From positions 16,967 to 80,966 of IMG/VR virus record IMGVR_UViG_3300042350_003822: 64,000 bases of DNA; one strand, written 5' to 3'. The stretch's first letter is position 1. The number at the start of each line of letters is the position of its first letter. Below the pieces are notes generated by a model. The model made no database searches, was not told the DNA's origin, and worked only from the letters and a program-made list of their open reading frames with translations. Shown here one piece after another: positions 1-64,000 of this stretch. A program made the position numbers and the translations under genes. The stretch is from a virus.

Positions 1-352
1 ATGGAACCATGGAAACAGATGTCAGTGTATAGAGATCGTTCAATGCAATCTGATAACGGATATTGAACATATCATCAGACGTCATTGATGGATCGCCAAT
101 AGAAAACACGTTTACCGCCCCCAGAACGTTCTCTGGCAGCGTAATGTACTTGTTGTTCATGTCTTGCTGAGTGACCTGATGCTTGTAGTAGATCTTCTCG
201 GTGCCATCAAAGTGGTAGTCCCAGTAGTACTTCAAAGCCTCGTCGATGCGATCTTCGACTTGATCGTCGTCGACGTTGATTTCGATTACGGGTTTACCTA
301 GCTTACGAAGGCAATATTCTTTGAAAGCAGCTCTTGTTGTAGGTACAGCCAT
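1..352 (-). CDS. gp13: T4-like neck protein gp13, N-terminal part (runs off window edge)
   Basis: Not in ORF track; manual translation from ATG at 352: MAVPTTRAAFKEYCLRKLGKPVIEINVDDDQVEDRIDEALKYYWDYHFDG, the typical gp13 N-terminus; late-promoter variant GATAAATA at 381-388. Confidence 0.92.
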   Translation of the reverse strand, partial: MAVPTTRAAFKEYCLRKLGKPVIEINVDDDQVEDRIDEALKYYWDYHFDGTEKIYYKHQVTQQDMNNKYITLPENVLGAVNVFSIGDPSMTSDDMFNIRYQIALNDLYTLTSVSMVP

Positions 353-383
353 TTTGATACATTCCTAGATTCGTTTCGTCTAT

Positions 384-953
384 TTATCGAAACTTAGGAC
401 CTTGAATCCACGATACCAGTGACCTACGCACGCCTTTAGTTACAGGAGTCACTCTATGAGTAAGAAACGAAGGGAAGACAACCACGGAGCCTTTTGCTCT
501 AATCTGATCTACAGGAAGCTGAGGGTGTTGAGGATCGAATTCGAAATTACCTCCCTCATAGTCGGAAGGATCAGACAGCTGAATCACAATTGAAAGTTTA
601 CGATCAAACGCTGTTGGGTTCGCCCAGAACGTATCGTGGTGCCAATCGTATTTGCCATTCTGCTCTGCAGTATACTTTGTGTACTGAATGTCTGGTAGAT
701 ATGTGATGTCAAATCCAAAAGCATTCCTATTGGCTTCGTTTGCATAATACCACAACACATCTGTGACAAACTTGCTCGGTCCATCATTGGGATTGATCCA
801 CCTGATCTCACTGGATCTGGCTCCCTCATTGTGTGTGGATCCATCAAACCCGAGGCCTGCATTGGCTGTAGGATATTGATCTCCAATATCTATAATGCTT
901 TTTATTTGATCATCTCTTAAAGATGCGTGCCAAAATTGCCATAACTGATTCAT
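384..953 (-). CDS. 2OG-Fe(II) oxygenase (prolyl-4-hydroxylase/PKHD-like)
   Basis: YDWHHD (HxD), RKLSIVIQLS...YEGG, FPSFLTHRVTPV, RRSLVSW motifs. Confidence 0.9.
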   Translation of the reverse strand: MNQLWQFWHASLRDDQIKSIIDIGDQYPTANAGLGFDGSTHNEGARSSEIRWINPNDGPSKFVTDVLWYYANEANRNAFGFDITYLPDIQYTKYTAEQNGKYDWHHDTFWANPTAFDRKLSIVIQLSDPSDYEGGNFEFDPQHPQLPVDQIRAKGSVVVFPSFLTHRVTPVTKGVRRSLVSWIQGPKFR

Positions 954-971
954 AATATACTTTCTTTATGA

Positions 972-1433
972 TTAGATATCAATCGACTCGAAGTCTACTT
1001 GTATATCTGCGGATGCCGTAACACCACCACTTGTTACGGTACAACGATAGATGCCGCTCTTCAATTGGCCGTTAGCAAGCGTGGTAGTGAAAGTAGTGGA
1101 GGCAGATGTTGAACTATTAATTGTATAACTATCGCCCGAGACAAGTGTCCAAGCGTAAGTATATCCCCCAGCACCTCCGGAGGCAGTCGCGGTTGCTGTC
1201 TCACTAGTAGCGCTACCGGCACCTGATCTAAGTGTATACAAGCTCCCCGGGCTAATAGATATAGTCGGGGCATTAGATTTACCGCGCAGATCAGATAATG
1301 AAATAGTACCGGACGCTATACCAGCCAGCGTACGTACATTTGCTTGATTCAAGGATATAGTCGCAGTTGACGATAATCCAAGCTCAACGTTGACGTTAGC
1401 TAGTGATATAGGTCCGGTAGTGGGTAATGTCAT
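972..1433 (-). CDS. Putative tail-fibre tip adhesin with Ig-like C-terminus
   Basis: N-terminus LPTTGPISLANVNVELG...GTISLSDLRGKS; YTYAW...YRCTVT Ig-like segment; lies downstream of an S74-type fibre. Confidence 0.6.
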   Translation of the reverse strand: MTLPTTGPISLANVNVELGLSSTATISLNQANVRTLAGIASGTISLSDLRGKSNAPTISISPGSLYTLRSGAGSATSETATATASGGAGGYTYAWTLVSGDSYTINSSTSASTTFTTTLANGQLKSGIYRCTVTSGGVTASADIQVDFESIDI

Positions 1434-1436
1434 CTA

Positions 1437-1640
1437 TTAACCTTGTGGTTGTCCTAGCTGTGCTTGTGCCTGCTGGAACAACTTCTTAAGCATTGGATCC
1501 ACCACACGGTGCGGAAGTTCTTGTAGTGCACCCATGATGATGTTCAATTCATTGACCTCTACAGTAAGATTTACAGTAGGAGCCTGAGGAGCCTGCTGGT
1601 TTTCAACAAGCTTCGGGTCGAGTTCTGGATTAGTAGCCAT
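1437..1640 (-). CDS. Small hypothetical protein in fibre cluster
   Basis: AGGAG SD, tight packing with neighbours, ELNIIMGALQELP motif. Confidence 0.7.
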   Translation of the reverse strand: MATNPELDPKLVENQQAPQAPTVNLTVEVNELNIIMGALQELPHRVVDPMLKKLFQQAQAQLGQPQG

Positions 1641-1657
1641 AATATATTCTCCTTAAA

Positions 1658-2044
1658 TTATGTATTGGCGGTTGTTGTTGAATTAGCATTTGGTTCGGCC
1701 CATGGTAGGGCACCGGCATTGACTTCAATCATTGGTTTGACGATTGCATCAATTTGTTTCTGAATCTGCTCATCAATGTGAGCCTTATAGCCAGGATTGC
1801 CGTTGACAACAGCTTGGATCCAGCTGAGAACTTGAACTTCGGTCAGATCTTCGTATGATGTAAAGTTATCAGCATCGACCTGATCTGGTTCAAAAGGTGT
1901 TGCCCCGTTAAATGTTCCGCTATTATTAGCTGTGTCTGTTCCTGTGCATTCCCAATATGTTTGGACGATGATGTCGTTGAGTTCTGCAGAAGGATCATCC
2001 TGCTTCTTTAGACTCTTAATCTTCCAAGTATATGTAAGTGTCAT
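1658..2044 (-). CDS. Putative tail-fibre-associated/assembly protein, paralog 1
   Basis: YTWKI...W...G...FTSYEDLTEVQVLSWI...LPW pattern shared with 8610-8933 and 8936-9280. Confidence 0.7.
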   Translation of the reverse strand: MTLTYTWKIKSLKKQDDPSAELNDIIVQTYWECTGTDTANNSGTFNGATPFEPDQVDADNFTSYEDLTEVQVLSWIQAVVNGNPGYKAHIDEQIQKQIDAIVKPMIEVNAGALPWAEPNANSTTTANT

Positions 2045-2046
2045 AA

Positions 2047-5000
2047 TTATTTATTCTCCAAAGAGTTGATTTTTTGTTCTAGTCTATTTATGTGCGCTTG
2101 CTGTTCCTTGATTGCTTCAATCAGAAGGCCAACCATATTGCCGTAGCGAACCGCTTTGAAGTTTTCGGTGCCTTCTACATCTGTAGCAGTATATATCACC
2201 TCAGGTAGAACCTTTTCTACTTCTTGGGCAATCACCCCAGTAGAACGGCTGCCATCCTTCTTATAGTTAAAGTTTACACCGTTGAGTGTAAGTAGCTTCT
2301 CAAGAGCGTTTGGAATGTTCTCTATATTATATTTTAGATTTATATCGGATGGAGAACCATATGCTGTAATGTTACCCGAAGCAATAATGTCGCCGCCGTT
2401 TGTCAATGCACTAACAGCACTACCGCTTCTATTTCCAGCGTGAACACGGACACCATTTGAGAATCGCATTGCGCAATAACCATCATTCAAGTCAACAATG
2501 TCACCATCGTCAGCAAGAATAATTCCATTGCCACCAACGTTACCACCTGAAACATGTATGCCGCCAGCAACATACATTGCGTTACTAGCCGTACTTGCAG
2601 GATCAAGATAATAAGCAGTGTTATTACTATCGTAAAAAATAGGTGCTCGTGTGTCCCCTGCTGCACTTAAAATACCACCAGTTGTGAGTGATGCGGTGGT
2701 AGCATATCCAGTTTGATTACGGAAAAGTATAGTGCCGGTATGATCAATATAATTGGTACCAGATGCGCTTAGGTTCAATTCAGCAAAAAGAGTAAGAGTA
2801 CTTAAAACGCTTTCTGAGTCAGCATCGACGTAATATCCGGTATTATTATTGTCTTTAAAAACTGTTGCTCTTAATTCCGCGCCGTATGCATTGTCATAAA
2901 GTGCAATTCTGCTCCATGCAGTCGAGCCAGATCCACTTGTAGATCTGTAGAATACTCCTTGGTCATAAAAAGTAGACGCAAATTGCATTGAATAGTAGTT
3001 GGCATCATTGGAGTGAGTTGTGGCAAGTAAATGGTGCCAGCTACCAGAATTCGTAGGCCATCCTTCAGCAAGAGTGCCACTATCGTGTTCGTAGAAGCCC
3101 GAGTCTACTCGGGTTGTAATGTCGGCTCTACTGGTAGCATCCCCAGCGAATGTTGGAGTGATAGCTGATGTAGCAGTGGTGGCAGATGTCGCGGAACCAC
3201 TAATGTTCATTGTCTGACCGCTGATAAACGTAGCTATGGATGCGGCTGTACCCGAGCGGTAATAATTGTCGCCAGCCTTAACCATTACAGCGCTTACGCC
3301 AGAGCTCACACTATTATCGGTAGAATTAAAATAGTTATTGAAGATGTATCCGTTACCATCGGCCGCCACAACTCGGTTAGCTACAGCCGCACTTGCAGAT
3401 GGTGTTAGCCCCCCAACCGTTGCAGCATTGCCAGTAACACTAATACCCCAAGTACCGGATGCACCAGTACCTGTTAGAGTTGGTGCATAGCTATTGTAGT
3501 TAGCATTGGTTAATACAGTTTTAAATGCGGTCCATGTTGAGCTATCAGTCTTGTTTCTAAACTGCATTGACCCACCATAGGTAAATGTCATTTGAAGCGG
3601 ACCTAGAGAACCTCCTGCATTAAATACGAGTATTCCCTGACTATCTGAAGGATTAATCTGAGTATAAAAACCATTCAAAGTAGCAGTATCTATACTAGCC
3701 TGAAGTACACTACCCCTATTAACCATGTAACTACTAAAGTCAGATAGACTACCAGCGCTACCGGTAACATTAATTGCCCAATTGCCAGATGCGTCTCCAC
3801 CTGTGCGTGTTGGTACGTTTAACGATGCTCTGAAACCAGTAGCATCGTTTTTACGTATGTAATTGTCAGAAGAAGAATAGAAAACTGAATCCGTTGTAGC
3901 TCCTGACGCGCCGTGAGACATATTGAAATATTCGGCAAACCCATATCGTCTATAATCATCACCATTGCTATCTCTCTGCACAATATGGTTAGCTGTAGCA
4001 GCTGTGCCAATATTACCCGCAGATAGCGAACCTGGGAAAGTGGTATTACCACTACCATCTAGTAAAGTAGCCGTGCGAATAAGTGTAGAGAATACACCAG
4101 TGTACTGTCTTACGTAGATAGGCTCAGTACCATCATCAGCAGTCGCAATTTCAAGATATCCAGCATTCGTACCAGTAGCACCAATAAGAATACGAGCTTG
4201 GTCGTTGTCGCCCATATTTCCGCGTACAAGCTCAGCAGATGTAGTTCCTGTTACTGTTTTAACAACAGCTGCTGCTGATAATGTAGCAACGTTGGCAGAC
4301 AGCGTGCTGTTCAATTGATATGATGCAGCTGCAGTACCACCTAGGAAAGAAGCATTGTTAGCACTGATGGTAGCAATATAAGCGCTGTTGACAGTAATCG
4401 TGCCGCTAGTGTCAGTTAAGCCTGTGCTGAAAGTATAGGTTGTGTCATTATCAGCAGCCCAATATGCAGCTGTACCATTGGAGTGTAGAACTTGCCCAGC
4501 AGTTCCAAATCCACCATTTGCAGAAAGTCCTACCGACCCGAAAACCACGTTGCCAGAAAATGTGGTGATGCCAGCTACCGCAAGGGTTGAAGAGACGTTA
4601 GCAAACCCAGTAATCGTGGTATTGCCGGCAGCAAGAGTAGTAATACCCGATGCTGCACCAGCAGCTACAAGCGATGAGATAGCAAGTGGCTGGCTATTGG
4701 TAGACCAGCGATCGTTTGTTTCATCCCAGATGAATTGAACGTTAGCAGACGTCCCACGCATGATCTCGATGCCAGCATTCTCGGATGGAGCTGCTTCACC
4801 CAGATCTGCATTCAGAGTAAGTATATTATCACCAACGTCAATTGTTGTGGTGTTAACATACGTTCTAGTTCCTGAAACAGTCAGGTTGCCAGATAGCGTC
4901 AGGTCTGTAATTGAAAGCGCAGAGTTAACATGAATGCCAGCTGTGTTGACAGTCAGTGTCGAACCAGTTGTGACTCCGAGAGTTCCTGTCGATGTAATAG

Positions 5001-7377
5001 GTCCACCAGAAAGTCCATTTGCAGTGGCAATAGAGGTGACTGTACCAAGATACTGATCCGCCGAGCTAATAATAATGTGAGTAGCATTTGACGATATATT
5101 AGAAGTACCTGACCCCGTAAACGTCACATCATCGTTTGCGTTACTCGAGTCTTTCAATCTCAGTATGCCGGCGTTGACTGCAGTGTTAGCTACAGCAAGA
5201 AGGTCGTATGTTGTATCCCCATCTGTGTCCCAATAAATGGTCGTGCCATTAGAATGTAGTACTTGGCCAGCAGTCCCAATTCCGCCATTAGCATCCAATC
5301 CAACTGCAGTTCCGACAACTAAACGCGTAGTATTGGCAATAAACGATGTGCCCACAGAAAGAGTAGCTGAGTTGACAGATGATGTCGCATTGACAAAACC
5401 CGTAACAGTAGTATTAGCAAAAAGAGTTGTACCGGATGTTCCGTATCTTGCAAAATAAGACGCGCCTGAACCGATAGCAACGCCACCATTATTCCCTGGT
5501 GGGTTAAACTCGACGAATCCTTGCTGAGTAGAATCTGTTACAAGACCCAAGCGTGATGATGCAGTTGTCCAGTCGAGTGTAGCGCTTGTTGTATTACTTC
5601 TATACGAAAGTACTTTTATTTTGTTAGAGTTGCTATTAATACCAATAAAATCTGCATAGGAATGCGCTGGTAAAATAAAAATATTGCCCGTTCCCGCAGA
5701 AGTAATATTAACATTACTTGTTCCAGCGAGAGCTGCAGATATTGATGTATGCAGCGTTACAGAGTTTACAGTTCGAGCATTCACGTAGTATGATATAGAA
5801 GTAGAAGTACCCCCGGGAGATGTACCATCAGTACGAAGAACGACAAATTGACCATTGCTCCATCCGTGATTTGATGCAGTAGATATTATATCTGTTATAG
5901 TATCCACAGCGGAAACGTTAGCCACCGCTCCAAGCGCGCCGAGTGTTGTACTGGTTTGTACTGTAAAAATAGACTCTGAATTAGCTGTTGAACCAACAGC
6001 AACTTTATTAGAACCTGAATCTACAAAAAGCGTGCCCGAGTCTACGTTTAATGCGTTAAGAACAGAAGTAGAAGCAGGATCAATATAAAACGAAGTATCT
6101 GCGCTGTCGTAGAAGATTGGCGCGCGCATATCATTAGCAGCAATAACAGCACCAGCAGAAGTAATGCGCATACGCTCAGTTAGGGTGCCGGTCGTAGCGG
6201 CGGATGTATTGAACACCATCGACATTCGCCCACCATTGGCGATGTCAGAAATTGCGTCAATAGAACCTTGAATTTTTGGACCAACGTCTGATGTGTCGGC
6301 AGAATAAAAACTAAAACGACCCCAAGGCGAGGTGGTCGAAAAATCGCTCGCAACAGTAGTAGTAGAAATCCGCATTTCTGTTGGCGTCGGCGTAGCCGAA
6401 CCGGTGGCACTTGAAACTTCAAAATTAACAGCTGGTGTTGTTGTGTTAACACCGACTCTATTATTTGTACCATCAACAAAAAGGAGACCCGAATCAAAGT
6501 TTGCATTAGCAGCAAATGTTGCAACACCGCCAACCTGCAACGTTGTTGATACGTTAGCAAAACCTGTGATGGAAGTATTGCCAGCAGCAAGGGTGGTAAC
6601 GCCGGATAGAGAACCAGCCATTGTAATAGTACCGGCATTGATATCCCACCTTCTAGTAGTAGCACCGAAGGACTTGCCTTCATTATTTGATGCGGGGAAT
6701 ATACCGGATGTATTACCGATAAAGAAATTAGTCGTATTACCTACTCTAAGCTGTGCTGAGTCCGATACAACATTAACAAAACCTGTGATGGAAGTATTGC
6801 CAAGACTCAATGAACGAGCGGTTATTGTTAATGATCCATTTCCCGATACACCCGAACCCCCGCTGGCGGCAATACGCGCATCAAAATCAACGGCGGTCGC
6901 GCCAGTGTTGAAATCTATGTAAGGAAAAGTGGCAGTACCACTAGTATTACCCAATGATATTGAACCACCAGAATCGGTTGCTATTACTACTTTACCAGAA
7001 CCTGACGCAGTAGTAATATTGCCGGTAGTGTTGATAAATCCAGTAATCGTAGTATTGCCAGCTGCGAGCGTAGTAATACCAGACGCTGCTCCAGCAAGAG
7101 CAAGCGATGTAATCGATAATGCAGAGTTGACATGAATACCTTGAGTGTTAACTGTCAGTGTCGAACCCGATACAACACCAATCGTGCCGGTTGTGGTAAT
7201 AGGTCCACCCGAAAGTCCATTTGCTGTTGCAATAGATGTTACGCCTTGGTCGTCTGTTGACCAATATGTAGCAGTTCCATTACTGTGAAGTGTTTCACCT
7301 GCAGATCCAATTAGGCCATTAGCAATAAGGCCTTTTACACTAATAGGGTTGAAGAAATGCTTTGTATCTTTAGCCAT
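2047..7377 (-). CDS. Long tail fibre (1776 aa) with C-terminal peptidase S74 intramolecular chaperone
   Basis: G/T/A/N-rich repeats, RAPIFYDS..T.YY.DP repeats, C-terminal SDINLKYNI...GVIAQEVEKVLPE...YGNMVGLLIEAIKE coiled coil. Confidence 0.9.
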   Translation of the reverse strand: MAKDTKHFFNPISVKGLIANGLIGSAGETLHSNGTATYWSTDDQGVTSIATANGLSGGPITTTGTIGVVSGSTLTVNTQGIHVNSALSITSLALAGAASGITTLAAGNTTITGFINTTGNITTASGSGKVVIATDSGGSISLGNTSGTATFPYIDFNTGATAVDFDARIAASGGSGVSGNGSLTITARSLSLGNTSITGFVNVVSDSAQLRVGNTTNFFIGNTSGIFPASNNEGKSFGATTRRWDINAGTITMAGSLSGVTTLAAGNTSITGFANVSTTLQVGGVATFAANANFDSGLLFVDGTNNRVGVNTTTPAVNFEVSSATGSATPTPTEMRISTTTVASDFSTTSPWGRFSFYSADTSDVGPKIQGSIDAISDIANGGRMSMVFNTSAATTGTLTERMRITSAGAVIAANDMRAPIFYDSADTSFYIDPASTSVLNALNVDSGTLFVDSGSNKVAVGSTANSESIFTVQTSTTLGALGAVANVSAVDTITDIISTASNHGWSNGQFVVLRTDGTSPGGTSTSISYYVNARTVNSVTLHTSISAALAGTSNVNITSAGTGNIFILPAHSYADFIGINSNSNKIKVLSYRSNTTSATLDWTTASSRLGLVTDSTQQGFVEFNPPGNNGGVAIGSGASYFARYGTSGTTLFANTTVTGFVNATSSVNSATLSVGTSFIANTTRLVVGTAVGLDANGGIGTAGQVLHSNGTTIYWDTDGDTTYDLLAVANTAVNAGILRLKDSSNANDDVTFTGSGTSNISSNATHIIISSADQYLGTVTSIATANGLSGGPITSTGTLGVTTGSTLTVNTAGIHVNSALSITDLTLSGNLTVSGTRTYVNTTTIDVGDNILTLNADLGEAAPSENAGIEIMRGTSANVQFIWDETNDRWSTNSQPLAISSLVAAGAASGITTLAAGNTTITGFANVSSTLAVAGITTFSGNVVFGSVGLSANGGFGTAGQVLHSNGTAAYWAADNDTTYTFSTGLTDTSGTITVNSAYIATISANNASFLGGTAAASYQLNSTLSANVATLSAAAVVKTVTGTTSAELVRGNMGDNDQARILIGATGTNAGYLEIATADDGTEPIYVRQYTGVFSTLIRTATLLDGSGNTTFPGSLSAGNIGTAATANHIVQRDSNGDDYRRYGFAEYFNMSHGASGATTDSVFYSSSDNYIRKNDATGFRASLNVPTRTGGDASGNWAINVTGSAGSLSDFSSYMVNRGSVLQASIDTATLNGFYTQINPSDSQGILVFNAGGSLGPLQMTFTYGGSMQFRNKTDSSTWTAFKTVLTNANYNSYAPTLTGTGASGTWGISVTGNAATVGGLTPSASAAVANRVVAADGNGYIFNNYFNSTDNSVSSGVSAVMVKAGDNYYRSGTAASIATFISGQTMNISGSATSATTATSAITPTFAGDATSRADITTRVDSGFYEHDSGTLAEGWPTNSGSWHHLLATTHSNDANYYSMQFASTFYDQGVFYRSTSGSGSTAWSRIALYDNAYGAELRATVFKDNNNTGYYVDADSESVLSTLTLFAELNLSASGTNYIDHTGTILFRNQTGYATTASLTTGGILSAAGDTRAPIFYDSNNTAYYLDPASTASNAMYVAGGIHVSGGNVGGNGIILADDGDIVDLNDGYCAMRFSNGVRVHAGNRSGSAVSALTNGGDIIASGNITAYGSPSDINLKYNIENIPNALEKLLTLNGVNFNYKKDGSRSTGVIAQEVEKVLPEVIYTATDVEGTENFKAVRYGNMVGLLIEAIKEQQAHINRLEQKINSLENK

Positions 7378-8596
7378 TTGTTAACTCAATCAGTGTTGTG
7401 TTGCTTACTGGAACGGGAACGTAGCTAAACTCAAATGGTATAGTCTGAAAGTCGATCTCTGATACTTCGGTATAATAGACAGCGGTCTGTTGAACAGCAG
7501 CAGCTCCATTATAGCTATATATCGTTACACCAGAAGTATATGAATATGCTAGTTTATTTGTTAGCTGCTGAGGCCCAACGTTTACTGTGTTTATGAAAAC
7601 GTTATTGGACGCGTCTACGTGGACTCTATTAGAGTTCATCACAGCAACATTGGATCCTGCAGCGACACTTGACCACTTAAAGTAGAATGTGCCGTTAGAC
7701 TGATTATAGGTCTCGAACGGATTAAACTGCTTAATAGAAGGTGTTCTATACTGTAGTTCAGTTCCTACAACACCAAAGCCATATGAAACATACACTGTGT
7801 TGGATGTGGCTGTAAAGTCAATATTGTAAGTAGTCTCTGTCGTAGTGACTTCCTGAATAGCAATGTCTTCAGCAGCAATGGAAGTTCCAATCGAGATCGC
7901 AGCTGCCTGTCCTCTAACCGCACTACCACTATAAACAACTGTAGAAGGAACAAAGAAAGCGCTCGCCTGCACTCTGTAGCGCTGGTTCGGAACAACGTCT
8001 AATTCAAGGTACTGAGAATTTCTGTGTTGACCTGACGACCTTATTACTGTATAATCTCCATTGGATTCTTTCGAGGAACCATTGTAAGAGATAAGACTGT
8101 TTGCGCTATACAACTCAGCTCCAGTCATTTCAGGGCCTAGAACATCGGTCGTGACATATTCAGATGTGTTGCCAAAGAAGTTGTTATTGGCAGCTCTGAT
8201 AGTCATGTTGTTTGCGCCGCCCTGGAAGTAGATTCCTACCCCTTCGGTGTGCCTGATATTCTTTCCACTGACTGTATGCTCTGCATAGAGATTAGCAGGT
8301 GTAATTGTTTTCACCATAGTGAAAGTGGTAGGATATACTGTAGGGGTACACTTTATCTCCCCAACATAGTTGTTGATAGATGTTGTAATCTCGTCTGGTC
8401 TAGTACCACTTACAGAAATACTATCCTGAGTCTCGGAGGTAGTAATCCCATCTGTAGTAATTACCATCTGCGATACAGAAGAGTCACTCCCAGACACCAC
8501 ATGAATGTCCAGGGTGACCATCTTCTCTGTGGCAAGATCAAAAGTATCTAGCACATGAGCTGATAATGAATTTGCTACGTAGGTTATAGTTGTCAT
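7370..8596 (-). CDS. Putative virion protein, beta-rich, possible carbohydrate-binding domain
   Basis: 408-aa ORF overlapping the fibre gene start; LDVVPNQRYRV...YNIDFTATS resembles CBM-like jelly roll. Confidence 0.55.
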   Translation of the reverse strand: MTTITYVANSLSAHVLDTFDLATEKMVTLDIHVVSGSDSSVSQMVITTDGITTSETQDSISVSGTRPDEITTSINNYVGEIKCTPTVYPTTFTMVKTITPANLYAEHTVSGKNIRHTEGVGIYFQGGANNMTIRAANNNFFGNTSEYVTTDVLGPEMTGAELYSANSLISYNGSSKESNGDYTVIRSSGQHRNSQYLELDVVPNQRYRVQASAFFVPSTVVYSGSAVRGQAAAISIGTSIAAEDIAIQEVTTTETTYNIDFTATSNTVYVSYGFGVVGTELQYRTPSIKQFNPFETYNQSNGTFYFKWSSVAAGSNVAVMNSNRVHVDASNNVFINTVNVGPQQLTNKLAYSYTSGVTIYSYNGAAAVQQTAVYYTEVSEIDFQTIPFEFSYVPVPVSNTTLIELTNG

Positions 8597-8609
8597 CTAA
8601 TTAGATTCT

Positions 8610-8933
8610 TTACCATGGTAACGCCGGCGTTATAACAGTGGGGTAGATCTGGCTTGTGATCTGCCCAGCGATATCGGCTTCATATGCCACAATTTTTTCC
8701 TCTCCTAAGGTGCTCTGCACCCACTCAATTACTTGGGTCTCTGTAAGATCTGCATAGGGAGTAAAGGGGCTACCTTCGACCAATGACACGCCTGTCGAGT
8801 CGTATACCGATCCAATATATGTGCCGTCGATACCAGTCAGTGTCCAGTGAACGTTGAAGACCACATCGGTCATACCATCGAGTTCGGGGTAGGCGTCCAT
8901 CTGCAAAATAGCCCAAGTGTTAGTAATAGTCAT
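8610..8933 (-). CDS. Putative tail-fibre-associated/assembly protein, paralog 2
   Basis: Likely start ATG 8933 (MTITNTWAILQMD), just after stop of upstream paralog; FTPYADLTETQVIEWV...PALPW. Confidence 0.75.
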   Translation of the reverse strand: MTITNTWAILQMDAYPELDGMTDVVFNVHWTLTGIDGTYIGSVYDSTGVSLVEGSPFTPYADLTETQVIEWVQSTLGEEKIVAYEADIAGQITSQIYPTVITPALPW

Positions 8934-8935
8934 TG

Positions 8936-9280
8936 TTAGGAGCTCCATGGTAAAGGAGGAGTGGTAGTTGGTGGGTTGGCGAGGTTCTGAATCTGAAGAG
9001 TTAAGTTGGATTCGTATGCCGCGGCCTGCTCTGCTCTCAGCGCGCTCTTGACCCACTCGATCACCTGCTCTTGCGTCAGGTCAGCATAAGGAGTAAACGG
9101 GGTGCTTGAATTGATGGGGATGTTTACTGTGCCATGTATAGAAGCCAAATGCACATTGTCCGTTCCAGTTAAAAGCCAACCAATGGTATACACCACGTTT
9201 TGCTCACCAGCTACCTCTGAGTAGCACTCGAGATTAGTAATTGACCACGTCTTTGTAATTTGTGTCATTTTGACCTCCAA
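8936..9280 (-). CDS. Putative tail-fibre-associated/assembly protein, paralog 3 (probable start ATG 9268)
   Basis: GGAGG SD before MTQITKTWSI; FTPYADLTQEQVIEWV...PPLPW. Confidence 0.75.
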   Translation of the reverse strand: MEVKMTQITKTWSITNLECYSEVAGEQNVVYTIGWLLTGTDNVHLASIHGTVNIPINSSTPFTPYADLTQEQVIEWVKSALRAEQAAAYESNLTLQIQNLANPPTTTPPLPWSS

Positions 9281-11965
9281 TTAAAGTCTGCTAGTCGAAT
9301 AGCAATATTGACGCCAAAACCCACCACCGTCGCAGAACGCAAAAAACGATCCGTGGTGAGGAAGCGTGGTGCCTATATCACTGCCACCGGGGAATGCAAG
9401 TGTAACGTTGTTGCCGCTGACATTTGAGATAGCAAAACCTTCCCCAGAGGCAAATCCCGTCGATGGAAACGTGATCGTAATGCCTGATGTGGTAATAAGA
9501 ATGTTTGTACCGCTGTCAGCAGCTCCAAGAGTTTTTGTCGCGTCAATAACATTCTGACCACTTGAGCGAATACCGTGAGTTGCCCACGTTGGCGCGGCGC
9601 CCGAGCCGCCAGACCGTAACACTTGACCTGCAGTGCCGTAGTTAGCGCCACCAATTCCCAACTGCCCAACAGAACCAATTCTGAAACGCTCGGCAGTTGT
9701 TGTGCCGGTCGTAAAAATCATATTGTTGTCGTCGTTGTAAATTTGACTGTCGCCACCGGAAGTCGTTGTACCAGTCGCGGAGCCGATACGAACATCGCCG
9801 CCGCCAGTAAGTCGCATATCTCCCGCAAGAGTTAATTTGTACGCTGGAGAAGTGTCCCCAATCCCGACGTTGCCCGAGCTGGTGATGCGCATTACCTCCG
9901 TACCACCTTCACTGAAAGCAATAGTGTCCGCAGCAGGGGACCACATCCCTGTGTCCGTATCGCCAGTAAACGTATGAGACGGCGTTCCGGTGGCCCCTAA
10001 GCCAGCGCTAAGGCGTGTAGTGTGGAATGCTCCCGTAGTGTTGGCAATGAATGAAGTGCCGACTGTTATAAGGGCAGAGTTGACGCTGGTACTTACATTA
10101 GCTGTACCTAAAACTGTGAGTTTAGCATTTAAGTCGGTTGTACCGATACCCAAACTACCATTCATGTAGTTGTTTGCTGTACCCGAACCATAAAACCCCC
10201 ATTTGTTTGCACCAGCAGTAATTTGACTCCAAAATCCATACACATTTGAAATAGCAGTAGCGTTAAAGGCAGTATACTGGAAAACATTACTTGGTGCGGT
10301 CGCACTAGCCCATGACGGTGTACCAGCACTAAATGTATAAATTGCATTAACAGTTCCAGTATAACTTACTAAAGAGTCTGCTCTTGCAAAAACACCGTTA
10401 AGGTTTGTTATATTGTTTGCCGATGATACAATAGTTGGTAGGAATAACAGACCATATAATGCAGTAAGTGTTCCTGCCCCTTGCGGAGAAACTTGAGATT
10501 GCATCGTGAACATATTCTGCTGGCCAGTTTGGGTAGAATTTATCTGACCACTTAAACTTATATAACCACCAGCATCCGTAACAGTACCAGTTTGGTTGAT
10601 ACGGTTAGATAGGGATAGAGATCCAGTAATCGTTGTATTACCCACTGCTGCAGTAGTTACGCCAGATAGAGCCCCTGCAAACGAGCCGGTTGTTGCATTC
10701 AAAGCCCAGCGGGCCGTTGTATTACCTAAAGCATTGCCAACAGTATTTGATGTGGGAAAAACACCTGTGGTATTTGCTCTAAAGTTTGTTGTAGTAAATG
10801 ATGCAGCGTTTACAGTACCTGTATGATATGCACCTGTAGTGTTGGCAATGAATGAAGTGCCGACAGTTAACAAAGCAGAGTTTACAGATACAGAAGCATT
10901 AGCAAAACCAGTAATCGTGGTATTGCCGGCGGAGACTGCGTTTGAAAATGTTGCTGCCCCACCACTATTTAACGTCAAGTGTGTTGTCATGACACTATTG
11001 TTGCCACCCTGAAATAATAAATCTCCGGTTGAGCGATTGTAGTTAATTCGTTTTATTCCACCAGTCTGGTCAAACGGCTGGCCAAAGCTAACAATAGAAT
11101 TTGCGCCGATGTTGCCAAGGCCAATTTGGTCAGTCCCGTTGCCAGCCGCCAGTGCCTGTTGTGGAGTAGATGTTCCGATACCAACATTACCATTTGCTAC
11201 GATAAAAGCAGCAGTACCAAACGTTGCGGTATTGGTCCCTACTTGTAGGGTGGTTGATACGTTAGCAAAACCAGTAATCGTGGTATTGCCGGCAGCAAGA
11301 GTGGTGATGCCGGAGACTGCGCCAGCAAAGCCTACTGCACTTGTTGTCTTATTAAATGTGAAGCTTGAAGATCCGTTTGCCCCACCAGAGTCATTAAATA
11401 AAACTTGTGTGTTGGATCCACCTATAACCGCAGCTGCACCTACCGAACCAGTGAATCCTACTGAACCAGTGAAGCCAGTAGTTCCTTGAGGGCCCTGGGC
11501 CCCTACTGACCCCGTGAATCCAATTGGTCCCTGTGCACCTTGAGGACCGGTCGAACCAGTGAAACCAATTGGTCCTTGTGCACCCTGAGGCCCGGTTGAA
11601 CCAGTAAAACCAATCGGGCCTTGTGGTCCTGTTGCACCAGTAGAACCAGTAAAGCCTGTTGTTCCTTGAGGGCCCTGGGCACCAATAGAACCTGTAAAGC
11701 CAGTAGTTCCTTGGGCACCAATAGAACCTGTAAAGCCAGTAGTTCCTTGGGCACCAATAGAACCTGTAAAGCCGGTAGTTCCTTGGGCACCGGTAGATCC
11801 AGTGAATCCCACCGAACCAGTGAAGCCAGTAGTTCCCTGAGCACCAGTAGATCCGGTGAAGCCAGTTGCACCTACTGAACCTGTGAAGCCTGTGTTTCCT
11901 TGCTCACCAACAATTATAGCTTCCCACTGAGCAGTGTTAGCGTTATATACTTTTGCTACGCCCAT
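9281..11965 (-). CDS. Tail fibre with N-terminal collagen-like (GFTGS) region
   Basis: ~160-aa Gly-X-Y run of GFTGS/GAQ/GPQ, then GNVGIGT and [15 protein letters not shown] fibre repeats. Confidence 0.85.
11676..11791. repeat. 36-bp tandem repeat x3 in collagen coding region
   Basis: tgggcaccaatagaacctgtaaagccagtagttcct three times (one mismatch in third), encoding [12 protein letters not shown]. Confidence 0.9.
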
Positions 11966-12018
11966 CTTTTATACCTTAATTCGTTTACCTGTAGAATTTT
12001 ATATACCTTATTTATTTA

Positions 12019-13059
12019 CTAAAAGAACATCATTAACATATTTCCACCCGCTGTTAGAGCGGGAGAATTAGTAAAAATGACGTTTAAGTTATTGCCGCCA
12101 TCTGTCGAGTTTGCGCCAACATAGAAGCGATTTGCTTCGGTTACGCCAATGTCAGTGACATTTAAGTAGTCAATACCGGAGGTAACATTAGTAATGTCGA
12201 ACGTGCGACGGGTGCCTGCCGTTGCGCTGTTTACCGTAACTATATTGCCGGCAGAACCAGTAATGCTCCATATACCAACAACCATTGTGCCTCCGGCATT
12301 ATGCCTAATTGTATGAGCAACGGTCTTTGTTGAGGCAAGTTCAGTAAAGGTGTTTATTCCTCCAATACTGGTTGTAGAAATACCGGTTGTGCCTCCCATA
12401 GTCAATTTATTAAAAGAAAGCCCGCCCGCATTAAACGCCCTTGTAGTTGTTGTATTGTTAGAAAGCAGAATATCTGCCGTGTCTTTGTTAAACGTAAGAT
12501 TCGTCGTTACTTGAGTATTCCAGATCGTACTAATACCAGTTATTGTCCACAACCCAGACCCCATTGTTATGGTTCTGACATTGCTATTGCTTGAAGAAAC
12601 AGAGTTACAAGTTACGTTATAATTATTTGCGTTAAAAGTTCCTTGTGTAATAGTTAAGACGGTTGCTGTTAACGCATCTCCAAGAGTTACTGTAATGCCA
12701 GAACCATTAATTGTTATGCTGCCAAAGCCTTTACCCGCAGTCGTTAGCGTTCCTGTGCCGGTAAACGTCATAGCGCCAGCATAAGGAAAGGACATACCCG
12801 CAACAAGCGTGACGCTGCCGGCTACAGTGATTCCTGCAGAACCAGAGATTGTTCCGGCAAACCCAGTACAGTTGATTGACTTTGCGCCGGTATTGCCCGT
12901 AGAAATTATGCAATTGCCTGTGGACAAGTTTGTAAAAAACACGTCGTCAGCAGTGGTAGGAACCGACGCGCCGCCAGCACCACCAGAACTAGTTGACCAC
13001 TTAGTCCCTGCCGTACCGTCCCAAGACGCCGAACCGCCTACCCAATAACGGTCAGCCAT
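12019..13059 (-). CDS. Beta-helix-like virion/adhesin protein
   Basis: RYWVGGSASWDG...WSTSSGGAGGASVPT..DDVFF N-terminus, T/G/N-rich beta repeats, hydrophobic C-terminus GNMLMMFF. Confidence 0.65.
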   Translation of the reverse strand: MADRYWVGGSASWDGTAGTKWSTSSGGAGGASVPTTADDVFFTNLSTGNCIISTGNTGAKSINCTGFAGTISGSAGITVAGSVTLVAGMSFPYAGAMTFTGTGTLTTAGKGFGSITINGSGITVTLGDALTATVLTITQGTFNANNYNVTCNSVSSSNSNVRTITMGSGLWTITGISTIWNTQVTTNLTFNKDTADILLSNNTTTTRAFNAGGLSFNKLTMGGTTGISTTSIGGINTFTELASTKTVAHTIRHNAGGTMVVGIWSITGSAGNIVTVNSATAGTRRTFDITNVTSGIDYLNVTDIGVTEANRFYVGANSTDGGNNLNVIFTNSPALTAGGNMLMMFF

Positions 13060-13060
13060 A

Positions 13061-13300
13061 TTAGCTCTCTACAGGCTTCAGGTCAACTTGACTATCAATC
13101 TCAACTTGCTCATAAGTTATATCGTCAACTTCAACATACTCAGGCGTTGGTGGATTCTCAACAGCAAACAACCAGTTGTTTAGACGCTCGGTCTTCATTT
13201 CTGTGATCTGTTCTTCTGTATGCGAGGAATCTTCTGGGAGATATAGAGCATCCCGAAATGTACCATATTGTGTTTCAAATTCAAAATCAATCTTAATCAT
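13061..13300 (-). CDS. Small acidic hypothetical protein
   Basis: GAGGAG SD, tight packing. Confidence 0.7.
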   Translation of the reverse strand: MIKIDFEFETQYGTFRDALYLPEDSSHTEEQITEMKTERLNNWLFAVENPPTPEYVEVDDITYEQVEIDSQVDLKPVES

Positions 13301-13312
13301 ATTTTACTCCTC

Positions 13313-14425
13313 TTATGCTTGTGTCGTTACAGCTATGACGTCCCAAAAAACATCAGTAGTGTTATAGATGCAACCAACATATGTTATCTTTGTTGCAACC
13401 GTGGTGGTTGGCAAAGTAACACCTACTGCTCTAAACGCCCCGCTACTCGTGGTCCAAGTAATACCTCTTCCGGTGCCATTATCCTCAAATCTCAATATTA
13501 ATCTTTGGCCATCTACCGGTGTGCCGCTGGGTGTTAAGAGTGTGATTGCGCCGGTTAAACCAAAGGCATTGAGAACATCAGTAGTGTCTCCATTTGGTGT
13601 TATGTTACCTGAAGTTACACCAGCAGAGACAACTCTAGGATTTATTCTTTTGTTTGTTAATGTTTGTGTGCCGTTTAAATTAACAAAGGTCCCTTCAGCT
13701 CCGAGCACAGAAGTATCCACCCAAAGAACATCTGTTGCAACTGGAGCAGTGTTGGAGATTTCGACACCGGTTTCGCCTTGAGATCCCGTAAACCCATTAG
13801 ACCCAGTAAAGCCTGTTGCACCACGTGACCCCGTGAATCCGATTGGACCTTGAGATCCTGTAAACCCAATCGAACCAGTAAAGCCAGTTGTTCCTTGTGG
13901 TCCTTGAGCACCAATAGACCCAGTAAAGCCAATAGGTCCTTGAGCACCTACTGAACCTGTAAAGCCTGTTGATCCTGTATATCCTGGATTGTTTGACCAG
14001 TATGCAACAGATCCGTTTGAGATTAATGCCTGGCCGGCAGTACCAATTGAACCATTTGCTATGATGCCTCCGGTTAAAGTGATGTTACCATTTGCAAGAG
14101 TATTACCCTGAATAAACAGCCGCGCCGAACTTGTGTTGGCAGAGCCAATAGCAACGTTACCACTAAATTCGGCTAAGCGAATATTACCAACATCGAATAC
14201 TTCGATTGATGGAATCCCGGAAATATCATTGACCGAAAATATTGTTCCGGTCAATGAATCCACAATACTGAATAGCTGCCCACTTTGGCCACTGAACGAT
14301 AGTGTGCCTAGAGTGTCGAGGAAAGTTGCAGTAATACTATTCGCAAATGCGCTATTCGATGAGCTAAAGCTAATATTAGGCGCCTGCAGACCATTCTTGG
14401 TCAGAAATCTTTTATCATTTGCCAA
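13313..14425 (-). CDS. Short fibre/adaptor with collagen-like GFTGS segment
   Basis: TTG start after GGGAGA; N-terminal KRFLTKNGL; GQLFSIVDSLTGTIFSVNDISGIP motif; ~75-aa Gly-X-Y. Confidence 0.8.
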   Translation of the reverse strand: MANDKRFLTKNGLQAPNISFSSSNSAFANSITATFLDTLGTLSFSGQSGQLFSIVDSLTGTIFSVNDISGIPSIEVFDVGNIRLAEFSGNVAIGSANTSSARLFIQGNTLANGNITLTGGIIANGSIGTAGQALISNGSVAYWSNNPGYTGSTGFTGSVGAQGPIGFTGSIGAQGPQGTTGFTGSIGFTGSQGPIGFTGSRGATGFTGSNGFTGSQGETGVEISNTAPVATDVLWVDTSVLGAEGTFVNLNGTQTLTNKRINPRVVSAGVTSGNITPNGDTTDVLNAFGLTGAITLLTPSGTPVDGQRLILRFEDNGTGRGITWTTSSGAFRAVGVTLPTTTVATKITYVGCIYNTTDVFWDVIAVTTQA

Positions 14426-14489
14426 CGTTCAATCTCCCAATTGGCGATATGTTTTATTTATGTTAACTTTGTGAGTCTGGCATATGTTA

Positions 14490-15179
14490 TTAGATTCCGA
14501 ACCTTCCTCTTACAGCATTAAAGTTCTGTGAGACTTCTGCTGCTGTGAGTGTTCTGTTGTAAATTGATAAAATTGCAAAATCACCATCTAAGTTTTGCGC
14601 TGGATCAAATCCAGCTCCAGGCGCATCTGCTTCTTGTCCAATAATTAAATATCCACCCGATGTAGGTCCAGAACCTGCATTTATAGTTTGTGTTCCAACA
14701 TATACACCATTCATGTAATATAAACTAACACCTGTTGTTCTTGTTCTAACCCACGTAAAATTACACCACACATCTTTCATGTCTGGAACAGTGACTTGAT
14801 ATCTGTTACCCAAATCATGTGGGACAATGATGGTAGAGCTATCAGTATATAACAAATATGTGTTATCGCCAGCGACGCTATATGTAAATGGGGTTTGGCT
14901 GGCGCCAGCAAAATTTGACCTAAACCAACAACTAAACGATATATCATCAGTAGGAATACTATAATTATCATTCATTATGTATTGAGTGGTTTGATTATTT
15001 GAAAAAGTAAAATAACCCGCACTGTTAAAAGCAGGGCCGCCATATATAGTAAGATTTGTGTTATTACCACTTACATCATTCCATGTAGTACCACTACCAG
15101 GATACGACTTTACGTTAGCCGCATCCAGACACAGTACTAGACCATTACGAACGATACTAGGACCATGACCTAAACTCAT
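14490..15179 (-). CDS. LamG/concanavalin-A-like (pentraxin-like) lectin domain protein
   Basis: IVRNGLVLCLDAAN..SYPGSGTTW; LIIGQEAD resembles pentraxin GQEQD; IYNRTLTAAEVSQNF. Confidence 0.85.
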   Translation of the reverse strand: MSLGHGPSIVRNGLVLCLDAANVKSYPGSGTTWNDVSGNNTNLTIYGGPAFNSAGYFTFSNNQTTQYIMNDNYSIPTDDISFSCWFRSNFAGASQTPFTYSVAGDNTYLLYTDSSTIIVPHDLGNRYQVTVPDMKDVWCNFTWVRTRTTGVSLYYMNGVYVGTQTINAGSGPTSGGYLIIGQEADAPGAGFDPAQNLDGDFAILSIYNRTLTAAEVSQNFNAVRGRFGI

Positions 15180-15910
15180 ACACCGTACCTTCCACGAAGG
15201 GCATCAAAGTTCTGGGAGACTTCTGCTGCTGTGAGTGCTCTGTTGTATATTTTTATATTTCCAATTTTTCCATTTAAATATCCCGAGTAACTGGCCTGTC
15301 CATGAAGTGCTCCAAAATCAGTTTGACCATCTGTAAAGCTATTAGATACGTTTCCAGTCCCTATTAATGAGCCGTTGAGATACAAAGTTTCTGCATTGGA
15401 TGCAGAACGAACTAAAACTATTTGATACCATCTTTCATTGGACATTAAAGAAGAGACATTAATATTTAAAGAACCAGTAGTTCCTCCGCCGCCTCTACTA
15501 ACGACAATAGTATTTGGAGTAAATGAAGTATTATTTGCCGATAAAACTCCAAATTCTATTTGACCAGCTCCTGTTCCTGTTCCCCCAGCAAATAACCAGG
15601 CACATTTGTTAAAACCTCCAAAGTTTCCAGTTATGCTTGTAAAATTTACCCAAATTTCATAAGAAAATAATTGAGTTCCAGAAAGAGGAGAAGGTGATGA
15701 GATGCTAGAATAATCATTAGTGCCATCAAAAACAATTGAACCCATATCTGCACTAGTATAAGTCGGGCCACCTGTAAGTGTGCCATTTTTTCCATTGCCA
15801 CTTAGATCGGTCCATGTAGTACCACTACCAGGATATGACTTTACATTAGCCGCATCCAGACACAGGATTAAACCACTTCGAACTATACTTGTATTATAGG
15901 CAATTGCCAT
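15176..15910 (-). CDS. LamG/concanavalin-A-like lectin domain protein (paralog)
   Basis: IVRSGLILCLDAAN..SYPGSG, FDGTNDY, WYQIV, LYLNG, GKIGNIKIYNRALTAAEV. Confidence 0.88.
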   Translation of the reverse strand: MAIAYNTSIVRSGLILCLDAANVKSYPGSGTTWTDLSGNGKNGTLTGGPTYTSADMGSIVFDGTNDYSSISSPSPLSGTQLFSYEIWVNFTSITGNFGGFNKCAWLFAGGTGTGAGQIEFGVLSANNTSFTPNTIVVSRGGGGTTGSLNINVSSLMSNERWYQIVLVRSASNAETLYLNGSLIGTGNVSNSFTDGQTDFGALHGQASYSGYLNGKIGNIKIYNRALTAAEVSQNFDALRGRYGV

Positions 15911-15918
15911 TACTCACC

Positions 15919-16482
15919 TCACGCTGTAATTAATTCATACGACGCTTTAAATGTCGTAGATGTTGCAGATGCAGGTGTAATTCGTATTCTTGTATTAGCA
16001 GCTGAAATATCACAATCAACGGAGAACAATGAACTGCCTGTCAACAGAGACGCAAATTCAGTCGCGATTGCCGTGGTTGTATTGCATACGACGAGCATCT
16101 TAGTTGTATGAATAACACCAGAGGATACTGCTTGGATTACAAACTCACCCGTATTATAAGTTGCTGTAGGATATTGAATGAGGGTAGTTTGTGTAGTCGC
16201 GGTTGTAGTTGTTGTTGCAGTATCACGGACTGAGATACCATCGAGATTAATGTCGCCAGTAACGCTTATTGTACCATTGGCTACAATAGATCCTACACTT
16301 AGAGAGACAAGATTCGCACCAACTTCAAATGAGACAGTTCCGTTTGATGAGTATACTTTTTGATCGGTAAGATTGACAGCAAGCTCCCCAGCATCAATAA
16401 AGGCTGTGTTACCGGAGTTAGTCGTGTTAGGAGTGCGACCAGATATAGTGGTACGCTTGAGCTGAATCTTATTATTAGCCAT
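15919..16482 (-). CDS. Tail-fibre adaptor protein with IQLKR...GELA N-terminal module
   Basis: Likely start ATG 16482 after GGAGAG; MANNKIQLKRT...GELAVNLTDQKVY. Confidence 0.7.
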   Translation of the reverse strand: MANNKIQLKRTTISGRTPNTTNSGNTAFIDAGELAVNLTDQKVYSSNGTVSFEVGANLVSLSVGSIVANGTISVTGDINLDGISVRDTATTTTTATTQTTLIQYPTATYNTGEFVIQAVSSGVIHTTKMLVVCNTTTAIATEFASLLTGSSLFSVDCDISAANTRIRITPASATSTTFKASYELITA

Positions 16483-16527
16483 ATGGCTCTCCAAGGCAGA
16501 TATATATCTTATAGGCCAACTATATAG

Positions 16528-16555
16528 TTGACTTTATTACAATTGTATTTATAAT
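16528..16555 (+). promoter_or_regulatory. sigma70-type promoter for glycosyltransferase operon
   Basis: TTGACT (16528-33), 16 nt, TATAAT (16550-55); ATG at 16562. Confidence 0.6.
16546..16553 (-). promoter_or_regulatory. T4-type late promoter TATAAATA
   Basis: Exact consensus upstream of minus-strand fibre genes. Confidence 0.8.
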
Positions 16556-16561
16556 GGGAAC

Positions 16562-18610
16562 ATGATGAAGATTGCTTTTATTGACACACTTGGTTTGACA
16601 TATGATGGATCCACTCTCTCGAAGAGAGGTCTCGGTGGTTCAGAGTCAGCCGTCATCCGCATGTCCGAAGAACTAGCCAAGATCGGTTTCGACGTCACAG
16701 TCTACAACGACTGTACTTCTGATGATTCCAGGCCTGGTATCTACAATGATGTAAAATACTCGCCAGTTGAGAATGCCAAAACACATTGTCTGAAATACGA
16801 TGTAGTTGTGGTTTCTCGTTCGATTAAGCCAATTGCAGAAGACTGGGGTATCGTGCTCGAAGCAAAGCATGTTTGTCTATGGATGCACGACACGTTTTGC
16901 GAAGGCGACGATCAGATTGAGTATCTGATTAACGTTGGCAAGCTCAACGAGATCTTCACACTCTCTGACTGGCATACTGGCTATGTCACTCATTGTGACC
17001 ATGGTTTCCGCCGTAACTATGATGTTCTGAAGAACCACATCTTCATGACCCGTAATGGTATCAATGCTACTCCCAAAGAGTGGGTCAATATCCGCGATAA
17101 GGATCCTAACCTTTTTGTCTTCAATGCTTCTGTTACAAAGGGAATGATTCCTCTTGTCAAGCAGATCTGGCCTCAAGTGAAACGTAATATTCCTGAAGCT
17201 AAGCTGAAGATAATCGGCGGCTTCTATAAGTTCCGTGAAGCAGCAGGACCAGATCAGCAGCAGAAAGACTGGGCTGAGCTGCAGCTGCAGTATGGTGGAG
17301 ACATCGAATTTACTGGTGTAATTACTCAGCAAGAGATCTCAGATATCCTCCGCAAAGCCTCCTACATGATCTATCCTGTAGGGTTCCCAGAGACGTTTGG
17401 CATCTCTACACTTGAGGCACTTGCTCATAATGTACCACTGATTACTTGTCAGTTCGGAGCTCTTGAAGAGACTGCAATCGATCTGGCATCATGGAAGATT
17501 AAGTATCCTGTCGAACCAAACTGGGCTATGCAATGGCTGAACCAGGAACAACAGGTTAACATCTTTGTTAACAAGGTTATAGAAGCATACAATACTCCTT
17601 ATCTGCATCAACAGAAGATGTATGCTTGTAATCAGGTCAAGGACATCAGCACATGGGATACGGTTGCTCTTCAGTGGAAACAACATCTGTATAAGAAGCT
17701 CAGTGAGTTCTTGCCCATTGATGAATACCGTAAGGTATCTAAGATCAACGATAGGGTACACAAGGTCTTCGGTCGTCGCTGGACGAATCCAGAAGAGTTA
17801 GCTGTTCCTCGTCAGACATGGCAGAATAATATTCACGTTATCACACCTGTCTACAACGCAGAGAAGTACATCGAGCGCTGCATTCGGTCAGTAGCTCAGC
17901 AAGATTATTTTGACTATCGTATGGTTATTACCGATGATGCATCGACTGACAATACTGTTCAAGTAGCGTTAGATACAATCAACTCTCTACCCGAGCGCAT
18001 TAGATATAAGTTTAAGCTAGTACATAATGACGAAAACCTCGGAGCTGTGCACAACCAGGTAATGGCAATCATAGACGAAGAGTGTGAATCGGGTATTGTT
18101 ATGCTACTCGACGGGGACGATTGGTTGGTAAACGATCCTAACATCTTCCACATGTACAACAATCTGTACAATGAGGGCGCAGAGTTTACTTATGGGTCAT
18201 GTTGGTCTCTTGCTGATAACATTCCCTTGGTTGCACAAGAGTATCCACCAGAGGTCAAGGCTAACAAGTCATATCGTGACTATAAGTTCAACTGGAACAT
18301 GCCTTATACACATCTGCGTACGTTCAAACAGTATATGATGAGCAATTATTTGGCCACGCGTGGTAACCATGCTTTTAGAGACGAGAACGGCTGGTTGAAG
18401 GCTGGTGGTGATACTGCTATATTCTACGCTATGATTGAGGAAGCTAATCCCGACAACGTTGTCTGCGTAACAGATATCGTGTATAACTACAATGATCTCA
18501 ATCCACTGAACGACTACAAAGTAAACTCAGAAGAGCAGACCAAGACTGCTAACAGAGTGCTCGCGGCCTCTCCCTTTCCTCCTGGACAATATGACCTGAG
18601 ACCCCTATGA
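16562..18610 (+). CDS. Fused glycosyltransferase: GT4-like (GT-B) plus GT2 (GT-A)
   Basis: GLGGSESA, WMHD, ETFGISTLEA (GT4 EX7E); VITPVYNAEKYI...DDASTD...LDGDDWL (GT2). Confidence 0.9.
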   Translation: MMKIAFIDTLGLTYDGSTLSKRGLGGSESAVIRMSEELAKIGFDVTVYNDCTSDDSRPGIYNDVKYSPVENAKTHCLKYDVVVVSRSIKPIAEDWGIVLEAKHVCLWMHDTFCEGDDQIEYLINVGKLNEIFTLSDWHTGYVTHCDHGFRRNYDVLKNHIFMTRNGINATPKEWVNIRDKDPNLFVFNASVTKGMIPLVKQIWPQVKRNIPEAKLKIIGGFYKFREAAGPDQQQKDWAELQLQYGGDIEFTGVITQQEISDILRKASYMIYPVGFPETFGISTLEALAHNVPLITCQFGALEETAIDLASWKIKYPVEPNWAMQWLNQEQQVNIFVNKVIEAYNTPYLHQQKMYACNQVKDISTWDTVALQWKQHLYKKLSEFLPIDEYRKVSKINDRVHKVFGRRWTNPEELAVPRQTWQNNIHVITPVYNAEKYIERCIRSVAQQDYFDYRMVITDDASTDNTVQVALDTINSLPERIRYKFKLVHNDENLGAVHNQVMAIIDEECESGIVMLLDGDDWLVNDPNIFHMYNNLYNEGAEFTYGSCWSLADNIPLVAQEYPPEVKANKSYRDYKFNWNMPYTHLRTFKQYMMSNYLATRGNHAFRDENGWLKAGGDTAIFYAMIEEANPDNVVCVTDIVYNYNDLNPLNDYKVNSEEQTKTANRVLAASPFPPGQYDLRPL

Positions 18611-19896
18611 TAAAAATTCTAATTGCTATTCCAACTGCTCGTTATATTGAGCCCGACACTTTCAAGTCAATCTACGACCTTGACATTCCAGAAGGTTATC
18701 ATGTCGACTTTCAGTACTTCTACGGATACAGAGTCGATCAAGTTCGTAACCTAATTGCAGACTGGGTCGTACGTGGATTTGATTATCTGTTTGCTGTTGA
18801 TCACGACGTCACGTTTGCACCCGACACTCTTAGGAAGATGCTCGATCATAACAAAGATCTCGTAACTGGTGTCTATCGTCAGAGGCTAGAACCACAGGCG
18901 ATCGAGGTGTACGATTTAAACCAGCATCGGATGAGCGTCGACCAACTCTATGGAGGTCAATCTGACCTTGTTCAAATAGGAGGATGTGGGTTTGGCTGTG
19001 TTCTTGTGAAGAAAAAGGTCATGACTGGTATTGGTTACCCACAGTTTGAATATCACGTAGCCTTAGATCACGCTAATACTGTCAGCGAAGATACAGATTT
19101 CTGTCGTAAGGCGATGCAAAAAGGATTCACATTATGGTGTGATCGTACTATCTTATGTGGACATATTGGTTCGACTACGATGCAAGTATCTATCCCGGCA
19201 ACGAATCCAATTGAACGCAGGTTACGCGAGTTGCACGATCAAAGACTATTGCCAAAAGATCATATTGACTATTTGTATGATCTCCGGGATGATGGATTGA
19301 GACCAAAAGTGATCTATGATATCGGTGCTTGTGTGCTCCATTGGACTAACGAAGCGAGGCAAGTCTGGCCCGCAGCCGAATTCATTCCATTTGAAGCTAT
19401 GAAAGAAGTAGATTTCCTTTATCGCGAAGCAGGGTTTAAGAACTTCGCTAGCGGTTGCTTATTATCTGATACTATAGAAGAAATTGAGTTCTACGAGAAC
19501 CTCGAGCATCCGGGTGGTAATTCTATGTACAGGGAAAACGAAGAACTATCGCCGCTAGCTAGTGTGTTGTTTCCAGACAATAAAAAAGTCAAGCGTAAGA
19601 CAAATACACTCGACGAAATTGTTAAGCTGAATCAACTCCCGCTACCAGATCTTATTAAGATGGATATTCAAGGGGCTGAGTTGAAAGCGCTCAAAGGAGC
19701 TGTGGAGACGCTTAAGAGTTGTAACCATCTTATTCTCGAACTTCAACACAAAGACTACAATTTAGGCGCACCCAAATCACAAGAGGTTATTGAGTATCTC
19801 GAATCAATTGGATTTGTCTTGCATGGGGGTAAAATGTTTTGTGGAAGCGATAAGGGAGTTGATGGCGACTATCACTTCATACGTCAGAGGACTTAG
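18607..19896 (+). CDS. GT-A-like glycosyltransferase fused to FkbM-family methyltransferase
   Basis: ILIAIPT...RN...YLFAVDHD...GFGCVLV...SEDTDFC; IYDIGA, TLD...PDLIKMDIQGAEL. Confidence 0.88.
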   Translation: MIKILIAIPTARYIEPDTFKSIYDLDIPEGYHVDFQYFYGYRVDQVRNLIADWVVRGFDYLFAVDHDVTFAPDTLRKMLDHNKDLVTGVYRQRLEPQAIEVYDLNQHRMSVDQLYGGQSDLVQIGGCGFGCVLVKKKVMTGIGYPQFEYHVALDHANTVSEDTDFCRKAMQKGFTLWCDRTILCGHIGSTTMQVSIPATNPIERRLRELHDQRLLPKDHIDYLYDLRDDGLRPKVIYDIGACVLHWTNEARQVWPAAEFIPFEAMKEVDFLYREAGFKNFASGCLLSDTIEEIEFYENLEHPGGNSMYRENEELSPLASVLFPDNKKVKRKTNTLDEIVKLNQLPLPDLIKMDIQGAELKALKGAVETLKSCNHLILELQHKDYNLGAPKSQEVIEYLESIGFVLHGGKMFCGSDKGVDGDYHFIRQRT

Positions 19897-20071
19897 TTCT
19901 CTTCTTCAGACGTTCTAAGTCTTGTAGAGCTTTTTCATGCTCGACTTGTAGGCTGGTGAGACTCTTTTCGAGGACCGCCAGCCTTGTTTCTAGTAGAACA
20001 TTCTTACTTACAGTATCATGTAGATTCGATGTCAGTCTACTAATATATTCATTAACAAATTCAGCTTCCAT
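19877..20071 (-). CDS. Small coiled-coil hypothetical protein
   Basis: 64 aa with heptad pattern; follows fibre gene; overlaps the GT gene end convergently. Confidence 0.7.
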   Translation of the reverse strand: MEAEFVNEYISRLTSNLHDTVSKNVLLETRLAVLEKSLTSLQVEHEKALQDLERLKKRTKSSDV

Positions 20072-20073
20072 TA

Positions 20074-21492
20074 TTAAAATGTTCCCCCATCAAGGGTTTC
20101 GTAAATAAGAGCCGTGCCATTTGACTGTAAAACTTTACCATCAGTACCAAGAGCTAACTTTGCAAAACCATTGGTAGAATTAGCAACTAGAATATCTTGG
20201 CTAGTATATGATGCTAGTCCAGTACCACCAGATGTACCAGCAAGTGGTGTGGAAAGACTTAAAGTGTTTGCTGTCATACTTACAGCAACTGTGGCGTTAG
20301 CTGTCAGTGTAACTGCAGTCGAGTTAGACACAAGACCACCAGATGTTAGGAACGCCTGTAGAGTGCCCTGTGTGTAACTCGTGTTAGCTGTATCAACTGT
20401 TGTTGAAGGTTCGACCGTCAGACCCGAGTACAGCTTATAGATGCCACTGTCAGATGCATCACGGAACATACCTGTGAACTTGGCGCCTGTTGCACCATAC
20501 TGACCGTAAAAACCAATATCAATTGAGTCTGTAGAAACGTTACCGTTTGCAAGCTCGATCATCGAGTCTTTAACGGTGAGGTTAACTGTGTCAATGGTTG
20601 TCAGCGTACCAGATACTGTCAGGTTACCTGAAAGCGAAAGGTCTGTAATAGAAAGCGCACTGTTAACATGAACACCAGTAGCATTGACAGTGAGTGTGGA
20701 TCCAGCTAGGACACCTACTGTATCTGCTGCAACTGTAATACCGTTCGCCGTACCAACATGCACACCTGTTGCGTTAGCTACAAGACCGCTACCAGCAGTA
20801 ACAAACACACCAGTTGAGTTTGAAACAAGGCCACCGTTCGTACCTGCAACGACCGCAATAGTCGCTGCACCACCTTCAGACGAAGATGATCCGGAAATAC
20901 CGTTACCAGCAGCAATTGTGGCTACGTAGTTACCAGATGTACCAGTTCCAAGAGCAACATCACCAGTCAGCTGAGAAGTAGCAACAACTAGGTTTGCACT
21001 ATTGACATGAATACCGGTTGCATTAACTGTTAGAGTTGAGCCAGTGTCGACGCTGAAGGCTACTTGGTTATTTGTAACAGTTGTTGTCACACCATTTGCA
21101 GCAGCAAATGTTAGTGTTTCTCCAGTGTTAAACGTATCGGTGCCAGTTTCACCAGCAATTGTAAATGAGCTCGGTGCTGGAGATGCCCAATAAGCAACTG
21201 TTCCATTAGAAACCAGTACTTGTCCTACAGTACCGGTAGTACCATTAGCTGTAAGCGTTGTTACGATAGCATTCGATGTAATGATTCTGTCGATGCCAGA
21301 GGTCGCGTTGGCCACCAGGGCCTGATTTGCTGTTAGTGTACCTGGGATACGCCCGCCCGCAATAGGAATAACGCTACTACCTGAACCAATAAACAGTACA
21401 TTTCCGTTACCAGAGAAAGCTAGCTCACCATTAGCCAATGATGCGGGGGTAGCTGTGGCCAGTGATCTTTTAATCTGAATCAGATTAGCCAT
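20074..21492 (-). CDS. Tail fibre/adaptor (IQIKR...GELA N-terminus, LDGGTF C-terminus)
   Basis: MANLIQIKRS...GELAFS; VNATGVHV repeats; GNLTVSGT...VKDSMIEL...DIGFYG module. Confidence 0.8.
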   Translation of the reverse strand: MANLIQIKRSLATATPASLANGELAFSGNGNVLFIGSGSSVIPIAGGRIPGTLTANQALVANATSGIDRIITSNAIVTTLTANGTTGTVGQVLVSNGTVAYWASPAPSSFTIAGETGTDTFNTGETLTFAAANGVTTTVTNNQVAFSVDTGSTLTVNATGIHVNSANLVVATSQLTGDVALGTGTSGNYVATIAAGNGISGSSSSEGGAATIAVVAGTNGGLVSNSTGVFVTAGSGLVANATGVHVGTANGITVAADTVGVLAGSTLTVNATGVHVNSALSITDLSLSGNLTVSGTLTTIDTVNLTVKDSMIELANGNVSTDSIDIGFYGQYGATGAKFTGMFRDASDSGIYKLYSGLTVEPSTTVDTANTSYTQGTLQAFLTSGGLVSNSTAVTLTANATVAVSMTANTLSLSTPLAGTSGGTGLASYTSQDILVANSTNGFAKLALGTDGKVLQSNGTALIYETLDGGTF

Positions 21493-21502
21493 TTTTTATC
21501 CT

Positions 21503-21769
21503 TTAAAAAGTTCCGCCATCTAAGGCGCCGAGGTCTTCGATTGCGAGTAGTCTAACTTCGTATTTATCTAAACTCGCATTGTAGACTAGGGTTGCTCCCT
21601 CTACAACGTTCACCTCAGCCACATCAGCAATGTCTTCGATGGATCGGATCTCACTTATTTGATTCTTAAGAGTCACGCCAGGAGCAGATGAGCTCAGTCG
21701 GCCATCACTCCTCGCAACTGCTATTATGCTGTTACTGATTCTTCCTGTCAGAGAAGCTCTTAGTGCCAT
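21503..21769 (-). CDS. Small virion adaptor ending LDGGTF
   Basis: IADV...GATLVYNASLDKY...LDGGTF. Confidence 0.65.
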   Translation of the reverse strand: MALRASLTGRISNSIIAVARSDGRLSSSAPGVTLKNQISEIRSIEDIADVAEVNVVEGATLVYNASLDKYEVRLLAIEDLGALDGGTF

Positions 21770-21771
21770 CG

Positions 21772-22101
21772 TTACCTCGTTACTTGAGGAGTTACTGTGA
21801 CAATGCCTTCGACCAATCTCGATACAGTACCGGCAGCGTCAGTTAGCTCACAATCGTATACATATCTTCCCGGAGTAACATTACCACTCACAGCAGCGTT
21901 CATCGAGAGAGTAACAACGCCCGTGACGTTAGCAATAGATACACTGAAGGCATGAGCGTTGGTTGACGTATAGTGCTTACGCATCTGCGCAGCACCGGTG
22001 TAACCAGTCAGATCAACTGCATCGCCGGCGTCATCTGTGACGTCGATAGATGTAGAGTAGCTAGCTCCCTGATCGATTACAATGTTTGCTTTGATTGCCA
22101 T
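21772..22101 (-). CDS. BppU-N-like fibre attachment protein
   Basis: NIVIDQGA...DLTGYTGAAQMRK...GRYVYD...RLVEG.VTVTP.VTR, common in T4-like phage tail regions. Confidence 0.7.
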   Translation of the reverse strand: MAIKANIVIDQGASYSTSIDVTDDAGDAVDLTGYTGAAQMRKHYTSTNAHAFSVSIANVTGVVTLSMNAAVSGNVTPGRYVYDCELTDAAGTVSRLVEGIVTVTPQVTR

Positions 22102-22113
22102 TAGTATTTAACC

Positions 22114-22818
22114 TTATGGTTCTTCGCCAGATTGAGTTGTTGATGATGCAGACAATTGCATTGTAGCAGAAGCAAGAACGGTCGATGTATCTGAAGTAAG
22201 AGCTAATTGTAGAGTAAAACTAAATATTTTACTTCTTGAACGTTGGGATGAGTTTGATGCCGCTGTTACACTCCAAAGACGATTGGAAGACATGGATAAC
22301 CACGTATTTGTTGCAGCGCTGCCGGCATCGGGTGTTCCACTTATAGGAACTGCTTGACATGACCACAGAGAAACATCGCCGCCTGCTGACAACCAATTTT
22401 GGACAGCTATGTATCCAGAAGTGCCTGAAGGGTTGGCATAGTCAGTGCCGTCGATAATCATTGTGTTATCGTCGCCGTTAGCATTAGCTAGCCCATACAA
22501 TGCTCTATCATTTCTAATCTCTAGGGCTGTAAGAGCAGAACAAGCTACGTCATTATATGCCAATGCTGTAGCAGAAAGAGTGTGTGCGCTTAGGGATGCA
22601 GTTCCACTCGGGCTCGGTACAACAAACCCATTAAACTGACTTAGTTGTAGTGGATCGCCGCCAGTACCTGCACCAATCGCATTAAATGGAGATGTCGCGG
22701 GCACAATTCCTCCGCCTTGTCTATATGCAAAGAAGCTAGTAGATAAACCATATCCCTCGGCATTGAATGCCGTTCTCACAGAACTAAAACTTGCGGGGTT
22801 TGAAATAGTTGTTGCCAC
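22114..22818 (-). CDS. Putative fibre-tip adhesin
   Basis: GTG start abutting S74 fibre; SFSSVRTAF...LQLSQFNG resembles the N-terminus of 972-1433. Confidence 0.55.
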   Translation of the reverse strand: MATTISNPASFSSVRTAFNAEGYGLSTSFFAYRQGGGIVPATSPFNAIGAGTGGDPLQLSQFNGFVVPSPSGTASLSAHTLSATALAYNDVACSALTALEIRNDRALYGLANANGDDNTMIIDGTDYANPSGTSGYIAVQNWLSAGGDVSLWSCQAVPISGTPDAGSAATNTWLSMSSNRLWSVTAASNSSQRSRSKIFSFTLQLALTSDTSTVLASATMQLSASSTTQSGEEP

Positions 22819-24407
22819 TATTTGTTCTCCAGCGCATCAACTTTAACACTCAACTCTTTAACCGCTTCAATAAGAACAGCAACCAGTCTTGCATATGCAA
22901 CCATCTTATAATCGCCGTCCGCGCTTATTGCAATAAGCTCTGGCAACTGCTTTTCGACTTGTTGAGCAAGAACCCCTAGTTCAACTCTATCTGCACTGTA
23001 TCCGAAGAGTTCCTGACCAAGCTCGTTCCAGGTATACTTAATACCGTCTAAACCATTAATAATCTCTAGAGCGTTATCGATCTTACCTATAACATCTTTT
23101 AGTGTAGCATCAGAGGCAATAACAAAGTCAGCAGCCTGCATATTACCAACAGCTGTAAGGTTTCCACCTGTTGTCAGAGATGCGGTACTTGCAAATCCTG
23201 TTTGGTTACGAAATTGAATAGTTCCTGTGTGATCGACATAGTTTATACCAGAAGCACTCAAATTTATTTCACCGGTAGCGGTAATAGTTCCGAACGTGAC
23301 ATCGCTACCTACGTTCAGAGTTTGATTTGCACCAGGACCAGCCGAACCGGTAAATCCTATTGGACCTTGGGCACCTTGGGGTCCCTGAGGACCGGCTGGT
23401 CCTTGGGCGCCCTGCGCACCTTGTGCTCCTTGTGCTCCTAGGGAACCAGTAAATCCAGTTGGTCCTTGAGCCCCCTGAGGACCTTGAGCCCCCTGAAGAC
23501 CTTGAGCCCCCTGAGGACCTTGGGGACCAAGTGATCCCGTATCCCCACGTGATCCTGTAAAGCCAATGGGGCCCTGTGCACCCTGAGGACCGGGTGGTCC
23601 TTGAATACCTTGGGCACCTTGTGGTCCCTGTGCACCAGTAGAACCTTGCGATCCTGTAAACCCAACGGGGCCCTGAGGGCCGGGTGGGCCTGCGGATCCT
23701 TGAGGACCTTGAATACCCTGGGGACCCTGTGCACCAGTAGAACCTTGTGATCCAGTAAAGCCAATGGGGCCTTGAGGACCCTGAGGACCGGCTGGTCCTT
23801 GAATACCTTGAGCACCTTGTGGTCCTTGCGATCCTTGTGTCCCTTGAGGACCCACTGAACCTGTGAAGCCAATCGGGCCTTGTGGTCCTTGAGCACCTAC
23901 AGATCCGGTAAAGCCAACAGATCCTTGAGGACCGGTAGAACCTTGTAGTCCTTGCGGTCCTTGTGCACCTAGGGAACCAGTAAATCCTGTAGTACCGCGC
24001 GATCCAGTAAATCCTATAGGACCCTGAGGTCCAGTGGGCCCAACTGCTGTCGATGCCGATCCTGTAAAACCTGTTGATCCTTGAGGGCCTGTTGGACCAA
24101 CTGATCCTGTAAAACCTGTTTCCCCCTGAGCGCCTACAGGACCCACATATGTGGTCCAATATAGACCAGCAGCATTAGAAGCCAGAACCTGGCCGACTGT
24201 TCCAATTTCCCCATTAGCAACGATACCGCCGCTAAAGATAGCATTGCCCGATACGTTGACAGCAGCGGCAGTGATCGTGTTAGTAACGCTAAGGTTTGCC
24301 CCTACCGCTACGTTTGCAGTCATAGAAACATCATGCCCGAAGATCGAGTTGGTGCCGGCACCGACAACAGCAATACCATTTTCTACTTTAAATCTTGTAT
24401 TAGCCAT
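22818..24407 (-). CDS. Collagen-like tail fibre with C-terminal peptidase S74 chaperone
   Basis: ~270-aa Gly-X-Y (GPQ/GAQ/GFTGS); SDATLK...[13 protein letters not shown]...[15 protein letters not shown]. Confidence 0.9.
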
Positions 24408-24418
24408 TTGTTCCTACT

Positions 24419-26653
24419 TTACTTAATCAGATGTGCAACAATTTTGACCGCTGTGTTGTTCACTAGCTGAGCCATTGTAATTTCGACGTTTGCGTTATTG
24501 ACTGCTGCGGTGAATGTACCGAGAGGAGCTGTTGTGTTTGCCCCACCTGAGGCTGGAGGAGAAGCCACAACGCCATAGACAGCAACATATGCGTTCGTAC
24601 CGTCATGAGCGACAACCATTTCAGCAATCTGGTTGTTACCAGCATTTGTTGCTTGAACCATCAGCTTACCTGTTCTGTAAGTAGTCTTAGGGAAGCTATA
24701 GATTAGCCTTGGGGACGCTGTTGATCCGATATCGCCATTAGCAACTACATCAATGACATAGTCTGTGTTGATTGTTACATTACCACCAACCGAAACGTTA
24801 CCTACGAGGTTTGATGTGGATCCTACTCTTAATGTTGTACCCACATTAGCTGAACCAGCAACGTTGGCAAAACCACCGATAGTAGCATTCGTACCAACAG
24901 TAAGAGTGGTTCCTACGTTTGCGTATGACGAAGCATCCACAAACCCTGTAATTGTTGTGTTGCCTGTTGCAAGTGTATTAGCAATTGTAACAGCACCATT
25001 AACTGCTAGAGTGCTCCTTAGATTAGTAGCTCCTCCAACGTTAGCTGTGGATGATACATTAATGAAACCAGTGACTGTTGTGTTACCAAGTGAAGCGGTG
25101 TTAGCCACAATCAGCTGACCGTTTGCTACAACATTAGCCCGGAAGGATGCCACACCACCAACGTTTGCTGTGCTCGTTACATTAATAAATCCACCTATTG
25201 ACGCATCGGTACCAACACCCAGTGTAGTTCCTACGTTTGCTGTAGCCGATATATTAATGAAACCTGTAACAGATGTATTGCCAGTCGCGAGCGTATTGGC
25301 AATTGTAACGGCACCATTAACCGCTAGTGTGCTTCTTAGATTTGTTGCCCCACCAACATTAGCTGTGGACGACACATTAATGAAACCAGTGACTGTTGTG
25401 TTACCAAGTGAAGCAGTATTAGCTACCGTGAGCTGACCGTTTGCTACGACATCAGAACGGAAGGATGCAATGCCACCAACATTAGCTGTGGATGATACGT
25501 TGATAAAGCCTGTAACGGTTGAGTTGCCAACACTAATTGTGTTGGCTACCGTGAGCTGACCGTTTGCTACGACATCAGAACGGAAATTAGCAACGCCGCC
25601 GACATTAGCTGTAGACGATACGTTGATGAAGCCCGTGAGTGTAGTGTTACCCCCGGCAATCGTTGTTCCCACCTGCAAAGAACCAGCAACGTTTGCAGAA
25701 GATGAAACGTTAATAAAGCCCGTTACGGTAGTGTTACCTGTTGCAAGCGTATTAGCAATTGTTGTTGCGCCGTTTGCAATAAACGTCCCACCTACACGAG
25801 CGTTGCTCGATACGTTTGCTGTTCCTGTAACACCAACCGTAGCATCGGGGGCAGTCGTTCCCACACCAAGTCTGTTATTAGTTGCATCTACAAATACAGT
25901 GCCTGAGTCAAAGTTAACATTACCGGCGATTGTGTGCACGCCAGTGCCTGTAAAATTGACATTACCAGAAACGTTTGCAGTTCCCACAACAGCAAGCGAT
26001 GCATCCGGAGTAATAGTATTAACCCCTACTCTATTGTTGGTTGCATCTACAAATACTGTACCTGAGTCGAAGTTAACGTTACCGGCGATTGTGTGACTAA
26101 TGCCCGAGATAGTAACGTTAGCAGACATGACAGCATTAGCCGTGATCGTCACTAAATTGCCCGCAAGTGTCGTGTTGGATGTTGTTCCGTTACCACTGAT
26201 GGCAAGCACTGTAATGTTAGAGTTAGACTTGAATGACTGAGTGTTCGATGTCACAGTAACAACTGTCGCATTTGCAATGACATTAGATGTAATGTTCAAT
26301 TGCGTGCCGTTGATGAAAACGTTTGCGCCAGTAGCTGCAATGTTGGCTGTGAAGGTAGTGTTAGAAGCAACGTTTACCGAAGCTCCTGTGAATAAAGCAT
26401 TGGAAGTAATGTTTAGATTAGCCGCAGTGCCTGTGTTTCCCCCACGAAGCGCGGTTTCCGCCACAAGTGTGTTTGCAGTAAAGCCACCGTATAGTCTCGC
26501 ATTACGCTGAGCTGCTGTTGTACCCGTATTCGCAAAGGTAGCATTAGCAGTGATTACTTCTGTCGATAAGGCATCAAGCAACTGGTTGGTACGGATGACC
26601 CACGTACCAAACGTTTCTGTAGTTGTGTCAACATTAGCTACATATCTAGCCAT
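24419..26653 (-). CDS. Repetitive beta-rich fibre/baseplate-proximal protein
   Basis: ~41-aa repeats GNTTVTGFINVSSTANVGG..., near-identical DNA repeats ~24950-25760; N-terminal TFGTWVIRTN. Confidence 0.75.
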   Translation of the reverse strand: MARYVANVDTTTETFGTWVIRTNQLLDALSTEVITANATFANTGTTAAQRNARLYGGFTANTLVAETALRGGNTGTAANLNITSNALFTGASVNVASNTTFTANIAATGANVFINGTQLNITSNVIANATVVTVTSNTQSFKSNSNITVLAISGNGTTSNTTLAGNLVTITANAVMSANVTISGISHTIAGNVNFDSGTVFVDATNNRVGVNTITPDASLAVVGTANVSGNVNFTGTGVHTIAGNVNFDSGTVFVDATNNRLGVGTTAPDATVGVTGTANVSSNARVGGTFIANGATTIANTLATGNTTVTGFINVSSSANVAGSLQVGTTIAGGNTTLTGFINVSSTANVGGVANFRSDVVANGQLTVANTISVGNSTVTGFINVSSTANVGGIASFRSDVVANGQLTVANTASLGNTTVTGFINVSSTANVGGATNLRSTLAVNGAVTIANTLATGNTSVTGFINISATANVGTTLGVGTDASIGGFINVTSTANVGGVASFRANVVANGQLIVANTASLGNTTVTGFINVSSTANVGGATNLRSTLAVNGAVTIANTLATGNTTITGFVDASSYANVGTTLTVGTNATIGGFANVAGSANVGTTLRVGSTSNLVGNVSVGGNVTINTDYVIDVVANGDIGSTASPRLIYSFPKTTYRTGKLMVQATNAGNNQIAEMVVAHDGTNAYVAVYGVVASPPASGGANTTAPLGTFTAAVNNANVEITMAQLVNNTAVKIVAHLIK

Positions 26654-26654
26654 C

Positions 26655-26837
26655 TTAATTCCTGTTAATTACTTGAGCCAAAAGGGCTTTGATTTGTGTT
26701 AGCTCATCTTTGAGGGTGTTTACTTCCTCCGAAATTTGTCGAGACCTTTTGTCAGACTCACGTTGCCCGACAATAGCCTTATAGTAGCTATCATCAGTAT
26801 TTATAATGATACCACGTGAGTCTCTGACATAAGACAT
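26655..26837 (-). CDS. Small conserved T4-like protein downstream of VrlC-like gene
   Basis: YVRD..GIIINTD...coiled coil. Confidence 0.7.
   Translation of the reverse strand: MSYVRDSRGIIINTDDSYYKAIVGQRESDKRSRQISEEVNTLKDELTQIKALLAQVINRN
26798..26805 (-). promoter_or_regulatory. T4-type late promoter TATAAATA (within small ORF)
   Basis: Exact consensus ~145 nt upstream of the 26653 start. Confidence 0.6.
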
Positions 26838-29002
26838 TATGCAGACACTCCGATAACCGAAATCTGATCAATTTTAGGAGCAAGATAAGTGTTATCTCCT
26901 AGAAAGACAATCTTAACCTGCATAGCATTAAATTTATCAAACGTTACAAGTGAAGAATTGTAGTAGCGACACACATTGTCATTAGTGATGTTGTTGAAAG
27001 CGGCGTTGTAGTACTTCAATCTATCGACTTTAAATCCTGTTCCAACAACATTGTTATTAGATACAGCTGTCTCGAGTTGAATAGCACTAGAGTTAACTAC
27101 CGAAACTACATCTACAATATAGTCCTCAGGAATCAGAGGGTTGTAGAGTTTAACAACATCACCCGCAGCGAGATAACTCGACGGGTTGACGCCCGCTGCA
27201 ACAAGAGTATTGCTGGTCAGGGTAGTCGTGAATGTTCCAGGAAGAACGTTTGCACTATCTGAATAAAGAGGTAAGCCAAGCTCGTATTCAACATAATCCG
27301 ACTCATCATCTTTTGAGCTGAACCGTTCAGCGTTCTCTTTATATTGAAGAGGAGACCAGGCGCGATCATCAAAGGCATCCGGATCAGCTGAGTTGTGAAC
27401 ACGAGCGTATACCAGGATGTCTGTGTTGGCGGGTCTGTAGGCGGTCATGTAGACACGAACATCTTCTGCGAATCTATTATTAGCAAACGATACCTTAGTG
27501 GTAATGTGCTTGCTTTCCGCATTGTAAGGACCTCCAACTTCTGAATCAATTACAACGCTGTTTGCGTCAGTAGTAGTATATGTGTTCGAGATCAAATTAG
27601 TGATAACAAACATATCTAGCTGGGATTGATCCATAGAAGGAGCAACATAGAGCTCTACGTTCGACGCATTAACCGTCAACGTTGTGTTAGCAACTACCGA
27701 AGGTCTATTGATACGGTTGCCACCCCCATCCAGCGGATCTGACTCAGGTAAGTTCGAGTTATCAATTTCCAGCGAGCGAGATTGAATAAACGCATCATAT
27801 TGATTGATGTTGCGTATGAGACTCTCGTTGAGACCTACCTTAATTTGGTTGTTGTATGTAAACAAGAAAGATGCACCAGACTTATACGCAAAGGTCAATC
27901 TCTTATCAATTACGCCCTTCGAAGGCAACGTAAGATCGGTGTTGAGTTTTATGCGGTCGGCTGAAATGCTATCTACAGAGGATATCTTACAGTTGGCAAG
28001 AGAATCTTCTCCATAGAGAAGATTGTTGTTTGCTTGGAATTTAAATGCTGTGTTGGCAGCATTGGAACCCTTGAGATATAGCTTTCTACGAGTAGAGCTG
28101 TAATAGTGAACCTGGCCAACAGGCGGCTTCATCCAATTGGTGCCTGTATTAGAATGCACAATTGTAGATGTGGTTTCAAGATAGGATGTGTTAACAACGT
28201 TAAGAACTTCCACCACATCTTTGTAGGATGAATTAGACCACAACACCAGCTGGTCGCCGGCAACCACACCTGCAGTATTAAAATCAGCACCACCAGAGGT
28301 TGTAGATCTCAGAGCGGTGGTTCCTGCTGTAAACTGTACGTTACCAGAGGAGTTAGCTACTTGTTGGAATACATATTCGCCTCCAACAAATCTTCCATTT
28401 GTATTGGTAATGGTAAAGAATTCATAGTTGTTGGGGATATAAACTTCTGTAACCGTGTTAGCTACATATTGAGCGCATTTAAGAGCAAACTTAAGATCCG
28501 AGTCAGACTGAGGTCTATACGAACCTGCGTTGGTTGATAGATATAGCTTACCATCTTTAACTAAGTTAGATCCAGGCGAAGCATTGTTGGTTCCAATTAG
28601 CTTGTCCCCCAGTCTGTTAGTCCAAAGCTCGAATGCAGGGTCCTCAAACGTTATGACAATACCATAAAACCGACCGGTCGGAACAATTAGTGGCTTGTTA
28701 AAACCAAAAGTAACAGAGCTAGACGCATCGCTAAATCCTGGAGCAATTTCGTTATATGACTTAATGGCATACACACCCGAAAATACCTTCGAAAGATCGG
28801 GGTCATTCTCAGTGAGCTCACATATACGCACGATGACGCTAGGGTTTGCTTTACCAGTAACACCAGGAACGGTGAACAGAGGCTTAAAGAATAAATCAAC
28901 AGACGTCAGCGTTACCGTACCGCTGTTGTTAACGATATCCGGATCTGCATAAAACGTCTGAATCATGCTAAAATTTGTAATAGTTTCAAATGAGTTATTC
29001 AT
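26837..29002 (-). CDS. VrlC/DUF4815-like virion protein, C-terminal half as separate gene
   Basis: QTFY...LTSVDLFF, SDLKFAL, SKHITTKVSF...AEDVRVYMTAYRP, YVEYE, F...QVKIV motifs. Confidence 0.75.
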   Translation of the reverse strand: MNNSFETITNFSMIQTFYADPDIVNNSGTVTLTSVDLFFKPLFTVPGVTGKANPSVIVRICELTENDPDLSKVFSGVYAIKSYNEIAPGFSDASSSVTFGFNKPLIVPTGRFYGIVITFEDPAFELWTNRLGDKLIGTNNASPGSNLVKDGKLYLSTNAGSYRPQSDSDLKFALKCAQYVANTVTEVYIPNNYEFFTITNTNGRFVGGEYVFQQVANSSGNVQFTAGTTALRSTTSGGADFNTAGVVAGDQLVLWSNSSYKDVVEVLNVVNTSYLETTSTIVHSNTGTNWMKPPVGQVHYYSSTRRKLYLKGSNAANTAFKFQANNNLLYGEDSLANCKISSVDSISADRIKLNTDLTLPSKGVIDKRLTFAYKSGASFLFTYNNQIKVGLNESLIRNINQYDAFIQSRSLEIDNSNLPESDPLDGGGNRINRPSVVANTTLTVNASNVELYVAPSMDQSQLDMFVITNLISNTYTTTDANSVVIDSEVGGPYNAESKHITTKVSFANNRFAEDVRVYMTAYRPANTDILVYARVHNSADPDAFDDRAWSPLQYKENAERFSSKDDESDYVEYELGLPLYSDSANVLPGTFTTTLTSNTLVAAGVNPSSYLAAGDVVKLYNPLIPEDYIVDVVSVVNSSAIQLETAVSNNNVVGTGFKVDRLKYYNAAFNNITNDNVCRYYNSSLVTFDKFNAMQVKIVFLGDNTYLAPKIDQISVIGVSA

Positions 29003-29048
29003 TAGAATCCTCTGTCTCTGTCTGCTTCGTTATTTATCGTGTTTTGTA

Positions 29049-32000
29049 TCATACTTCTTTTACATTGTCTTGAGATAGAAAATCACGACCTCCCCCAACA
29101 GTAACACGATCCGTCAGTACCGTTTCTCCTCCTGGGCCTCCAAAAGATGGAATTGCTGCTGGTTGAGGTGGTGCGTTGAACACTCTCTTAATATAGTTCT
29201 TAACCTGAATCACAGAATCTGAGAACGATGAGGCGTCTGTATTAACGACTCTCACAGCCTTACTTGCTACAACCATTTCTGTTGCAGCCGCTGCTTCGGA
29301 GGTAACATCGACCGATTGGATTGCAGGGAAATAATAATAGATGAACTCGAGGTCACCATTGCTATCTGATTGCAGACCTCCACCGAGGATTCTACCAACT
29401 TGCTTACAAGAGGCGCTCTTATCCGTTCCCTCAATGAAGAACTTATGGTCGGTGTTAGGTCTCAGACCAGTCACTCGAATCTCAAATGCTTGCTCGCTAG
29501 CAATCACCCCAGGATCGCTTGGGTTGATACCCGGACTTCCTGGGTTGAAGCCAGAGAAGTTGAAGTTAATAGGAGACATAGCAGGAGCGCCAATGAAGCC
29601 CCACGATCCGCTCCAATAAGACATATCGAAGTTGATTGTAGGAGAAAACCCGTTAACATAATCCTGCTGCGATTCTAGCACATCGGCAGGATAATATAGC
29701 TTGAAGCCATACGTGCCGCTCTTACCTTGACCACCAAACAGACCACCATGCTTCTTGCCCTTATAGACACGAATCATGTAATAGCGGCCAGCGTCTGGGT
29801 TGTGATTCCAGAGCAGTTTAAGCTGATCTTCGTGCCAAACACTTGTTCCCGTAAAGTAGTAACCCTTAGTGTCAAGCGAGCCTGGATGCTCAATGCTTCG
29901 GCCGCCATTCAGTACTCTTAGACCGTTAGAATCAATATCCGGGGTAGTAATAGCCTGAGCATCTGAACCAGAATTTCTGACAACATTTGTAAACGGCCCA
30001 TTTTCTGTTTGGCTCTGGTAAACAATAACACCAATGTTGTTGTCTCTGCTATTGATATAGAACTGAGCCGTACCTGCGGATTCACTGAATGTGTAAAAAT
30101 ATTCATCATAGAAAACACCGCTGTCGGAATTCAGCGTATTCTTCTCGCTCTCAATAACCGAGATAGTTTTCGTCACTGTCGCCGAGGCTGTGTTTTGCTG
30201 TACAACAGGTGTTATAACAATAGTGCCTGTTAATGTATTTGTTATGCCAAGGTCCGGTGCGACCGCATCCGGCTGTACAATAGGACCGTTGGTTGCATCT
30301 GGTTGAGACAGGAACGACTTCTCAATATATGGAAGGGAAACATTTGTGCCTCCGCTAACAGGTGAAAGCGGTAAATTAATTTCTTCCACTTTTGGTGAAA
30401 GGAATCCATCAACAATAGCTGCATTATATTGTGGGTTTGATGTCTCAGCATAGCTGTAATTATTGAAGCCATCAACGAAGAAGCCAAATTTGAATCTATC
30501 AATATTAGAGTTGGCAGAGCTTGGAATAACTTTCTTTTGGGTTTGAGCCTCAACAAGAGTGTAGGCTACATAACGTTCAAGAGTCTGTATTCTTCTATCC
30601 AATGCACCAATATCAACCATGGTATAACCACGAGGCTGTTCGATGGTGCGCTGTGCATCGTTGAATGGAGCTTCTACACGATATGCAAGCATTCTACGAT
30701 TGCTATATGTTTCATTAGCGATCTTGTTGTTGAAGAAAGCTACTGTGCCGGCTGACAGTCTCTTAGGATGAGAAGGATAGGGAGCAATTTGCAAAAGATT
30801 GATTGTCATTGCGTCTGAAGGCGCAGCTGGTGCATCGGCAGACCCAGGGGTGCCCTTCATGATGCTAAAGTTACCTTGCTCATCAATGATCACACGATCG
30901 GTGCGGCCGAGATAGTATTCAACAATACCTGTCAGGTTTGAGTCAGGAGCAGGGAACTTCTTATCTGTTGTTCCAAACTTATCCGCTGTTGCCTTTTCCT
31001 CTGGGTTGATAGGAGCAGAGGCCACGGACGCGAGTACCACGGGCGTTGCGTTAGCTACAGAGACAGGGCGGAAGTCGAACTGATCACGCAGATCGTAGTA
31101 TTCCCCCTTTGTACCATACACTTCAGGGATTTCCATTGTGTTAATAGTAGAAGATGATGAAGCTAGAGCAAGAGTATCATTAATTTGATATGAACCGGCG
31201 GAACCAGGAGCCTTTAGTCCTTCACCAGAGCTGGTGAAGTGATCAAACTTGACCAAAAGGAAGTTAGATGTGGTGATGGCTGTGTTAGCGTCCGTCTTTC
31301 TATAGAGATAAGACATATCATAGAAGTTTTCGTTCTGATTGTGGTCAATGTAGTATTCATTTGTTATATCTTGAACACCAGCCTCTGTCGGCGTGAATGA
31401 AGCGTTAGAAGCAAGGAACACACCCTTAAGATGGAAGATATCAGGAACACCAAGAGCCCATGGTCCAGTATTCGTCGTAGCGTTGTTGGAAAGCTGTAGA
31501 CGGATGAATTTGTCGCGGTTAACTGTCTTTACTATCGGTGTTGTTCCTGACGAACGAACGTTGTATGCAATAGAGACCTTCGTGGCAACATTAACTGATG
31601 AACCCAGGTTGACTACTAGATTGTTTGCGTTGGCGTCAACATTGGCTGATCTTCCAGCTCTGAGAGAGATTGGAACATACTGAGGGAAATACATTACTGT
31701 ATTGCCGTTAGTAACCGCCGATGATGGATTAGCTGTTGTTGTCATAATTGTGGTATTGACAACAGTTGCAATCTGAACAATTGTTGAGTGCGAAGCGTTT
31801 GCAATCTTAACGAAGTCACCCGCTTCGAAAACTGAAGTGAAAGACGTGCTCGAACCACCGGTAATGGTAGTGCTACCAGCAGTACAGTTTACCGTACCAG
31901 CTGCATTCGCCGCAAACTGAACATTGGCCATAGGAGCGACAATCAGATCTTGCTCCTGAGCTGGTGACAGAGTGGCCCCAGCTGTATATGGGAACGTTTC

Positions 32001-34142
32001 ATTGCCTGTCGCAGCAACTGTAATAGTACCACCAGTCGTAACTTCGAAGCTATTGGCTGTGTCGATCGTTCTGTACACATATGAGAAAGTGTTACCAGTC
32101 TTAACAGCAGGTCGGCCGGCATAATAAAGAAGTGACGATAGATTGCTATCCTTTAACACAGCCTTGCCATCTTCGAGTACTGCATCGCAAACACCCTTAT
32201 ACGCCCCATCATAGTAAACAGACTTGATAAGAGAGAAGTTGCGGGCTGTTGCGAGCTGAATGTCGAACAGATACAATCTGTATACACACGATGAAGTACC
32301 AGGAACGCCCGACTCGACTACCAGGGAACGGATGCGAGCTGTTCCGAGCGATGTTCCCAGACTTGTTGGGCTGCTTGTCGAAGGCACGCCACCCGCAAGT
32401 CCACCTGAGATAAAATCTCGTGGGTTAGGATAAAGAATTACCTGATCACCGGTGTTAAACTTAAACAGACCCCCAAGCTCATTTACGCGGATGTAATTAC
32501 CATAGTTTAGTGAGATGTTGGCATTATTGGCAACGAAAGTATCTATGCCCTTGCTAACATCAGCTGTGAAAGATCTAACAGTTTCCAGACGTGTACCATT
32601 GAGATATGCTACGCCCGGATCAATGCTAACGCGGAATGTGGTAGCTTCCGTAGCTAGAGAAGAGGCATTAATAGTGTTGAGAATGAATGGATCGATAACA
32701 TAATTGCCCGATTCTTCTCTTGTTCTTCTCGCTAACTCTTTGCCAAGAATGTTGTATTGAGTCTGTTGGACCTGCTTGTATGGGTTGCCTTCAGAAAATT
32801 CGACAATCGAGAAGAAATCTGAGTTAGCATCTGCCTGCGCTTTAGTTTTTACGACAAGCGTTGGTGTGAGCTTTAGACGATTAGCGCCCGGAGCTGTTGC
32901 GTTAGGCTCCCCAGTAGCGTTATCAAGAAGCGAAGGATCCTGGTTTGAATTCAGAATATACTCGGTGGTATCAAAACCTACAGCCTTGTTGAAGTTATTA
33001 TTCGTATACTTCTCTACAAGTACCATGTGCTCGTTGACACGGGTAAAGTAACCTTTTTGATAGATCACACCCTTACCAACAGTGACACCATATCCTGCCC
33101 CTACGGGATCGAACGATGTATTAGCAATCCTTACCTGAGTCAAGAATGATTGAGCTGCAAGACTTGCAGCATTGATCTGATTGGTTGTAGCTCCTACCGA
33201 CTGAACTGACACGGTTGGGAGTACATAATATCCCGAACCTTTTTGAGTCACTGTCAGTGAGCTGATCTCACCATTGATAGTGCCCGTTCTCATAGTAACA
33301 GCTGCACCAGAACCGACAATACCAACGATTTTAACCATATCGGATGGGTTTGTGTTTAGACTCTGTACATTTGTATTAACAGCGAGAGTCCACTTTTGAT
33401 TGTTAGCAGCCTTAAGATCTACGGGCTTAGGTTTAATACGAAGAACCACAGCTTGTGTATTAGAAGTAGTGTCGACGGCCACAATCTGAACATTGGCGGT
33501 GCCGTCTGTCAGGTAGTCTTGAGCATAGAAGTTATTAGCAAAGGTAGTACCACCGCTTGAGTTTTGAACAGCAATAGCACTCAGAACAACAATCGAATCA
33601 GCGTTCGAGAAGCCGGCTGAGTCGTTAGTGGAGATGATCTTTTCAATGGGGTTAGAAGGCTTATATACAGTCAGTACATCGTTAGCAATAAACTGCTGAC
33701 GTTCAGTTCTGACAGTTGCGACATTAGCGTAGCCAGAATTGACATACTTGACATAAACGGTCTTAAGGTCCGGTGATCTCGACTCGAATCCATCTACTGC
33801 AGTTTGAATAGAAGCCACAAGAGGAGATACGTTCGCGGTATCCTTCACGTAATAACCAATAAGCTGGTTAACGTTAACAGGTGCACCGTCTGTTTGGTTA
33901 TCCAGGAGCTTAACATACTGTAGGGCTGACTGGAACGTAATGTCGCAACCATCAACTACAGTACCACGCTTGAACACGTGATCGCCAAAGCGCTCAATTT
34001 GCTTTTGAAGAATAGTCTGGAACTGATTAAGCTCGCGAGCCTGCACAGCCACACCAGGGCGGAACAGAATCTTGTAGTAATCTTTGTTCTCATCAAAATC
34101 GTCAAAATATGGAGAGACGCTTAGATCGGTCTGAATAGGCAT
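29049..34142 (-). CDS. VrlC/DUF4815-like large virion structural protein
   Basis: SPYFDDFD..KDYYKILFRPG.AVQARELNQ.Q.ILQ.QIERFG; GADR-like APGANRLK; RTREESGNY; YTMVDIG.L..RI; DRFKFGFFVD. Confidence 0.9.
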   Translation of the reverse strand: MPIQTDLSVSPYFDDFDENKDYYKILFRPGVAVQARELNQFQTILQKQIERFGDHVFKRGTVVDGCDITFQSALQYVKLLDNQTDGAPVNVNQLIGYYVKDTANVSPLVASIQTAVDGFESRSPDLKTVYVKYVNSGYANVATVRTERQQFIANDVLTVYKPSNPIEKIISTNDSAGFSNADSIVVLSAIAVQNSSGGTTFANNFYAQDYLTDGTANVQIVAVDTTSNTQAVVLRIKPKPVDLKAANNQKWTLAVNTNVQSLNTNPSDMVKIVGIVGSGAAVTMRTGTINGEISSLTVTQKGSGYYVLPTVSVQSVGATTNQINAASLAAQSFLTQVRIANTSFDPVGAGYGVTVGKGVIYQKGYFTRVNEHMVLVEKYTNNNFNKAVGFDTTEYILNSNQDPSLLDNATGEPNATAPGANRLKLTPTLVVKTKAQADANSDFFSIVEFSEGNPYKQVQQTQYNILGKELARRTREESGNYVIDPFILNTINASSLATEATTFRVSIDPGVAYLNGTRLETVRSFTADVSKGIDTFVANNANISLNYGNYIRVNELGGLFKFNTGDQVILYPNPRDFISGGLAGGVPSTSSPTSLGTSLGTARIRSLVVESGVPGTSSCVYRLYLFDIQLATARNFSLIKSVYYDGAYKGVCDAVLEDGKAVLKDSNLSSLLYYAGRPAVKTGNTFSYVYRTIDTANSFEVTTGGTITVAATGNETFPYTAGATLSPAQEQDLIVAPMANVQFAANAAGTVNCTAGSTTITGGSSTSFTSVFEAGDFVKIANASHSTIVQIATVVNTTIMTTTANPSSAVTNGNTVMYFPQYVPISLRAGRSANVDANANNLVVNLGSSVNVATKVSIAYNVRSSGTTPIVKTVNRDKFIRLQLSNNATTNTGPWALGVPDIFHLKGVFLASNASFTPTEAGVQDITNEYYIDHNQNENFYDMSYLYRKTDANTAITTSNFLLVKFDHFTSSGEGLKAPGSAGSYQINDTLALASSSSTINTMEIPEVYGTKGEYYDLRDQFDFRPVSVANATPVVLASVASAPINPEEKATADKFGTTDKKFPAPDSNLTGIVEYYLGRTDRVIIDEQGNFSIMKGTPGSADAPAAPSDAMTINLLQIAPYPSHPKRLSAGTVAFFNNKIANETYSNRRMLAYRVEAPFNDAQRTIEQPRGYTMVDIGALDRRIQTLERYVAYTLVEAQTQKKVIPSSANSNIDRFKFGFFVDGFNNYSYAETSNPQYNAAIVDGFLSPKVEEINLPLSPVSGGTNVSLPYIEKSFLSQPDATNGPIVQPDAVAPDLGITNTLTGTIVITPVVQQNTASATVTKTISVIESEKNTLNSDSGVFYDEYFYTFSESAGTAQFYINSRDNNIGVIVYQSQTENGPFTNVVRNSGSDAQAITTPDIDSNGLRVLNGGRSIEHPGSLDTKGYYFTGTSVWHEDQLKLLWNHNPDAGRYYMIRVYKGKKHGGLFGGQGKSGTYGFKLYYPADVLESQQDYVNGFSPTINFDMSYWSGSWGFIGAPAMSPINFNFSGFNPGSPGINPSDPGVIASEQAFEIRVTGLRPNTDHKFFIEGTDKSASCKQVGRILGGGLQSDSNGDLEFIYYYFPAIQSVDVTSEAAAATEMVVASKAVRVVNTDASSFSDSVIQVKNYIKRVFNAPPQPAAIPSFGGPGGETVLTDRVTVGGGRDFLSQDNVKEV

Positions 34143-34147
34143 TTAAC

Positions 34148-36211
34148 TTAGAACTCCAGAATCAATTTGATAGTTTCAGTCTGAGAATTTGATCTCGCAA
34201 TTGGCGGAAGGTTCTCAATGTATACAACCTCCCCGCTACCCGGTACAAGCTCACCCTCGTATTTAGCTGTAACAGTAAACTGGGCATCACTACTGGCGCC
34301 GGTTGATACACCAGCAGCTGCTCCTGTCTGCCAAGTGTTCTGAACATTCGTCACGTACAGGTAATCAAGAGCTCCGTCCTCGATAGCTGCATAAACTTTA
34401 GCTGATGGAGTATCGTACGGGGCAACAGCGGAGTCTTGAGTAACAGTTTCATCAGGAGTGAATGTACCATCATCGATAGTTCCAGCAAACTTAGTTAGCT
34501 GCGAGAATGTCGAATAGTTATTCGTTACTCTTACATCCGGAGTAGCTCCCCCCCGACTAATTTTGATAGTATCGGCTACGGTTGTACAAAACGATTCTTC
34601 TCCAACAAATCTCATACTCTGAGAGACAGTGGACACGTTTACATTAGCGAGATAAATTACACCAGCCGAGTTGGCACTAATGATTCCATAAGAAAACGCA
34701 TTCACAAGGGAGATATTACAAGATACAGATGTAAAACTAGCGTTTACATCTAGTGTAATGTGAGTGTTACTAACAATAGACAAGACGTTGCCATATACAT
34801 TATTAAGACCATCTGAAACAAGCAGTCGATCACCAATAGCTATACTGTCTTGAAAAAGAGTGCTGACACCCTTAATTGTCGAGTTGGTAAATGTATTAGC
34901 CGTTCCTTGCAAACGAACGCTCGTGTATTGGGACACGTGCTCGTTAGGAAGGAAGGCTCCTATTGTATTACCTGCAGAATATTTAATCTCTACGTTAGCA
35001 AACAGAGGATTTTTTAGAAGACCAACTTGTCTATAGTCATTCTCTGTTCTTAGCTCACCGCCAGGCGCTACGCCTTCATTTTCGACAAACTTAACTGCGA
35101 CGCCAGCATAGTTTGCTCCTAGCTCTGAGAAGCAGTTAGCTCCATGACCATTAGGGGGAGACATAATAGCTCTAAGAGAAGCACTAGCAGTTACCCCGAC
35201 TGTACTGGCCGGTCTTACCACCACAGTAGCAGACTTATATCCCGAACCAGGATCTAGTACCTCAACCTTGGTGATTGTGTTGCTCGACGCCCCCGTGATA
35301 ATAGCTCTTGCGATACAGTTTGTGAACTTGGATCCGCCAGTGTCAAATACGTCGACAAACGGATATACTTCAAATGTATCGTTTACCTCAATTGCTCCAT
35401 CAAACGGATCCTTAAGAACAGCAATCTTTTGGGCACCAACAACGTATCCTGTAATGACTCTATACTCGTCTTTTGCGTTACCAGATGTTATTCTGATAAG
35501 ACAGTTTGTATAAAAGTCTGGAACAGTACTCGCAGTGGAACCCAAGGCATATCGGTATTCATCACCCAATACTCGTATGTCTTCTGCTTTTTCAAAGTAA
35601 CCCACAAGATAGTTTGCATAACCAACGCCCCCATCTTCAACCTTAATCACTTCAATTGATCCAGGGGTGGCGTTAGCAGTAGCGGATGTGTTACTTGCAA
35701 CAGGCATATACTCCGTTGTTGCAAATTTACTCATAAGGGTATTATTGGCGGAGTACATGTACTTCCAAAGATAGCCATCCGACGTCTCAAATGTATCGTT
35801 GTCTGTTCCTGAAGGCTCAACAGTAGATGCAGTGCCGTAGTCGTTGAATAGACATTTATATACGTGATATTGAGCCCCCGCATTCACGGTTGCGTAGAAT
35901 TGCTTTGTATACAGTACAGGATCAATATCATCATACATTGCGTATGTGGTACCAGCCGTCCAATCATATCTTGGAATCATTGGCTTGATGTCTGTATTAC
36001 CAACTCTCTTACCAAACAGCATATCATTATAGATGTTGATATAGTTGTTTACTACAGTATCATTAGGCGCCGGGATAGTTGTATCCCCACCGCTGTATTG
36101 TGTATGCTTTGCCGCAAAGACATAATAAGCTGAGCCAACAGAGACCTGATCGACAAAGTCGAGTGCCGTAGCTACGTTAAGTCTTTTGGATACGATTTGT
36201 GTAGTGCTCAT
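34148..36211 (-). CDS. gp8: Baseplate wedge subunit gp8-like
   Basis: IPRYDWTAGTTY.MY, VYKCLFN, STVEP, DGYLWKYMY, GHG...ELG, NDYRQVGLLKNP, SGEVVYIEN..PI.R...QTE.IKLILEF. Confidence 0.88.
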   Translation of the reverse strand: MSTTQIVSKRLNVATALDFVDQVSVGSAYYVFAAKHTQYSGGDTTIPAPNDTVVNNYINIYNDMLFGKRVGNTDIKPMIPRYDWTAGTTYAMYDDIDPVLYTKQFYATVNAGAQYHVYKCLFNDYGTASTVEPSGTDNDTFETSDGYLWKYMYSANNTLMSKFATTEYMPVASNTSATANATPGSIEVIKVEDGGVGYANYLVGYFEKAEDIRVLGDEYRYALGSTASTVPDFYTNCLIRITSGNAKDEYRVITGYVVGAQKIAVLKDPFDGAIEVNDTFEVYPFVDVFDTGGSKFTNCIARAIITGASSNTITKVEVLDPGSGYKSATVVVRPASTVGVTASASLRAIMSPPNGHGANCFSELGANYAGVAVKFVENEGVAPGGELRTENDYRQVGLLKNPLFANVEIKYSAGNTIGAFLPNEHVSQYTSVRLQGTANTFTNSTIKGVSTLFQDSIAIGDRLLVSDGLNNVYGNVLSIVSNTHITLDVNASFTSVSCNISLVNAFSYGIISANSAGVIYLANVNVSTVSQSMRFVGEESFCTTVADTIKISRGGATPDVRVTNNYSTFSQLTKFAGTIDDGTFTPDETVTQDSAVAPYDTPSAKVYAAIEDGALDYLYVTNVQNTWQTGAAAGVSTGASSDAQFTVTAKYEGELVPGSGEVVYIENLPPIARSNSQTETIKLILEF

Positions 36212-36220
36212 AGGATATAT

Positions 36221-39200
36221 TTATGCCTCGTTTACCTGGGCGATGTTGTGGCCAGACTCGTTTAATCCGTCTGTTATATTTATTGTTGTAGTAGTAAGGA
36301 AGTGACCATTCTCTGAAAGAGATTTGACAATATTGATTGCCGCTGCACCTCTAGTGGCTGCCAACTTTACGCCAGTGTTATTTGCGCTCACAATATAGTA
36401 CTGACCGTTGTTTGCAAGACCTGTGACAGCAGTATTACCAACTGCTGTGGAATATTTGACAATATCATTGTTCTGCAGCATGTGGCGCGTCAGAGTGATG
36501 AAGTCGTTTGCAGCTGGGTTAGCAACAGAGTCTACACTAATATTAGTATTACTATTAAACGAATATGTAAAGATTCTTGGGTTTGATGTCAGCTTGATAG
36601 TATTGGTAGTAGTGTTGGCTACATAATACACATTGTTGTTACCAAGTTCTGTGAGAGCTGTATTACCAATAGCTGTGTAATAGTTCACCTTCATACCATT
36701 TGCAAACGCATGCGCTGTCAGCGTAATAGTATCTCCCGCTACATCAGATAGGGCATTGAACGAGTCAGCGTCTACAGGATTGAATGTGGTGGTTGATGAG
36801 TCACCATAGGCAACGTTTGCAACAAACTTGTCCTCCAGTACAACTCCACCAAAGAATCTTGTGCCGGCGGTGTGCATGACCTTCTTGAACATCTCTGAGT
36901 ATCGATCGAGAGGAATTCTCGAAAGAACCTCATAAGAATATTCCTGATAGTAATCGCCATCTTGAACCTTGGCTGTTGAGCTCAATTGTCCCTTTGTATC
37001 CTTATAGTATCCTGCACCGGTGCCAATACCGAATACATTAGCAATAGCCGTGCCACTTCTCGTACCATCTGCAGATACGTAAGTGATTTCCTCACCGTTC
37101 TTATATCCAAGGCCAGAATCGAATATTTGAATTCCGGTAACAGATCCGTTTGCTGTGACAGTGTTGGCTGTAATATTTGCATTTAGTCCAATTGGAAGTA
37201 ATGTGTTGTCTTCTTCTACACCGACAATTGTAGCAACAGTACCTGTTAGCTGTCCGGTGACTTCTAATGTCGGTTGGAATAGATTATCAAATTGAATACG
37301 CTTAACCATTAAATGTGTCGTATTTGAGCCCTTGACAATGCCTTTTGCTGTTGACGTAATCGATGAATTGATAGATACTGAACTTATTGTTCCAGTGAAG
37401 GAACCATTCGAAGCAGACGTAATTGGGGTGGCGTTGACTTGGAATACGCCCGCAACATCCTTTACAATTATGGTATTAGCTGTCGCTTGAATAGTATCAA
37501 TGATTCCATTAGCAGAACCTTGAATCACTCTCTCTCCAACAGCAAGGCCGGTCTCATCGTTCAATACAAGAGTAGTCTTTGTTAACAGTGTGTTGGTCTG
37601 CAGAAGGCGTTCACCTGTCCGGAACGTTCCTGTTGCACCACTAATCTCTATAATATAGTCTTCCCTACCAAACCCACTCAGGAATGGTTGTTCGACTAGC
37701 ACATAAGGATCGACAGTATAGCCTGTTCCTGGGTTGATCTCTGTAATTCTTCCGATCGTGCCAATGGTAAAGGCGTCAAAGCTCAAGCAGTTAAAAATTA
37801 CCGCGGCTGAGTTCCCTGCTGGGTTCTTGAAGAACCCGTATTCGGGATTATTAATAGGAATGGTCATGAACAATTGACTTACAGCATTCGTAAATGTTCC
37901 ATTGCCAGCTAATCTATCTGTATTGAGATAGATTGTTTCTGAATCAGTAATTGATCCAACTTCAAAGTTAGCGCCACTCCCTGCAGAGACTGCAACAACA
38001 TTAGCTAACGTTGCTGTATTGCTAGTGAAGATAGGAACACTAAAGGTATTGGTAAATGTGTTCGAAACTTGATATAGACCTACAGTGAGATCTATATTGA
38101 TAATAGTTGCGAGACTTCCATTAGATCTAACTCTCAAAGGAAGAGTGGGGCTTGCTTTAAACACACCCTTCAGGTTATGAACCTCAATTCTACCACTAAC
38201 ACCGGAAATAGATGTGGAAACAATATCACCATTAGCTACCTCAACACCCTGAGCATCTAGCTGAAATACCACATCATCTTTGGCAAAGGCCCCGCTTATA
38301 CTAGAGAGGGCTAGGTTGGCAGAATATGGCACACCCATTACAGTAGCGGTTGCGGATGTATTAGTAATAGCTGCCACATTTGCTGTCACTGCAATATTTG
38401 ATGCTAATACTATAGTATTTGATGTTCCGAACAGTCCATTGTTTGAAACAGAAATAGTCAGAACCCCGTTAGTACTCGAACCGACAGTGTTGTCTATAAT
38501 GGTTCCGAACGCAAGATTTGCTGATCCATTGCTAACATAGATGTGTTCGCCAGCAAGAAATGCATTTTTATTAACAGCTGTATCATATTCTACAGTAGCT
38601 AGTCTTTGGGTCAGTTTCTCTAAATACTTAAAGTATGATGTGAATGCCTTAGTAGTAGCTTGAATTGATGCGCTAGTCCCTCCGGATGTAGCAATAGAAA
38701 CAGTTGGACTGGAAGTGAAAAATCCTGTGCCTGGATTAGTAATATGAATGTTAGTAATTACACCCGAGCCATTAGTATTCACTGTAGCAACACAGTTAGT
38801 ATATGCTGACTGTACTGTAATGATATCGGCGTTACTGTACCCCGTACCTCCGCTCGTGATAGTAAAGCCCGCAATTGTATTAGATGTAACAACGTTTGAG
38901 AGCGTCAACACTTTTGTAGACACAATCACCTGCGATCGTTTAGCTAGTTCAGATTCTGAGAAGTCAGCTGTCGGAGCTGATACAGTATACCCCCATCCAC
39001 CATCTAACAATTCGAAGTCTACAACACCTGTCTCGTTTGAGATGCTCGAGATTCTACCCGTTGCTTCAGCACCTCGAGTAGAAGTGAAATTTACTAAATC
39101 ACCAACAGCAAACAGCTTCGACCCGCCAGTCACAGTGAGACCGGTCAGCGATCCTACCACTCTTGGTAGATCAAACAATACCCGATCACTTCTTAGTGGT

Positions 39201-40000
39201 TCATTATTAATGAACTGCCCCGAAACGTTAGAAATATAAAGAACATAGACAAACCCGTCTTTGATTCTTCTTTTAATAAACTTTTCTACGAATGCTATTG
39301 CACCAGACTGAACACCAGTGATCTGCTTACCGACAAGGTCAATTGTTCTAGGTGAGCTGGTAATTTCAATGTACTGTGGTTTATACCATTGCGAACCTGA
39401 CAGACGCATAAGGTCTTCGCCAGGATAATATACAGTAGCCGAAGCACCATAGATCAGTCTGAAGAACAAATCAACAGAACGTTCTGTGCCCTTCGATCTA
39501 TACAGGTCAAATGAATTCTTTACCAGAAGTCTTTTGTTTGTATTGGTATCAAATTCAATATTCTTGAGATACTGTTCTTTAAAGTGAACAATAAACTGAT
39601 CAAGAGTTCTGTCGATATCTCTGATATCAAACAACTTACGGGCATAGTAGATAGGATTCAGCTTATATTGCTTCTCGATGAATGTATTACCACCCGAAGA
39701 AGAACTAATGGTAACATATTCATCACATTGGATATTACATCTGAATGCGTCAAAATTATCTACACTGACTAGAATATTATTACCCTGTACAGAGACAATA
39801 GTTCCTGTAGTGTTTCCTTGCACTACAGTATCACCTGCAACAAAGTTTGTGTTTGACGTCAGCTCGAGCTGTTGGTGATTGGATTCAAGCCACTCATAGT
39901 AGGCTTCGACAAACGCAACAAAGTCCTCTCCCTCGTCCAAATAGAACGAAGGAAAGAGCGACTTGATTAGCGGAGAAATTTTAGCTTGAATGTCTCTCAT
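36221..40000 (-). CDS. gp7: Baseplate wedge subunit gp7-like
   Basis: FVAFVEAYYEWLE, DIDRTLDQF, LYRSKGTERS..LFFRL, QDGDYYQEYSY, KVMHTAG. Confidence 0.85.
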   Translation of the reverse strand: MRDIQAKISPLIKSLFPSFYLDEGEDFVAFVEAYYEWLESNHQQLELTSNTNFVAGDTVVQGNTTGTIVSVQGNNILVSVDNFDAFRCNIQCDEYVTISSSSGGNTFIEKQYKLNPIYYARKLFDIRDIDRTLDQFIVHFKEQYLKNIEFDTNTNKRLLVKNSFDLYRSKGTERSVDLFFRLIYGASATVYYPGEDLMRLSGSQWYKPQYIEITSSPRTIDLVGKQITGVQSGAIAFVEKFIKRRIKDGFVYVLYISNVSGQFINNEPLRSDRVLFDLPRVVGSLTGLTVTGGSKLFAVGDLVNFTSTRGAEATGRISSISNETGVVDFELLDGGWGYTVSAPTADFSESELAKRSQVIVSTKVLTLSNVVTSNTIAGFTITSGGTGYSNADIITVQSAYTNCVATVNTNGSGVITNIHITNPGTGFFTSSPTVSIATSGGTSASIQATTKAFTSYFKYLEKLTQRLATVEYDTAVNKNAFLAGEHIYVSNGSANLAFGTIIDNTVGSSTNGVLTISVSNNGLFGTSNTIVLASNIAVTANVAAITNTSATATVMGVPYSANLALSSISGAFAKDDVVFQLDAQGVEVANGDIVSTSISGVSGRIEVHNLKGVFKASPTLPLRVRSNGSLATIINIDLTVGLYQVSNTFTNTFSVPIFTSNTATLANVVAVSAGSGANFEVGSITDSETIYLNTDRLAGNGTFTNAVSQLFMTIPINNPEYGFFKNPAGNSAAVIFNCLSFDAFTIGTIGRITEINPGTGYTVDPYVLVEQPFLSGFGREDYIIEISGATGTFRTGERLLQTNTLLTKTTLVLNDETGLAVGERVIQGSANGIIDTIQATANTIIVKDVAGVFQVNATPITSASNGSFTGTISSVSINSSITSTAKGIVKGSNTTHLMVKRIQFDNLFQPTLEVTGQLTGTVATIVGVEEDNTLLPIGLNANITANTVTANGSVTGIQIFDSGLGYKNGEEITYVSADGTRSGTAIANVFGIGTGAGYYKDTKGQLSSTAKVQDGDYYQEYSYEVLSRIPLDRYSEMFKKVMHTAGTRFFGGVVLEDKFVANVAYGDSSTTTFNPVDADSFNALSDVAGDTITLTAHAFANGMKVNYYTAIGNTALTELGNNNVYYVANTTTNTIKLTSNPRIFTYSFNSNTNISVDSVANPAANDFITLTRHMLQNNDIVKYSTAVGNTAVTGLANNGQYYIVSANNTGVKLAATRGAAAINIVKSLSENGHFLTTTTINITDGLNESGHNIAQVNEA

Positions 40001-40003
40001 TTA

Positions 40004-49941: not shown

Positions 49942-51882
49942 ATGGCCGGCCTAGGTAAATTCTTCTCTAAGATAAAGACGCGTTCCCTCGCGGCCAGTCG
50001 TAGTGGCTCTAAAGTAGGCAAAGACGTTGCCAAAAGAGCCACTGCCCAAAAGCGTCTGAAGAGAATGGAGCGGAAGAAGGTCGGCCGCGCTATGCTGAAA
50101 AGCGCCTTGGGTCGTATGGGTCTCAATGCTGGAAGAATTGCCGGCAACGCTAAATCCCCAGTTGGAAGACTACTTCAATCGCCTGCAATGCGCGCTATGT
50201 CGATGGGAACGTTCGACATTACCCTTCCACCAATGGCTGGTGGCGAGCGTGCTAGTAGCGTTAATACTCCGTCTATCAGCACCCTGACTAGCCAACTTAA
50301 TAGTATTGCAGAGACTGCAGTAAGACTAGGAGCTATTACTCGGGAGCAGCAAGAAGCTCTAATCCGCCAGGCAAAAACCACAGAAGCACAATCAGCACAG
50401 ACCCAGCTTGAAGAGCCCAATGCAACTCCAATCCAGCCTGAAGGCGCCGGAGGGGGAATTGATCCTGGAGTCACTGCTACTGAAAAGCTTCTCGAATCAA
50501 TACTGAAACTTAAAGCTATAATTGACGATAAAGTCAAAGATCAGCAACAGAATAGTTTTGGTAATGTCTTTGTCGAATCTCTACTGGATAACCTAGGTCT
50601 CGGTGGCGCGAAGGAAGCGAGAGCCAATCAACGCAAGAGGCCCCGAGTTAAAGAAGGTGTTACGTCTAGGGATACTAAGACTGGAACATTGTTCTACGAG
50701 CAAAACGAAAGGGGAGGGATCAAAAAAGTCAAGGCAGAGGATGCTCTGACCAACTTCAAGACTGTTGAGAAGACCGATAGCTTTAAGTTAGATCGTGCAG
50801 CTGAGGTTCGCCAGGCTGAGGCTGTGCTAGGCAAGAAAGAGACTCTGACTGGTTCAAAGTCTACGAATAAGATTGCTTCTTCTATTGGTAGAGGTGTAAA
50901 CAAAGCCAAAGAAGCAGCTGGCGCAGCTTTGAGTGGCACCGGCAAAGTATCAAAGGCGGCAATCGAAAAGGTTGCAGGGCCGCTTGTAAGAAGCGCGATG
51001 GGCAAGACGGCAATTAAGTCGATCCCTCTTGTAGGGGCGGCTGCAGGCGGCCTATTCGCTATTGGGAAGCTGTTGCAAGGTGATGTGGTTGGAGCTGGAC
51101 TCGAGGCAGCATCTGGTCTTGGTGGACCTCTCACAGCTATTCCTTCCATGGTTGCTTCACTTGCTCGTGACACATATATGGGTGTGTTTGGCGTAGCTCC
51201 CGAATCCGATCCAATGTTTGGTATGAAGATGGGTCTTGTTACAGGGGTGCTGACTACACTTGTGACGTCTGCTCTCTCAAACCTAACAGGCTCAGATGAA
51301 AAGGCACCCGCGTCAGATGCAACAAAGGCTCCCGACATTCCAACTACTGCGCCCAAGGCAGCACCAGCCCAGGCAACCAAACAATCAGCTCCCACCCCAT
51401 CTGCACTAGCGGATACGGGCGGTGCAGGGTCTCAGGCAGCTGCAGGTGGAGAGTCGGGAGGTGCAGGGTCTCAGGCAGCTGCAGGTGGAGAGTCGGGAGG
51501 TTCTCAAGCAGCTCCAAGTGGTGGTTCGTCGGCCTCTCCTGCTCCCACACCACAACCAGCTGGATCTGGTGGATCGGATGCTGCAACACAATCTCCAATG
51601 GCTCAAGCGCCGGTTACAGGCCTGTCCCCAGGAGCCTCAAAGCCCGTTGAACAACCCGGCACTAAATCTGGCGCGGCAATCGCAGCAGCTTCAGCAGACA
51701 CGTCACCAGCCGGCTCTATGCAAGGAGGCGGTGGTACATCTATGCCTAGACCGTCTAATACACCCACAACAAAGGGTAGAGCGAAGGGGATGGGTAATGT
51801 TCCCGAGCCAACGTATCTTGGTATGGGCGATATCGTTAAGCAACTGTACTTTGGTGCAGTTGCAGGAGCAATGGCAGCATGA
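49942..51882 (+). CDS. Tape-measure-like/baseplate hub protein
   Basis: Position after gp26/51; helical; hydrophobic KSIPLVGAAAGGLFAI...GDVVGAGLE segment; long P/A/S/G linker. Confidence 0.6.
   Translation: MAGLGKFFSKIKTRSLAASRSGSKVGKDVAKRATAQKRLKRMERKKVGRAMLKSALGRMGLNAGRIAGNAKSPVGRLLQSPAMRAMSMGTFDITLPPMAGGERASSVNTPSISTLTSQLNSIAETAVRLGAITREQQEALIRQAKTTEAQSAQTQLEEPNATPIQPEGAGGGIDPGVTATEKLLESILKLKAIIDDKVKDQQQNSFGNVFVESLLDNLGLGGAKEARANQRKRPRVKEGVTSRDTKTGTLFYEQNERGGIKKVKAEDALTNFKTVEKTDSFKLDRAAEVRQAEAVLGKKETLTGSKSTNKIASSIGRGVNKAKEAAGAALSGTGKVSKAAIEKVAGPLVRSAMGKTAIKSIPLVGAAAGGLFAIGKLLQGDVVGAGLEAASGLGGPLTAIPSMVASLARDTYMGVFGVAPESDPMFGMKMGLVTGVLTTLVTSALSNLTGSDEKAPASDATKAPDIPTTAPKAAPAQATKQSAPTPSALADTGGAGSQAAAGGESGGAGSQAAAGGESGGSQAAPSGGSSASPAPTPQPAGSGGSDAATQSPMAQAPVTGLSPGASKPVEQPGTKSGAAIAAASADTSPAGSMQGGGGTSMPRPSNTPTTKGRAKGMGNVPEPTYLGMGDIVKQLYFGAVAGAMAA
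51421..51498. repeat. Exact 39-bp tandem duplication
   Basis: ggtgcagggtctcaggcagctgcaggtggagagtcggga x2 (GAGSQAAAGGESG). Confidence 0.95.
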
Positions 51883-54065
51883 AGATGGATACGGACACAA
51901 GAGACACTATCAAGTCCAAATTTCTTTTGGGATCGGGATCTGAAGATCAGGTAATCCCAAAGCAGACTCTTACCGAGATGTCTTCATCTCTCACATCGAT
52001 TGGAACTTCCTTCAATCGGATGTCAGCTTACACCAGCAATATTCTTCGTGTTCAAGCAGCTATGCAAAAGGCTGCAATCATGAGCATGAAGAAAGCAAAG
52101 TCTCCACTCGAAGCTCTGCAGGTTATGGACAGTGGCAACCAGTCGTCGATCGACGAAAAGCTGGTTGAAGTCTTTCCTCAGCTGACTAAGGTTATTAATG
52201 AAGTACACAAAAGTTTACAAAAGCTCGATCTGACAGATGAAGCAAACGCTCCTGACAATGCAGCAAAGGGATCTACTACTCAAGCCGTTCCTACTCAACC
52301 TGTTGTTGAAGATCCTCTACCAGAAGTCAAGGTAGAAGAGAAGAATAAAGCCAAGATTGCAGTAAAGAAGCAGAACGAGAGAACTAAAGGTACACGCAGG
52401 CCTGCTAAGCCTACGTCAGAGATTGCTAAGAAGAGTAGCGAAAAGACTATCAAGCCTCAGGCGTCTACAAAAGGAAAGACCGAGGCAAAGGTAGAGAAGC
52501 AGCTTACACAGAATGCAACGAAAGCTGTTGATAAAGGTAATGCAGGTGCTTCGCCGGCGGCGAAGGCTCAGCCCACAAGTGACACGCGTGGCAGTAGTTG
52601 GACTTCGAAGCTCTCAGACTTTATTGGTGAGTCTGTTACCAATGTTCAATCTTCAATAGCTGATTTCTTAGCTAACATAGGTAAATTCGTCGGTGGCGAT
52701 GGAAATGCTGCCCAAGCTTTGGCTGGTACAGCTGTAGCAGGTGTGGGCACTGCTGGACTCGCTGCGGGAAGTCTTCTAAGTAGTGAAACTGCCGGAGGCG
52801 AGGGTTTCCCAGGTGCAAATGGCAAAGTTGCTGAAGCAGGCAAAGGATACACTACGATTGATTATAATTCCGGTAGAGTTGAAAAGCGAATTGGTTCTCG
52901 CAATTGGAGAAACCACAATCCCGGAAATTTAGAATATGGTAGTTTCGCTAAGAAGTTCAATGCTATAGGCACTGATGGAAGATTTGCGGTATTCCCTGCA
53001 TATCAAGATGGAAGGAAGGCAAAGGAAGCCTTACTCTTTCAGGGTAAAAATTACAAAGACTTGACAATCGGTCAGGCTATATCAAGATACGCCCCTCCCT
53101 CAGAAAATAATACTAGAAATTACATTAACAGTGTGGTAAAAGCTACGGGCGCAAGTTCTGAAACTTCCCTTCAGTCATTGTCTTCTAATCAACGAGGTGC
53201 AATGCTTGGGGCGATGGAAAAGATAGAGGGGTTCAAAGCTGGAACTGTTCAAGTAATAAAAGCGGGTAACACGAGCGCTGCTGGTGGTGGCCAGTCAGTG
53301 GGAGGAGCGCCTAGTGAGGCAGCCTCTGCCGGCAAGCAAGCTCCTGGTGCCGCAGGCTTCAACGACAACGTGAAGGCTGTTAAAGGTAACATTAAACAGT
53401 TTGCAAATTTTGGATCTGGTGTGAATTACGAGGGCCTGAAAGACCCCGTGAAGCGTAGATTCACTGCGATGGCTGCTGAGCATTATCAAAAGACAGGTAA
53501 GAAAGTTCAAATCAACTCTGCTTTGAGAACAAGAGCAGATCAAGAAAGACTATTCAAGCAATACGGTCCTAAACGTGCAGCTCCTCCAGGCAGATCACTT
53601 CACGAATCTGGCGTTGCTATTGACGTCAATACTCCTGACGTTCAGCGCCTTGAGAAACTAGGTCTTCTCAAGAAATATGGTTTCTGGCTTCCTTACTTTC
53701 CAAAAGAAACATGGCACCTCGAACCAGTAGAAGGCTCGAGAGTCAAGGGTCAGTCCGATAACCCTTACAATCCTGGAGCTCCTATTGTCCTGAAAGAAAA
53801 GGGTAAAGCAGTAGTTCAAGATTCTACTGGTAAAAGTAAACCCATTACAGATCCTAAGAAGCAGGTTGGTCCTGTGGCCACTGGTATGGCTATTCAGAAG
53901 AAGGTCGGTGACAAGACTGTGATTCAGAATCAACCAGGCCCTATCATAGCGCCTAGTGGTGGCAATCCTCTTAGCTATCTCGCTGGAATGAAGCCAGCGA
54001 AAGGTATCACAACGCATAACGTCAATACAGCAGACGACTACAAAGCCTACTTCAACGCAGCATAA
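51879..54065 (+). CDS. Virion-associated peptidoglycan hydrolase: lysozyme-like domain plus M15 (VanY-like) peptidase
   Basis: RNHNPGNL...GRFAVF...YAPPSENNT..Y; INSALRT...Q...SLHESGVAID...ETWH. Confidence 0.82.
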   Translation: MKMDTDTRDTIKSKFLLGSGSEDQVIPKQTLTEMSSSLTSIGTSFNRMSAYTSNILRVQAAMQKAAIMSMKKAKSPLEALQVMDSGNQSSIDEKLVEVFPQLTKVINEVHKSLQKLDLTDEANAPDNAAKGSTTQAVPTQPVVEDPLPEVKVEEKNKAKIAVKKQNERTKGTRRPAKPTSEIAKKSSEKTIKPQASTKGKTEAKVEKQLTQNATKAVDKGNAGASPAAKAQPTSDTRGSSWTSKLSDFIGESVTNVQSSIADFLANIGKFVGGDGNAAQALAGTAVAGVGTAGLAAGSLLSSETAGGEGFPGANGKVAEAGKGYTTIDYNSGRVEKRIGSRNWRNHNPGNLEYGSFAKKFNAIGTDGRFAVFPAYQDGRKAKEALLFQGKNYKDLTIGQAISRYAPPSENNTRNYINSVVKATGASSETSLQSLSSNQRGAMLGAMEKIEGFKAGTVQVIKAGNTSAAGGGQSVGGAPSEAASAGKQAPGAAGFNDNVKAVKGNIKQFANFGSGVNYEGLKDPVKRRFTAMAAEHYQKTGKKVQINSALRTRADQERLFKQYGPKRAAPPGRSLHESGVAIDVNTPDVQRLEKLGLLKKYGFWLPYFPKETWHLEPVEGSRVKGQSDNPYNPGAPIVLKEKGKAVVQDSTGKSKPITDPKKQVGPVATGMAIQKKVGDKTVIQNQPGPIIAPSGGNPLSYLAGMKPAKGITTHNVNTADDYKAYFNAA

Positions 54066-54091
54066 AAAAGGGGGACCGAAGCCCCCCTTTT
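54064..54091 (-). terminator. Intrinsic terminator with cUUCGg loop (likely bidirectional)
   Basis: minus strand AAAAGGGGGG-CTTCGG-TCCCCCTTTTTT between convergent genes. Confidence 0.9.
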
Positions 54092-54093
54092 CC

Positions 54094-55002
54094 TTAGTCG
54101 TCGTCTGCTAGAGACTTGAAGAAGTCTAGCCCGATGTCGTCATCTTCATCGTCGACTGCTTGTGGCATAGGCTTCGGCTCGGCTGCCTTGAAGGGCGGCG
54201 GAGCAGAGAACCCATGATCAAGCTCTGGCTTGTACTGAGTGGTCTCACCGATACCACCAACACCAAGAACCTTATTCAGACGAACGTTAAGCTCATCATA
54301 GGTCTTGAAGTTCTTTGGATCGATGATCTCAGCGAGCGAGTACTGTGACTGCCAGATGCGCTCAAGAGCGTCATCGTCGTTAAGCAGAGGTGCTGCATCC
54401 GAGAATTCCGACTTATCGTAGTTACGATAGCCCTCGACCTTACGAATCTTGAGCTTGAAGTCAGCTCCAGTCCACAGATCGAATGGGTTGATGGGCTTCT
54501 CATCCTCGAACTGAGGATTCATCATGTCGTTGATCTTATCGAAGATCTTCTTGCCGTACTTGAACAGGAAGACCTTGCCTTCGTTCTCAGGGTTAGCAGG
54601 ATCCTTGACAACGTAGATGTTCGAGTAGAACGTCAGCTGACGCTTCTGCTTACGAACAGTCTCCTTATCAGAATCAATGCCAGAATTCCAGAGCTTGGAA
54701 TTCATCTCGCCAACAGGATCGGGCTTGCCAATTGTCGACAGCGAGTTCTCGATGTACCAACCACCAGGACCCTGGAAGCCGTGATGCCACATGCGAACAA
54801 ATGGCATGTCCTCTCCACCAGGTGCAGGCAGGAAGCGGATCACAGCATATCCATTACCAGCCTTATCAGCCTGGATGGACCACAAACGATCATCTTTGTT
54901 GCTTGCGCCCCCAGTGGGCTTGTTGAGCTTCTCGAGCTCTGACTTCATCCGGTCCATGTTGGATCCGGCCGAACGCTTAAGGTCTGCGAATGAACTTGTC
55001 AT
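54094..55002 (-). CDS. gp32: Single-stranded DNA-binding protein gp32
   Basis: DKAGNGYAVIRFLP, HGFQGPGGWYIENSL.T, YGKKIFDKI, NPFDLW.GA.FKLKI, NYDKSEF, acidic tail. Confidence 0.97.
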   Translation of the reverse strand: MTSSFADLKRSAGSNMDRMKSELEKLNKPTGGASNKDDRLWSIQADKAGNGYAVIRFLPAPGGEDMPFVRMWHHGFQGPGGWYIENSLSTIGKPDPVGEMNSKLWNSGIDSDKETVRKQKRQLTFYSNIYVVKDPANPENEGKVFLFKYGKKIFDKINDMMNPQFEDEKPINPFDLWTGADFKLKIRKVEGYRNYDKSEFSDAAPLLNDDDALERIWQSQYSLAEIIDPKNFKTYDELNVRLNKVLGVGGIGETTQYKPELDHGFSAPPPFKAAEPKPMPQAVDDEDDDIGLDFFKSLADDD

Positions 55003-55079
55003 GTATTTTCTCCATATGATTTACGTATTGTTGTGTGTTTTTTCATGTCCACATTATTCATAATATACAACTACTTATA
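55003..55079 (-). promoter_or_regulatory. gp32 leader: late-promoter variant TATAAGTA, putative pseudoknot and A/C-rich tract
   Basis: TATAAGTA 55072-79; TTATG/CATGA stem with loop TGTG complementary to downstream CACA; GGAG SD. Confidence 0.5.
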
Positions 55080-55082
55080 TAA

Positions 55083-55313
55083 TTACAACGGTAGTTTCGC
55101 TGTCTTAGGAAGAAGATTGAGTTCTTCTCCCTCGTTTTGAATAATGGCTTTGAACTTACCATTACTCTTAATAATGGCTGCGGCAGTCTCTATCTCGAGA
55201 TTGTTCTTCTCGCAATAGTGGACCACCGCATCCATATAGTCAGTCCTGAGCTCACACACGAGTGCTTCAATGTCTGCATAAAAATTAAGTGGTGTTAGCT
55301 TTTGGATCATCAT
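55083..55313 (-). CDS. gp33: Late transcription coactivator gp33
   Basis: F...IE.LV......YMDAVVHYCE.N.LEIE.AA...E.EELNLLPKTAKLP. Confidence 0.9.
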   Translation of the reverse strand: MMIQKLTPLNFYADIEALVCELRTDYMDAVVHYCEKNNLEIETAAAIIKSNGKFKAIIQNEGEELNLLPKTAKLPL

Positions 55314-55318
55314 TAAGT

Positions 55319-55888
55319 TTATCCTCTATAGAAAATATGCGCACCGATCTTTGTGGTGCGATCAAAAACTCTACCCCAGGAAGGGCTGACATAATCTGCA
55401 TGGTAGAACTTAGCACCATGTGTCACGTCCCCATAGTTTCCTAGGTATACGTTTTCAGCAATCTGCTTGGCCTTACGAAAGGCAGCTTGATCCCGAATAT
55501 GTTTTCTTCCCTCACACTTCCATGAAAACTGGCATACGCCTCGAGCCTTTTGATTAATGACTCCACAGGGTGTGCTAGGGAAACGCTTATCGTTCGCACG
55601 GTTCAATACAACATTGTTTACTGCGATCCGACCCTTGATAGGTTCGTGAGCGGCTTCAAAATACGTATTGGTTGCCATGCATTGTATTTGTTGTTTGTCA
55701 TGCTTGTTTAGATAAACAGGCTGTTTAACAATGACTTCTTTCTCTACTACCTGTATCTGCGGAATCTTTACTATCTTAACTTTAGTGGGTGTTATTAACG
55801 CAACCCCTATAACAGCCACGACTCCGATAAGGAAGCCTTCCGTCCAACGTAGATAAGGAAAGTCTTTTCTGTTTACAAACAGTTTCAT
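55319..55888 (-). CDS. SleB/Hydrolase_2 cell-wall hydrolase with N-terminal membrane segment
   Basis: CMATNTYFEA..EP..G.IAV..VVLNR...FP...CGVI.Q...CQFSW, GAKFYHADYVSPSW, IGAHIFY. Confidence 0.92.
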   Translation of the reverse strand: MKLFVNRKDFPYLRWTEGFLIGVVAVIGVALITPTKVKIVKIPQIQVVEKEVIVKQPVYLNKHDKQQIQCMATNTYFEAAHEPIKGRIAVNNVVLNRANDKRFPSTPCGVINQKARGVCQFSWKCEGRKHIRDQAAFRKAKQIAENVYLGNYGDVTHGAKFYHADYVSPSWGRVFDRTTKIGAHIFYRG

Positions 55889-55897
55889 TTGTACCTC

Positions 55898-56163
55898 TTA
55901 GGTCAAATGACTTTGGCAGATAGTGACAGCTTTAGAGGAGTGTCTCAACTCCAACTGTAATTATCGCTATGAGAAGATACAAAATGCAATACCAAAGGTA
56001 TCTTCCATCCATCCCTCTCTTACTAGGAATGCAAAATCATTATTGTTTCGTCGGTGGAATTATCATCGATCTGAGATCTGTAATAATTCCGCTTTCTTAG
56101 CCAACTTTGACTTGAAGCTATTGTAAGAGTCAATGGAGGGTGTCAGCCTCCTTGGTAACCTAA
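55898..56163 (-). ncRNA. Highly structured ~270-nt RNA / 5' leader of the SleB gene (family not recognised)
   Basis: Starts right after TATAAATA; closing stem UUAGGUUA/UGACCUAA; at least seven nested helices, with G-U wobbles valid on the minus strand. Confidence 0.7.
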
Positions 56164-56171
56164 TATTTATA
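56164..56171 (-). promoter_or_regulatory. T4-type late promoter TATAAATA
   Basis: Exact consensus. Confidence 0.85.
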
Positions 56172-56217
56172 TTACTGAAATTGTAGTTCGAGCCGTCTAT
56201 CGTGTTTTTAGACCGGT

Positions 56218-56634
56218 TCACAGACCCGCTTTCTTCACGAGGTCTTTGTACCCACGCCACGACGGATGAATATTATCTGGCTCAACATAAGACGTAGAGA
56301 TGATATTATCTCCATACTTAGCAGCAATGTCTTTTACGTTTTGGTTGATCTGTGGCTTACAGAAGCCCTTATTACATGGTGGCATGACCCACACAACCTT
56401 GACAGAGCGGATTCGATATCGAATCTTCGATAGCTCTCTGAAAGTATTTACGCCGTTATGATCGTTGGTGCCAAGACTGATCACAATCGTGTTGGCTTTG
56501 AGTGGAGTGCTACCCCACTTACGATTCCATTGCCGTGTATTCCAACCACCTTTGGAATATGAAACACATTCGGTTGGAGCAAACATCTTAGTGCCCACAG
56601 CAATGGAATCGCCAATAATCAAACACTCGAGCAT
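56218..56634 (-). CDS. SGNH/GDSL hydrolase (esterase)
   Basis: IIGDSIA (block I), ISLGTND (block III), DNIHP (block V). Confidence 0.85.
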   Translation of the reverse strand: MLECLIIGDSIAVGTKMFAPTECVSYSKGGWNTRQWNRKWGSTPLKANTIVISLGTNDHNGVNTFRELSKIRYRIRSVKVVWVMPPCNKGFCKPQINQNVKDIAAKYGDNIISTSYVEPDNIHPSWRGYKDLVKKAGL

Positions 56635-56643
56635 GCTAGTCTA

Positions 56644-56844
56644 TTAGTTACTATCGACAAAAGACTTTAATTTTGCCGCCTCGGCAATAATTTCTTCGGT
56701 GGTTGGAAACGTAGGAGCTTCCGGAACTGGCAATTTGCTATTAATAGCAACATCTCGTGCTTCACGGGCATTATAAAACCGGGCGTTTACTTGATCTTGC
56801 GCAAGTTTAAGCATCTCCATACGGAGAACATAAGGTGTAGTCAT
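56644..56844 (-). CDS. Small conserved phage protein
   Basis: PY.LR.EMLKLA...FPTTEEII.EA.KL.SFV; AAGGA SD preceded by ACACAC-rich leader. Confidence 0.75.
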   Translation of the reverse strand: MTTPYVLRMEMLKLAQDQVNARFYNAREARDVAINSKLPVPEAPTFPTTEEIIAEAAKLKSFVDSN

Positions 56845-56890
56845 TTTAATATCCTTTTGTGTGTATGTGTTGTGTGTTGGTAAACTTTTT

Positions 56891-56932
56891 TATAAATAGA
56901 TGGTAGTCGCGGACTGGCATCCCACTACCTCT
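56891..56932 (+). promoter_or_regulatory. Late promoter TATAAATA followed by leader hairpin for the HNH gene
   Basis: TATAAATA 56891-98; GGTAGT-CGC-GGA-CTGGCA-TCC-C-ACTACC; AGGAG SD follows. Confidence 0.7.
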
Positions 56933-56954
56933 AACACTTTCTAGGAGTATCAGC

Positions 56955-57446
56955 ATGACTATTTATTATCACGTACATCACATTATCCCAAGGCATATGG
57001 GTGGTACTGACGACCCTGATAACCTAATAAAACTCACAGTAGAAGAGCATGCCGAAGCCCATAGACTTCTATATGAGAAATACGGCAATGAATTCGACAA
57101 AATTGCGTGGCTTGGTCTTACTAAAAGTATAACGAAGCAAGAAGCGATGAGACTTGCTCAGAGCGAGGGTGGTAAAAAGAAAAAACCACCTAGGTCAAAA
57201 GAGCATAAAGAAAAATTGTCAAAAGCTGGTATGGGGCGTATTGTCTCCAACGAAACCCGAAAGAAGTTGGTAAAAGCATCTACTGGGGTAAAGCGTTCAG
57301 AAGAAACCCGTAAGAAAATGTCTGACTCCCATAAAGGACAGCGAAGACCCCACACAGAAGATGCTAAAAGAAAAATTTCAGAAGCACGTCGTAGAAGAGT
57401 ACTGGTTGATTCTGTTTCAAAGCTCAACCAGCAAAGCTCATGTTAG
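56955..57446 (+). CDS. Free-standing HNH homing endonuclease with NUMOD3 repeats
   Basis: HHIIPRHMGGTDDPDNL..LT.EEH..AH; repeats SKEHKEKLS, SNETRKKL, SEETRKKMSDSHKG, HTEDAKRKISEA. Confidence 0.9.
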   Translation: MTIYYHVHHIIPRHMGGTDDPDNLIKLTVEEHAEAHRLLYEKYGNEFDKIAWLGLTKSITKQEAMRLAQSEGGKKKKPPRSKEHKEKLSKAGMGRIVSNETRKKLVKASTGVKRSEETRKKMSDSHKGQRRPHTEDAKRKISEARRRRVLVDSVSKLNQQSSC

Positions 57447-57732
57447 ATTAGGCAGCTAGTGCGTAATTAACAATATCGTTATCATTAGATGCGACATTTA
57501 GTTTTTATGATCGTACTCGATCAACGAATCAGTCTCGAACCGCCCTATTCAACGAAAATCGATATCCTGGTCACCCCCATCATAGATACACCATTTAGTC
57601 TTACTGCGTAGTATGCCGAAGCGCCCATAAGACCAGTCTTTCGGTCCACACTGTGGTGTATCTATGGTGGAGGTGGAGGGAGTCGAACCCTCGTCTTTCC
57701 GCCTTTATTGTTGATTGTCAACAACTGATATA
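57400..57732 (-). ncRNA. ssrA: Two-piece (circularly permuted) tmRNA gene
   Basis: Acceptor piece ~57732-57665 ending GAGGG-TTCGACT-CCCTC-CACCTCC-ACCA; intervening segment 57664-57579; coding piece begins GGGGGTG at 57578 (G3-U70 pair); tag ORF 57492-57448 = ASNDNDIVNYALAA*; 3' end approximate. Confidence 0.93.
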
Positions 57733-57733
57733 C

Positions 57734-57741
57734 TATTTATA
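57734..57741 (-). promoter_or_regulatory. T4-type late promoter TATAAATA for tmRNA
   Basis: Exact consensus immediately 5' of the acceptor piece. Confidence 0.85.
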
Positions 57742-57743
57742 GT

Positions 57744-64000: not shown

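Follow-up and report, generated by a model that had tools for sequence, protein, structure and literature searches.

The window analysed here is a stretch of 64,000 nucleotides taken from an 80,966-bp viral contig of IMG/VR, which belongs to an uncultured T4-like phage; the DNA runs containing it are labelled as lake-water or freshwater metagenome. On its minus strand, a gene for a GDSL-type hydrolase is followed by a gap of 329 nt, by a gene for a SleB-type cell-wall hydrolase and then by gp33, here the late-transcription coactivator, and gp32, whose nearest match is a cyanomyophage gp32 (68% identity). The SleB product matches Pfam Hydrolase_2 (4.9e-24) and, among the PHROGs, endolysin families, and its N-terminus carries a membrane segment. 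Within the gap lies a T4-type late promoter, described as perfect by the first-pass annotation of this DNA and, in fact, an exact copy of TATAAATA, an octamer found 7 times in the window against 2.8 expected. In T4 late promoters this octamer is located at about -13 to -6 and, therefore, the RNA probably starts near 56158, ~6 nt downstream of the promoter. The features of the locus are as follows.

55319..55888, minus strand: SleB-type cell-wall hydrolase (endolysin), 189 aa (Pfam Hydrolase_2, PHROG)
55889-56158, minus strand: non-coding leader element, ~255 nt
56164..56171, minus strand: T4-type late promoter TATAAATA, exact match
56218-56634, minus strand: GDSL-type hydrolase, between tmRNA gene and leader
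56644-56844, minus strand: 66-aa ORF, between tmRNA gene and leader
56955-57446, plus strand: HNH homing endonuclease, on the opposite strand between tmRNA gene and leader
57357-57757, minus strand: permuted (two-piece) alpha-type tmRNA gene

The tmRNA gene, recognised by Rfam RF04321 at 82 bits and by ARAGORN, which reads the tag VASNDNDIVNYALAA, lies 1.2 kb upstream of the leader and SleB. In most relatives it ends 5-50 nt ahead of the late promoter of the leader, and phages with a different leader (L255, L262 and L267) likewise have tmRNA, late promoter, leader and SleB in this order. Its alpha type suggests an alphaproteobacterial host. The three ORFs in 56218-57446 part the tmRNA gene from the leader in the window phage only, and this block looks like an insertion into an otherwise conserved junction. 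In divergent relatives, the leader-SleB unit is flanked by tRNA genes (L189:1-188, 3730-3918; L192:6147-6307), and in L189 the tRNA ends ~60 nt ahead of the promoter-like site of the leader.

Homologues of the element, which occupies the minus strand between TATAAATA and SleB, were searched for in IMG/VR by using the SleB protein and two DNA patterns from the core of the element. Well over 100 loci were obtained, and the intergenic DNA was 70-97% identical in all of the first 80; a search by SleB protein alignment added divergent members, in which SleB is ~50-57% identical to that of the window. In total, 72 distinct element sequences were collected, all from viral metagenome contigs, with either TATAAATA or NNTAAATA as the promoter in the same place. 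In each of the 177 loci where the sequence reached far enough, SleB follows the element directly and starts 124-140 nt past a motif in the loop of the helix P4a described below.

The element is not conserved as a protein, an alternative that the first-pass annotation had left to be checked: the presence, length and frame of ORFs differ between lineages, none of them being conserved, and the indels are not multiples of three. By contrast, its nucleotides are far more constrained than the third codon positions of SleB, with a mean pairwise identity of 0.84 vs 0.54 and 44% of invariant columns, long single-stranded junctions included, vs 2%. In the window, the 287-nt stretch folds with an MFE of -78.5 kcal/mol (z = -3.5), and 1 of 200 shuffles was as good. 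Moreover, many of the changes are from U-A to U-G or from G-C to G-U, which keep pairing only on the SleB-sense strand, and this indicates that the RNA strand is the one sense to SleB.

The fold consists of the three hairpins P1-P3, followed by the long-range helix P4, which encloses P4a, P5 and P6; an additional pseudoknot connects the single strand between P1 and P2 with the loop of P4a. The parts, from the 5' end of the RNA and all on the minus strand, are listed below.

56135..56151, minus strand: P1, hairpin GGAGG-loop-CCUCC, 100% paired in the 72 sequences
56123..56129, minus strand: J1/2, pseudoknot 5' strand CUCUUAC, pairing with GUAAGAG in the P4a loop
56094..56117, minus strand: P2, hairpin UUC-A-AGUC / GGCU-A(A)-GAA, invariant stem with a variable loop of 4-7 nt
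56056..56090, minus strand: P3, variable hairpin, GGAAUUAUUA/UGAUAAUUCC in the window
56042..56055, minus strand: J3/4, conserved single strand ACCGACGAAACAAU, hardly varying between aligned sequences
56032..56041, minus strand: P4 5' strand AAUGAUUUUG, partner 55906-55915
56010..56031, minus strand: P4a, hairpin CAUUCCU / AGGGAUG, 100% paired, 3 pairs compensatory
56017-56024, minus strand: P4a loop AGUAAGAG, containing the pseudoknot 3' strand
55972..56006, minus strand: P5, hairpin GGAAGAUAC ... GUAUCUUCU with a dispensable loop, 99.6% paired
55919..55965, minus strand: P6, three-segment arm GAUA/UAUC, ACAG/CUGU and GGAG/CUCC, 13 of 13 pairs changing on both sides
55906..55915, minus strand: P4 3' strand CAAAGUCAUU, partner 56032-56041
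55889..55907, minus strand: linker and ribosome-binding site (RBS), with UUUGAC at 55902-55907 (3' strand of the pairing P7), the Shine-Dalgarno sequence (SD) GAGG at 55894-55897 and the spacer

In the homologues, this structure covaries. A covariance model (R1) was built and used to align the 72 distinct sequences: 97.5% of the cells are paired, vs 44-56% when the partners are slid, both sides have changed in 33 of the 64 pairs, and none of 500 shuffles reaches any of five measures. As sequences aligned with R1 are fitted to it, the independent check is an alignment made with MAFFT (40 sequences, structure drawn by hand), in which 97.4% of the cells are paired, vs 44-54% with partners slid by 1-3 columns, and compensatory changes occur in 13 pairs. 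The outline given by the first-pass annotation, a leader that is structured, conserved and non-coding and that is read from a late promoter ahead of a SleB-type hydrolase, is supported.

A further long-range contact is the pseudoknot, in which 7 bp covary in three versions and all the 72 sequences pair: CUCUUAC/GUAAGAG in 64 of them (9 of these having CUCUUGC, with a G-U pair), CCAUUAC/GUAAUGG in 7 and CCUUUAC/GUAAAGG in 1. As the pseudoknot is absent from R1, the alignment was not fitted to it. The assignment of CUCUUAC as an anti-SD was discarded, because the SD is unchanged in the CCAUUAC lineages and it is the P4a loop with which the strand covaries. P6 is capped in the window by the GNRA loop GAGA (55943-55946) and, depending on the lineage, by GAGA, GGGA, GUGA, GAAA or GCGA, so that the cap is under GNRA constraint; four divergent members (L187, L189, L192 and L196) have a shortened P6 without GNRA.

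The other helices differ in how much they vary. P1 also occurs as GGGGG/CCCCC, GGGGU/ACUCC and GGGGA/UCUCC, with a loop of variable length and sequence, and in P3 both partners have changed in all the 6 pairs, a single position showing as many as 6 types of pair; P3 is long in the window, where an insertion of 18 nt is accepted, and most relatives have a 6-bp stem with a pentaloop. The changes in P4 are mostly wobble exchanges, many of them from U-A to U-G, with compensatory changes in L192, L196 and L250. The P5 loop is shortened in L043 and L092, its stem covaries in L248, and L274 has a different hairpin instead. The stem of P2 is invariant and, therefore, holds no informative covariation of its own. 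A further pairing that we considered, GGCUA with UAGC in J5/6, was abandoned, as variants of J5/6 show no compensation.

Every complementary segment listed by the first-pass annotation could be located where it had been placed, and six of its helices are held across the 72 homologues, namely GGAGG/CCUCC (P1), the GGAAUUAUUA/UGAUAAUUCC hairpin (P3, 6/6 pairs covarying), the long-range AAUGAUUUUG/CAAAGUCAUU (P4), AUUCCU/AGGGAU (P4a), GAAGAUAC/GUAUCUUC (P5) and the GAUA..ACAG..GGAG arm (P6), whereas three are limited to the lineage of the window. The latter are UUGACU/AGUCAA, elsewhere replaced by an invariant AGUC/GGCU hairpin, GUUGG/CCGAC, not conserved outside the lineage of the window, and a closing stem, UUAGGUUA/UGACCUAA, confined to its closest relatives. 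Three features had escaped it: the pseudoknot, the GNRA loop at the tip of P6 and the linker's pairing with P2.

Reduced forms of the element exist in nature. In L250 (864-1050), the promoter TATAAATA is followed by UCCCC, which pairs with the P4a loop UGGGGAG, and then by P4, P4a, P5 and P6, with no P1-P3; its core has many compensatory changes and scores 70 bits with the core model R2. Similarly, P1-P3 are deleted in L064 (2725-3016), which retains the CUCUUUAC strand and the core, and in L249 (930-1176), where no TATAAATA is present, an additional hairpin has been inserted into the loop of P4a. The forms in L250 and L064 identify the pseudoknot and the P4 junction as the constant unit, the rest being peripheral.

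A different leader of ~130 nt (e.g., L255:950-1085) precedes SleB genes that encode a signal peptide (L254-L273; 41-47% identity). It is laid out as TATAAATA, a hairpin with a U run, which is terminator-like, a hairpin CAGUG-UGGGGAGU-CACUG and then ACCCUCUC; its UGGGGAG loop is identical to the P4a loop of L250, and it gave no match to Rfam, to R1 or to the core-only R2.

The 3' strand of P4 ends 8-11 nt ahead of the SD and, in most lineages, the 5' half and the loop of P2 are complementary to the linker that follows. This pairing, P7, differs in sequence and register: in the window, GUCAAA (56111-56106) can pair with UUUGAC, as in the clade of the window and in the divergent L242 and L248; further versions are AGUCUUAG/UUGAGACU, AGUCUUAGG/UUUAAGAUU and UCUUAGAU/AUCUAAGA, and in UCUUUAG/CUAAAGA an extra loop base is matched by an extra base in the linker. 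In addition, an invariant CUUC is able to extend P7 onto the SD GAGG. A single consensus register was tried and dropped for these differences between lineages, and each sequence was thus scored against shuffles of its linker: the natural linker ranked among the top 5% for 14 of 28 distinct combinations, corresponding to 46 of 66 sequences, and was no better than the shuffles in about a quarter of the distinct combinations. L250 has no P2 at all.

P7 and the P2 hairpin are mutually exclusive, which makes an alternation between them a plausible candidate for an expression platform; since P2 never varies, the covariation that speaks for it is that of P7 only. The accessibility of the SD predicted by MFE and partition-function folding of 19 representatives was inconsistent and was not used further: the pseudoknot cannot be modelled by these methods, and its strand was mis-paired as a nested helix.

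For this region the first-pass annotation had proposed a switch in which the closing stem leaves the SD free and an alternative hairpin, UCAUUUG..CAAAUGA, buries both SD and AUG. This hairpin does exist in the window, with 7 bp, and it reaches at least 6 bp in 27 of 71 sequences, but it is reduced to 4 bp in the 29 of 71 that form the largest clade and to 0-1 bp in five more; to judge from these sequences, P7 is kept more widely. The other arm of the proposal is lost with the closing stem, which is lineage-specific and lies mostly upstream of the probable RNA start: its 5' strand covers positions -5 to +3 relative to the late promoter, so that most of it would be missing from the late transcript. 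The same position recalls the control of T4 gene e. An early read-through RNA would carry UUAGGUUA and have its RBS region blocked, and the late RNA would be made without that strand, by a mechanism documented for T4 e, soc, 49 and I-TevI (PMC3014915) and with an 8-bp stem available in the window. We consider this explanation very improbable for the element, as the stem is found only in the closest relatives of the window, with equivalent sequences elsewhere not complementary, it stops short of the SD, and it gives no account of why 255 nt beyond the promoter have kept their fold.

It could also be argued that the leader is constitutive, its 5' hairpin and compact folding protecting the late mRNA from RNases and/or SleB translation being throttled to a fixed low level, with no sensing. 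In favour of this are the position of P1, within a few nt of the probable 5' end, the weak and variable pairings near the RBS and the limited distribution, one phage clade and one gene. On the other hand, the fold, at 255 nt and with its invariant junction, covarying pseudoknot and conserved GNRA cap, is far more elaborate than a stabiliser or a simple RBS hairpin would have to be, and the 44% of invariant columns include long single-stranded junctions, which argues for the specific recognition of something. On balance, a purely constitutive leader seems unlikely to us.

The distribution of the element was examined more widely. Neither core pattern matched in prokaryotes (one genome each from 185,579 species), and blastn of the region against 50,697 phage records gave no match; RcXuper and RpAliso, which have the closest SleB by tblastn among cultured phages, have no long leader. 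A covariance-model search of the window for a second copy returned promoter-like noise only. The first-pass annotation had not recognised the family and, in agreement, Rfam 15 has nothing on the element at E <= 10 in the window and at E <= 1 in 11 relatives, its matches nearby being tmRNA and tRNA genes only; the element is in no catalogued RNA family. No Rfam match to the known self-cleaving ribozymes (hammerhead, twister, twister-sister, pistol, hatchet, HDV-like, glmS) was obtained either, and a literature search on SleB, riboswitches and phage found nothing relevant. Thus far, the element is confined to one phage clade and one gene.

The element is represented in one RNA library, the estuary metatranscriptome run X20, by short contigs at 55893-56100 (208 nt, wholly within the element, with 5 mismatches), 55998-56048 and 55832-55887, the rest of the stretch, including most of SleB and the upstream gene, being without cover. 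These contigs tell of presence only, and not of ends, strand or level; DNA carry-over is possible and the gaps are uninformative. A contig of 208 nt on the element, next to an almost uncovered SleB and upstream gene, is a hint of a stand-alone stable RNA, or of a self-processing ribozyme, that would share the SleB promoter and for which SleB translation would not be the main purpose. Stable RNAs with no known function lie next to the tRNA genes of phage T4, the element follows permuted tmRNA or tRNA genes in most relatives, and its size and tertiary motifs are like those of large non-coding RNAs. Nevertheless, contig cover is no measure of abundance, and there is no terminator-like site between the element and SleB, nor any other 3' boundary before the SD. 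Moreover, where the tmRNA gene and SleB are parted, as by the three ORFs of the window, the element stays with SleB, and it does so also where a tRNA gene or a protein gene is found upstream; a fixed distance separates it from the SD, and pairing draws the linker into the fold. Considering also that no known ribozyme family is matched, we regard an independent RNA as quite unlikely.

We favour, as fairly probable, that the element is a cis-acting 5' leader which controls SleB translation in a riboswitch-like manner. RNAs made of an aptamer and an expression platform have a conserved core beside variable RBS-proximal pairings and peripheral domains. Here, the conserved core, the variability of both the RBS pairings and the periphery, and the strict 5' linkage to a single gene lead to such a reading; as in riboswitches, a covarying structured domain with invariant junction nucleotides was found in a 5' UTR, with no terminator or gene before SleB. 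The element would be the untranslated leader of the late SleB mRNA and would act in cis on translation initiation. Its core is formed by P4, closing the junction of P4a, P5 and P6, with the P4a loop tied to the 5' single strand by the 7-bp pseudoknot, and P1, P2 and P3 constitute a peripheral 5' domain. We infer that the core could serve as the sensing or organising domain, whose folding state would set the openness of the RBS: the RBS-proximal linker would be held by the 5' strand and loop of P2, through P7 and its CUUC-GAGG extension, so that P2 would not form as a local hairpin. The start codon, in its turn, can pair with the P4 3' strand in some lineages as an alternative. Metabolites, ions, proteins of the phage or the host and folding kinetics alone are candidate triggers. 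Since SleB has an N-terminal membrane segment and could lyse the cell early, a tight control of its synthesis would make sense.

A more specific version of this cis control, which we offer as tentative and rather doubtful, is that the pseudoknot and the P4/P4a/P5/P6 junction form the aptamer of a new riboswitch class sensing a small molecule of the host. The ligand may then be a cell-wall precursor, a nucleotide messenger or an ion, and its sensing would gate the translation of a membrane-tethered endolysin, tuning the timing of lysis. Confinement to one clade and one gene is unusual among metabolite riboswitches, and it fits a phage-specific protein or a kinetic mechanism equally well.

The timing of lysis, and hence its control, is central to the fitness of a phage. 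T4-type phages are known to exert this control through holin and antiholin proteins and, for lysozyme, through a simple hairpin at the RBS; a leader that is large, pseudoknotted and supported by covariation, and that serves the endolysin gene alone, would represent a new layer of lysis control. If it binds a ligand, it would also be a new riboswitch class, carried by a lytic phage whose hosts are abundant bacteria of fresh water. As an RNA it is well defined, with 72 natural variants, a clear pseudoknot and natural minimal versions, and the leader fills a gap left unannotated in many metagenomic phage genomes.

Among the systems already described, the closest in setting are the T4 genes e, soc, 49 and I-TevI, whose translation is controlled by simple RBS hairpins (McPheeters et al. 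1986, as cited in PMC3014915); in the case of e, according to the same source, one short hairpin is involved, with its 5' strand missing from late transcripts. Gene e and the element share the T4-type phage, a gene for a lysis enzyme, TATAAATA just upstream and RNA structure near the SD or AUG as the presumed site of control. Unlike the e hairpin, the element is ~255 nt long, multi-helix and pseudoknotted, lies wholly downstream of the late promoter and is itself conserved, and a stem of the e type, UUAGGUUA/UGACCUAA, which occurs in the window, ends before the SD and is absent from the other lineages.

Riboswitches for c-di-GMP (c-di-GMP-I, GEMM) have been reported in the PhiCD119-type lysis module of C. 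difficile prophages (PMC3649979). In common with them, the element has a structured 5' leader, a conserved core, variable RBS-proximal pairings and a lysis-associated phage gene; it gives, however, no match in sequence or structure to GEMM or to any other Rfam riboswitch, it is about twice the size of most aptamers and it is confined to one lytic phage clade. GOLLD, ROOL and similar RNAs are free-standing, at least 500 nt long, often near tRNAs and of unknown function. The element resembles GOLLD and ROOL in coming mainly from uncultured phage sequence and in its elaborate fold, pseudoknot and GNRA-type tertiary motifs, but it is shorter, strictly 5' of one gene, without a terminator and without a match in Rfam. 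To the stable RNAs C and D of T4 (species 1 and 2), the likeness is only one of position, beside tmRNA or tRNA genes in relatives. In purpose, the element resembles both the T4 e hairpins and the c-di-GMP-I riboswitches, and it is a member of neither.
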